Positions 1-64,000 of a stretch of DNA of 64,000 nt are shown one piece after another (within the stretch, counting starts at the first letter, position 1; every line of letters starts with the position of its first letter). The DNA comes from Vitrella brassicaformis CCMP3155 (Eukaryota; Protista; Chromerida). The stretch covers positions 109,616-173,615 of the forward strand of contig CDMY01000189.1 in NCBI GenBank assembly GCA_001179505.1, in the 5' to 3' direction. Under the pieces are notes generated by a model. It was not told the origin of the DNA and searched no databases. It worked only from the letters and a program-made list of their open reading frames with translations. Position numbers and translations under genes: made by a program.

Positions 1-44
1 ACAGCGAGCAATGCCTTTCACACACAGCAAGCGGTCATGTGCAG

Positions 45-203
45 GTGACGGACGCCAACAACGTCATCTTCGGCAAGAGGGGCTGGGACATTAGCGGCAA
101 ATACTGCGAGGTGGACTTGGAGGGGAAGAAGTTCAAGGTGTGGTACAAATGTAACCACGGCACGGCTGGGCCTGCTAAACAGACACATTGGAGTGTTGTG
201 TGA
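45..203 (+). CDS. Terminal exon of an unknown gene entering from the left edge
   Basis: Acceptor tgtgcag at 44, then an open frame VTDANNVIFGKRGWDISGKYCEVDLEGKKFKVWYKCNHG...SVV ending at TGA 201-203, followed by microsatellite-rich UTR. Confidence 0.55.
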   Translation: MTDANNVIFGKRGWDISGKYCEVDLEGKKFKVWYKCNHGTAGPAKQTHWSVV

Positions 204-234
204 CTGGGTGCTCTGTGCGCGTGTGCGAGTGTCT

Positions 235-268
<34 letters not shown>

Positions 269-932
269 GCCCGCCTGCATAAGCATACCCACACCCACAT
301 TACACAGACACACATCACGTCGATCCATCCCTCCATCCTTGGCGGTACGTGTGTGTGTTGTGTGTTGTGTGTGTGTGTGTGTGTGATATGGTGTGGTGCC
401 ATTGGTGTGCCGCTATCTCCCTCTCTTTCTGTCTGTCTGTCTGTCTGTCTGCCCCTCGTGTGAAGACAGGACAGGCAGCACAGACAACACAGATAGTCGT
501 AGACGCATCCACGGGATGGCTCACACCACACAACTCATCTCGGCAGTTTTTGAACCACCGACCACGTGGGTCATGCATAAGGGTAGGTAACAACACACAC
601 ACACACACAGACGCCACACGGGGTGCTCGCCATTGGTTGGCTTTTGAGATGGAATGGACGCGTGTGCTTTGGGCTTTTTTTTATCGCCCGTCTGTCTGTC
701 TGTGTGCCGTTTGCATATGCATGATGGACAGATGCGGTGTGGACCTTTCGTTTCCTTTGTCTTTTGATTTCATTCAGGCGCTCCACACGGACATTGTCGG
801 TGACACACTTAACGTCCACGACCACAGCTGTGGTCTAGCCACCTTCCTCAACACACGACGCGACACAATCAATGTCCAGACTGTCCAGACGTCTCTTATT
901 CACACACCATACCAACATACTCATTCACTCAC

Positions 933-3900
933 TCACACCCTCCCCTCCCGGCCTCCGATCAGCTTCTCTATCCTCCTTGGTGCAATGCCCATCCGCCGCC
1001 CCAGCTCCCTCACCTCTGCAGGCACACCTTTCCCCTCCCCCCTCTCCCCCTGCCTCTCCTGCACGTCCCTCGCCAGGGCCACCAGCGCCCCCTCCCACGC
1101 ACTCCTCGTCTCCCCACTGGCCGCACTCCGCACCTCATCCAACACATCCTGAAACTGCTCCACTGATGAAGATGTCTTCAGCAAAGGCAAAGGTGAATCG
1201 TCTTCTTCCGACTGAGAGAAGAGAGAGGGGTGGGCCGACGACGGCATATCGTTCTGGTTGACGAGCAGCCTGCGCCGGATCTCCTGCCGGAGACACGCCC
1301 GGAGCCGCCGGAGGCCTCTCGGCAGGTCCATGTCACTGCTTATTATGGCCGAAGAAGACGAGAGCATACGCGCCGCGTCCAGCAGTTGCCCCACCTGGTC
1401 AAGTGGCAGGGAGTGGGGCGCCGCCTCCTTGGAGTGAAGGATGCGGGTGAGCTGGGCGGTGAGGGCGGCGAACAGAGGCGTAGGTGGTGGGGATGCGGCA
1501 GCGGATGGCTGCAGAAGGAACAGGTGCGCGGCGTGGGTAAAGGCGGCCGCATGGTGAGAGAGGGAGTGGGGCGACGGGAGGTGGTGGTGGGGGGTCGACA
1601 GCAACGCCATGATGTAAGTCGAGCTGACAAACAAACAAACAGACAGACAGACACACAAACAGACAGACAGACAGACACGCATCGCGTTCGCTCCTGATGC
1701 ATACATAAGTCCCTGTCTGAGCATCGACGTACCTGTAGCACTTGATGAGCGGCTCCGCGCACTCGGGCAGGTGCAGGGCCAACACCGCCTCAGCCACCTC
1801 ATTCAGCGCACCCAACTCCCTCTCAGCCTTCACCCCACCCACACCCTCACCCTCCTCCCTGGCCCGCAAAACCTCTACGCTGTTGTCCGCCAGCAGCCGC
1901 AAGAACGGGCCCGTCCGGTAGCTCAGCCGCCGACACGCATCAAAGATCGCTGCCATGCTGCCCAGACCCAATGACAGCCTCGGTGCTGGCACTGGCTGCC
2001 GTCTTGATGGTTCCGGTCGCTCGGGTCTCGCTGATGACGAGACCGCCTCCTCGCAATCGACGGTGGCCGCTTTATGTGTCCTGATGCGTTTGAGGGTCCG
2101 CCAGAGCTTCCTGGAGCTGCTGCGGGCGCGGAAACGTCCGCGTCTCTTCGGTGGTGAGGATGGTGAGATTGGGTGCAGGGGTGGGAAGAGTGGGTGCTGC
2201 TCATAGAGGATGGCTGAAGAGTGGTCGACGAATGAGCCGGCAAGGGCGGAGGGGGGCAGGCGCTTGAAGGGCAGGAGGAAGAGCCGACGAAGGTCGCGCC
2301 ACAGCTGGATGAACCAGTCCGAGCTCTGAAAGACAGAGACGAACGGGTGTATGCGGCCAGACACGCGCTGCGCTTGGTTGGCTGATCGACCGGCCTGGCC
2401 TACCTCGATGATTTTCCTCTTGAGCCCCAGCTCCCTGAGCCTCTTGGCGCGCCGGTACTCATCCCCCTTCCGCCCCTCCCTCTTCCTCCCATCCCTCACC
2501 TCCCGCGGATGCACGTCCAGCACCCTCCCCCTCTCACCCCCCTTCTTGTCGTCACCGATGCCCATGCGGCCGCCGACCGTCTCACTCCACAGCCCAGCCT
2601 CTCGCCGCCTCTGTTCCAGCAGTGCCTTTGCGTGAGGGGGGAGGGTGACTTTGGCGACGGTTGGGGCGGCGTCGGGGTCTGTGGTTGAGGGTGAGGGTGA
2701 GAGGAGTGCCCGTGCTCTCCGGCGGCTGGCGAGACGTCGCTGGGCGGGGTGGCCGCAGGGGAAGAAGAGCATCTCATCGTGGAACAGACGCGCCTGTGCG
2801 GCGGTGAGGGTCCTCAGCACGTGTGCCGTGCTTGGCACAAACGCCCTCGCCCTCATGACGGTGCCGCCCCTGCTCACCCTGCCCTCCCCCAAGACCACCG
2901 CCCCGCCTGCCACACGTCTGTCCACATCTCGACCCATGATTGTCACCTTGCCCCCTCCTCCGCCCACAAGGTCTCGCCGTCCATCAGGAGGCACCATTGG
3001 AGACCGATCGCGGGCCTTCGGATACACGACGAGAGAAGAAGCTTCCTCCTTGGGTGTTGTTTCGGTCAAGGGCTCGTCCTCATCACGGCCGTCATGAGGC
3101 AGGGCGGGGAAGGTGACAGCAGGGGGAGGGTAGGAGGTCGACGGAAGGCGGTCAAGGGTGCTGGCCACTTTGGGGGCGCTGGTGGGGTCGGCGGGCTGTT
3201 GGTTTGCGTTGGCATCGTCGTCGCCAGTCGCGGCGAGTGACTGCTCGATCTCCAGAATGGCCGCCAGCTGGTCAGGCTCGATCAGAAGCGTCGCCTCGTC
3301 CCTCTCCCTCTCTGTCTCCGCCACAAACGATGTCCCATCCTGCATCTCCGTCTCAGCCTGCTGGCTGTCGCCGTCGGGATGCTGCTGCAGCGCTCTCATT
3401 TCCAGCCCGTTTAGGTCTATCCTCCACTTGCCGTGTGTGGGGCGCTTTGGCACGGCCGGCTGCATCACCGCCTGTGCAGCGGCAGACGGGAAGAACGGGA
3501 AAAGAGACACCGGCGGGGGCGCGACAGCCATACCAGCACCAGCACCAGCGGCACCGTTTCTCCCTCTCGCCGCCCTCCCCTCCTCTCTCCTAACCCTCGG
3601 CTGGGTGAGCGAGCTCGCCTCTCTCAGGTCGTTGTCCTCTTCTCCAGCCGGGCCACTTTCGGCGGCCGCCGTTGCCATCCTGGACGAGAGGAATGACAGG
3701 AAGTGGTGGTCCCTCAGCCCCAGCTGCGCGCAGGCGACGTAGAATGCGGTGACGACACCAGGGGAGAGCGTGGCGCCTGTGGCTGCTGCTTGGCGAAGGG
3801 GCGAGGGAGAGGGAGAGGGGGTGGGTGGCTGGAAGAGAGACCTGAACGGGCTGGAATCTGCCACACACACACACACACACAGACACACACACACACACAC

Positions 3901-5947
3901 AAACTAACTACAGAGAGAGCGCTGAGAGAGAGCGGGCTAGGTCCGTTCCTGACCTGGCCCTAGCTCTCTGGAGAGGTGGTAGATGAGGAACTTGAAGAGG
4001 GTCTTGTGTTTGTACCGCAGCTTGGCGAACGACAACACCACCGACGACAACTGATGCACCCACCCCACCCACACACCAGAGGCCGATCGATCGGTCAACT
4101 CCCCCTCTGTTTGCCATTAGGCACCAGTCACCCACCTCTTGCGGCGTGAACTGCTCCGGGATGGCCTGCACGGCCTTGCCCAGCTTGCTGAGCATCGGAG
4201 GGTCGCGCCAACGAAATTGCCGAAGCACACTGACCGAACAGACAAAGAACAGACGGCTGATTGGTGGACTGACACAGGCAGGCAGTCAGCGACAGCTGAC
4301 GTATGTGTGTATGTGTATGTGGTGTGCGCACTCACATGAGAAGGAAGGTGACCTGTCTGGGCAAAAGGCTCGCGAGATGCTCCTCAGTGTGCTGACGCAA
4401 CAGCTGAATGGATGGATGGGATGGACCAACACACACACACACACAGAGCGATACAGCACGCACACGAGCAGGCAGACCACACCACACCCACCATTATCAG
4501 TGAAGTGGGCGGTGTCTGGAGGTCGGCCTGCAGGATGACATTGGCGCAGTACAGCAGCACAGGCGTGGACAGCCGCTGCCGGTGCCGCAACAAGTTGTTG
4601 CACACACGCTCGTACAACCACCTGCACACACACACTCAGACCAGACCAGACCAGGCACACACACACCTTCTCCCTTCCCTCACACACATGGTTGGCTTGG
4701 CGCGTTATCTCGTCTCGCGTCCTTACGTGTCCTGTGCGCCCAGGTCGGCATAGACCTTGCACAGCGAGACGAGCTCAAACGGCTTGAGCCGTCCGAGCGC
4801 CACGTGGCTCTTCTCCCAGGCGTCGAATACACACGTCCTCACCGCTCGCTGATGGCCCTCCCGCACCGACACCTGCTCATCCTGCCGCTGACGATCCTGG
4901 TGCTGGTGGTGGTGGTGTCTGGTTGAGCGCAGAGGCCTGGGGGCGAGGAGAGCACTGTAGTCCGTCAGCTTGAACTCCACCTGACACACACACACGAGTG
5001 CATGCCATCCATCCATCCATCCATCCACAAAACACAGACACACTCTCTCTCTCTGTGTGTGTGTGGGGGGGTGGGTGGGTGTGGGTGTGGGTGTGGGTGA
5101 TGTCCGGCCTCACCATGAATCTGAGAATGAAGACCCAGTCTTTTGGCCTGACGTCCTCTTCCTGCCGGTGCAGGTGGACCAGCAGCGCACTCAGATGGCC
5201 CGGCGCGGGACAGTAGCGCAGCCGACGAAACGACTGAAGCGCCAGACACAATGACGGCAGGGACACTGAATCAACCACACACACACACACACGGACATGC
5301 GCACACAACGGCCATCGTTCTGCGTGTGGTGCACTGTGCTGTGCACTGTGCAGTGAGGGATTCCTGGGTACGTTTCCGTATCTCTGCGGCCCAGTAGAGG
5401 CCTTCACTGATGGCCTTGAGCAGCAGCGGGTCATGGTAGCCGCCCAGCGCCATGCCATGCAGGAGCAGACTCAACTCGTGCCCACTGAAGCGGGCCAGCG
5501 TCCGCACCATACGCACCGACAGATCCTGCCACACGGCCTCCTCGCGGATGCCCGCCTTGCCTGCAGACAAGAAAGACAGCCCATCGATTGCCTGTCGTGT
5601 GTGTATGTCGGTCGATTCACACCTGACTGACCTGTGTGGATGACCTGCAGCACGAGATCTTTCGGAGTGCCATACTGCCGAGCCAGGTTCACTGCCTCGT
5701 CGCGCTGCTCTCCATGCTGCTGCTGCTGGTGCACCACGGTTGCAGCCGTCTTGACTGCATCGAACACCGAGGTGGCCTCGTCATAACCTGCAGCAGTGGC
5801 CGAAGTTGCGGCTGCATGTACATGTGGCTGCTGCTGCTGGGTTCTTGCGGCGGTGGTGCTGATGTGGCATCTTCTGCACCTCTTGAAGGGAGGCGGCGGC
5901 AACGGGATCTGTATGAGCCGGCGGGAGGAGGGGCGCAGCAGATCCAT
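933..5947 (-). CDS. Multi-exon helical-repeat (HPR/FASTK-like) putative organellar RNA-binding protein with a long low-complexity C-terminus
   Basis: Starts MDLLRPSSRRLIQ... (R/S-rich, transit-peptide-like). Repeats include LARFSGHELSLLLHGMALGGYHDPLLLKAI, LGRLKPFELVSLCKVYADLG and PEQFTPQE-LSSVVLSFAKLRYKHKTLF. A phase-1 splice (GPG|D) links to the 1399-3900 ORF, and the last exon lies in ORF 933-1802. Confidence 0.7.
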
Positions 5948-6136
5948 TGAGATTCGATGGTCGATGGTCGATGGATGAGATCTCTTTCTGCCGGCATGCA
6001 ATAGACTGTCAGCTTCTCACCAGCGTGAATGCCAGTCGGCCATCTTTTGCGAGCTTAGAGAGCAGATCTGACATCCTCCTCCCGGCTCTGCGGTTCTGTC
6101 TGTCTGTCTGTCCAAAGTGGTTGAAAGGAGGCAGCA

Positions 6137-8995
6137 ATGTCGTCGTATCCACCTCCTCCTCGAGGAGGCACGAATCCCTCAGGCTCAGGCCGGCAGGCCG
6201 GCGGCAGCAAGGCGGCCATGGCAGCTGCCGCTGCCGCCACGGACCCTGCGCACGGCCTGATGTACTTCACCGAGACCAAGTCGGGTTTCCTGTGCGACCG
6301 TCAGTTTGTCCACGAGGTGCCCTTGCCGCCTCACCTGCCCAAGATGCTGCAGACGCCTCACGAGCTGGTCTTCGGCGCTGTCAGATGGGGAGAGAGCCAG
6401 GGATCCGCCGGTGAGTGCATGTCGAAGCAGACAGAGCTGTAGATCAGAGTGAGTCTCTGTATGGCCTGTACGTGTGTGATGCATGCCATCGGTGCAGGTG
6501 ATATCCCGCGTCATTTGGTCCATCTCGGTGTGGAGGGCGGCCTGGCCAGCGGTGGGAGGGTGGACCTGAAGCGGATGCGCGTCATGGATGAAGGCCTCGG
6601 CACAAGACCTTACCAGAGAAGAGGAGGTAACCACTCCGACACAGCACATCCATCCGTCCATCGTTGTCTGTCTGTTCGTTCCCAGATGGGCACAACCGTG
6701 TGCTGCCGCTGCACCCCAAGGACCAGTCGCTCATGTACTTCGACGACTCGGTCATTGATCAGCTGCTGCCGCCCAGCAAGAGGCTCAAGCCAGCAGCTGC
6801 AGCAGCAGCGGGCAAGGCGCCCAAGTCGCCCCTCATGCTGCCGTCCCCGCCGCCGTGGATCGAACGGGAGAGGCCGCGGTCGCCGTCGCCTTCGCCCGTG
6901 CCGATTGAGGTCAAGCAGCCGGAGGGGACCAAAGCGAAGGAGTCCTATGTTGATCGTGTGCTCAAGACCTTCAATGTCAGCCCCGCCATGGTGAGTGCGT
7001 CAGCACCACACCGTCACCGTCACCATCCATCCATCCATCCATCCATCCATCCAATGTGATGTGTTGCCGTCCATCAGTTCACGTGTCCAGGGAGCAAGAG
7101 TCTGCGCGCCAACCCGCCCGTGCAGATCCTCCGGGTGCTGCCCCACCCCGACCTATGGACCCACAACTACATGCAGGTCTCTTTTGACGAGGACCCCTTC
7201 GCCTCAGGAGGACGGGACAAGGCCCGGCAGGGCCTCGCGCCGCTGTCACTGTCCGGCGGCCCCAAACCTGTGCCTAGCGGCAAGGCTCCTGCGGCTGTCA
7301 TGACGGTCAACAGGGAGAAACAGGCCACAGGCGGATCCATGTAAGTAAGAGTGTGTGTGGCGGGGCGGGCACTGACAAGGGAGGGAAGGAGGGAGGGAGG
7401 GAGGGAGGGATCTGTGTGTGCACATGTGTGTGTTTAGTATGCGTTGTGGGTTCTTTGTGCGTGGGTCGAAGCCTGATGGTGTTGAGAGGGATGATGACGT
7501 CGATGAGGTGAGGGGGTNNNNNNNNNNNNNNNNNNNNNNNNNNNNNNNNNNNNNNNNNNNNNNNNNNNNNNNNNNNNNNNNNNNNNNNNNNNNNNNNNNN
7601 NNNNNNNNNNNNNNNNNNNNNNNNNNNNNNNNNNNNNNNNNNNNNNNNNNNNNNNNNNNNNNNNNNNNNNNNNNNNNNNNNNNNNNNNNNNNNNNNNNNN
7701 NNNNNNNNNNNNNNNNNNNNNNNNNNNNNNNNNNNNNNNNNNNNNNNNNNNNNNNNNNNNNNNNNNNNNNNNNNNNNNNNNNNNNNNNNNNNNNNNNNNN
7801 NNNNNNNNNNNNNNNNNTGAGAGGGATGATGACGTCGATGAGGTGAGGGGGTGGGGGAGGGAGGGAGGGAGGGAGGGAGGAGGGTGGATGATGCAGCCGG
7901 TTGGTCGATGAATGCCTTCCTTCATTGTGTTGTTTTGTGTTGTGTTGTGTTTTGTGTTTGCCAGGCTGACGGCCTGCTGGGCTACTACGCCCACAAGAGC
8001 GATTACCACGTCTCAGTCTCGGTGAGACGAAACACACACCACACCCGCAGAGAATCGCTATGCGAGCTGCTCTCTTTCCAATGGTTTGCTACCCGTGCAG
8101 TCATTCCAGGGGGCCAAGAAGAGCTCGGGCAACTATGTCCTGGAGATGCCCCACCCCCCCGACCTCAGCCGACTCGAGATCACCCAAGCCAACAACACAC
8201 AGCAAGAGTCGCAGTCGCAGGCGATCGAGTCCCAACAGCTCATGCCGCCATCGGCTACGGCCACAAGCAGCAACAAGGTCAAGGTGGCGAGGGGTGAGGC
8301 GCTGCTCGTGCCGTTGGCCACTGGGCGGCTGCCTCTGAAGAGGGCGGCCGAGAGGGGCGGCTATGGGAGGCGCCTTGAGGCCGACTTCATCCGGCTGGGG
8401 CAGCGCAGCCTGACTGAAGACGAGATGAAAGGCGCCGAGACAAAACGCCTACAGATCATGGTACGAATGACACAGAGAGCAGAAACAACACCACACCACA
8501 CCACACACCATCTCTGTCTTTATCCCTGCAGACGACCACCATGGATGACGCGCCGCTGCCGGAGGAACCGCCGATCCCGCGTGAGAAGACGCCCGAGGAC
8601 GAGGGCCCGATGGGCCATGAAGACGAGGACGAGCACGACCGGCTGGAGGGCGAGGGCGACCTCAGTGGACAGAGGGAGGAGGGTGGTGCCGGTGCTGGTG
8701 GTGGGGCTGGGGCCGCTGGTGAAGGTGAGGGTGGTGGGGCGGGTGAGGGTCGTGGTCGTGGGGATGAGGAGAGCGAGGAGGGCGAGGTCAAGAAGAGCTC
8801 GGACGAGGAAGGGTCTAGTGATGAAGACGAAGATGAAAGGTATCGCTTCGTCTCTCGTCTCATTTCACCTCTCTCTCGGTTCGTGTGCGCGGCTGGCTGG
8901 CTGGCTGTGTGGTCGTGAATATGTGCAGTGGTGAGGAGTCGTCGTCGGCCGAGTCATCCGAGTCTGGCGAGGAGGGGGAGATTGACGAAGACTGA
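6137..8995 (+). CDS. PAF1: RNA polymerase II-associated factor Paf1
   Basis: Motifs FLCDRQFVHEVPLPPHLPKML, LPLHPKDQSL and PVQILRVLPHPDLWTHNYMQVSFDEDP resemble Paf1 conserved blocks. Acidic C-terminal tail ends SGEEGEIDED*. About 8 exons; one intron spans the N gap. Confidence 0.8.
7518..7817. other. Assembly gap (300 N)
   Basis: Run of N with a duplicated flank on both sides. Confidence 1.
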
Positions 8996-9932
8996 CTGAC
9001 TGAATAAATGTGCGCAAGTGGCTGCTGACGTGCTGCATGGTTTCTGATGATCGTTCGGCTGATAGTCGATGTCTTGTCCATGCCTTCGTCGCGAGATGGC
9101 GCTCGAGTCGTTTCCGCCCTCCGATGCGGGCTGAGGAATCGACTCGAGCGCCGTCATGCCACGGACGGGACACAGATGTCTACGCGAGCTATGCATGTCC
9201 ACGAGACATCTTTGTGTCTTAAGACAAACAATGTGTTTAGGCTGCTCATTGTCAGCTGCATGGCATGCAGCAAATCCATCGTTGCCGACTGACAATCCAC
9301 ACACGACCCACCGCACCGCACCCTCTCGAACTTACGACCACCGACCAACTGCCTGTCTGCCTGCCTGCCCGCCTGCCTGCCTGCCTGCCTGTCAGTACTT
9401 GCAATGGATGTCTGCACACGCACGGCACAGTACAGTGCAGTGCGCCGGTCTGAGAGGCGAAGTGATTAGATTTGTTCATCGGCCGTTCTTATCGGCTGAC
9501 ATTGAGAGGCCTTTTCTGCCTCGCGATGGCTCTACTTTTTGTGGGCAAGCCACGTGCTGTGCTGACGAGCGACCATTTCATTAGTGTCTGCCAGTGCATT
9601 TGGACCTCTGTCGGTAAGAAGACTGACTTAGATTTGCTGTCTGACGAGCCAGCCGTGTCAGCGGCAGTGTGCAGTGTGATTGACTGGTCGATGGGTAAGC
9701 CTTACCTGCCCAGGTAGGTATATTGAATGCATTCACGTGTCCGTCCGGTCACTCACCTTTTCCACACGCACGACAAGCGGGCAGCCAGGCAGGCCGACGC
9801 AAACAGAACCCACAATCACTCACTCCTTCATCTAGTCCACATACAGACGACGCACCGCGAAGCACCGCACAGCACCGCAGCCTCTCACTCAGTCAATCAA
9901 TCCATTCTACAGTCCTCTCTCAGACAGTTCAC

Positions 9933-10393
9933 TCACTGGTTCTGGGGGTTGTTCTTGAGCAGGAAGTTGGCCTGCACCCACACACAACCAACACAAAACA
10001 GCACAGCACAACGGCAAATGGCACCTTGAGTGCAGTAAAGGCATTGACACTGCCAACACAACACACCAACAGTACCAGGAACTCGATGGGGTTGGGAGGC
10101 CGCTCGGTCGCCACGGCATTGAGTGCGGGCAGCAGCACCGGCACTATCATCTGGTCCAGGTACTGACGGATGGGCAGCGACTGCGCGTTCATCGTCGCAC
10201 CCACAGCACCAGCGCCCTTCTCACCCCCACCAGCAGCGGTGGCCGGCTGTGGACTCTCGAGGACTCCTTTGGCTTCCTGCCCGCCTGACTCCTTGGGGTA
10301 GGCTTCGCTGCTGCCCGTTTCCTTGGGCTCCTCATCGGCAGGGCCTGATGGGGCGGGAGGCGCCTCGGAGTCACCGACCTCTTCGGACGACAT
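9933..10393 (-). CDS. DPY30: Dpy-30 motif protein (COMPASS/Set1 subunit-like)
   Basis: [35 protein letters not shown]|[12 protein letters not shown]. Two exons: 10393-10076 and 9971-9933. Confidence 0.9.
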
Positions 10394-10743
10394 CTTCTTC
10401 AACTAATACGATAGGAGACGAACGGGCGGATGGTTGCTGCTCTCGTGGAGGCGTCAATAGCAGAGTTTTCCTCCCCAGCAGCTGCGAGCTAGTGGAGGAG
10501 ACCAAGAGGTTGAAGCTTACCTGTCGCAGACTCCCGCCGCCGCCAGTCGCAGTGACCGACAACTGCCATGTGTGTGTGCTCTGCGACGATGCGTGCATTG
10601 ACGGAGGCGGCCTTTCCGATCGCAGGGCCTGGCGTCTTTGCGTGTCCTTTGCGTTCCCTCTCGTGCCAAGGATTACTGGTCCGCTGAGGCCTTGGTGGGC
10701 AGCTTATCTATCCAGGATTCTTCCGCTTGCCGAGTTGAACTTG

Positions 10744-13670
10744 ATGAACGTGAAGCGGGCCGTGAGTGCTGGAGCCCGCGTGTCCGATGCCTGTTACTTC
10801 CTCTGCATCATAGCTGGTATGTAAGCTATAGAAGTGGTGAGCACTGCAGGGCCCTGCGCTAGCTAGATGGATGCATCGCCATCGATCGATGGCCTGCCTG
10901 CCTGCCTGTGCTGTATGCTGTGTGTGCTGTGTGTGTTGTTAGGTGAAGTGATTGCTTGTGCGTTCTTCGTCGTGCTCGCGAAGCAGCTGTTTCTAGATGC
11001 GTACTTCACCTTCCCCTCCTTTTTGCATGCCCTCCTCAGCGCGCCGCTGCTCCTCCTCTCCTCGCTCAGCAAGAACGGACTCCTCATCGGCGGCCTCGGC
11101 GCTCTCAAGCACCTCTCCCACTCCGCCGCCCTTGCGGGCTTCTACACGTCTTTCCTCCAGTCACTCTCGTACAACACAGCCTCCCAGGCCACCGCAGCTC
11201 TCTACCTGACGTCCGCTGTCCTGTTTGCTCTCCGGTATAGCGACACACGGCGGCCGCTGCTGTGCCTGTTCATCGTCTGCGTGTCACTGATCGACACGAC
11301 TGGCCTGACGATGGCCACCGACAGCCCCCCGTTTCGGGAGGTGCAGTGGGTGGGCAGCGGGTGGCTGGTGCTGTCAGTTGTCTTTTTGCTGCTGACGACT
11401 ATCCATGGGCTGAGCGGGTCACGCCGGAAGCGCGTCAAGGGCGGGAGCGGGAATGTGACGCTGTCGCCGCCCACTGGGGGGAGTGGGAACGGCGGCGTGA
11501 AGAGGGGGGAGGAGGGCGATGGCGGCATCATGCCGATACCCTTCGAGCTGGGCGATGTCTTGTGGGCAGGTCAGACAGGAGCGTCTGTTTATCTGTGCGT
11601 TGCTGGAGGGTGTGCTGTGTCGTCCTCTGTGTGTGTGTGTGTGTGTCAGTCGTGTTTAGCTTGGGTTGTGACGAGTGGCGGCCTTGGGTGGCAAAGAGCA
11701 TATGGGAGTATAGGATGACGGGCATCGCCCTTCTGGGCATCCTCGGCTGCTCACTCGCGCTCATCGCTGACTCACTCCTCGCCGAACTCATCACCAAGTA
11801 ACCCCACACCCATCCATCCATCCACTCACCGTCTCCCGTGTCTGTCTGCAATGTTGATCAGGCGGCGCTTCTATTCGTCGAGCAGTAGCAGCCCCTCCCC
11901 CACCCCCCCGTCGTGGATGAGCCTCTTCCAGTCGGGGGGGCCCCCTCTGCGTGAGGAGGACCAGCCTCTGCTGTTCCTGCTCATGGGGGCCATGAAGCTC
12001 ATGGCCATCGCACTCGTCGACTACCTCCTGCTGGGCGGGGTCGGCAGCCGCGCTGCCGGTGGGTGGCCCGCCTTTGTGACGGCCTGCATGTGTGCGGCGG
12101 CGCTGCTGGTGGTGGCTATCGGGCTGGACGGACCGGTTCTTGAGACGTCAACCTATGCCCCCAGATACTTTGAGGTCAGGAAACCCACGCCATCAGAGTG
12201 GCACGGACTACGCGGACTCCCTGTTGCGTGATTGTGGTCAGGATGCCTTGTTCCTGCCGCACCATCCCGGCGGTCGCATGGCCGCTGCGGGAGGGGCGTC
12301 GCGGCAGCTGCTGCCCTTTGGCGGCTCGACATGGAGTGCGGGGGGCAACGTCAACGCACTCAGCATCGCACCACGGAAGCTGGACCTCATCACTTACGCA
12401 TGCGGTGAGTGGGGGATGAGGTGAGCACCACGGTGGCTGGCCATTCCATCCATCCATCCACTGTTTCGGGTGTGTGTGTGTGTTTGTGTTGCTCGCTCAG
12501 TTGCCGTGCTGCTGATATTCGGCGCTGCCGGGCGTCTGTCCATCCACTGCTGCCCGGCGATATGGTCGCGTGACTGGTCACCCCCCGCCCCCTCCCTGAC
12601 CTCCCCCCCTTTCAGAGACAACGCCTGTCTTCTCGAAGGCGACATCCGTCTGCTCCTCGCCCCCCAACGGCCACCAGACGGCGACTCGGCGGCCGCCACC
12701 AGCAATCGCACTGGGAGCGACGCCGACGTCGACCGTCGGTACTCGCTGTTTCGGTCAGAGGAGGCGATGGTGGCCATTGTGTTGGGTGGCGGCCTGGAGG
12801 AGGGGGGCTGGGTGCTGAGTCACGTGCCGGCGCCGCCAAGGCACCAGGTGTATGCCTACAGGCGGGACGAGCAGGCGGGGAGCAGCGCGTTGCCCTACCT
12901 GGGTGGGGAGGCCTCGCGGTATGGTGCTTGGGCAAAGTTTGTGGCTGAGCACTATGAGTGCCTTCCGGAGTGGGTGCTGCTCATGCAAGGGCATAGGTAG
13001 GTCAGTCCAGTCAGGATCAGGTGCAGTGCCGTGCCGTCCACCCGGCCAGATTGGGGCGCTGTGGTGGCTGGCTGCGTGACTGTGTGCAGGTACATCGGCT
13101 CGAAGGACCTCTCGGTGTATGTGGACGACCTCAGCTGGCTGCCGTCAGTGTCAGAGGGCGACGCCGCGCGCCTGACGGTGTGGAGCCTCACCGACAAAGA
13201 CGCCCACGCCAAACACGCGAGCGCAAGCTGGTGAGCTGGGCGGCGGATGACACAAGGCACGGCGACCGACACTCACACACACACACACACACACAGACAC
13301 AGACACAGACACAGACACACACGCGCACTCTCCCTCTCTCTGCAGGCTCCGCAACCACCACCCCGAGGTCCTGCACGCATCCAGGTACATATTCCCGTCG
13401 TCCGAGCCCCTCCCCTCCTCCCTCACCTGGCTGCCCTCCCCCAACCTCGCCGTGCACCGGTCGCAGCTGCGGAAGCGGTCACAGCGGTTCTGGAAGGGCC
13501 TCCTGCACTGGCTTGTGGCCACGAGAATCGACGATGAGTGGCCCCTGGAGGCGGGCGTGGGTGAGGACGGTTTGTCGACCAAGGAGAGGGTGGTCGAGGT
13601 GACGCTGCCGCGGATACTGCAGACATCTGTGGCCGAGATGGGGAAGGCCTGGGGACAGGCCAGGGGGTGA
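10744..13670 (+). CDS. Multipass membrane protein (weakly DMT/SLC35-like) fused to a C-terminal DUF3431-like domain
   Basis: Hydrophobic exons at 10943-11568, 11704-11797 and 11861-12174. Later exons carry GGEASRYGAWAKFVAEHYECLPEWVLLMQGH and LAVHRSQLRKRSQRFWKGLLHWL, which match the DUF3431 signature pattern. Start codon is uncertain. Confidence 0.6.
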
Positions 13671-13988
13671 GATGAGGTTGGACGGGGTGGGACGGGACGG
13701 CGGGTCTGTAGTTTGGTTTGGTCCGTTGGTTGCTTGCTTGCTGGCTGACTGGTTGTGTGTGCGTTCCTTCTTTTCCTTCATGGTTGTACAGAGAGGGTGC
13801 CTGCCTCGTGTGCGTGTGTGTGATGTGACTCAGTGACCTTAAGTGGACAGATTGACAGGCAGACAAAATAAAAGTGGCAGTACATTGTAAATTTGTTGAC
13901 CCCCAACCGCAGGTTGCTGACGTCGTGGCTCATCGATTTGGCGGCCACGCGACGGCCACAGCGCACACAGCAGATCAAGATTGCAGCA

Positions 13989-15280
13989 ATGATGACGGGT
14001 GCCGGCGGCAGCATTTTCCTTCTGGTGGTGTTGATCTTCGCCACCGTCCTGCCCCTGGCCCGTTGCCAACACGCACCTGAGGCGGATGAGGATGTTGACT
14101 ACGTGGTAGTGGGTGGCGGTGCGGCGGGCATTCCCCTGGCGTACACCCTTGCTGAAATGGGCAAGACGGTGCTGCTGATTGAGAGGGGCGGCGTGCGCAC
14201 CGAGAACAAGAGAGAAACGTATCCCATCAAGGCCTATGGCATAGAGCTCCTCAACAAGGATATCGCACAGGAAGTTTTGACATGTAGGCGACACACGCAC
14301 ACGGACACGCACAACCACACACTGTGCACGTCTGTTTGTGTGTTTGCCTTGTGCCTGCAGTGGACAAGTTCCTGACCCACGTGCCGAGCCTCCTGTGTGG
14401 GGGGACCTGCATCAACGGAGGGGTGTACATCGAGGAGACGGCCGAGTACTTCAACTTCCTCGAAGAGAAATTTGGCTCCAAGTTCGACAAACAGCTCGTC
14501 AACGCGGTATGATGACCTACCGACCGACGACTGACGGCCACGTCTTTCTCCCTGTGTATGTCATGCAGTCGTACGAGTGGGTCAGACAGCAAATTGCCCA
14601 GCCGATGGGGCTGCCCAAGGAGTACTCCGAGGCGTTGATTGGCGGTCTCACAGACCTGGACTTCAAGCCATACGTCGGCCCGTCGGTGAGCGCCACCATC
14701 GGCTCCTGGAATGGGTTCTCCATCTTTGAAAACGATGGGAAACACCTCTCGCCCGATCGGTTCCGGTTTGCGAGCGATATCCTGGCGCTGGGGGGCCTGG
14801 CTGAGCCGCCAGGGCCGCCTAGTACCCTGAAGATACTCACCCGGCATGAGGTCCTGAAGGTCGAGTTCGACACATCTGGGGAAAAGCCGAAGGCGACTTG
14901 CGTGGTTTACAGGGCGTCCCCTGGCGAGTTCGACAGGATCGACTCCCGTGCGAACGCGGGGCTGAAGACCAGACCAGGCGTCGGGGAAAAGCTGGACGTC
15001 GGCAAGGATGACGGCGACGATGGCGGCAAAGAGCTGAAGCGCGCCTGCATTAAGGAGGAGGGGGGAGAGATCTTCCTGAGTGCTGGGGCGCTGATGAGTC
15101 CGGTGATCTTGATGAACTCTGGGGTCGGGCCGAAGGATGTGGTGGAGAAGGTCATGAAGAAGAAGGGAGGCAAGCTCGTCAAGGACATCCCGCAGCTAGG
15201 TCGGCCCCTCTCTCTCCCCTTCTCTCCCTCTCTCTCTCTCTCTCTGGCTGTGCGCACACCTCTCCCCGCCCACACACACA

Positions 15281-15311
<31 letters not shown>

Positions 15312-17651
15312 GTGATTGTATGTCCACCCACCAGGCCAGAACTTACACGAGAGGTGGTCCGTGCAGTTCGGCGTCTTCTTCAAGAAGCCCGCACCGGAAA
15401 ACCCGGCGGGCGAGTTCCCCGTCACCATCACCTCGGTCAACGGAATGAAGCAGCTCCGGCTCTCTGAGGACTGTCCTGAAGACTTTGGGTGAGTGAGTAC
15501 TATGCATGGATGGATGGATCTCATCTGGAGGTGTCTGTAAGTCAGAACAAATGCGCCACTCGTGTGTGTGCAGGTTTAACACGACGCCCGAGTGCCTGTA
15601 CGTGTCTGTCGAGGAGGGCAGTGGGGCTACGTTTGCAGGCCTGGTCGTGTCCACCAGAGCTGCCTTCCCCGTTGTCATTCGCACCCTGCCGTACGTGACA
15701 CCAAGGAAGAAGATCAGAACGGACCTCGCGCAGCCAGCAAGTGTGTCTGTCTGTCTGTCTGCCTGGGTTTGTCTGTCAGGGAAGTGGACTTTCTTGCCGA
15801 CCTGCTGACAGAGTGTGTTGTGGAGAAGAGAGATACACTCCTGTGCGTCATTTTCCGGCCGACATTCGAGTGCACCGAGTAAGCCAGCGAGCAGAGCGGC
15901 CTGGTCTGGTCCGAGAGACACCACATCCTCTACAAGCGCGCCAATGTGGTTGATTGGTTCGTTCATTCAGTCGGACCGCTGGGTGGATTGCATTCCCCCC
16001 GGTGCCCAAGTCGCGGGGCTTCGTCACTGTCAGCGAGGATGGTATGCTCATATGCTCAGATACAGACAGACAGACAGACAGACGCTGGTGCTGCCCACCG
16101 GCGACTGCAATGCATTGTCCGTCGTGTGTGTGCCGACTGACACCACCCACTCAGGAGAGCCAATCGTCAAGGCCGGCTACCTCACGGACGAGGGCGGCGA
16201 GGACCTCAACACTGCCGTCCTCGGACTCGAGACGCTCCTGCGGGTACGTCAGGGAGACGGTGGATGGATGGATGGATGGCTGTGTGTCGACTGGTGTGTG
16301 TATGATGGCTCGGTACGTGTGTGTGTGTGTGCAGGTGCTGGGGAGTGGTCGCTTCGACGAGTTGCTTGATAGGCGCGGTCCGCAGTCTTGCGTCATCTAC
16401 ATCTTGAACAAGCTGGTGGACGTGCTCATCCTGACCACACGAGCGCTGCCATTCCCCTTCCCGGGAGATAAGTCCCTGGGGGTGCGCACCCGCCCACACA
16501 CCAACACACACATATTCATGTGTCTCCCTCTGTGTGTGTGTGTGTGTGTGTGTGTTGTGTCGTCAGGGGGACCTCCTGGCCGATCTCGACGAGTTATCTT
16601 TCCTCGGCAGGGAGCAGGAAAGTGACGAGGACAAGGCAGCAAGACCCAAGGGAACCGGCGACCGGACCCTGTTGCAGGATGCCCTGGTGTGGGCGGAGCT
16701 GCAGAAGCGGAAGGAGGCCGCCCTTGAAAAGAGCAGGAAGGCCTGGCGGGAGGGCAAGGGACAGGGAGAGGGGGAGGGCGACGCCGAGCCCCAGTGGAGG
16801 GGCGACAAGGGCCCGGTCGCCGATTGGCTTAGGGAACAGGTGGCCCTGGCCTCGGAGGTGCCCGCTGAGCCGGTGCGCTTAGCCACCAACCCAGTCACCG
16901 TGTTCCTGCATGGATGGATCTGGCCCCTCTCTCTCTATGTGTGTGCGTGTGTGTGATCAGGAGAGTGGTCTGGAAGACCTGAAGTGCGAGCTGGTCGACT
17001 CGGAGGAGTGCGAGAGGCGGCGGCAGCTGAAGCATGCCCAGCAATTCGCCATCCTGCCCACCCTGCCGACAGGTGACGCTTGACGTGACGCCCACAGCCA
17101 GTCGAACAGCTCAGCTCAGCCACATACCCACCCACACAAGACGAGACTTTCTGTATGGTCAGATTTGTACGACCGCGAGGAGATGGAGGGGGTCATCAAG
17201 ACGCACGGGAACGGGATGTGGCATTGGTCCGGGTAAGTAACTGAGTGACTGAGTGGGTCGGCCTGCGTCCTTGTGTGTGGGTGTATCTGGTGTATCTGGG
17301 GTGTCTGTGTCTGTGTGTGTCTTTGTTGTTGTGTGCAGGTCATCGACGATGGGCGCTGTGGTCGATGAGAAGTTCCGCGTCCACGGCATAGACAATCTGA
17401 ATATTGTCGATGCAGGAGTCTTCGGGCAGGTCCGTCAAAAGGCGTGTGTGTGTGTGTTCTGCTGACCTGCCTGTCTGCAACCCCTCTCTCTCTTTTTCTC
17501 TGTGTGTGTGTGTCTTTGTTGTGTGCTCACTGGATGGCATGGCTTGACGTGGCTGCAGGCGTCTCGAATGAACGTGCAGGCGCACAGCCTCATGGCTGGC
17601 AGAATGGCAGGCTCGCAGAGGGCGATGGAGCAGCAGGAGGACAATAGATAG
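13989..17651 (+). CDS. Secreted FAD-dependent GMC oxidoreductase (HOTHEAD/mandelonitrile lyase-like motifs)
   Basis: Signal peptide, then DYVVVGGGAAGIPLAYTLAEMGKTVLLIERGG (GxGxxG), GGTCINGGVY, FLSAGALMSPVILMNSGVGP, and C-terminal MWHWSG...VVDEKFRVHGIDNLNIVDAGVF. Confidence 0.9.
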
Positions 17652-18179
17652 ATGACCGCAGGCAGCTCAGCTGCAGAGAGACGCACATAGGGGTTTATTT
17701 GGTGCGGTCGTGTGTGTGTGTGTGTGTTTCATTCATTCATTAATTCATGCATGCATCGGTTTTTTGTCGTTCTATCGTTCTACACTCGCACGCACGACAA
17801 TCGAGAACGCAATTAAGTTACATAGCAATCGACAGGCGGTGTCTGTCTGATCTCTTTTGCTTTCATTCCTGTGTCTCTAAATCGGTCTGCCTGTCTATCT
17901 GTGTGTCTCTGTCTGTCTGTGTGTCCGCGTTGGGGGCGGGGTGGCGGGGCGGGGTGGTCATTCTCACTCACACCTTAAGACACAGAGAGAGACACCCTCG
18001 GAGAGCGAATGTGTGTGTGAGTGTGTGTGTGTCTGTGTGAGAGAATGTGCATTTGCCATTTTGTGTCAAGTCACCAGCTGATTGTCTTATTATGGTGACG
18101 CTAGCGCTATGCCGGGTGCCTGGGGCGGGTGGCGGGTGGCGGTGGGTGTCACGGCCGGCCGGCCACACACAGGTGACCT

Positions 18180-18479
18180 NNNNNNNNNNNNNNNNNNNNN
18201 NNNNNNNNNNNNNNNNNNNNNNNNNNNNNNNNNNNNNNNNNNNNNNNNNNNNNNNNNNNNNNNNNNNNNNNNNNNNNNNNNNNNNNNNNNNNNNNNNNNN
18301 NNNNNNNNNNNNNNNNNNNNNNNNNNNNNNNNNNNNNNNNNNNNNNNNNNNNNNNNNNNNNNNNNNNNNNNNNNNNNNNNNNNNNNNNNNNNNNNNNNNN
18401 NNNNNNNNNNNNNNNNNNNNNNNNNNNNNNNNNNNNNNNNNNNNNNNNNNNNNNNNNNNNNNNNNNNNNNNNNNNNNNN
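18180..18479. other. Assembly gap (300 N)
   Basis: Run of N. Confidence 1.
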
Positions 18480-18681
18480 GCGATGCTGCATTAATGACCA
18501 CCGGCCTGCGGACAACGTACTGTAAGCAGGTGGGTTAAAAATGGCCTCTCTGTCGAAAGAACGGACAGCTGAGACCATTTCTTTCATTTCTATGCATGTG
18601 CCCTGTCTGTCAGCATACATAGTGTCATATCAGTCACCAAACCACCCCCTATGCACCGCGCCCATGGTCCCACTGTCACAC

Positions 18682-19410
18682 TCACTGCCCGTCATCTTCA
18701 ACAGCAGCAGCAGCGGCGTCAACCACCGTATCGTCGTCGTAGACCAGCCGTGAGTGGGAGGCCCGCACCTCGCCGTGTCGGTTCCAGATGAGGTACTTGC
18801 CCGTGAGCACCTCACTGTGCACCGACACGCCCCCCGCCAGCTTGACGCTCGGGTACACCGCCACAGCCTTCGGGTCGATCTGGATGCCTGAAGGCAATGC
18901 CAATCAGGAAGGAGGCAATGAGAGAGAGAGAGAGAGAGAGAGAAAGCCATGCAATCAGTTCCCACAGGTGGGTGGGGGCTGACTGACTGACTGACCTGAG
19001 AGAGTGACGTCGGGAATCTCCATCAGCACCTCCGCGTAGCAGTTCACCTGCCGGATGACGACAATACCCCCCCCCCCCNNNNNNNNNNNNNNNNNNNNNN
19101 NNNNNNNNNNNNNNNNNNNNNNNNNNNNNNNNNNNNNNNNNNNNNNNNNNNNNNNNNNNNNNNNNNNNNNNNNNNNNNNNNNNNNNNNNNNNNNNNNNNN
19201 NNNNNNNNNNNNNNNNNNNNNNNNNNNNNNNNNNNNNNNNNNNNNNNNNNNNNNNNNNNNNNNNNNNNNNNNNNNNNNNNNNNNNNNNNNNNNNNNNNNN
19301 NNNNNNNNNNNNNNNNNNNNNNNNNNNNNNNNNNNNNNNNNNNNNNNNNNNNNNNNNNNNNNNNNNNNNNNNNNNNNNTGACGACAATACCCCCCCCCCC
19401 CATCCACACA

Positions 19411-19442
<32 letters not shown>

Positions 19443-21262
19443 CCGATAGGCATCCTCCCCGCCCCCGCCCCGCACTCACCCCATGCAGGAAGGGGTCTCG
19501 GGTGAACCAGCCGGAGGACGTGGCGGCAGGACAGCTCGTCGGGGGCGGTGGGGGTGGGGAGGCGGCCGCTGCTGCTGGTGGGGCTGTGGCTGTGGCTGGT
19601 GCTGTGGTGGCAGAGGTTTGACCCAGCTGCTGCTGCTGCTGGGTGGTCGTTGTCATTGTCTGCGCCAGGGTCGAGCCGCGATAGCCCTCACTAGTACTCG
19701 CCCGCACCGCCACACTGCACAAAGCCCGGCACCCAGTCACTGCTCGTGTGACATCCTCCCCTCCCTCCTTCTCACCTCTCGCTGGCCCTACCAGCAGCCA
19801 TCTGTCCATCGCCCCCAACTCCACCCGCCTCGGCCGCCACATAGTCTTTGCCGCCGATCCCACCACCACCACCACCACTGCCCTGCTGCAACTCTCCTCC
19901 ACTACTCGACGACACTGCTGCTGGTGCGGCCGCAGAGGGCGCCGCTGCTACGTCCGTCGGGCTGCTCTGGACAGCAGCAGCAGGGCTGGGAAAGGGTATG
20001 TCAGCTGTAGTAGCTCCAGCTAATGTAGCAGAGGCAGAGGCAGAGGACGGCGGCTGGGGCACGGTTGTTGTGGCCGCAGCAGCAGCAGCAGCCTCTTAAG
20101 AGACGAAGGAAGGGAACCAAGCGTGTGCACGTCTCTGTGTGGCCATCCGTCGCGCACTCACCTCTGGGCATTTCTGCCGGCTTGGAGAGAGATGGTGGCG
20201 CTGCCACGGGCACAGCACCACCACCACCAGCAGCAGCAGGAGGAGGGGCCTGAATCGGCCCGGGGGCCGGCGGCCTCATAGCAGGCAGCGACATCTCCTT
20301 TGGCAACAGCGCCGCGTGTGTCGGCCGCGCCTTAGGCGACGGCGGCGCGTCGAAGGCCAGCTCCCCCAGCAGAGTGGCCTCCACGGGCCCGCCCCGGGAC
20401 ACCAGCCCCCGGCGGCCCGCCAGGTTCCACACGATGCAGTGGTTCTGCTCGATGAGGGAGAAGGTGCCGGCGCTGCACTTGAGGTCGTGGTTGCGGATGG
20501 CCCCTCTGTGGTGGAGGGGGAGGCGGACTTGGCAGCGCGTGAAGGAGGCCGCGATGGAGGGGTGGAAGTGGATCTGTAGGAGGAGCCGCAGCTCGGTGGG
20601 GGAGAGCTCCTTGAGCTGGTAGGCGCCCTTGAGCGGGACGATGCTCGACCTGTTATATCGGTACCTGACGGTCGACAGACAGACAACATCCACTTGTGTG
20701 TGTGTGTGTGGGAGGGGGAGAGGGGGAGGGGGGAGGTGCCTGCTGAGAATGAAAGGTCCAGTGGGCGGTGTGCAGGTGATCTTGAGGATGTTGGCACTGC
20801 CCGACACGGCCTCGCTGCGGGTCGTCAGGGTGGCGCTGTTGTGCACTGCACAATGCCGCACACAGACACACACAGACACACAGTCTGTTTGCTGGGTTCC
20901 CGTCTGTGTGGGGGGTGTGTGTGTGTGCCCCAACGGGCATACCTGTGATCTGTGGAAGGTTGTTAGGCTCCCGGAGAGTGAGGGGCACACTCACCTCGGG
21001 TACGCCAGGGCTGCAGGCACTCAGACACGGACCTGCATGTGTGCCTGTACGTGTCTGTCTGTTACCGACTCACATGTCGGCGCAGCAGTGGAGCGTGCCC
21101 GAGATGAAGCACTCGTCGGGGTACTCTTCCTCTGATGAATCACACACACGCACACACACACATACACACACTCCCTCCTTCCCTCTCCCTGTGCACTGAG
21201 TCACTTCCGTAGAGGGTGCAGTTGACCGTCTCCACAATGTTCAGCGTCAGCTTCGGCTTACC

Positions 21263-21296
<34 letters not shown>

Positions 21297-22085
21297 GCCA
21301 CCACATCCACCACACACCAAGACGCATCCAGCCATCCATCCATCCGGCCATCCGGCCATCGACTCAGACAGACCTTGAATAGGAAGGGCTTCCAGGCGGG
21401 CGTCCTCTGCTGTGTGGTGAGCGCCGCGTGGGGGTCGGTTCCCTGCGGTGAGCCCTCGTGAAGCTGCTTCAGCAGCTGAGGGGTGAACATGGGGCTGCCG
21501 AAGGGCAAGGCTGACTTGATGCAGTACCTGTCGCAACCACAGTGCAGTGTGGGAGGGAGGGAGGGAGGGAGGGAGAGTTGGTTGGTGGCTCTTACTGCAG
21601 GTGGGCGATGCCGGCTGAGTCGGCGATGCTAAGGCTGGGCGGGATGAACTCGCAGATGTCCTCCAACACCTGCACACACGCATTCACACGCAGAGTACAC
21701 ACGTGGCCTGGTCTTCTCCCCTCACGTCACTCAGCTGGCTTGGCTCACCTGGAATGCAGCAGTGATCTCCGGCAGATCAATCACCTCCACCGTAGAGATG
21801 TCAGGCACCGTCTGCACCACACACACACACACATCCACCCACCAGGCGCGGCCACCCACCCTCCCCCACCGACCTCCAGCCCCACAGCAGCCACCAAGTA
21901 CACGCCCTTCTTGAAGATGAACACCACCGGCCACAAAGTGCCCTCTCCCGACGGCAGGGTGATGCAGCACACCGGCCCCGCCGGCCAGACCTGCTCCACG
22001 AACCGCTCCGAGTTGTCGTCCCAGTGGAAGGCCCCGGGGCTGAAGTCCTTCTTGAAGATCTCCGGCACCTGGGGAGGGATGTACC

Positions 22086-22120
<35 letters not shown>

Positions 22121-22493
22121 CACACAAGCAGCCACAATGAATGCAGATGTGTGTGTGTCTGTGTGTGTGTGAGACCCACTGACCTGTCTTCCTCCTCTTG
22201 CAGGATTTGTCTGTAGAAGAGGTGGTGGAAGGTCTCGTCATTGGGCAGTGGCACGTAGGACGGCCCGTGCAGGTGGCGAACGCGACTCTCTACTGTGCGG
22301 AAGCGCCTGCATGTCATTGACACACCCATCCTCCCATCCACTCATCCACTCATCCACTCATCCACAGTCCCACAACCAACAAAGGCTGTGCACGTGATGG
22401 ATGTGTGTCCTCCAACACCGCACCTTACCTGGATAGCAGCAGACGGATGTCCGTGTCGGCTCGGAAGATCCACAGACCCCGCAACGAGCACAT
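18682..22493 (-). CDS. AP5M1: AP-5 complex subunit mu (AP5M1/MUDENG-like)
   Basis: N-terminus MCSLRGLWIF...LLSRRFRTVESRVRHLHGPSYVPLPND, then WPVVFIFKKGVYLVA, a mu-homology region, and C-terminal GKYLIWN. These match AP5M1 conserved blocks. Confidence 0.8.
19079..19378. other. Assembly gap (300 N)
   Basis: Run of N with tgacgacaatacccccc repeated on both flanks. Confidence 1.
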
Positions 22494-22737
22494 CGGACGG
22501 ACGCAGCAGGGCAGATCTATCTGCGCAGATCTGACGACCCTCGCGGCGGCCGGGGATGAATCAAAACCGTTTCTCAGCTACGGCACCAGCCACGGATGCG
22601 CTGTATGAGGCTACTTACGAGGCTACCTGCGCCTTTTTCTCAGCCCCATCAGTTGCGAGCTTGGCTGTGAGATCGCGGAACCCGCCAACACGCTCCTCCG
22701 ATGGTTTGAGGCCTTGATACGACTGGATCTGACCACC

Positions 22738-25700
22738 ATGAAGCATCTTCGATGCATCCTGAGCCTCCTTCTCCTCCTCCTGCTCCTCGCGCAAGCCAAA
22801 GATCTCACCTCTACCGCTGACGCCGGCACCACAGCGGTAGGTAACACACACGCACACCCGCCACACACAGGGACCACACAACGCAGATCACGCCCAGAGA
22901 GATCTCACATGCTGGCGTGTTGGTGTGTGTTTCCTGGCAGGTATCTGCCCATCCGCCGCCGGAGAGCGGCACTCCGACATCTGGCGAGAGATCGGAGGCC
23001 TCGCCACAGCCGGCGGAGGCAGCGGAGGGGTCGGCGGGCCAGCAGGAGAACCACACACAGACACAGACGCCGACGGAGAGGAGGGAGGAGCCACCGGCAG
23101 AGGAAGCGGCGAATGGTGCATCGCCGCCACCAGCTGAGGCCACAGCCACCGACAGTGGCGACCATGCAGCTGACGCACGAGGTGGTGGTGATGGTGATGG
23201 TGAGGCATCGAAAGAAGAGCCCCCCACCGCCTCCCCTGCACCCACAGCAGCAGCAGCGTCACCACCAACAGCGGCGGCACAGCCACATGGTGCAGAGGCG
23301 ACAGACACGGACCAGGATAAGCCGACAGAGGTAGGTGACATAGCTACACGAAGAGAGTCCACACACAACACAGCACTCATTGATTGCCTACCATACGATT
23401 TGATTTCGTCCAACCATCCCATCTGTCTGTCTGTCTGTCCGTCTGTCTGTATGTGTGTCTGTGTCTGCCACCAGGCCGCAGCCAGTACGTCTGATGTGCT
23501 GACTGCCGCCACACGCGGCGAGGAAGCAGCGACACCGATAGATGCCGAGTCTAGTGGCACCAACCAGCCAGATGAGCCCCCCTCCCCCTCCCCCGCCTCC
23601 CCATCTGAGGCACCACCACCACCAGATGGCCACTCAGATCAGCCGCCGACACACGAGCAGCAGCCAGTGGTAGATCACGAGTCGAGGCGCCTTGATGAGG
23701 AGAGGCCACCTGGTCAGCAACCCAGTGAGGCCCCGCAGCCAACGGCCCCAGTGGCAAAGGACCAGACCCCTTCGGATGAGCCGCCCGCCGCCCCAACACG
23801 CGAGGACGTCGGCCACGAGCAGCAGCAAGAGGCGCCATCATCGCCCCCCACCCCTCCCCCTCCCCCTCCCTCGACCCCCGCACCAGCGCAACAGCAGCAG
23901 CAGAGGCAGCAACGACAGGTGACTCCCAGACCAACACCTGCTGCTGCACAACCGGGGTCAGAGGCCCCGACGAGGAGAGTTGACCGACCGACGCCCACCC
24001 CACCACCCCCACAACGGCGCGTGCAGGAGGCCTCAGAGCCCACAGGGGCTCCAGCGGTCTCAGAGGCCCCAGCGAGGCGAGTTGAGCCCACCCCACCACC
24101 CCCACCAGCCCCGCAGCCTCCTTCAGAGGCACAGGCACCCGATTCTGCTGCGGTGCCGTCCGCTCCCTCTCCCTCCCCTGGCCAGCAGCAGCAGCAACAG
24201 CAGCGACGGCGGGGCTCTTTCTCGCAGCTGTACCACCGCCAGCAGGAGCAGCAGCAGGTCACACCACCGCCACCTCCGCCCCAACAGGAGCACCACCACC
24301 ACCAGCAGCAAGTGACGCCGCCTCCCCCCGGCCCGTCACGCTCTCACATGGATGCACCACCGGTTGTCACGCCGCCCCCCGAAGCCGTCCATACGGCAGC
24401 AGATGACGCCCATGACGTCCACGATGCTCATCCTCTTCAAGAAGAGGCAGAGGCAGAGTGGGACGAGCACGAGATGCGCGAGATGGAGGGCATGCCCTTC
24501 TTCGACGACGACTACGAGGATAACGTCTACGGCGAGGACTTCATCGACAGTGACCATCCTCACCACGAGCACCAGCACCAGCATCAGCACGAGCCCCACG
24601 AGCCCGTCACCAAGCCGCCCACGTGCCGCGCGGGCGATGGGGAGAGCTGCCAGGTGCAGCCGGACGGCAGCCCTCTTGTCGACTGGAACCAGGTGCAGCA
24701 GCAGCTGATTGACCAGGAGCAGGAGGACCACCAGGGCAACGATCCAGAGGCTCCTCCGAGCAAGAAGGAGAGAGAGGGGGAGGGCGGTGCTGCCAAGACA
24801 GAGACACAGCCACAGGCACAGCCGCAGAAAGAGGCAAAGGCGGTGGGTGCCGGCTTGTTGAAGAGGATGGTTGGGTGGATGGGTGTGGCGGCCCGAAGGA
24901 CGACACACGGCATACGGCGGCTGACGGGAGTGACAGGCAAGCTCCGTCGGCCCACGGACCCACCAGGTCTCTCTCCATCGACATGTTTCTCTGTGTGTCT
25001 GTCTGGTGTGCAGGTGGTTTGGGGCTGGTACCACTGATGGAGTGGACGGCCAGCGGCGCTCAGCTAATCAAGTCGGTGGCCCAGCAGCAGGAGGGGCCCA
25101 CTCAGTATGTCATATTCATCGCGGCCGTCGCGATGGTAAGCCAATGGGACCCTCACACACACACACACACACACACACCCCTGGCTGCATCTGTCTCCTT
25201 GTGTCTCGTGTGTGCAGGGCCTGTATGCCTTTTGGTGCGGGTTCGTGTGGGTGTGGCCGCCCGAGAAGGACCAAACCGACTTCAAATGTACCCCACCACA
25301 CACATGACACACACCACACCACCCCCGGCCGCCTCACCGCCTCCATTACGTATGTGTGTGTGCAGATCGCGGCGGCCAATACCACTTTGAGATAATGAGG
25401 GAGCTGCACGGCATGCGAGAGTGAGCCAACCACACCCCACAGCCCAAAGACACAGCAGCAAGCAGACCATTGTCCTTCCCTCCCTGTGTGTGCAGTGCCA
25501 TCAAGCGTGTGCAGCAGCAGCAGGACCAGCAGAAGCTCTCCGACCTCGACACGCGCACCCAGGCCATGGCAGCCAAGCTCACCGCCCTCGAGAAGTCACT
25601 CACCAACACCGCGATTGTCAGCTCATCAGCAGCACCTTCAAGCAGGCCCCCAGCGCCCCCCTCGCCAGTGCCCTCAGCAGCAGAGAGGCCGCCCACAGTG

Positions 25701-27631
25701 CCCATTATCACATCGCCGCCACCCTCTGAAGCGAGTAAGACAGAGAGGGGGGGAGGCTTTGTGCAGAGGGGTGTGGTTGATGGCGTGGTGCTGGTGGTTT
25801 GGCTCGTGTGGGTGTGCTGTGTCTGCAGATTTCTCTGTGCGTGGGGTGTCGCTGAGCGAGCGGCTGATTCTGCGGACGATCAAGGAGAACCTCAACGACC
25901 TGCACCAGCGGCACACCGACATGAGCAACATTCTCCTGGCCTCACACCAGTACGCTACGCCCAGCACCCCAGCCACTCACATCACAGACACAGCACAGGT
26001 GTATCTCTCTCTCTCTCTCTGCCAGGGATCTCATGCGAGCGGTCGCCTACCTGCTCCCGCCAGACCTCCGTGCCGAGCTCGTTCGGCGCATCTCGCACCC
26101 CCGCCCCGAGAGGCCCCTGGCCATCACGTCGCCCGAGCGCCGTCAGCGAGCCCCCCACACCAAGACAACCACCACCCCAGCCAAGCCGTACGACGTCCCG
26201 CTGCCTCCCAATTTCGTCCCGCCCCCACCGCCTGCTGTGCCCGTCACACACACGCACACCCACAGCAGGAGTGAGGTTGACGGGTCGACCAAGAGTAGTG
26301 GTGGTGGTGGGCCGCCGGAGACCTCTGTGTGTGAGGGGGGAGATGCGGATGGCGCTGATGGGGAGAAGGCGGCCTCGCCCCAGGTCATGCACAACAACAA
26401 CAACACCACGGCCGCGGCGAATGCGGAGCGGTGGGAGGCCGATGCCGAGGCCGGTGTCGATGTGGACGTGGATGTGGAGGGAGGTGGAGGGAGTGGGGGA
26501 GGGGGCGTGGCGACGGCAACCACCAGCATGACCAACGTCGCCCCTACTGAGGAGGAGCCCGCCCCCCAGCCAACACCGTCTCCCGCAGGCTCACCCTCAC
26601 CAGTCAAGAAGGAGACCGGCGACCTTTTCCCAGACAGCACGCCCTCCCAGGACCTCTTCCCAATGATTCCCAATCATTCTCCCGAGAACGATTTTTTCAC
26701 CTCCACCAACCAAGAGATGGAGATGGGCGGTGGGGGCGGGGCGTCGGTGACGCACCTCTCCTCCAACACCATGATGGACGAGGTGGGTGTGGGTGGGTTT
26801 GGAATTGGCAGCAGGAGGGAGACCATCAGCAGCACCAGTGGCAGCTATGGTACTGCTGGTGCTGGGGGCGAGATGGGCTACATCGGCATGGGTGTGGGTG
26901 TGGGTGTGGAGGGCGGCCTGGGCTTCCCCGCACAGAACACCCCACAGGCCTTCCAGCAGCAGCCGCCGCCGCCGCAGCCGCCAGGATTTGCCGTGCAGTC
27001 CCCGGCTAATGCCAATCTCGTCAACGGCCCGGTGCACCCCCACCCCCACGCCCATATGACCCACCCGCACCCGCACCATCCTCACGTCAAGAGAGGTGGC
27101 ACTCCTTCGCACTTCTTTGACGATCGCCAGCAGCAGCAGCAGCAGCAGCCGCCCATCATCGCGACCCCCACACACAACCACAGCCCGCACCCGCACCCCC
27201 AGGCCGGCTCTCTCCCCAACGGCATCCCCACGACCCTGAGTGTGCCCGCTCACGCGGCACACGCGACCCTCAGCCCTTCTAGCATGACCAGCCCACACAC
27301 AGCAACACCGGCTGCAGCAGCAGCTGCTGCTTCTCCTGCAGTGGTGACACGAGGAGGAGGCAGGCCGACCCCTGTAGCCCCTGCAGCAACGAAGAACCCC
27401 TTCGGGGCACCTGGCATGCAGGTTTCTCCTCCTCCAGGTGCCGGTGGTGGTGTGGGGGGTGCAGGCGGTGGTGGTGGTGGTGGTCGGGCGGTGCTGCCGC
27501 ATCTGCGTCCAAATGCGAACGCGATGTTGGCGGCACAGATGCCGCCGCCATTTGGTGGGGCTGGTGTTGGGCCTGGTGGTGGGACACAGCAGCAGCCGCT
27601 CAACCCCAAACAAAACCCATTCGGTGAGTGA
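22738..27631 (+). CDS. Large type I membrane protein, paralog A (signal peptide, P/Q/E-rich ectodomain, single TM, coiled coil, Pro-rich tail)
   Basis: Leader MKHLRCILSLLLLLLLLAQA; TM YVIFIAAVAMGLYAFWCGFVWVW; ORFs 22917-25037, 25470-26531 and 26033-27631; ends KQNPFGE*. Confidence 0.7.
24898..25376 (+). repeat. Near-identical inverted duplicated block, copy 1 (partner 34049-34528)
   Basis: Direct comparison shows exons and introns nearly identical to the reverse complement of 34049-34528. Confidence 0.95.
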
Positions 27632-27667
27632 GTGACTAAGGCGAGAAAGAGACAGACAGCTTTGTAA

Positions 27668-27705
<38 letters not shown>

Positions 27706-28744
27706 TGTGCATTGCAGCGCACCACCGATGAGTCTCGGGGTCGATAGACACCAGCGGATGGATGGGAGGCGCTAGCTGCATTAGATGTGGGGACCTTAGC
27801 TTGGCCAGGCCAGCGTAGCCTAGCGTAGCGTGAGTGGCTGCCATTCAATGCATTGCCTGAGGGGGTGGTCAGGTGGGGTGATAGCCCCCGCGTTTTATAC
27901 ACATCATGATTTCACCTTATGAGTGAGTGACTAATGCGTTAGTGTGCTTGCCTTGCCGTGTGCGGGCTGGGCTGCCATGACGGGTCATGCGGTTGAGGTG
28001 CGATTGGTAGCCAGACGAACGACCAGGGAGGCAGCCGGCCGGGTAGGTACGTAGATGGGCGGGGGGCTCAGCTTATCGATGCGCCTCGCCGACGAGAAGA
28101 TGATCGGGCGAGGTGTAATTCGTCAGCCAGCCAGCCAGCCAGTGGGAACCAATGAGAGGCCCCTTTGTGTGCGCGGCGCGTGCATTACATATGGATTGGT
28201 TTGTGTGCGTCCCGTCCCGTCCGTGAGTGGTCGAGTGGATGGTGGGACCGTGCTGTGAGTGTGTGTGTGTGTCCTTTATCCATCCATCTCTTCATCCACC
28301 TATGACGTAATGCCTGCCTTAATGAGTGCGTGGTGCGTGGTGCGTGTTGTGTGCATCCCCCCATTCCTTCGACGAACTGGTGGGCCTGTGTGTGTTTGTG
28401 TTTGTGCGCGCGTGTGTGTTTGTCTACCGGTTTGTATGGCCGTGATGTGTGCTGTGGTGCGGTACGGTGCGTGAGGACGCGTTTCAATGAATGGCATATA
28501 TTGGCCGGTGCTGTGGAATTCAATCGGGTGAGGGCATACATCGATGGGGTCGCCCATGGATGGAGCTGCAGCCATCTGTCTGTCTGTCTGGGTGGGCGGG
28601 TATGTATTTTTGTCTTGGGCGTAGAAATGGCATCTCAGTCAGACCGTATAACACACAAGACACACAAGACACACAAAACACACAAATACGGCACAAAAGA
28701 CAGACAGACAGACCGCCATCGCCCCTCCTATCTAGCTCCATCAT

Positions 28745-29975
28745 CTATCGCTGGGCGCCATCGATCGTTTCTCTCAGCCACAGCTGCAATGGTGACACAG
28801 GGATGGCTGGCACCGCTTCGGTCACACACACACACAACACACACACACACACGCCATTGATTGCACATCCACTGCTGAGGTGAGGTGGGTGTTCGGTGCG
28901 CACACTGACTTGGGAAGTCGGCTGCCATCTGCAGACTGATCCCAGCATAGTAGCCATTGAAGGCGAGCCTGACGATGAATCGCAGCCCTCCAGGGCTGGA
29001 ATGGTGTGAAGCAGCTTGCGGATGGTCATGATGCCGTAGATGGGATTGGGCAGCTGGGGGGCGACGTCGGCGAGCGGCTTGAACGAAAACGGCGACGCGA
29101 AGAGGACGGCAAACTCCTGCAAAGAGAAGAGAGGCACGAGAGGAAATACACAGGCGACATGATTGGTGTGCTGTTCATATATCTGTCGACTGTATGGTGT
29201 GTGCACTGCACATACTGGCAAGGCCTGCTCCATCAAAAAACGACTCAGCGCATGTTTCGCTGCGTCGATGTACTTGAGGCCGTATTCGCTATATGCTGCA
29301 TCGCCTTCGCCGGATGCTGCCCAGAAGGCGCCGTAAGGGAAGCGAAGGCAGACCTTCGCCGCGACCGAGTGGTAGTCCGGGAAAGGGAGCTGCATCAAGC
29401 GCCTGCACCACCGGACCGGGTCGTCGCAGACGGGGTCGGGCAGCAGCCCGTCCATGACGCCCTTCTTGAATGGCAGCATGCCATGGACGCCCTTGTCATG
29501 GACGCCCTTCCCGTATGACAGCAGCACGATCGTCCAGAAGATGAGAACCATGAGCCGGAGGACGAAGAAGCCCCACAGGTCCTGCAGCGACGGGATGAGC
29601 ATCGAAGCGAGCGGGGGGACCGTCGGGTACACGCTGCAGTGCGGACACGCAATTGATACAGACAGAGAATGAATAGAAGTCGGTCGCTCGGTGCGGATGG
29701 ATGGATGGATGGCTGTGATGCTGTGCGACGCGCCATTTGTGTACCTCCTGCAGATCTCACAGCGGGCCGGATCTTGGCCTGAGAGAGAACACACGAATGA
29801 AGCCACGGTGCCACCAGCCCATCCATCTATCCATCCATCCATTCTCACTCGCTGACTTACTCATGTTACGCCATTTCTCGAGGCATTTCCAATGAGCGAT
29901 GCGGCACTTGCACGGTTTCTCAAGTATGCCCTCCGCCGAGCCGCCCCAGCAGATGAAGCACATCTGATCCTCCAT
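28745..29975 (-). CDS. RINGv (RING-CH, C4HC3) E3 ubiquitin ligase with a following TM segment
   Basis: CFICWGGSAEGILEKPCKCRIAHWKCLEKWR...CEICR, then hydrophobic LWGFFVLRLMVLIFWTIVLLSY. The 3' end is uncertain. Confidence 0.75.
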
Positions 29976-30495
29976 TGTCGACGTCAAAGCTCACACGCGA
30001 GGACTTGCGGGATCACGTTCGAAATCGGGTGTTTACATCAGATTACTTTGTAAACACTGGGAAGGGGAGCGCCTCAGCTGTCCCTTCTCTCTCCGGCCGT
30101 TTCGTCCGTCTTCTGTCTGTCCCACTAGATACCATTGGGCCTGAAATGGTTTCTGCCTCAGGGCCTGCCTGCAATGAAGTCAGGGTGGTATTTGTCTTAG
30201 GCGTAGTGTGGACACGTCAGTCAGACCATACACAACACAACACAGTACACAAGACAGCCGACCAGACAGCCACTCATCCCGCTACAGAACTCTCCCCCTG
30301 AGTCCCCTCCCTTCCCTCTATCATTCTCTGTTGTATCTCTATCAATCATCTTGTCCCTCCCGTATCTTGTCTGTCGTTATCAAGATCTTGTTTGCTTGTG
30401 TGGCTGATGGGTGATGATGGCCCGCCTCTATCATCACTTGCGGCGGCCCAGCAAGCCACCTAAGCCAGCTGCAACACACACGAAGAGACGCACAA

Positions 30496-33139
30496 TCATC
30501 CAAAGAGGTCCCCAACAAAGGGCATGCACTCTGATTGCTCACTGGTGGGAGGTCTGTCTTCCTTGGGTGTGGGCAGAAATTTTGCATTGTAGGCCTGCTG
30601 CTGAAGGCCAATGTTCTTATACATGTTTTGGTCCCGCAGGTGGGGGAGGAGTCTGCCTCCCGGCACCCTCTTCGAAGGCGTCCCTGACCCAGCTGTAGGG
30701 GGCGGGGGCAGCTCGGTGGTCATGTTGTGGCCATACTTGATGCGCTGGATGTTGAGCTCCTCGGCCGTGGGGGGAAGCTTCTTGGGCGTGGGGCCTAGGG
30801 CCATGTTTGTTATCTGTATGCCATGCCATGCCAGCCAGGACAGCCAATTGGCGACAGACACATTGCGACTGTAAAGGACCTTGACTCACCTCGTCGCCAA
30901 AGGAAGAAGACAGAGAGTATCGGCGGGAGTCTATGTTGATATGCTGCGATGTGGGGGTGGCCGCGGGGCTCTGTTGCTGCTTGGGCGCGAAAGGATTGGT
31001 CGTCACGACCGGCTCTGTGACCTGCAGGCAGGCAGGCAGGCAGGCAGGCAGGGGAGAGAGAGACACCGACAGAGATGTATTCCATGGATGGTGGCGAGCC
31101 ATGACTGTACGCACGGGCGTCTGTCTGTTTGTGTCCCTTACCGCCATATGTGTGCGAACCGGAGACTGCTGCTGCTTCTGCTGCTGCTCGCCCAGCATCC
31201 GAGCGCTCAGCTCCTCAGCGCTCAGCTTGTGAGGGGTCAGCTTCTGAGCGCTCTGCTGCTGAGCGCTCTGCTGCTGCTGCTGCTGCTGAGCGCTCTGCTG
31301 CTGAGCACTCTGCTGGGGCTCCTGGCCACTGGCGCCGCCACCCATGTGCACGGTCCCTCCCTGCTGCACAGCCACACAAGCAAACGGAGACATAACACGC
31401 ATGTCCACTGTTCTGTTTGTCTGTCTCCGTTTGTCTGTTGGCCCCCTCCCCCCTCCCCCTCCCTCAAGCCCTCCCTCCCTCACGCACCGTCTGTGTCGTC
31501 GGGGGCACCTTGGGCATGTCTGTCGCTGTCGTCTGGGCAGCATACGGCGTGAAGAAGCCAGGCATCTGCGCCTGCTTCGGGGCGGCCTTGGCCGTCTTGG
31601 GTGTGGGGGTGCCCGACAGCTGCTGCTGCTGCGGCTGCGAAGTGGGTGTCTTGGGAGGAGGACCAGATGGCGGTTGCGTGCCGGCCTTGGGCACAGGAAG
31701 CGACGGATGCGCCTTGCCCACCCACTGCTGCTGCTGCAGCTGCTGCAGGGGCTGAACCATCGGCTGCTGCTGCTGCTGCACGGGGGGCTGCACAACTGGC
31801 TGCATGAGATGCATTTTGGGCGAGGCAGTGGGCTGTTTGGGTGAGCCGGAGGGCTGCTTCGGTGAGGCAGCTTTGGGGGAGGCAGCGGCACCACTTACGA
31901 CCTCTCCATGTCCTTTCTGCTGCTCCTCCTTCGGCCCCGGTTGCTGCTGCACCTGCTGAAACTGCTGCACCCGCTGCACTTGCTGCACCTGCTGCGCCTG
32001 GCCCTCTTCCACACCGACATCCACACCAATACCGAATTCCTGGCCAGGGCCACCCACACCACCGCCCCCCACCACAAACCGGGTAGCATTGGGTGTGTCG
32101 TCAAACAACGAATCTATGGGCTTCTTGCCCTCCTGCTCGGTCGCAGCACGGTTCAACACGCCCTCCTTCGCCGCAGCAACACCATCAGCAACACCGCCAC
32201 GGGGCACCTGCTTGGGAATGGGCGTGTCGACGGTCGAGGCGCGAGCCTTGGGTGCTGGTGGCGAGGGCATCTTGGGAAGGGCTGGGGAGGTCTTTGCAGT
32301 GGCTGGAGTGTCTTTGGCGACCAGACGGGCGGCCCCGGGCGTGCTGGGGATGGATGCCTCCGCGTCGGGCTCACGGGCCTTTTTGCCGCCAGCAGTAGTC
32401 TTGACCGTCGTGGGAGGCGTCAGGGGCACCACCGTCACTGCCTTTCCCTGCACCTCCTGCTGCTGCTGTACCTGCTGGACCTGCTGGACCTGCTGGACTT
32501 GCACCTGCTGTTGCTGTTCCACCACAACCGGTGTCTCCGTCTCTGTCTCTGTCTTCTTCGGTGCCTCCTCCTTCTGTTGTGTGAGCTCCTCTTTCTTGAC
32601 GGGCGGCTCTGCCTTCTGCTCCTCCTGCTCCTCCTTCTCCTCCTTGGCCTTGCCAACGACCACCACCTCACGTTCCTGCACGGCCTCCTTGACCAACACG
32701 GGAGCCGCTTTCTCCGATTTCTCCACCTTGACGTCCCTCGTGGGGCCCATCTGCCCCACCGCATTCCCCGAGCTAAGCGCGACGCCGGCCACTGGGGGCG
32801 GGGTGCCGATGGGCGTGTGAGGGGTCTCACTGCCAAGAGGAGGGAAGAGGATGCTCGTGTCTTTGCCTTTGTCTTTGCCGACGGCTGATCTGGGGCGGTG
32901 TCGGGGTGAGAGGCGCTCCAGCTTGGGTGGCTGCTGGCTGGGCCAGGATGGGGAGAGGGAGGCGCCGAAGAGCTGGGGCGCCTCGTTGCCGAACTGGTCG
33001 AAGGTGGCGTGGATGATGCATTGAACCGCCGAGTCCTGCATCGACGACTTGATCTTCATCAGGTCCTTCAGGGTCTTTCCTTGGAGCGCCCAGAGCCTGA
33101 TTGCGTCAATCAGTGTGACAAAGCCGTGACGTGTGTGTG

Positions 33140-33174
<35 letters not shown>

Positions 33175-36100
33175 GCTGTAGGCATGTCGCTGACCCTTTG
33201 ATCTCTTGCAGCTGAGCGTCGATCTGGCAGTGAGTGCCGTCCTGGAGGAATCTGAGGATCTCTCGGCGGTGGTCGGCCGCGCTGTCCATCCTCTTGTAGT
33301 ACTCCTCGTGCAATTCACCGTAGAGGTTCGAGAGATGCTCGTAGCCCCGGTCTCTCGATGCTGCACACACCACCGAACACACCACACCAGCAGAGTGAGA
33401 AACGGCGCCCTTTCCCTCTCTCTCTCCCTCCCTCCCTGCCTCCCTCTGTGTACCTCTGTGTATCTGCTGCCTCTTTCTTACCAATGCTGGATGAGACCAT
33501 CTTGGCGAGTTCGATCTGGTTCTTCTCACATGTCTCCACCTTCTTGACGAGGGCCGTGCTGACCCGCTGCTGCTGGGTGGCAGTCTCTTCCTGCCGCTTG
33601 CTAGACTCTTCCTGCCGCTTGCTAAGCTCGGTCAGCATGGCTTTGAGAGCCTCAAACTGCTCGTGAGACACGGACTGTTGCTGCTGGGTGGCGATCGTGG
33701 TGGTGGAGGTGGGGGATACTGAAGGGGAGGAGGGAGCAGCAGCTGCTGGAGCAGCTGATGTTGTGCGAGGTGTCTTCTGTTTCTCGGCCTCTTGTTGCTG
33801 CTGCTGCTGAGGCTGTTCTTGCTGCCTTGGCTGGTCCGTCTGTTGTGCCTGTCGGGCTACCCACGAGTGAACGTCTTCCAGCAGCTTGGCCATTTTCTTG
33901 AAGGACCTGCGAACGTGATCGATCGCACGGATACAGTGGGGGATGGAGTGGCTGCATATTGGGTGTCTCTGCCTGTGTGTGTCTGTGTCTGTGTGTGTGC
34001 TTACATCCGCATGCCGTGGACTTCCCGGATGATTTCCCAGTGGTATATGCCGCCGCGATCTGCACACACACACACACGCAATGGCAGCGGTGAGGCGGCC
34101 GGGGGTGGTGTCGTGTGTGTCATGTGTGTGGTGGGGTACATTTGAAGTCGGCTTGGTCCTTCTCGGGCGGCCACACCCACACGAACCCGCACCAAAAGGC
34201 ATACAGGCCCTGCACACACGAGACACAAGGAGACAGATGCAGCCAGGGGTGTGTGTGTGTGTGTGTGTGTGTGAGGGTCCCATTGGCTTACCATCGCGAC
34301 GGCCGCGATGAATATGACATACTGAGTGGGCCCCTCCTGCTGCTGGGCCACCGACTTGATTAGCTGAGCGCCGCTGGCCGTCCACTCCATCAGTGGTACC
34401 AGCCCCAAACCACCTGCACACCAGACACACACAGAGAAATGTGAAATGTCGACGGAGACCTGGTGGGCCCGTGTGCTGGGGGAGCTTGCCTGTCACTCCC
34501 GTCAGCCGCCGTATGCCGTGTGTCGTCCGCAAAGCGGTACAGCCCATCAGGCCCTTGACTCCCTCCCAGCTCCTCACCTCCCTCAACCGATCCACACCCA
34601 CCCACATCGCCGCGTCCCTCACTGTGTCCGTGACCCTTCTCCACACCATCTCCACCGTGGACAGCTCCTCCATTCTCGGCTGCTTGATCCACTCCAGCAT
34701 AGGTGTCCCGTCGGGCGCCACCAGGCAGCTGGAGGGGTCGCTTTTGCGGCAGGTTGGGGCGGCTTCGGGTTCAGCTACATCGGCTGATGCGTCTGCCATG
34801 ACGACGGGCTCTGCCTCCTCCGGCAGGGTGTCCTCGGTGCGAGGCGGCTCGTCGCTCGCCTGGTGGTGGGTCGGGGGTGTAGGTGGCTGTGGGGGAGGGG
34901 TCGGAGGGGGTGGCTGCTGTTGCTGCCAGTCTTGATGTGCTGGGGGGGCGGTGGGTGGAGGGGTGGCGGGCAATCGTGGCTCTTCCTGTCGATGCTCGTG
35001 CTGCTGCTGAGCTGTGTCATCGTGTGTGGGTGGTGTGGGGGGTTGCTCGTCTCTATGGTCCTCTCTTGCCGCTTCGGGTGTCGGCTGAGAAGGCCTCTCG
35101 TTGACATCTAGGCCCCTCGACTCGTCTGACATTGGGTGCTGGTCGTGTGTCGGCTGTGGGGACTGATCGGTGTACGGGCTAGAATCTGGCCTCTCCTCAT
35201 CAAAATGCCTCGACTCATGGTCTACTACTGGCTGCTGCTCGTGTGTCGGTGCCTGATCTGAGTGGCCGACTGCCGTTGGTGCTGCTGGTGGTGGATCAGG
35301 TGGGGAGGAGGGGGCGGGCGAGGGCGGCTCAAACAGCTGTCCATCGTTGGTGGTGCCGGCGATGGTCGTGTGGGCGTCAGCCTCTTCGGCTGCCTGTGAG
35401 TCCTGCTCCTGTGCGGCCCCAGTCGGCACTTCGGACTCAGTGGCTGTAACCTGGGGGAAGGCGCACACACACACACACACACACAGACGGATGGGTGAAG
35501 TTGTGTGGTGGTCAGTGAGTGATGTCCGTGCCCAGGCTGTCTACCTCTGCTGTCTCGGCTTCTCCCTCGTGTGCCTCCTCAGTCTCAACAGCTTGATCTG
35601 CTGAATCAGCACTGGTAGAGTGGCGGTCCTCCGTGGGCCTGCCCTCATCATCACGTGCACCAGCTTCGTGGTTCCCTTGGTCTTGGCCTTCGCCAGCTTC
35701 TTGTTGGTCCCTTGGGGTGTGCGTGGGCTGAGTTATCTCAGCTGCCGTAGTGCCGTCCTCACTGGAGCTTCCCTCGGACGGTTTGTGGCCTGGATGGTCG
35801 GGGCGGTGCCCGACGGTCGGCGTAGGCCGGATCTCCTCAACTGGGCTAGCGGTCGTCTCGGATGGGGTGTTGGCTGCTGCCTCGCCCGACTCCGCTGCCT
35901 CACCCTGTCGTGACTTTTCCTCAGTTGACTCCTCCCGTCTGTGCTGTTCCTCCCCTGAGTGCTCCGGTGTCTCCTCCTGGTGATGGGGGCTGTGACTGTC
36001 GCCCTCTACGGTGTCGTCCGGGTGTGTGTCGGCCTCAGCGGGGCCGTGGGAGTCAGCAGACGGCGGGTCGGGAGCTCCCGTCTCCTGTGCCTCTTGTGGA

Positions 36101-36460
36101 CGGTCTGGCTGCTCCACAGGCTCATTCCTGGGGCCGTTCCGAGGAAAGTGCGTTGGAATCTGAGGGAGACGGCACGGAGAGGGTGTTCCCGACACACACT
36201 GCGATGCCCCAGACCCTCTCTGACTCACCCGGTGGTTTGGCTGCGGCACCCAGTAGTCGCCCCGATAGATTTTCCCCTCGTCAGCAAAGACGCCTCCCGG
36301 GGTTCTCTCGTCCGGATGGTCGCTCTCCGGCGCCCAGACCTGCACACACCACCCCAGTGTGCCGATTTCTGTTGCACTGACGGTGCGGTGCACCGCAGCT
36401 TACGTTGAGAACGAGCGAGGCCGTGAGAAATGCGAAGAAAGGTAAGCTTATCAACATCAT
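30496..36460 (-). CDS. Large type I membrane protein, paralog B
   Basis: Spliced leader MMLISLPFFAFLTASLVLN|VWA. The TM exons are nearly identical to paralog A. ORFs 35512-36393, 33315-35480, 31464-33185 and 30496-30861; ends GDLFG*. Confidence 0.7.
34049..34528 (-). repeat. Near-identical inverted duplicated block, copy 2
   Basis: Reverse complement of 24898-25376. Confidence 0.95.
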
Positions 36461-36975
36461 GAGTGCGAAGCAAGATGCGGGAACCTCATCGAAGCGCTGG
36501 AAAGTAATATTGTATGGGGGCCGTACCCTCCCCCGCCCCCACTCCCCTGAAAAGCAGCAAAATTTCTCTCAAGCCTGTTGGGGGTTTTGTTGAGCCCCCA
36601 GTCTTCTTGGCCAAAAAGCGAGCTGCATGGCGATCCTTGCTGCAGCTCGCGCTCGAGGGAGCTGATTGAGGAAAAGTTGGAGGACTTTGTAGACACAGGG
36701 GCTCAGGCCCAACTCAGGCCCCAAGGAAAGTGGTAGGAAAGCACGCGAAATGGCGCATTACTGTGGAGTTCTCTTGCACGTGACGCTGTGATGAATGCAT
36801 GAGCGGTGTCTTTTGGCAGTTCACGATGAACACATTTGCCTTGCCCCGGTGTGGTACTCATCTGTGTGGTTGTCTGTCTGTCGTGTTGTCTGTTTTCTAT
36901 TTTAACGTGCCTGGTGCAGGTACGTCAGGTGCCTGATGATTGTGAGTGTCCGTCCCTGAGCCATTGTGACCGATC

Positions 36976-38603
36976 ATGAGCACTCGTCCATCGATGGTGA
37001 AGCCCCTGCCGCTGAGCACGGCCATCCCTCCCCCTCCCCCGGGTGCCCCACCGCCCCCCTCCCCTCCCCCAGCCACAGATGCCAACGACACATCCAGCTC
37101 CGACCGCACGTCAGAGCGGTCACCGTCCATCGAACACACGGACAGGGACCACGAGCAGGTGCTTCCGTCACCTATGTCACCCGCCATGCAATGCCATGCC
37201 ATGCCTTCCTCTCTGTGTGTGTGATGTGATGTGATCCATCAGGCCGCGATTGCTGCGAGTGAGCCGGTGCCGTCCGAGAGCCACAGTGAGGGCTGGCGGC
37301 GCGTCGAGGAGGTCGAGAGCTCCATCAGACGAGGGTCCTTCTCGCGCTCGGACCCCTGTGTCGTGCACATCGAGCGCATGAGCAGCCGGCTCGGCCTCGT
37401 CAAGACCAATGCCGCAGCCACAGACCAGCCCCCGACAGCCGATGACGAATCCCCCAGCCCCCGTCAGCGTGAGCTTGCCGAGCTGTTGCAGCGCAGCGCG
37501 GCCGACCACATCGACACCCAGTTGCAGGCGATATTCGCCGGCGTCGAGGGCGAGAGCGACCCGAAGGCCCTGCAATCGAAGCTGCAGTCGGCACGGTTCT
37601 GGCTGCTGCTGCAGGAGGGCGACCGGCATCTGCTGCTCGACCGCCTTCGTGAGCGGCAACGGTACCTCACCCATCTGCAGGAGGAGACGGCGCGGTGTCA
37701 GGCGTCATCGGATTTCTTGGCCCAGGAGAACCAGGACCTTATAGGTCAGGTGTCGCGGCTTGGCGAGGAGCTGCGGCAGCTCAAGGGGGAGCGGGACCGG
37801 CTCGTGGGGGAGGCCTATCACGTCAAGGAGCACCTCAAAATGACATCCGAGGAGAGCAGAAGACAGGTAGGTGGGGAGTGGGTGACAGGACCACACACAG
37901 GACCACACAACGTCTCGTCGACACACACAGCACAGAGAGTTGGTGTCGCTGCATGGTATGCAGATCAAGACGTTGAGTGAGGAGGTGAAGCATCAGCGGG
38001 TTGAGCGGGACAAGCTCCACTCGGAGCGCTCAGCCCTCGAGGCGCAACTCGTGGGCGTCAAGATCAAACTCGCCGAGGCACAGGTAACCAACCACACAGA
38101 CACACAGCCCACCACTTGCACATAACACAAACACGTGGAACAGAAAGACACTTCTTGCTCGCTTCCTGCCTGCGTGCCTGCATTGTGTGTCTGACTGACA
38201 GGAGAAGCAGGATAACTTAGAGACGCTTGTGGGCTACTACACCAAGCAGCTGGAGCGCTACGCCCCCCACATCCTCGCCCAAATCCAGGTGAGCATCCAT
38301 CCCCGCTCGCCTGTTAAGCAGGGCCGCTCGTCCAGCATCAGCGGCGCCTCCCCCAGCAGCCGCGACACCCCCATCCCCCTCCCCCCACCACTCACCGCGA
38401 GGCCCGACTACGGCGAAAGAAACATCCGCTCCTCTCCTGGTCGAGCGGCGGTCCCAAGGCTTCCTATCGGCGGCATCTCAGAGGGGAGGGAATATAGCAG
38501 CGGGGCTGGCGCTGGTGGTGGTGGCCCGGGTTTTCTGACTTTTCGGGGACTGTTTGGGCGAGGGACGGGGCAGGATGACCATCGAAGTGGCGGGGGGCAC
38601 TGA
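36976..38603 (+). CDS. Coiled-coil protein
   Basis: Heptad-rich exons (LRERQRYLTHLQEETARCQ...EELRQLKGERDRL; IKTLSEEVKHQRVERDKLHSERSALEAQL) with canonical GT-AG junctions. Confidence 0.65.
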
Positions 38604-38973
38604 CTGCAGTGGGGAAAGGGACTTGCTGTGGTGATCGATTTTGCTTTATCGCTCCGTTCCTTTGTTTGCTCACGTCGGCTTGGACGCAGTTGAGTCCGTC
38701 CGTGCACATCTGCATGACGAGGGCGGGAAGGAGGGCGGGAGGGAGGGAGGGGTGGGAGGATGCAATGCGCTGGTGTTTGCTTTCAAGGAGGACCCACGCG
38801 GTGATGCGTTCGTGACACATACAGGGGGGGTGTCTTGTGCTATCAGTGTTGATTCTCGATCGTAATGATGATGGGTGACACTTCAAGTTAGCATGCGGAT
38901 CGGTCCATCAATGTACTGCTCTCTCAGGCTACCTAAGCCCCCATGCACAGCCACAACGCATCCCCCACAACTC

Positions 38974-40095
38974 TCAATCAGCTTTCACCCTCTTGTCGGC
39001 AGGGTCGTAGGTCGGCAAACCCAGGAAAGCTCGGGGGTCGTCAATCTCGGCCTCCTCTGCCCGCCTCTCTCTCTCGGCCTTCAGCCTCGCTCTCATCTTC
39101 TCCTTGCCCAGCACCAGAGCCATGATCCACCCGGGCATTCGAAACAGCTCAATCAGCCGGTCAAGCGTGGTCAGGTCGACCAGCGACGTCGACTGGATGA
39201 TGTCTTGTGCGTGCTCCTCAATATACGGCCCCTTGAGGGCCGCTAGCAGGCTCGTCGCCACGATGGCGGCGTTGACCCCGCCCCGGTACTGGAAGAGCCA
39301 CAGCGGCATGCTCTGCGTCTGAACCATGAGGTAGTCCAGGCCGGTCACCACCAACGCACTCCCCGCCGTGGCAATGTAGGTCTTCCAAGGGTTGTAGTCG
39401 GCCCCGATGAGCACGCCGACTCCCATGGCCATGGGAACAACGCCGATGCACAGCCGCGGCCAGCCGTAGAAGAAGGAGCGGCGCGACCCGTATCGGGCGA
39501 TCTCCGCGCCGAAGTAGGATGCGCCCCAGAGGGAGAGCAGCAGGCCGCACACCTTGACGTGGTAGTTCATGATCATGTCCCACTTGTAGGGCGACTCGAT
39601 CAGCAGATAGGCGAAACCGAACAGGCCCACAGCCCAGCCGAGCGTCCAGCACACGAACCTGCCCGCACGGGGGGCCTGGTTCTTCTCATCGTAGGCGTAG
39701 AAGCGCTCGATCGTCATCTTTATCGAGTTGTCGAGCTCTTCGGCAAGCTGCAGGGACACCTTGAAGGAGGGGGGGACGGGGCGGGGGACGTACAGCTTCA
39801 CATAGCTGCCCAGAGTGGTCACATGCGGCACCTGCTGAGAAGCGGGGGTCTGCGCAAACGCACTGCCGCTTCTGGCTCCTCCTGACGGTGGCGGCTGTGC
39901 TGGTTGGCGGGAGAGTGGGTCCTCTCTTGACGGCTGCTGAGAGCGTTGTTGCTGCTGCTGCATCGATGGTGTGAAGGACGGTGCTGCGGCGGCCGATGAG
40001 TGATGCCGGCATTGGATCTTCGTCGAGAGCTTCCGGTGCTGAGGCCGAAGAAGCAGTGGCCGATGCATCACAACGACCCGGTAAGCCATTTGCAT
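38974..40095 (-). CDS. TMEM69/DUF3429-like mitochondrial membrane protein (single exon)
   Basis: 373-aa ORF with an R-rich leader, GLLLSLWGASYFGAEIARYG (cf. DUF3429 ILSFLGGxHWG) and PLWLFQYRGG, plus several TM helices. Confidence 0.65.
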   Translation of the reverse strand: MQMAYRVVVMHRPLLLRPQHRKLSTKIQCRHHSSAAAAPSFTPSMQQQQQRSQQPSREDPLSRQPAQPPPSGGARSGSAFAQTPASQQVPHVTTLGSYVKLYVPRPVPPSFKVSLQLAEELDNSIKMTIERFYAYDEKNQAPRAGRFVCWTLGWAVGLFGFAYLLIESPYKWDMIMNYHVKVCGLLLSLWGASYFGAEIARYGSRRSFFYGWPRLCIGVVPMAMGVGVLIGADYNPWKTYIATAGSALVVTGLDYLMVQTQSMPLWLFQYRGGVNAAIVATSLLAALKGPYIEEHAQDIIQSTSLVDLTTLDRLIELFRMPGWIMALVLGKEKMRARLKAERERRAEEAEIDDPRAFLGLPTYDPADKRVKAD

Positions 40096-40365
40096 TCACC
40101 GAAATGCCGCCTTTCTCTCTCCGAAACTAGGAGATCTTCGTTCCTGCTGACAAAGGCAGAGATGTTGATTGCTTCTGTTGCTCGTCCTCTGGTGGTGGTT
40201 AAGGGGAAGATTTCGTCCTCGAAAGCGAAGCAAAGCTCGCACTCCACCCAAGCTCGCAGGCGAAGAAAAGGCCGAAAAAACCGCTGCAAGAAAAGGCCGA
40301 AACCGCCACAGATGGATGACTATGATGCAGTGAGTTGTTCTTGGAGGCGATCTGGCAGTTTATCA

Positions 40366-43022
40366 ATGTCAGCCAAAAGATGCGCCATGCTGTGGCTGCT
40401 GCCCGTCGTCTGCATCCTGCCGGCCACGCAAGGACACGCAGCAGCGCCAGCAGGCTTCGTGCTCAGCCGCCCTACACCACTAAAGGCAGCAAAGCGGACG
40501 GCGGCCTCTCCATCTATCGCTGCTGCTCATTCTTCCGCTGACACCCTTGGGGAGGTGGGCAGAGAGAAGGACTGCATTGCAACGCGGATGCGCGTTGTGT
40601 GTTTGATTGTTTGGTTGATGCTTGTGTGGATGTTTGTTGGGTGTGAATGTGTGTGTTGCAGTCGGAGCGGTTGCAGAAGGGCTTCACTGTTGACAAGGGC
40701 CACGCCCGGCGGCTGCCGGTGAGGACGGTCGAGGAGCTGCACCGATACCTCGACAGAGGCATCAAACTACCGTAAGCTAAGCAAGCCACTCACTCCACAC
40801 GCATGCTGCTCGCATCATTGCATTGCCTTGTTCATGCATCCCTCCGCCCATCCCCATCAGGCATCTTGACATCCGTGGCCAGACTCACCTACTCCCCCTG
40901 CCAGACAAGAACCCCATTATCAACCAAGCAGATGCATCAGCAGAGGTCAACTGCACCGGCCTTCATCCGGTGCTGCAGGTGCTTTACAAGCGCCGCCTCG
41001 AGGGCTCCCGGCCCGGCCAGCGCACCGACGGCCACCAGGTGGCCTTGGCGATTGAGGGCGGAGGGATGCGGGGGTGTCTGGGTGCCGGGATGGTGTGTGC
41101 TCTGAAGCAGCTTAACCTGACCGACTGCTTCGACGTCATTTACGGCAGCAGCGCGGGGGCGCTCGTGGGGGCGTACTTCATCACGGGGCAGGTGCCTTAT
41201 GAGGGCGGACAGGTCTACTACGACTGGCTGCCGGCCGCTGGCAAGTGAGTGCCCGATGGATGGATGGATGGATGGATGGATCGAGAAAAGACAGATGGCA
41301 TCCGAATCGGAATATCGGCGTGTGTGTTGTCTGTGTGGGTGTAGGGATTTCATCAACACGGCCCGCGTGCTGCGGAGTGTGGGTCTTGGTCCGCTGGGCG
41401 GCGACGTGTGGGATTGGCTGCGGGACAAGCTGGGCAAGCCGGTCCTCAACCTCGACTACCTCCTGAGAGATGTGGTGCAGAAGTACCAGCCTCTCGACTG
41501 GGAGAGATTTCGGGACAAAGAGAGGCACCAACCGCTCAAGGCAAGCGACACATGCCAACCAAGATGATTCGCACAGGAATGCGTGTGTGCGTCTCCATGC
41601 ATTCTGCAGATCGTTGCCAGCGGTCTTGTGAGCCGCCAGGCGGTGGTGCTGGATTCCCATCACGGCAACTTCGCCTCCCTCCCCGAGCTGGCCGAGTGCA
41701 TGCGGGCGTCCATGCTGCTGCCCGGCATCGCAGGTCCAGTCGTCAGGCTCAACTCAACGGGATCCAACGTCCTGCGGGTCACCGGACCTGCCTTCGACAA
41801 CGGCAGGTGCGCTACCGACACACACACACGCACAAACACACACGTTTACTCTCTTGACGGCACTCATGTGTCTGTCTGGTGGTATCTGGTGGCACAAAGG
41901 ATGCCCCGATTTGGCGGCGAGCCGACGGTTGAGAGTGGTGAGCCGATGGCGGACGCTCTGCTCTACGAGCCCATTCCCTACCGATCGGCTGTGCGCGAGA
42001 ACGCCACACACATTCTGGTGCTGCGGACACGACCCGACGGCGTCAAGGTCACGGGCGCCTTCAAGCTGATCGAGAAGCTGATCATGGCTCGGTTCTTCAA
42101 GGCCAAGAACAGGATGCGCGACATCTACACCTACATGAAGCGCCTGGGCCACAAGGTCCTCTACGCCGAGGACATCCTCTGGCTCAACAACCGCACAATG
42201 GACATCACCGGTGCGGCGGGGCCGCCACACGCACTCGCCATCTCGCCGCTGCCCGATCGCACGGAAATCGCCAGGTCATTCAGTCTCTGTGAGGGTCTGT
42301 CTGCCTGTGTGTCGGCAAGGTATCCACCGTGTTTGTTGTCGCTCGGTCGCTCGTTGACGCAGGTATGAGATGAGCCGTGAGGCCATTTTTAACGCGCTTC
42401 GCGACGGATTCGCTCGGGCATACGACGTGCTGGTGGCCGACCCTTTAGAGAGAGGCAGAGGCGCACAAGTCGCCAAACAGGTAGTAGGGACACACACACA
42501 CACACACACTCATGCAGGAGAAAACAGATCGGTTGACCGTCCGTGATTCCTGTCGCGTGTGTGCAGGTCCTGCCCGATGCGATTCTTGACACCGCGCCAG
42601 CCCCAGTGACCCACAGCCTCTTCGCCAATGGTGACAGGGCTGCCACATCAGCACCAGCAGCCGCAGCAGCAGCCGACCCCCTTCAGCCGACCGCCCCTCC
42701 CTGCCCCCCCAATGCAGCACAAGAGTCAGCTGCTGACCCCAGTCTGCCCACAGTCAGCCGCTTCACCACGTCGGAGGTGCGGCGGTGGTTCAGGAATCAG
42801 ATGGACTCAAGGGTGTGGAGCTTCAGCGAGCCGCAGCCACCTGATGCTGATTCTGATGAGGGCGACACACGCCGCGCCCCAGGAAGGGGAAAGAAGATGA
42901 GGATCGACGTGTTGTTGCTGAGGCTGCGGTCGTCGTTGATGAAGAGCCAGGCGAGGAAACGCAGACGGCGGCAACTGCTGCAGCTGTGGAGAAATAAGCG
43001 GGCCGGGGCGGTGCTCGTGTAG
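40366..43022 (+). CDS. Patatin-like phospholipase, probably plastid-targeted
   Basis: ALAIEGGGMRG oxyanion motif, IYGSSAGA nucleophile elbow, MRASMLLPGIAG, and a DAL Asp motif. Bipartite leader MLWLLPVVCILPATQGHAAAPAGFVLSR. Confidence 0.85.
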
Positions 43023-43630
43023 GCTGACAGACACGAGGGAGGGAGGGAGGTATGATAGGTCATATTGTGAAGGCTGTGGTGTGGGTGTCCTGGTTCGTGT
43101 TGCTCGCTCCATTTTTGTCGGATCATTGAGATTTTTGGAGGGGCCGTTCGTTCGGTTGGCCGGCCGTCCTGTTTTTTGGCCTGACACACCCATACCACAC
43201 CACACGCACCATACCCACCCATTAGGTCTAGCTAGCATGGTGCCCTCCCCCACATTACGAAGCCGTCCATGCCATCCATGCATCCGTCACGTCAATGTAG
43301 ATACATAGAAGAAGGCAGAAACTGTGCGAGGGTGCGGTGGGGTGCGGTGGGGTGCGGTGGGGTGCAGTTTTGTTGGTGGTGGTGTATAGGTGACTCAGAT
43401 CAGCCAGCAAGGAGCCGCTGACACACACTCACTCTCTCACTCTCTCATTCATGTAAGGGAGGGGGCGGTTTTGAGCAGTAGGGGGGACTAATGTGCCTGT
43501 CTGGTCGACACCCATCTGTGTGTGTGAATGAATGCATCTGTTTGTGTCTGACTACTCAATGCTACCGTCTGTCTGCAGATGGGCGGCATGCCAGTCAGTC
43601 ATTCATTGATTGATTGATTGATTCATTCAT

Positions 43631-44101
43631 TCAATCATCCGGTTCATCGTACGTCTTGTGATACCCCTTTGTGCATCCCTCTGCCTCAATGTCAAGAGCC
43701 CCACAGCACTCGTAAAAGTACACCGTCCCCTTCCCACTTGCAAGTGCCTCGTCCGTCCTCCCCCTGTCGCCCATAACCGAGCAGCACTGGCCCTTCTGCC
43801 CTCCCCCTCCCCCTCCCTCTCGCCCTCCCTCTCTCTCGGGGTCATCTGTCTGCTGCTGGCTCTCTTGCTTGTGCCGTGCAATGAGGTCAAGCCGACAGAC
43901 GTTGCTGTAGTTCCTCTCTCTGGTGAATATGTCGAGATACCAAGCGGCAGCGGCGCCACGGAAGAAGGACGGGTGGAAGCGGCAGCTGGTTGGGCCGTTG
44001 TCCAACTCCTTGAAGGTCTCTTTGCACACGCGGCATGTGCGCCACCTCTCGTTCTTGGGATCACTCACTGCAGGGGACACCCCTGATGGGTCCGCTGCCA
44101 T
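43631..44101 (-). CDS. Small Cys/His-rich putative zinc-binding protein (single exon)
   Basis: WRTCRVCKETF...SCRFHP and FYECCGALDIEAEGCTKGYHKTYD. Confidence 0.65.
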   Translation of the reverse strand: MAADPSGVSPAVSDPKNERWRTCRVCKETFKELDNGPTSCRFHPSFFRGAAAAWYLDIFTRERNYSNVCRLDLIARHKQESQQQTDDPEREGGREGGGGGGQKGQCCSVMGDRGRTDEALASGKGTVYFYECCGALDIEAEGCTKGYHKTYDEPDD

Positions 44102-44433
44102 GGCAAGTGAGAAGGCCTTCTGACAACACACACGAGGAAGCACCTGAGAATATCCAATTCATCATTCTTGGCACTGATCGTTCTTGTGCTCTCACCTACC
44201 TTACCTTCTTACTGGTTGGTTGGTTACTGGAATGCTCTTCTCAATCCACTTATCTCGCGCTGCAGCAGCAGCAGTTTCCGGAGCACAGAGAACGCTTAGA
44301 GCGCGACTCGGCATTAAACGTAAACTGCCATTCAGAAACACCAGAGTCGTTCAGTGGCGATGTGCTATCGATAAGTCCCGACTGTGGTTCTATAGTCCAA
44401 TTGCTATATAAGTGTGGCTTTGGTGCGAGGAGA

Positions 44434-44552
44434 ATGAGTCAAGTGCTGCAGAGGATCCTCACGGAGCAGGAGCTCCAGGAACTGGGACTGCCAAGGAGAG
44501 AGTGAGCCAAGCCCATGGACCCACACACACAAGCCTACTTAATCATCTTGCT

Positions 44553-44583
<31 letters not shown>

Positions 44584-46518
44584 CTGTGTGTGTGTGCCTG
44601 AAGGGAGCTGGTGAACCAGGCGGACACGCTGAGCTGCCGGTCCTTCCGCAAGCTGCGCTGGATGGCGGTGGCAAACTTCTTCGGCTACTGGGGAGTCGTC
44701 CTCTTCTGCCTCTACAGGTGCGTGGCGGGAGCGTACCAGTGAGGGAGCCTATGACAAGCACCACTGAGCACAACTCACTCACCGATGCTGTGTGTGTGTG
44801 TGTGTCTGGCTGGCCGGCTGCTGTCTGCAGGTTTCTGCAGTCGCCTTTGTTGGTGCCGGGCAGCTTTGAGGTGTGTCTGTTCCTGATTTGGTGCTTCCTG
44901 ACCTCCTTCGCTGAGGTCCGTCTTGGCATCGGTCTGGTGGGCCTGCACGGCATCTCCCTCGTCGAGATACTCGCCTTCATCCTCGGTCAGTCAGTCAGCC
45001 GGCAAAGATTAAGCATGACAACTGGCCGCCAGCCGGCTGCAGGTCCCGAGAGATGTGTGGTTTTGCGTGTGTGTCGGTGTGTGTGCAGGTCTGGGTGGTC
45101 GGACGGTGATCTTCTGCGACGTCATGTTCATCGCCATCGCGTCCAAGAGCTGGCGGCTGATCTTCCTCACCGCCCTGACCGTCTTTATGGTCGCCATCGG
45201 CCTCTTCACATTCCTCCTGCAGGCGCGCATGGCCCTCACCCTTTTCATCGACAACGACTTCTTCTCGTTCGAGACGCCACATCACGTCGTCAAGCCGTCG
45301 GCGTGGGCCCGCATGTGGCGCTTCACACGCACCCTCTGCACACAACTGGCCGCCTGCCTGCTGCACCTGCCCGTCTCGCTGCGGCGGCTTCTCCGAGGGG
45401 TCCGGAACACGCGGGCTCGGGGGCTCCCCTGCTTCCCCTACACGGACAGGGCCGCCGGCCAGTCGAGAACGCTCCGGAGCGAGAGCAACAGCCTGGTCAA
45501 CCCCCTCACCGCCATGAGCCCACACACCCACACAGGCGCCTCACCAAACGCAGCCATGGGCGGCGGCGGTCTGCAGCCCATAGAAATGGGCCATCTCGCC
45601 AAGAGCCCCATCAAGCAGCACAAGGGTGGCGGCGGGGGCGGGGGCGGGGGCGAGCTCAGCGGCAGCACAGCAGCCGAGGAGAGCACCGATGGGGCGGCCT
45701 CATCCGGCAAGTCGGAAGGGTCTGGGCGAGCGTCCCCGGCCGCGAGCAGCGCCGACCACGCGGCCCCCTTATCAGACAGAGGCCGCCCCTCCCCCCTCCT
45801 TCCAATGGCGTCTCGCGCCGGTGCCCGCACGTCAGACGAGACGGGCAGCGAGGGCTCGGCCACCTGGGTGACGGTCAACCTCAATGAGAACGATGACACA
45901 AGCGACACTGACCAGAGAGGGGGGAGGAGGGGTGGCGGTGGCGGTGGCGGTGGGCGGGGCGTGCGTGTGGCGTCGGCGATTGCCGAGGAGGGCGAGGGGG
46001 AGGATGCTAGTGGCAGTGGGGTGTCTCCTTTGGGAGGGGGCGAGAGTGACGACGGTGAAGGGTTGGTGGACAACGAGACTGGGACGAGGGCGGTGGTGCA
46101 GCTGGCCAACACGTTCCACCATATGGACCTGCTCTTCCTCCAAGGCATTCTCAAAAAGGTAAATAAGGTGCCCACCCCTCGTACTGGACTGCACTGGGAG
46201 AGAGGGAGGGAGAGGGAGGCGTGGATGCTCTATCTATCTGTGTGTGATTGTGTTTGTTCCTTTATAAAGAGGTTCGTGCCGCCTGAGATGGTGGAAGGCC
46301 ACGAGTTCATCGTGGCCACATCGACAGTCAGCCGCTGCATGTGCGAGGACCTGGTGCAGTGTGTCCTCAAGGTCTTTCTGCTGCTCGGCTACGGCTACAA
46401 CCCCTTCATCATGTTGGCAGTCGTCCTGTCGGCCGCACAGGCCTTCTTCATGTGCTGCTTCTCGTCTGCCTCATTCGACGAGGTGCAGCCCAGCCTGGAG
46501 GAATGGTTCCTCATGTGA
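44434..46518 (+). CDS. Multipass membrane protein with a large cytosolic loop
   Basis: Spliced hydrophobic exons (WMAVANFFGYWGVVLFCLY; IFLTALTVFMVAIGLFTFLL; CEDLVQCVLKVFLLLGYGYNPFIMLAVVLSAAQAFF) ending EEWFLM*. Confidence 0.65.
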
Positions 46519-47128
46519 GCGACGGACGTCGACCGGATATATACACACGGGCGTGGCGTGTCATCGCACACGCCCGCGATGAGCCTAAGCGTCCGACCGA
46601 GTCGACATCGTGTGTGCGCCGTGGTGATGCGGTGCGCCGTGTAAGAGCGGCTTCTTGCTCGAGTTTTTCGTCTGGCTGTCTTCCTCTCTGTCTGTCTGTC
46701 TGTCTGTCTGTGGTGGGGCGGAGAGTGTGGCCGTGCAGTCTGATGTACAGGTGGACTCATTGATCGATTCGGCTGGCTACACATGGGACTTTTCATCGGC
46801 TGCATTTGCCTAAGTCAAATTGTCCTACCGAGGTGCATTGCGTTTTCAATATAGATTGACCCAGCAAAGACGATGGATGGGCGGATACTCACTTCCACGT
46901 GGGTGCAGTGCAAATTGACACACAGGCTGATGGAAACAACAAATGCATGCACTGGGTGCAGCTCCGGACAAAAGGATCGCCCAGATCTCCACTGAGGATA
47001 TAAGCTGCGGCCTGCCATTCCTTCCCCTATTGCCGTTCCATTCTGTGCCTCTGTAACAGTCAGAGGCCTTCGTCTTTCCTCAGGTTGATTGAACGATCTG
47101 ATCTGCCATCTATCACTCATTCAAGGCC

Positions 47129-48743
47129 ATGGAGAGCTCGTCATCTCGCCGTCCCCCGCTGCAGGAGAAGTGCATCCTGGTTGTCGGCATGAACCCAGCT
47201 CACCAGCGGACCCTCATCTTCGAGAGAGATGGGCTGAAGCTGGGCCGGGTCAACCGTGCGCAGCGGGTCATTACGACGTTTGGCGGCAAGGGACAGCATG
47301 CAGCGGTCGGCGAGGCGCAGCACAGCACTGCACGGCACACTAGAGAGAGGGCCGATTTTGCGATTGAAATGCCATGAAATGTGTGTGTGTGTGGTGTCGT
47401 TGTGCAGAAGGCCATCAGTCAGCTCCACCCGGGCGCCTGCATTCTGCTTCAGGTAGCCTGGTACAGCACACATCGATCACATCAATCAATCATTGGACAG
47501 CCCTCTGTCTGTCTGTGTTTGCTGCAGCTCTTGGGTGGGCCAATCACCGCGTGCACTGCACGGAGCCATGACACTTCGATCACTGCTGCTTGTCATCCAT
47601 CGATCCATGCCATGCGTCTTTTCCTTCCGAAGGAGGCCAGTCGGGCAAGGACATCTGCGCCGCCCTCAGCCAGCTGCCCCTCCACCAGTGGACCTTCTGG
47701 TACTCCGATGCCGAGGCCGCCACCCGGACCTGCACCACCCTCATTCAGCTGCCAGACCCATCGTCGCCCGACACCAGCCGACACAAGACCGTCATGACCG
47801 AGCTGATTGACCCTTCCCCAGAGCTCACGGCGGCCGAATACGACACCATAAGGAATCCCGTGTTGGATGCGCTGTCCAGCGGAGCAGTTCGGGAGGGTCT
47901 CAGGGGAGTGGCCCTGTGTGGGACCTTCCCGCCGGGCATCCCTTCTGCTTTGTATGAGGGCATCGTGCAGGCTGTCGCTGCGAATGATGCGGCCGCTGGC
48001 GGGGGGACAGAGACCGTCATTGTGCTCGACGCTTGGAAAGGTACACACACACACACACACACACGAAGAGTGGGTGTCACTGTGTCATGGCGGGCGCTGT
48101 TTCCTACCTGCAGGTGTGTTGCCGTGTCTGTCGCGTCAAGTGGTGCACACTCTCAAAATCAATGAGGAGGAGCTGTGGGACCTCTGTGGGGCGGCGCTGC
48201 CCGACCACCTCACCATCAAGACCACGTCGCAGGCTGCAGCCCTCCTCATCGACAAATGCAAACTACACGCAGTCGCAGGTGAGTCATATCAGAGCCACAC
48301 TCACACAGAGAGGGGGGGAGGGCGGGAGAGACAACGGCTTCTGTCCCTCCATCCCTCGCTTGTGTGGCTCAGTGACGGCTGGCGGCAAATCGGCGGCCCT
48401 CTACGTCAGCCAGAGAGAGGGAGGGGAGGGCTCAGCCTCATCGGTGCGGCTACGTGAGTTCGACTTCACTCTGCCCGACATAGAGGACCGGCTCAAGAAT
48501 CCAATCGGGGCCGGCGACACCTGCACGGGCGTGTACCTGGCGGAACTCCTCACACACCCATTCACAAGTACGTGCGCAGACAGACAGGCAGACATGCAAT
48601 TAGTTAATTGTCGTGGTGCGGTTTGGTTGGCAGGGCTGGGCGAGATCGATCCACAATGGATAGTGGACGCCTTTCGCAAAGGTCTCGCGGCGGCGTCCGC
48701 CTCATGCCTGCAGTGGACAGGTCAGTGAGGGATCCGATCCATA

Positions 48744-48778
<35 letters not shown>

Positions 48779-48905
48779 CGCCTTTGAGCAGCCTCACGAG
48801 TGTTGTGTGTGTCGTGTGTGTGTGTGCGCAGGTGCGTCGTTCGAGCGTGAAGACGTGGATGCGCTGATGGCGCAGATCGCTGTCAAGGAGACTGCACACG
48901 ATTGA
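47129..48905 (+). CDS. PfkB/ribokinase-family carbohydrate kinase (1-phosphofructokinase/tagatose-6-P kinase-like)
   Basis: VVGMNPA...GRVNRA...GGKGQHAA, LKINEEEL, and the NPIGAGDT anion-hole motif. Confidence 0.85.
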
Positions 48906-49498
48906 TGAGCTCAGCTGTGCCGACGAATTCATTGGAAGGATGCAATGGACATGTGTCCACTGATCGAATGGATGGATGGATGGATGGGGGGAGGAAGAAA
49001 GAGGTCCAAAACTGTCTGTCCTGTCACACAACACACAAATCACGAAACATGGCCCATCCATCCATCCATCCTTGACACAATCGTCCGTCCGTCACTGCTC
49101 GCCAGGAAGAAATGGTGCGCTGACTTGGCTAACTGACTGAGTGAGAAAGCAACCAACACCCAACAATACAATGCGGTCAGCAATCAGCAAGCATGTGACG
49201 TGACGTCTACGGACGTCTCCACACCCACGGTGTACACAGTAGCTGGACACACATGCGTACGCACAAATACTCTCTCTACAGCGGCGCCAACCATTCATCC
49301 ATGGTACACACAAATGCGCCGCGCCCATCCCGCCTTGCCCTGCCCCACCAGCGGACAGGCATGCAGCCGAGAAAACCAGTTCTCTCTCACCATCCCTCCC
49401 TCCATCCCTTTACCCTACAGGCGATGATACCAACCGACTACACCGAGCCAACAAAGATCCTTACTGCAACCACACAAGACACCGAAACCGAATGCCAC

Positions 49499-52046
49499 TC
49501 ACTCCTTCTCTCTCTCCTTGTCCTTCTCCCTCTGTGTGCGGGGCGGCGTGCTGAGCTCGGTCGTCCTCTCAAGATAATCCCGCCCCAGAGCCGTTAGCCG
49601 ATATCTGACCCCGCCTGCGCCAGGGGGCACGCCCCCGTCGCCCACAGGCGGCCACGACGAGAGCGGGACGGGGAGGGTGGCACCGGTGGCGCTGGTGTGG
49701 TTCTTCGGCGAAGGCGAGGCCACCCGGCCCGACCCCCGATGCTGTGGGGAGGGGGAGGCAAGGGAGAAGTCGTATGGCGTGGAGGGGGGCGAGCCTGCCG
49801 CTGTGGCGTGGGTGCTCGGCGTGCCCACATGCATCCTCTCGATGAACTTGAGCGACCTGCATAGCCACCAAGTGGGGGCGTGTGTGTGTCCATGTGTGGA
49901 TTCATGGTGTTGGTTGTGGATTTGATTCAGCTGACTTGAGGTCGTTGAGTATCCGTTGGAGGCTCTCGCCGTCGAGTTCGGGGAGCACCCCCGCCTCCAC
50001 CTGCCGCTCGAGCTCCACCGACTCGACGCCGCTGACGTCGCGGCTTGTTGGCTCGGAAGGGCAGTTGCTCTTGATCAACCCCATCACCTTGATGCGCTCC
50101 TTACGGTTCCTTGGCCTGCAGACACACACACACACAGAGACATGCACAGACGTGTGTGTGAGTGACGTACCTGAATCTGAATCTCGGTTCGCGGCACTGT
50201 TGGCAGCGTGCGACGAGCGGCGGGTTGTACTGGAAGCCGCACGCCCGACAGGCCCAGTTTTCCCGCAAGTGCGGCGGGGTGTCTGACGGCGGCATCTCCT
50301 TCTGGAATAGCAGCGGGCACCTCTCGAGTATCTCGTCGCAGTCGGACGTGGTGAACGTCACTATCGAAAACGTCGGCGACTCCTCCTGAACACACAACCC
50401 CTCAACGCTTACACGAGGCTGTCTCTCTCTCTCTCTCTCTGTACGTGTGTGTGTGTCGTCTTGCCTGAAGTTTCTTGAGCCATTCGTCGCACACGCCACT
50501 GAAGTTTTTTGGCCACAGACACACACACATGGATGGATGGATGGATGGATGGATGGGACCAGCCGGACCATGGAGCGATGGGGTTGAGCTCGTCCTTGGG
50601 ATCCACCACGGCAATGGCGCGGAAATCGCTCCGCCGCACTGTCAGCGAGTTGGAGATGCACGCCGATATCGCCGCACGCTCCGCACAGTTGGACCCTGCG
50701 CAGACAGACAGACAGACAGACAGACAGAGACGGCGGCATCCACACATGTCTTTTGGCAATGGTGTGTGTGTCGTCGATTGGTGAGGTATCTGACGGGCAT
50801 ACCTGAGGGCAGGGAGATCTCGGAGTTCATGCCCCTGTAGAATCGCTCCTGGCCGTTCTTGTCGACGACCATGACCACCGCCAGGACGATCTTGCTCGAC
50901 TTGCGGTGCCAGAAAGAGTCCATCTGGCCCTCCAGCGACTTCCACTCATTCACGTAACGACGCGCCTCGTCCACTATCCTGATTGATCGATCCATCAACA
51001 CACACACACACACACACATCAGAAACCTCTTTCTTCGGGGGGTTTTCGCGCTTCACTCACTCAGTGACTAACCGTTTGAGCGGTTCCCTCGGGTCGACCT
51101 CGCTATAGAGCCGCAGACGTGTGTACTCCTGCGTCACCAGCCACCGGTTGCTGCCCGCCAGCAGCCCAGGAGGGGGGGTGGTGGCTGTGCCCCCAGTGGC
51201 CGACCGGCCGCTGTTCTCCCTGTCCAGATTCAGAAACGCCATATCGCTCGCCGGCGGCTGATCGGCCTCCAGCTTGGGCGTGTTGGCATGACTCCCCGGC
51301 CGCGACGACCGAGCCCTCCTCGACGACCGCTTTCGTGACGGTGATTCCAGCTGGTTCCTGCCCGAGTGATAGGGGTAGCTGCTGCTGGCGGTGCTGGGTG
51401 GCGCTGACTCGCAGTAGGGCACCGGCGATGACTGGTTGCTGTCGATTGCTGGTGTGGTGATGGTGACGTACGCTGGCGACGAGGGCCGGTAGGGAGGGGA
51501 GGGGGAGGGGCAGGGGGAGGGGGCGGGAGGGAATTGGACATGGTGAGGGTTGGGGCCATTGACCGAGGCCGCAGCGACAGCAGAGTTGCGCACGGCCTCA
51601 ACCGCATCGGCAAGTTGTGGGCTCAGTCGCGATGGCTCCTCGTAGAAGGTGTGTATCGGAAGACGCCCATTGGACTTGGCCGCAGTAATAGGCGGGACGA
51701 AGTCGCCGCTCGAGTGATTTCTCCTGACGCCCTTATTCGGCCCCCCTCTCTCTCTTCGCCCCATTGGCCGCACCGCCGACCCAGCTGACGGGGGGGACAC
51801 ACCAGACACCCCATTGATGCTGCTCATGACGCGAAGCCAACACCCAGAAGTGGACGAGAGGGCCGCAGCACGAGCAAACTTTTTGCCTCGGTCCGCACAG
51901 ACACCGGAGGCTTCTTGGGTTGTTGTTGTCGATGTGCTGTAGCAGGAGAGCCGTGTTTTGAAGGAGGAGTGGCTCGGCACGAGTGGTTGGAGCCGCTTGC
52001 TGATGACGAATCGGGTGTGGCGTGCAAGGGCCGGTCCGGGTGGCAT
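49499..52046 (-). CDS. Cytidine-deaminase-fold protein with a RanBP2-type zinc finger and a winged-helix-like C-terminus
   Basis: Exons 52046(or 51827)-51061, 50978-50803, 50695-50569, 50498-50465, 50385-50171, 50115-49936 and 49856-49499 splice in frame. They give GMNSEISLPSGSNCAERAAI...PIAPCGVCDEWLKKL, WACRACGFQYNPPLVARCQQC and LQRILNDLKSLKFIER...YRLTALGRDYL. Confidence 0.8.
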
Positions 52047-52304
52047 CCGCGGGCCGTCAGCTGCAGCGGACCACCCAATGGCATCTCATTGGCGGTGTGA
52101 CGAGACGCTCTCAGCTCCAATTGCTTCTGCTTCCATTGACCACCGCTGCCTGCTGAAGGCATAGAGATTCATCGCTTCCTGCGTCTTTGCTTCGATTCTT
52201 TCGAACTTCGAACCAGCAGGAGCGGTTTCATGGAGCACCCTAACACAGACCTTTGCGAGCTCAAGGAAGGGAGAGGGTGGAAAGGGGCATTTTCCGCCAT
52301 CGAA

Positions 52305-52990
52305 ATGAGGCGCACATGCGGTCTTGTTAGCCGACTATCCATTGCTGTGGCTCGCCGCCGGCCTCCCTTCATCGCCAGTGCTCAACGGTGCAAGAGCAGC
52401 ATCGTGCCACGAGGAGACCAAGACCGCAGCAGCCTCGATGACAATGCCGTCGCCCCGCCTGCGTCTGCAGCCGACGATCCCCTCCCAGTGCCATCAACAA
52501 GAGAAAGTGGCGGCGAAGTGTCTGTGAAGCCGACAGCCACAGAGTCTGACTCATCGCTCACGGCAGATGCTGACAGTGGTGGTGGCCTGGTGATCCCTCG
52601 CAGCTGGCTGGACGTGCTGAGCGAGAAGCGGCGCAGGCTGCGGCCGCAGAGGGAGACCAGGGTGGCGATGATGGCCGCCACGATGCCGGTGCAGCGGGCT
52701 GTAGAGGAAGATCTGGATAGCTCTGGCAGGGAGGCCCTGCCGTGGCAGGCCTATGTGGCCCCGCTGATGGTGGGATGGTTCTTTCTCTGTTTCTGTGGCA
52801 TGGGCGTGTTCGCGCTGGCGAGATGGTCAGCCAGACACACGGACAGAATGAATGAAAGACGGAAGGCAAACAGCACCCACGACATATCTCTCTCCCTCTG
52901 TGTGTGTGTGTGTGTGTGCGTGTGTGTAGGTTTGATCCCGGGTATGTGGCTGCCATGAACTTGAAGGCACTGCGCACCCCTACCATATGA
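52305..52990 (+). CDS. Hypothetical single-TM protein, probably mitochondrial
   Basis: R-rich leader MRRTCGLVSRLSIAVARRR and TM YVAPLMVGWFFLCFCGMGVFALA. The likely last exon is FDPGYVAAMNLKALRTPTI*. Confidence 0.55.
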
Positions 52991-54108
52991 GCCCATTGTC
53001 TGGCTGAGCCAGCCAGCGACCATCCATCCATCGATCCACCGGTCGGCCGTGTGCAGTGAGAGGGGAAGGGTGCTTCTTGGTCGTCTTTGTCGATGGTGAG
53101 TGGGCTGTCATCAGGGAGAAAGCCTTAAGGCCGGGCGTGAGAGATGGATGGATGGATGGATGATGGATGGTCGTGTGTGCTGGGACCGATGGAGGGATCA
53201 ATCAATCAATCGATCAATCGATCGCGTTAATTTATTTACACACGAAGGGGATACATCAGACAGACACGTACGAACACGGAGGAGTGAGTCAGTCAGTCAG
53301 TCAGCCAGTCAGTGAGTGACAAATAAAGCAACAAAACACACACATGCTCATCTTTATATATCCATCAAGGAAGGTGTAGAGATCCAGAGTGCCATAAATA
53401 CACGTAGCCAAGGGGAGGGAGTGAGGGGAGGGAGGGAGGCAGAAAGACCGACACACCGAGCAGAAAAGCCATGCCAGCCAAGGGAGAGGGACAAAAGTCA
53501 CTCAGTCACTCACGGCCGGGATGGATGGATGCATGGATGGATGGATGCATCCGCCCGGCCAGCTGATAAGGACAAATAGGTGTCTTAAGAAGACGGGCGA
53601 TTGACAGCAAGCCCCAACCAAGTAGTAGGCAATTACAAAACATACCGACAGACAGACAGACAGACAGACGGACAGACGGACGGACGGACGGACAGACACG
53701 CACACACCATCCAGCCATGCCCGACGGCCCTCTGTGTGTGTCCTGTCGGTTCTGTGTGGTCAGCGTCGGCATGCAAGGTCGGACACGGCACGCGCGATTT
53801 GCGGCGGCGTGTCTGACGTTGCACGCGAGTACCCCACACACAGCCGACAGGACACATGGGCCCCGTACTCGCCCAGCGCACCACACGACAGCCACTCCGT
53901 CCTCTCTCCCTCGCGCCCTTGAGATATGAGATCGTACAAAACCTCCCATCCCATCCACCACACACACTCACTATATATGAGCACACCATGCATTTTACCC
54001 ATGCGATGCGTCATTCAGGCATCAGAAAGCGACAAAACTACCGACCGCAACCACTCCACTCTCTCCCCTTCCCCCATCGATGGCATCCCCTCTGTCTGTC
54101 TACGTCAG

Positions 54109-57100
54109 TCATGTGAGCTCCAGCACACAGGTCTCGTCCCAGTAGGGCTCGTTGGTGCTGTGTTTGGTCTTGCTCCGGTAGTAGCGGAAGAACCGCTTTA
54201 CGTCCGTCAGACGCAGCCACACCTCCGCATAGGGATCAATCCCCACAGGGCCATCCGCTGATGACAATGACGGGCCCTGTGGTCTACGCAGACCCTGCGC
54301 ACGGAGCAGCTGCATTGCAACACACACAGACCGACACACAGAGAGAGAGAGGCGGTGGGGGTGGAGGGCAGGGGGGAAGGTTGTGGGCACCTACTTGTAT
54401 GTGTAGTTGAGGGTTGCCTCTCGGTCCGTCCTTGACGTCAAGGACCACTTCCAGGTTGCCCGTCACCCTCGGCACCCCCTCCCCTCCCTCCCCCATCCCC
54501 CGCTTCGCCCGCTGCGTCACGCTACTCAACGTCGGCTGCATCAGGGGCATGTCCAGCAACCCACCCACACAGTCGCCCTGCCGCATGTCGCGCAAACTCG
54601 GCAGCCAGCACTCACCCAGGAACTGATCGGGCCGCTTGGCCACGCCGCCCCAGATCTCGATGAGGATGCGTGTGGAGGCCGTGACCGTCACGGAGAGGCC
54701 ACTGCCGCTGCCGCAGCGCATTCCGGGGCTGCCGACAGCCGAGCCCGAGCCGGACATTGCTGCGGAGATGGGAGAGGGAAGGGAATGCAGCCGGGGGACA
54801 CGCGCGCTGTGCGTCATGTTGATGCTCATGAAGGACGGGGGCGCTTCCTGCTGCTGCTGCTGCTGCTGATCGTCGTTGTGATGGTGCCATTGCTGCTGCA
54901 GGGTGATGTGTGCGGGAGCTGGGGGCGAGGGCGTCTTGTTGTTGGTCATGTGGTGGTGATGATGGGGTGGGGGCGTTGCTGCAGGATGGTTGGGAGGGCT
55001 GAGCGAGGCACGCTCGTGATCATGGTCGTCCTCATCGACGGGCGGCAGCAGCGGGGCGTGGTGCGGGTGAGGCAGCCCCCTGGTCTCCTCCACACCATTA
55101 TTATCAATGTCCACAACTTGCCCGCCCAGGAAGCTCTCCCTCTCGGCAGGCGGCTCCGCATACGCATACACCTCCTTCTGCATCACTCGAGGCCGATCTC
55201 TCGGCGCCTCTCTGACCCTCCCCCCACCCCCACCACCACCAGCCCCACCCCCTCCAGCCCCCAGCCACACCTCCGTCTCCTGGCTCTCGCTCGCCGTCGG
55301 CCGCACGGCCGTCGATGCGATATCCGCAGGGCTCTCTGACCCCTCTATGTAGCTGTCGTCTCCCAGGGGCGGCATGGCGCGCCCACCGCCCAGCCGCGGG
55401 CCCTCCACGGCCGCCATGCCCATCACCTCGGTGATCGAGAGCTTCGGGACCGGCGTCGGCCGCTCGCGAATGTGCGCCTGCTTGAGGGAGATGGGCGTGG
55501 TGGATGGGGAGGTGCTCCGCTGCTGCTGCTTCTGGGTGGGAGATGGCGACGACGATGCCCATGAGTGGACGATTTGGTTGTTGGAGTGGGGGTCGATCTG
55601 GGAGGGGAGGAATGGCGGGGCGGGGAGAGAGGTGAGGACGGCACGGTTCGCCCACGTGAAGTGCTGCAGCATGTCGAAGGCACGACTGGTGGCGCGACGC
55701 AACACACCGCCGAGGCAGCAGCGGAGCAAAGAGGCCGCGGCGAACCTGACACAGAGAGAGAACGAGGTGTGTGGGGGGAGGGGAGGGGCGAGGTTGGGTG
55801 CTTGGCTTGGTGGATGCGTGTGTGTGTGTCTGCTCTGCTTACTTCCTGTCCTTTCTGTGTCTCTTGTCAGCGAGTCTGTGTCCCTTGCTGCTGGCGAGGA
55901 GCCGGAGGCCGTACCACAGCTTCTCCTCACACCCTATCGCCAACTTGCTCCCCTCTATCACGCCAACACGCTCAGGCCACGTCGCACTGCTGCTCCCAAT
56001 AGACCTGCGTCCAATCCATGGCATGGCCACACAAACGAACAGCCACCCACCCACACCCACAGGCATGATGCGTGTCAAGCCATCCAAGCAAGGGGTGGGT
56101 CTGCAGACGCACCCAGTGGTGTTGAAGGGTTGGAAGAACGAGTTGACGGCGTCATCGATCTCGTTGTCGTATTGTGCGACGGAGCGCCAGTGCAGGGTGG
56201 ACTCGCCGCGGATGTGCCGGCCATACGAGCGGAGGGACGCCTCCAGACGAACCACACCCATCTCGTGCTGTCCATTCATTCATCAAGGCGCACCCCCCAC
56301 CCCCCCCCCCACNNNNNNNNNNNNNNNNNNNNNNNNNNNNNNNNNNNNNNNNNNNNNNNNNNNNNNNNNNNNNNNNNNNNNNNNNNNNNNNNNNNNNNNN
56401 NNNNNNNNNNNNNNNNNNNNNNNNNNNNNNNNNNNNNNNNNNNNNNNNNNNNNNNNNNNNNNNNNNNNNNNNNNNNNNNNNNNNNNNNNNNNNNNNNNNN
56501 NNNNNNNNNNNNNNNNNNNNNNNNNNNNNNNNNNNNNNNNNNNNNNNNNNNNNNNNNNNNNNNNNNNNNNNNNNNNNNNNNNNNNNNNNNNNNNNNNNNN
56601 NNNNNNNNNNNNCCCCCCCCCCCACACAGAGAGAGAGAGAGAGAGAGAGAGCTTGTTGTTGACTCTTCCTTTCTATCTCTGTGTGTGTGTGTGTGTCGGT
56701 GGCCCTCAGGGCTTACGCGGAGTCTTTTGAGCTGTTTGATGTGTTCCATCTTGGCTACGTTGATTTTGTGTGTGACCTGCTGCCGCTGGGCGTCGAGCTT
56801 GGACGAGTACCACCGCTCGATGTCGTGCAGAGGCACAGGCGTCCCAGTCGACGACACACGATGGCTCTGATGCACACACACACACACACACACACACGTG
56901 GGTCTGGGAGTCAGAGGGGGGTGGACATGGGGCACCTTCCTCTTGTCAGCCCATTCGGCGATGAGCAGCTCCTCCGACTTGGCGCCGTCGCTCTCGATCT
57001 GCCTCAGCTCGTACCGCAGGCCAGCCAACACGCGCTCATACCTCTGCTGCAGCCGATGCAGCCGCGCCTGGCACTTCCACTTGACGAAGACCTCCCACAG

Positions 57101-59082
57101 GAGCTCCGCCCGCACACGCACCACAGCCATCCACACACGCTTGGCCGCCGTCCGGAGGTAGAGCTCCAGCACGTATGACGCAGGGTGAGGCTTCGGCGGC
57201 ACATTCTCATACCCAGGAATCTGCGGCACATTGCCACTGCTGCCTGGCGGCCATCCGGGGGGAGGGTGGATGGACCCTGCTGACGAAGGTGGCGGCTGCA
57301 GTGGTACGAGAGACAGAGCGGAGGGAGGGGGCGCAGCTGGGAGGGGGAAGGGGGTGGGGGCTCCCGCTGCAGCAGCAGCAGCGGCTGCTGCTGCTGCTGG
57401 GTGGATGCCGGCATGAATAGGGGGCGACGGCGCGAGGGACGGCAGCGACGTGACGCGGTACATCGATGCGTGAGCATGACCATGACCCGGGGGCGGGAAC
57501 ACACGCGGCATCGGAGCCTGGCCTGTCGACGAAAGAGGCGATGGAATAGGCACGGGACCGTTCGCTACCATCGCACCTCCAGCATAGCCGACCCCCCCAC
57601 CAGCACCACCAGGGGCATTGTCGACCGGCTTGCCGCCTCGCCTCTGCTTGGCCTTCCCAACACCACCACCACCACCACCCCTCATGCGCTCACTCTGCCC
57701 CCGTTCAGAGAGGATGGTTGTCGCCGGTGGGTCCAGCCGAGCCGCGCCGGGCACAGAGAGCGGCGAAGGGGGTAGGTCGATTGGAGGGGGCTCGCCGCGG
57801 TGCCGCCCCCCTCGAAACATGACGCGCATCGGCTCGTGATCATGATCATGGTCATGGTCGAGATCGTGGTCAGCAGAAGCGGACCGGCCGGAGGCGTCAG
57901 GTGAGCTCCCCATGAATGCGTTGGCCATGTCGTTCTGGAAGGTGACGTCTAGGCGAGACGACGGCCGGCGAAGCTGGCTGAAGCGGAGATTGGCCTCGGC
58001 GGCAGATGAAGAGGACGGGGAAGGGTCCATGCCAGGGATTATGGGAATGGGTGGCGGGGGTGGTGCTGCCTGCTGGTGGTGGTGGTGGTGATGGTGGCCA
58101 CTGCGGTGTGAGTTGGTGTTGGTGAAGCCCCGGTCGGTCGACTTGAGGTCGCCCGGCATGTCGTCGGACATGCTGCCCGCCATGTCGAGGCTGCTCTGCT
58201 GCACCAACAGGTAGTCGCCATTCCGCCCCTGCTGCCCATACGCCCTGAACGGCCGACGAAACGTGTCACGACTCAACGGCGAATCGCCTAACCAACCAAC
58301 ATACAAACACACAAAGACCAACTTCTGCCATCCATCCATTCATTCTGCCGCTCTCTGACAAGGCAGGCAGGCAGGGACTCACCCGATGTCCCCGAGCTGC
58401 TTTGAGGGTCCCGTGGCGGCTGCTGGTCCTCCGGCAGAGACATCGGCGAGCCGAAGGACTGGTACCCCCCTCCCTGCCCGTTGGCCAGCCTATGGTTGAC
58501 GCCTCCCCTCACCGCCCGACGATTCGAGAGCGAAGAGTACTGTGGCCGGCCTGGAGCCGACTGCGATGCGACAGACGCGGGTGGGGGGGAGGGCCCGTCG
58601 CTGCTGGCAGCAGAGTGCAGGTAGCGGGAAGTGGCGGACGCGATCCGGTTGTCCGATACGTTGACCACCGGCGCCCCTCCCCCTCCCCCACCACCGCGTG
58701 AATGGCTGCCGTGGTTGTGAGGGGTGGCCTGCACCTCACTCGGGGACTCATTCTCGCGAGGGTACTGAAACACACACAGCAGTCCAGTGCAAGGCACACA
58801 CAGTGTCACGCGACCGACATCATGATGGATGGCATTGCAGCTCGTTCGTCGTTGCAGGTAAGGCGTTCGAGAGCATTGATTTCGCTTACGTCTGCGCTAA
58901 GGCGCTGCAGGTTGCGCTGTGTGGTCGCCAGGCGAAGGCGCAGAGACTGCAGCAACACAGGAAAACGTCACGTCATCCATTGATGAGATGCATCGCATGA
59001 AGTGGAGTGGTGCTCCGCTGACCTCGAGAAAGTCGCTTCCCTGAGTCCCGTCTTGCTGCTGACCACCCTCCTGGTGGTCCAT
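54109..59082 (-). CDS. C2-domain-containing protein with coiled-coil and low-complexity regions
   Basis: C2-like segments ILIEIWGGVAKRPDQFLGECWL...GNLEVVL and IDPYAEVWL...RSKTKHSTNEPYWDETCVLEL. Probable start MDHQEGG at 59082. Spans the N gap at 56313-56612. Confidence 0.7.
56313..56612. other. Assembly gap (300 N)
   Basis: Run of N between poly-C flanks. Confidence 1.
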
Positions 59083-59418
59083 CGGCCTCCACAAACAGCC
59101 CCAAAACCATCAAAACCGCGACCTCATCAATCGCAGCTGCGAGCTTGGCAGTTCTCATCAGCGGTTTCGAGAAGAGGTGGGACCATGAGGCAAAAGATGA
59201 GCGTCAGTGAGCGTACAGCGGTGATTCAGGAAGAGATCTGATCCACGAGCAAGGCAAGGTAGAGGAACGACATGCGGGAGGGACCAGTTCTGACCACACC
59301 GGTTGCTCTCTATGGCTTTGACTGACTGGCGCTGTTGTTGTCATTGCTGCTTGTGCAGGCACACGAGGCGGATCAGGCCGTTTGTTTGCATCAGCCGTTT
59401 CCCTTCCCCACAGCGGGC

Positions 59419-59775
59419 ATGATTGCCTTTGACGAGATACTCAAAGGCCGCGGCGGCATTAGCAGCCTGCTTCCCACCCCCTTTGCCACACGCCTCACCA
59501 CAGCCGCCGCCACCACATCCACTCATGACGCAGATCAGCCAGGTGAGCCTCAGCCTGCGGCTGCACCCGAGCGTGTGAAGCCGCCGGTGGGTCTGCGGGA
59601 GCTGGTGAGGCAGAAGTACGCCGAGGCGGTCAACGCGGCCGGTATGCTGGCGACGCTCAACAGGGAGAAGAAGAGGCTCGACGTGCGCAGCGTCACTGGC
59701 GAAATGGTCAGAGCCGCGCTCAAGAACAAGACCAAACTCAACACGCCTCAGTAAGTGACGGAGATGACGCCAACG

Positions 59776-59830
<55 letters not shown>

Positions 59831-60254
59831 GCGGAAACGCCCTGAATGTGTGTGCGTGGTTGGGTCACACAGGTTCCACTGTGCGTGGTGCGAGTATCTC
59901 ATGTCGGTGTCTGAGAACGTCGCGGTGCAGCTCTTCGTTGCGACGTGGAACGAAGACCCGTTCCGTCTGCTCAACAATGACGAGGAGTGGGACAAACTGG
60001 ACCGCGAGAGGAGCCTCTTGTCCGGCATGATCCGCCGGGCGGCCAAGGAGGAGTGGGCCCGCCTCAGCGACGCGGAGCAGCGGGATGTGCGCGTGTATCG
60101 GATCCTCGAGACAGATCGGGTGCTCTATGCACTGCTGATGATGAAGCTGAGCAGCCGGGCAAAGCTCAGGGTGGTGGGGAGCGATGAGGACAACGAGAAG
60201 GGGGAGAAGGAGGGGGAGGGGGAGGGGGAGGGAGGAGGGCCGCCGAAAGATTAG
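59419..60254 (+). CDS. Hypothetical helical protein
   Basis: Two spliced exons (MIAFDEILKG...LNTPQ | FHCAWCEYLMSV...GPPKD*). An upstream exon is possible because an acceptor-like cacag precedes the ATG. Confidence 0.55.
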
Positions 60255-60798
60255 CGGGACTGACTGTGCGCAAGCCTACTTGTTTTTTCCCTTTTTGCCG
60301 AGGAGAAGGAGCGCCTGCTGATTTGATTGGCTGTGTACAGAGGACCGTTTGGGGGAGGAGGGAGGGCTGCATTGCATTGCGTTGCGTTGCGTTGCACTGC
60401 ATGGCCTGATTGGCTGTGTATGTGGCGAATGTCGTCAGTGAGTGAGGAGAGTTGGGTGAGCGCATTGGCCGGCCTGTTGTCTGCCTGCCCGCGCCTTCTT
60501 GCCCCTCTGTCTGAGCGTCCCTCTCGAGATATACACATACATACATACATGTGCGATTAACCGGATTGGTGACATACATTCTTACGCGATTGTCGGTCGA
60601 CGAGAGAGTGTTGCCGACTCGTGACGCAAGCAACGTGTATTGACACAACCGTGGACGCAAGCCTCCGTTGTTTGTGTGAATGAATGGTCCGGTCCCTCCC
60701 ACACGACAAAAACATACAGACATCTGGCATACATGCATCAAAATGTCCATCCATCGCTCGGCCGAGTATGCGCTGTAGTGCCTCCCTTCCCTCCCTCT

Positions 60799-62149
60799 TC
60801 ACTCGGCTGCTGGAGGCACGCGCAGCTGCACCACCCTCTCGCCCCCCTCCCCCTCCAAAACCCTCAGCCTCTCATCCACATGAAGAACAGTCACCTTACG
60901 ATCTCCACTGACCCACAAGCCGGTCTCCGAACCACCCCACCTGACACTGGCCCTCTCCTCGGTGGTAGTAAAGCCCTTGGGCGTGATTCCTCTTGAAGGG
61001 TCGTCCTCACTGAGCGAGCTGCGGGCAATGACACTCGCCCCCGGCCAGCTTCTGAACTCGGTGCGGGTCTCAAGGGTGGATGTCGCTGTGTCCCAGGTCT
61101 GGAAGGTGCGGGCCCATGGCGAGAGGACGGTCTGCCACAGAGGTCCTGAGCTCCACACATTCTCTCGCTCGCCGTCGAGTGCAGTCCGGTCGAAGCGTGT
61201 GGGGTTGCGTGCGAGAAGGCCGACAAGGCCCTCGATCTCTCGTGAACGACCTGCATCAGCGTCCCCACTCCTCCCCGACGCCAGCAGGTCCGCCAGCCGT
61301 CGGCTCCACCGCTCTGTCGGCCGCTGAGTGCCCCACTCTGACGGAGCTTCTGGCCTCCTCGTCCAGATGAATGTCGCGCCTCTACTGTCCTGCACACACA
61401 CACACACACACACACACACGAAGAGCGGTATGGATGCACTTTCTTGCTCCCCCCAATCAGTCAGTCCCTCCCTCACCCTCCTCCCTTACCCTTGATACCC
61501 TGAAGTCACTGTCGAGGTAGACATTGTCGAACCACCCACTAAAGGGGAGAGGGAGCGCCACCTCAGGCAGGCCGCGGACCGAAGTGACGGCCCTGCTGAA
61601 CTTGATGGCCACACGCGGCCCAGACTCCTGCGGCTCGGCGTCAACGAACAGCCGGACAGAGGACTGTGTGTCGTTGTAGAGCAGCACCGTGGTCACCCTG
61701 CACTGCTCGCCGGACGTGTCGATCTCCTGGTAGGCCGTCGTTGCCCTCGAGTAGAGCGGGTTGGAGAGGAGGGCGAGCGCCTCAGCGTCGTTGTTCCAAC
61801 AGAATTGCCACACCCCGTCCAGCAGGGCAGAGCTGGCACTGTCCGCAACTGGGGAGATGGACGCCAGCTCATCAGCAACAGCGAGGATGCGGCTCGTCAC
61901 ATCGGCCGCCCGCACTTGGCCCTGTTCTGCCTCTTCAGACAGCCTCAGCAGCTCTTTCTTGAGTAGATCTGGCGGCCGTGAGGACCTCCGTGCCGCCACA
62001 GCCGGTGATGCGAGAGTGGCCTTGCTTGGCGTGGGAGATGGGCGACGTGATGGGTATCGATGGTTGGCTGAAAGTGATGAGGGGTGGAGGAATGCGGACG
62101 CGGCAGATGCGTCCAGGAGGAAGGCAATAAAGAGGAGGAGCAGCTCCAT
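60799..62149 (-). CDS. Plastid lipid-associated protein/fibrillin with two tandem domains
   Basis: Leader MELLLLFIAFLLDASAASAFL (ASAF motif); LKKELL...ADEL...LLDGVWQF; GWFDNVYLDSDFRVSR|DSRGATFI. A second degenerate repeat ends VTVLHVDERLRV. Exons 62149-61490 and 61389-60799. Confidence 0.8.
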
Positions 62150-62298
62150 TCGAGAGAGATCCGCTGGTCAGTGGATTAGGGTCAAGGGTTTGAAACCCTC
62201 CAGAAAGCTAAATATACAGGCAAAGTGGCAGTCAGTAAGGCAGTCAGTCACTCGTGGGTGGGATGGCTCATCCGTCCATCCATCCATCCGGTCGGCTG

Positions 62299-63506
62299 TC
62301 AAGCCAGGTAGTACCGAAGTGCACTGAACATATCTCTGAGGTGGCAGGGGTACACCTCAGATGAAAACCCGTCGCCTCCCTCCTTGTAATAACGCACCTG
62401 CACAATGAAAGCCAACAGACAGACAACAACCAGCACAGCAACCAATGCCTGGCTCGGGCTGTCTGTCTGTCCGTCTGTCTCATTTGCTATACCACCCCTC
62501 CCTCCCTCCCACCCTGTATCTGGCGTCAGATCCACATCTGTCCACAGTCCAGAACTCCTCGCACAGCAGTGTCACATCCTGCACCGACACACACACACAG
62601 CACAGCACACAGTGCAGAAGGCGCCGGTATGTCGTTTGATTGATCTGTGTGTGGCTCTGCTCTGGTGCCTGCCTTTGGCCTGAGTATGCTCAGATTGAGT
62701 GGCTTTGCGTTCTTCTCGACCGTCTTGAGCACTCGCGGCCGAGGACAGGAAGCCATGTACGTTACCTCAACATTCTGAACCTGCAGACAGACACGCGCAC
62801 ACACAGAAAACACACTCACACTCGACCGACATGCAGCCCAGCCGCCCTCTCTATCACCTTGTAGAGCGATTGCCTGAACAGAGCCCTCCTTATCTCATCC
62901 TTGACGGCCCTGACCTTGTCCATGTAGAGCCCAATGGTCTCGAAGCTCAGCATGTACCGCGGCGACAGATCCACTCCCTCCAGCACCTCGGGCGGCGGCC
63001 GACCCTTGCTGTAGTTGTCTCTAATCCACTCTGCCGTCCGGAAGGCGGGGAACTCCATTGCGTCAGCCAGCTCAGATGCTGACGCAGAGAAACAACAAAT
63101 CTAGTCTGTCTTGATCTGTCCGAGATCTGGTCTCTGCCGTGCCTGGGATGAGCAGTGGGCGGTCAATGAGCCCGTCATTCTTAGCCGCGTCTGCGAGCTT
63201 GGGTCGCGAGAGGAAGAGCACGATCTGAGGAGTGCTGTGAGCGAAAAGGCCGGTGAGGACCTTTCCTGTAGTTAGCTGAATAGAGGATCTGCTGGGCGGT
63301 AAGTCCCAGAATAAGAGTGCTTTTACCTTAGTAAGACCGATGGACTGGCCAGTGAAAGTTGTTTTTGTCCATGTATGGCACCATGAAGAGTGGTCAACAC
63401 AGATCCCACTTCGGTGATGGCTGATAAGATCGTGTCTCCTCAGAATGCTTTCCTTCTCTTTCCTTATCTTCTCCTCTTCCACCTCTCTCTCTCCGTTACA
63501 CAGCAA
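62299..63506 (-). CDS. Hypothetical protein, 5' end unresolved
   Basis: In-frame spliceable exons ...AMEFPAFRTAEWIRDNY...SLYK | VQNVEVTYMASCP... | DVTLLCEEFWTVDRC... | VRYYKEGG...RYYLA*. Confidence 0.5.
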
Positions 63507-64000
63507 TCTACCCTAGCTCACAAGCTCGCAGTGGTTCGTCTTGCCAAGCTGGCAATCCTGACACCCCCTCTCAAGACGAACCATCACGGCGTGTACTCAA
63601 GTAAAGAAAATCACGAAGAAAGCATAAAGGCATCCAGAAAATGACCATTGGGTAGCGAACGCACACACACAGTGGACAAGTGGACAGATCAGCATAAGCA
63701 TGAGCACGAATGGTGTGGTGTGTGCACAGATGGAACAGTTACAGCATATCACAACACATCCACGATGGCCTTCCTTCCCAAGTGACCACAACACACCAAG
63801 GAGGTACACAGATGCAGACTCATTCATCCCTTGTTGCCCTTCCACGTTTCAACAAACTCACTGCCATCTAACCCTGCCTGTAACTCTCTCACTCAGGTAC
63901 TTGTGCGCTTCACGCCCAAGTCCCTTCGTGAGTATGTCAGCTATGTTCTCACTGGTACGTACGTATCGAACAGCGAGAAAGCCTGACTGAACTAGCTGAC

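What the first reader, a model, noticed from the sequence alone, without database searches (positions are those of the whole stretch)
49499..52046. Zinc deaminase fused to a RanBP2 zinc finger and a winged helix: candidate nucleic-acid-editing deaminase
Seen in sequence: manual splicing of 7 exons gives one frame containing (i) a CDA-fold catalytic core, NCAERAAI ... PCGVCDEW (Cys-type C-A-E plus PCxxC); (ii) WACRACGFQYNPPLVARCQQC, close to the RanBP2/NZF W-x-C-x2-C-x3-N-x6-C-x2-C pattern with one extra residue; and (iii) KERIKVMGLIK...LQRILNDLKSLKFIER...[S/P-rich insert]...YRLTALGRDYL, which looks like a wHTH recognition helix plus Y-x-L-T-x-x-G wing. Established: free-nucleoside cytidine deaminases are small single-domain enzymes, whereas deaminases acting on polynucleotides (ADAR with dsRBD/Z-alpha, DYW with PPR arrays) carry nucleic-acid-binding accessory domains. 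RanBP2 fingers often bind ssRNA and wHTH domains bind DNA or RNA. Inference: this may be an undescribed C-to-U RNA or DNA editing enzyme. If the upstream ATG (52046) is used, the N-terminus (MPPGPALARHTRFVISKRLQ...FKTRLSCYST) is R/S-rich and lacks acidic residues, like a mitochondrial presequence. That matters because the enzymes behind myzozoan organellar editing are unidentified.
Basis: partly seen in the sequence, partly recalled or inferred. Interest (0 to 1): 0.82.

Follow-up and report, generated by a model that had tools for sequence, protein, structure and literature searches.

The report
Cytidine-deaminase-like enzyme with finger and winged helix
This is a real, expressed gene of the alga Vitrella brassicaformis that joins an intact cytidine-deaminase-type catalytic domain to a small zinc finger and a winged-helix domain; the enzyme family was already described, its substrate is still unknown, and the proposed link to organelle RNA editing is not supported.

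Summary
The seven-exon model on the minus strand (52046-49499) is identical, from Met74 onward, to the public Vitrella brassicaformis CCMP3155 protein CEL93791.1 / A0A0G4ECT7. Spliced transcript-like contigs confirm three of the junctions.

- **Deaminase:** it belongs to Pfam PF14421 (LmjF36.5940-like branch of the CDD/CDA clade; E 1.3e-33) and has intact C-A-E and PCxxC motifs.
- **Finger:** it matches ubiquitin-binding NZF fingers best (TAB2 NZF, E 3.6e-5).
- **C-terminus:** it is predicted to fold as a winged helix (Z up to 11.6; the 50 listed matches are dominated by PadR/MarR-type and other named winged-helix proteins), with disordered inserts.

Deaminase, finger and winged helix are conserved together in chromerids and gregarines.

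The clade was described in 2011, including a Perkinsus version with a C-terminal ubiquitin-binding zinc ribbon. Its one studied member, T. brucei CDA-like, shifts free pyrimidine nucleotide pools and is cytosolic. The nearest structures are free-nucleoside cytidine deaminases. Organellar editing is unlikely: full-architecture orthologues occur in eugregarines that appear to lack organelle genomes, and Vitrella shows no widespread plastid editing.

The winged-helix module appears undescribed in the literature I could search. The scan flagged the same architecture on another piece of this genome, probably a paralogue.

The parts
49499..52046 (-). Whole coding region in its longest reading (687 codons, 7 exons, stop included). 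The public annotation CEL93791.1 starts at ATG 51827 (Met74).
   Evidence: Transcript-like contigs cover 52085 down to 49000.
51828..52046 (-). Optional N-terminal extension of 73 codons (MPPGPALARH...). It is R/S/T-rich and its first acidic residue is at position 45. Whether it is translated is uncertain.
   Evidence: GC3 is 0.63, against 0.75-0.83 in the rest of the CDS and about 0.55 upstream. Upstream ATGs at 52089 and 52084 lie in other frames. The region is not shared with the paralogues.
51073..51827 (-). Rest of exon 1. It is mostly a disordered S/P-rich region with a basic SPSRKRSSRRARSSR stretch (51344-51300). The deaminase domain begins at NRWLVTQEY (51149).
   Evidence: No Pfam hit in exon 1. 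Paralogue similarity starts only around 51220. Coordinates.
50803..50978 (-). Exon 2: the first strands of the deaminase core, including the invariant N-S-E triplet (50827-50819).
   Evidence: PF14421 E 1.7e-9 on this exon alone. The exon 1/2 junction is seen in X1 and X2 contigs. N and E are invariant in the family.
50569..50695 (-). Exon 3: the catalytic helix NCAERAAI (CAE at 50687-50679) and the first part of PCGVC.
   Evidence: C, A, E and R are invariant across 12 family members.
50465..50498 (-). Exon 4: a 34-nt micro-exon that completes PCGVCDEWLKKLQ. It is followed by a GC-AG intron.
   Evidence: It agrees with the public protein and with collinear orthologues. The junction was not shown directly by contigs.
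50296..50385 (-). First part of exon 5: the end of the deaminase domain, including RCPLLF (50322-50305). This aligns with the LLPxxF tail of nucleoside cytidine deaminases.
   Evidence: phmmer alignment to metagenomic Cdd 7zob. Coordinates.
50182..50256 (-). NZF/RanBP2-type C4 zinc finger WACRACGFQYNPPLVARCQQCREPR. It has one extra residue between the first knuckle and the Asn.
   Evidence: TAB2/TAB3 NZF at E 3.6e-5 and 2.4e-4, then HOIP and NPL4 NZFs. Foldseek gives TAB3-NZF with TM 0.78 and rmsd 1.7 A. The orthologous fingers reach PF00641 (27.2 and 23.3 bits), but this one does not.
49553..50105 (-). Winged-helix module spanning exons 5/6 to 7. H1 is RKERIKVMGLIKSN, H2 is SVELERQVEAGV, H3 plus the first wing strand is GESLQRILNDLKSLKFIER, and the second wing strand plus C-terminal helix is RYRLTALGRDYLERTTEL.
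   Evidence: AlphaFold model of P0018:400-614. VIA-align Z 9.7-11.6 to PadR/MarR/Rio2-N/AphA and other named winged-helix proteins. Foldseek's top hits are mostly PadR/MarR/Fur. An independent ESM Atlas model of the G. niphandrodes orthologue matches wHTH clusters.
49607..49834 (-). A 76-residue S/P-rich disordered insert in the tip of the wing.
   Evidence: pLDDT is below 50. The insert is absent in G. niphandrodes and much longer in Chromera.

Best explanation
The locus encodes an expressed, catalytically intact zinc-dependent cytosine deaminase of the LmjF36.5940-like branch (PF14421) of the CDD/CDA clade.

Chemistry (inferred from the superfamily). One Cys of C-A-E and the two Cys of PCGVC hold a zinc ion. 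The zinc activates water, the Glu of C-A-E shuttles the proton, and a cytosine ring is converted to uracil.

Substrate (inferred, not shown). I think the substrate is most likely a cytidine or deoxycytidine nucleoside or nucleotide of the free pool, for example CMP or dCMP-type compounds, as proposed for the T. brucei clade member.

Accessory domains. The conserved NZF-type finger, the basic linker and the winged helix most likely act as localisation, partner-binding or regulatory modules rather than as guides to editing sites. They could tether the enzyme to nucleic-acid or ubiquitin-containing assemblies, or dimerise it.

What is shown: gene structure, expression as spliced contigs, family membership, intact catalytic motifs, and conservation and predicted folds of the finger and the winged helix. 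What is inferred: the substrate and the role of the accessory domains.
For: Family and catalytic motifs:
- PF14421 at 1.3e-33, and PF00383 at its cut-off.
- The catalytic residues are invariant in 12 family members.

Resemblance to free-nucleoside deaminases:
- The nearest solved structures of the orthologue's model are all free-nucleoside tetrameric cytidine deaminases or blasticidin S deaminase. No APOBEC, TadA or ADAR appears in the top 50.
- The sequence alignments to B. subtilis, human and metagenomic CDAs keep the N-x-E dyad. The alignment to the metagenomic Cdd (7zob) also keeps the C-terminal Pxx(F) tail.
- From my own knowledge of CDA structures, those residues bind the ribose 3'-OH and stack on the pyrimidine ring.

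Functional data and fusions elsewhere in the clade:
- Overexpression of T. brucei CDA-like lowers CTP and dCTP and raises UTP and dTTP. Knock-down accumulates CMP. The protein is cytosolic (PMC12064671).
- Other clade members are fused to a cytidylyltransferase-like nucleotide-binding domain.

Accessory modules:
- They are conserved from chromerids to gregarines.
- They tolerate very large disordered inserts.
Against: - No substrate has been identified biochemically for any member of the clade (PMC12064671).
- Conserved fusion to a zinc finger plus a winged helix here, and to CCCH fingers in kinetoplastids, is what one expects of a macromolecule-directed deaminase.
- The T. brucei protein relocates to stress granules.
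- The residues that neighbouring subunits contribute to the active site in tetrameric CDAs are not conserved: the R-Q after PCxxC is D-E-W here. The 5' side of the pocket may therefore differ (inference).
- The T. brucei protein shares only the deaminase domain with this one.
Confidence: 0.42

Rival explanations
1. It is a nuclear or cytosolic polynucleotide deaminase. It would edit C to U in RNA, or mutate or demodify DNA cytosines. The winged helix and finger would bind the nucleic acid and position the catalytic domain, by analogy with ADAR1 (Z-alpha winged helix plus deaminase).
For: - The deaminase-finger-winged-helix architecture is conserved across chromerids and gregarines.
- The winged helix most resembles DNA-binding PadR/MarR domains, and also the RNA-contacting Rio2 N-terminal domain.
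- A conserved basic-aromatic linker, PRF(R/K)F(R/K), follows the finger.
- Kinetoplastid relatives carry CCCH fingers, and the clade was predicted to edit mRNA or mutate DNA (PMC3239186).
- The T. brucei member enters stress granules, and its overexpression causes DNA damage.
- Yeast CDD1, a top structural match, is titled an orphan C-to-U editase.
Against: - The catalytic domain keeps the nucleoside-CDA sugar-binding and ring-stacking residues, and it looks like closed-pocket CDAs.
- The finger matches ubiquitin-binding NZFs better than RNA-binding RanBP2 fingers (RBM10 only at E 0.27).
- No winged-helix Pfam family reaches its threshold.
- The wing tip and the H1-H2 loop carry huge variable inserts.
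- No C-to-U differences were seen on this gene's own transcripts, which is a very narrow test.
Confidence: 0.3
2. It is an organellar (mitochondrial or plastid) RNA-editing enzyme, imported through the R/S-rich N-terminus that the upstream ATG at 52046 would add.
For: - The 73-residue extension has no acidic residue before position 45 and is rich in R, S and T.
- A transcript-like contig reaches 52085, so the ATG at 52046 can be in the mRNA.
Against: - Full-architecture orthologues exist in Gregarina and Blabericola. [quoted passage not shown] That paper also cites Toso & Omoto 2007 for a probable lack of a plastid in G. niphandrodes.
- The G. niphandrodes protein has only 12 residues before the domain.
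- Widespread plastid editing is not observed in Vitrella (PMC5888634).
- The extension has a weak coding signature, is preceded by out-of-frame ATGs at 52089 and 52084, is not in the public model and is absent from both paralogues.
- There is no signal peptide of the kind a chromerid plastid protein would need (sequence inspection).
- The T. brucei relative is cytosolic.
- No dinoflagellate protein was named among the family hits. This is not an exhaustive test.
Confidence: 0.03
3. It is an enzyme-regulator hybrid. The winged helix would bind DNA, or dimerise the protein, and would couple gene regulation or protein stability to the cytidine-nucleotide state sensed by the deaminase domain, in the manner of BirA or NadR. 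The NZF finger would recruit it to ubiquitin chains.
For: - The PadR/MarR-like winged helix has the C-terminal helix that those families use for dimerisation.
- The finger is closest to the K63-chain-binding TAB2/TAB3 NZFs.
- The Perkinsus finger was read as ubiquitin-binding by Iyer et al..
Against: - From my recollection of the NZF ubiquitin-binding signature (Thr-Phe after the first knuckle), it is only half kept here. This finger has Gly-Phe plus one extra residue, and gregarine fingers have a C-x-C first knuckle.
- Enzyme-repressor fusions are a bacterial theme, and I know of no eukaryotic precedent.
- Nothing was tested directly.
Confidence: 0.12

Closest known systems
LmjF36.5940-like clade of CDD/CDA deaminases (Pfam PF14421; Iyer et al. 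2011, PMC3239186), Perkinsus sub-type
   Same: The deaminase domain is the same family (117 bits). It has the C-A-E and PCxxC motifs. A C-terminal NZF-type zinc ribbon follows the deaminase, as reported for Perkinsus.
   Different: The winged-helix module after the finger is not mentioned in that paper: 'winged' and 'wHTH' each occur 0 times in the text. I did not retrieve the Perkinsus protein, so I could not check whether it also has the module.
T. brucei CDA-like protein Tb927.10.8850 (PMC12064671)
   Same: Same deaminase clade. It is the only member with functional data: it shifts pyrimidine nucleotide pools, is cytosolic and enters stress granules.
   Different: The kinetoplastid proteins carry N-terminal CCCH fingers and a C2C2 insert within the deaminase domain. 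This protein has neither, and instead carries the NZF finger and winged helix at its C-terminus.
Homotetrameric cytidine deaminases (B. subtilis CDA 1jtk, human 1mq0, mouse 2fr5, yeast CDD1 1r5t)
   Same: These are the best structural and sequence matches for the catalytic core. They share the N-x-E, C-A-E-R, PCGxC and Pxx(F) positions.
   Different: - Those enzymes are single-domain proteins of about 130-140 residues.
- This family adds N- and C-terminal elements to the core (strand 13-24 and strand 160-174 in the G. niphandrodes model).
- It replaces the R-Q after PCxxC with D-E-W.
- It carries two accessory domains and long disordered regions.
NZF (Npl4-type) zinc fingers of TAB2/TAB3, HOIP and NPL4
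   Same: C4 spacing, the leading Trp, the Phe after the first knuckle, the Asn and the C-terminal P-R. The predicted fold superposes on the TAB3 NZF at 1.7 A.
   Different: There is one extra residue before the Asn, and Gly replaces the Thr of the Thr-Phe pair. PF00641 is not reached by this copy. Ubiquitin binding is untested.
PadR/MarR-type winged helix-turn-helix domains
   Same: The topology is H1-(b1)-H2-H3-b2-b3 followed by a C-terminal helix. Z is 10-11.6 with rmsd 1.6-3.5 A over 75-98 residues.
   Different: - Sequence identity is only 13-26%.
- No wHTH Pfam family scores above its cut-off. In orthologues, Rio2_N reaches E 6.8e-4 and WH_PARP12 reaches E 0.023.
- There are long disordered inserts between H1 and H2 and in the wing tip.
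- The context is eukaryotic and fused to an enzyme.

Membership tests
CDD/CDA-like zinc deaminase superfamily | (C/H)-A-E catalytic motif plus a P-C-x-x-C zinc-binding motif | tested here: met
   NCAER and PCGVC are present and invariant in 12 homologues. PF00383 scores 25.0 bits, which equals its cut-off of 25.
CDD/CDA-like zinc deaminase superfamily | Deaminase fold resembling solved cytidine deaminases | tested here: met
   The AlphaFold model of orthologue P0008 has pLDDT mostly 86-97 over most of the core. It matches 43 CDA or BSD chains at E <= 1e-3. This was done on the orthologue, not on the window protein itself.
LmjF36.5940-like clade (PF14421) | Profile match above Pfam's gathering score | tested here: met
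   117.1 bits against 27.1, E 1.3e-33. Exon 2 alone scores 38.2 bits.
LmjF36.5940-like clade, kinetoplastid sub-type | N-terminal CCCH fingers and a C2C2 insert between strands 1 and 2 | tested here: not met
   No CCCH family is hit. No Cys-rich insert is seen in the alignment.
LmjF36.5940-like clade, chlorophyte/stramenopile sub-type | Fusion to a Rossmann-fold (cytidylyltransferase-like) domain | tested here: not met
   PF01467 is found in P0020 and P0021 but not in P0018.
RanBP2/NZF zinc finger | W-x-C-x2-C-x3-N-x6-C-x2-C spacing and a profile match | tested here: inconclusive
   The spacing here is x4 before the Asn. PF00641 gives no hit at E <= 0.1 in P0018, yet the orthologous fingers score 27.2 bits (P0006) and 23.3 bits (P0013). 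phmmer against PDB NZFs gives E 3.6e-5, and the fold match to the TAB3 NZF has TM 0.78. UniProt names the protein a RanBP2-type domain-containing protein.
Ubiquitin-binding NZF subclass | Thr-Phe pair after the first zinc knuckle (the signature as I recall it from the NZF literature) | tested here: not met
   Gly-Phe in this protein and most orthologues. One metagenomic orthologue has Thr-Phe. Binding itself cannot be tested here.
ssRNA-binding RanBP2 subclass (ZRANB2/RBM10-like) | N-(F/W)-x-x-R after the first knuckle (the signature as I recall it) | tested here: not met
   The sequence after the Asn is N-P-P-L-V-A-R. The RBM10 finger matches only at E 0.27, and RanBP2 at E 0.75.
Winged helix-turn-helix fold | Three-helix bundle with a beta-hairpin wing (H1-b1-H2-H3-b2-b3) | tested here: met
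   Predicted for the window protein and for the G. niphandrodes orthologue. The 50 listed VIA matches are dominated by PadR/MarR-type and other named winged-helix proteins, with Z 9.7-11.6. The independent Atlas model matches wHTH clusters. This is prediction only.
Any named wHTH sequence family (PadR, MarR, Rio2_N, etc.) | Profile match above the gathering score | tested here: not met
   There is nothing in P0018. In orthologues there are only sub-threshold hits: Rio2_N at 20.3 bits against 27, and WH_PARP12 at 15 bits against 27.
Mitochondrial presequence-bearing proteins | A cleavable amphipathic basic N-terminal presequence on the translated protein | not testable with these tools
   No targeting predictor is available. 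The composition fits. However, the start codon is uncertain, the coding signature is weak and the region is not conserved.

The most novel reading that the evidence does not exclude
The alveolate deaminase-NZF-winged-helix proteins (chromerids, gregarines, probably Perkinsus) would be a previously uncharacterised family of eukaryotic polynucleotide cytosine deaminases. The winged helix and finger would deliver a CDA-type catalytic domain to RNA or DNA. That would make them an independent invention of the ADAR1-like 'winged helix plus deaminase' solution.
Probability: 0.27. Interest if true: 0.8.

Novelty: new variant of a known kind. Interest (0 to 1): 0.42.

Why it matters
- **What it could reveal.** The LmjF36.5940-like deaminases are spread widely across microbial eukaryotes, and none has a known substrate. 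The alveolate version pairs an apparently active CDA core with two conserved macromolecule-binding modules. That makes it a good test case for whether this clade works on free nucleotides, on nucleic acids, or on both.
- **If it acts on polynucleotides.** It would be a new family of eukaryotic editing or mutator enzymes, and a compact candidate for base-editing tools.
- **If it acts on nucleotide pools.** It would fill a gap in pyrimidine salvage in chromerids and gregarines, and it would show how a metabolic deaminase is localised.
- **What it does not do.** It does not currently bear on dinoflagellate organellar editing.

Tried and rejected
- **Exon-by-exon Pfam scan.** It found the deaminase but nothing for the finger or the winged helix, because the winged helix is split by an intron. 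I therefore fetched the full-length public protein instead.
- **Passing the spliced protein to tools.** This was not possible by reference, and I did not type it in. I used the one exhaustive protein search, with exon 5 as query, to recover full-length relatives, and then a word search to recover the gene's own product, P0018.
- **Word search with the whole-family alignment.** Low-complexity words swamped it, and only 5 of 8000 candidates were real.
- **Word search with P0008.** Because of the length window and the word filter, this is not evidence of absence.
- **Z-alpha-like reading of the winged helix.** I considered and dropped it. No Z-alpha domain appears among the top structural matches. 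From memory, the Asn/Tyr/Trp contact pattern is also absent.
- **Pseudoenzyme reading.** Rejected, because all catalytic residues are invariant.
- **Flanking-gene paralogy.** I checked whether the TLD-domain neighbours of both paralogue loci point to a segmental duplication. Similarity between the three loci is confined to the stretch from the deaminase to the winged helix.
Full report
**1. What is in the sequence**

On the minus strand, between 52046 and 49499, seven exons splice into a single open frame of 687 codons. The exons are 52046-51073, 50978-50803, 50695-50569, 50498-50465, 50385-50171, 50115-49936 and 49856-49499.

Five of the six introns have GT-AG ends. Intron 4, which follows a 34-nt micro-exon, has a GC-AG end.

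From Met74 on, the translation is identical to a public protein, P0018. That protein is CEL93791.1 / UniProt A0A0G4ECT7, named 'RanBP2-type domain-containing protein', from Vitrella brassicaformis CCMP3155. The window is therefore Vitrella DNA.

**2. Expression and splicing**

Contigs of runs X1 and X2 are only guessed to be RNA, but they are clearly intron-less. They join exon 1 to exon 2 (51072|50977) and exon 5 to exon 6. A loose end reading ...CAACGACCTCAA joins exon 6 to exon 7.

The contigs cover the gene from 52085 to 49000. The DNA runs X3 and X5 keep the introns.

The junctions around exon 4 were not shown directly, because the exon is too short and lies beside repeats. They are supported by the public model and by orthologues that read PCGVCDEW(L/I)KK(L/I)(Q/E)E without interruption.

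No base differences from the genome were listed on this gene.

**3. The catalytic domain**

- The full protein matches PF14421 (LmjF365940 subfamily CDD/CDA-like deaminase) at E 1.3e-33, with 117 bits against a cut-off of 27.1. It matches PF00383 exactly at that family's cut-off.
- NCAER (50690-50676) and PCGVC (50573-50489) are invariant in all twelve family members aligned.
- phmmer against solved structures finds only cytidine deaminases.
- The AlphaFold model of the compact G. niphandrodes orthologue has pLDDT mostly 86-97 over most of the core. It matches homotetrameric cytidine deaminases and blasticidin S deaminase throughout the top 50.
- The sequence alignments keep the N-x-E dyad, and the alignment to the metagenomic Cdd also keeps the C-terminal Pxx(F) tail. 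From my knowledge of CDA structures, these residues hold the ribose 3'-OH and stack on the pyrimidine ring.
- The R-Q that follows PCxxC in tetrameric CDAs is D-E-W here.

**4. The zinc finger**

WACRACGFQYNPPLVARCQQCREPR (50256-50182) has the C4 pattern of RanBP2/NZF fingers, with one extra residue before the Asn.

It does not reach PF00641. The orthologous fingers of P0006 (27.2 bits) and P0013 (23.3 bits) do.

Against solved structures the order of matches is as follows:

| Finger | E-value |
|---|---|
| TAB2 NZF | 3.6e-5 |
| TAB3 NZF | 2.4e-4 |
| HOIP NZF | 0.057 |
| NPL4 NZF | 0.076 |
| RBM10 (RNA-binding) | 0.27 |
| RanBP2 | 0.75 |

The predicted fold superposes on the TAB3 NZF at 1.7 A.

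The finger is therefore real and closest to the ubiquitin-binding NZF class, as Iyer et al. read the Perkinsus one. However, it has Gly-Phe rather than Thr-Phe, and gregarine copies have a C-x-C first knuckle. What it binds remains open.

**5. The winged helix**

I modelled P0018:400-614 with nine homologues. The model gives these elements, in order, in CEL93791.1 numbering:

- H1, residues 437-453.
- A short strand.
- H2, residues 468-476.
- H3, residues 485-497.
- Strand, residues 501-505.
- A disordered insert of about 75 residues.
- Strand, residues 579-583.
- A C-terminal helix, residues 585-598.

The evidence that this is a winged helix:

- An exhaustive structural comparison gives Z 9.7-11.6. 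The 50 listed matches are dominated by PadR/MarR-type regulators and other named winged-helix proteins, such as VanR, AphA, the Rio2 N-terminal domain, TubR and WRN RQC.
- Foldseek E-values are weak (at least 0.18), but the top hits are mostly PadR/MarR/Fur.
- The G. niphandrodes orthologue shows the same topology at pLDDT 85-95.
- The ESM Atlas's own model of that orthologue matches wHTH clusters.
- Sub-threshold Pfam hits in orthologues are also to winged-helix families: Rio2_N at 6.8e-4 and WH_PARP12 at 0.023.

It is not a member of any named wHTH sequence family.

**6. Relatives**

The exhaustive search with exon 5 found nine proteins that cover both the end of the deaminase and the finger:

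- Three Vitrella paralogues.
- Two Chromera proteins.
- Gregarina niphandrodes, Gregarina sp. Poly1, Blabericola migrator and Lankesteria.
- Unnamed metagenomic or Logan proteins.

Most of those whose sequence reaches that far also carry SLKFIE and (Y/F)xLTxLG(R)(D/E)(F/Y).

Within Vitrella:

- Paralogue 1 (L001) encodes the complete module, although its public model is truncated.
- Paralogue 2 (L002) has lost the first zinc knuckle.
- Similarity among the three loci runs only from the start of the deaminase domain to the end of the winged helix. The 290-residue N-terminal region of the window gene is unique to it.

Other PF14421 members carry a cytidylyltransferase-like domain instead.

**7. 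What is already known**

Iyer et al. 2011 defined the LmjF36.5940-like clade (PMC3239186). [quoted passage not shown] They suggested mRNA editing or DNA mutagenesis. They do not mention a winged helix.

A 2025 study of the T. brucei member (PMC12064671) reports:

- Overexpression lowers CTP and dCTP and raises UTP and dTTP.
- Knock-down accumulates CMP.
- The protein is cytosolic and enters stress granules.
- No substrate could be identified with recombinant protein.

A 2023 structure-clustering preprint notes that the family splits into two structural clades. A search for papers combining cytidine deaminase, RanBP2-type and winged helix found none.

**8. Function**

I commit to an active cytosine deaminase whose most likely substrates are free cytidine or deoxycytidine nucleosides or nucleotides. 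On this reading the finger, the basic linker and the winged helix serve localisation, partner binding or regulation (confidence about 0.42).

The reasons are the CDA-like pocket residues, the exclusively nucleoside-CDA structural neighbours, the T. brucei nucleotide-pool phenotypes and the cytidylyltransferase fusions elsewhere in the clade.

The main rival is a polynucleotide deaminase guided by the winged helix and finger (about 0.3). It is favoured by the deep conservation of two macromolecule-binding modules and by the CCCH fusions in kinetoplastids.

These two readings can only be separated at the bench.

**9. Organellar editing**

[quoted passage not shown] That paper cites work suggesting G. 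niphandrodes lacks a plastid as well.
- The G. niphandrodes protein has only 12 residues before the domain.
- Widespread plastid editing is not observed in Vitrella (PMC5888634).
- The presequence-like 73 codons have GC3 of 0.63, against 0.75-0.83 downstream.
- They are preceded in the transcript by out-of-frame ATGs at 52089 and 52084.
- They are not in the public model and are not shared with the paralogues.

No targeting predictor was available, so import is not excluded. I put it at about 3%.

**10. Verdict**

The gene is a member of a described but biochemically unsolved deaminase clade. Its alveolate architecture adds a winged helix that I could not find described. I rate it a new variant of a known kind, with moderate interest.

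The scan's notes list the same architecture on another piece of this genome (s1-199348). That is probably one of the paralogues I examined.

Noticed in passing
window 50465-50498 and intron to 50386: Exon 4 is a 34-nt micro-exon followed by a GC-AG intron (donor GCAAGA). It is the only non-GT donor in the gene.
   Followed up: partly
window 50400-50565, 50700-50745, 50990-51020, 50120-50170: The introns are largely microsatellites: (CA/GT)n, (GA)n, (CTGT)n and (CCAT)n. The read tool skipped these as repeats.
   Followed up: no
window 49053-49071 and 49389-49409: Many DNA contigs of runs X3 and X5 branch here: up to 14 loose ends at one position, with differing continuations. X1 and X2 contigs carry a joint between 49071 and 49390 (a roughly 318-base skip with 6 letters, CTCCAT, between the two sides). 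This suggests a dispersed (GGAT/CCAT)-type repeat and possibly an intron in the 3' UTR.
   Followed up: no
window 52084-52172: There are several upstream ATGs: 52172, 52162, 52136, 52089 and 52084. The one at 52084 opens an 86-codon frame that overlaps the start of the CDS. A transcript contig ends at 52085, so the true 5' end is unknown.
   Followed up: partly
L001:5285-5482: The public model of Vitrella paralogue CEM27920.1 (P0001) stops early. The genome goes on to encode SLKFIEK...GGVRYRLTALGRDYLERTTELS, so this paralogue has the complete winged helix.
   Followed up: yes
L002:4740-6205: Paralogue CEL99527.1 (P0007) lacks the stretch holding the first zinc knuckle (W-x-C-x-x-C), and its H3 exon was not found. 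It still encodes a diverged GYRLTASGMDYLERT beyond the annotated gene end. It may be a decaying copy or a mis-annotated one.
   Followed up: partly
L001:1-1686 and L002:6570-9789: Both paralogue loci have a neighbouring gene with weak or faint TLD-domain (PF07534) hits. No matching neighbour similarity to the window was seen.
   Followed up: partly
window 18001-20000: GC content drops to 0.43 in a window that otherwise runs at 0.52-0.65.
   Followed up: no
window 52230-52958 (+): There is a divergently oriented 242-codon ORF immediately upstream. Transcript-like contigs (X1 record 6, X2 record 13) cover part of it, from 52269 (X1) or 52353 (X2) to 52600, the end of the stretch laid. It is probably a separate neighbouring gene.
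   Followed up: no
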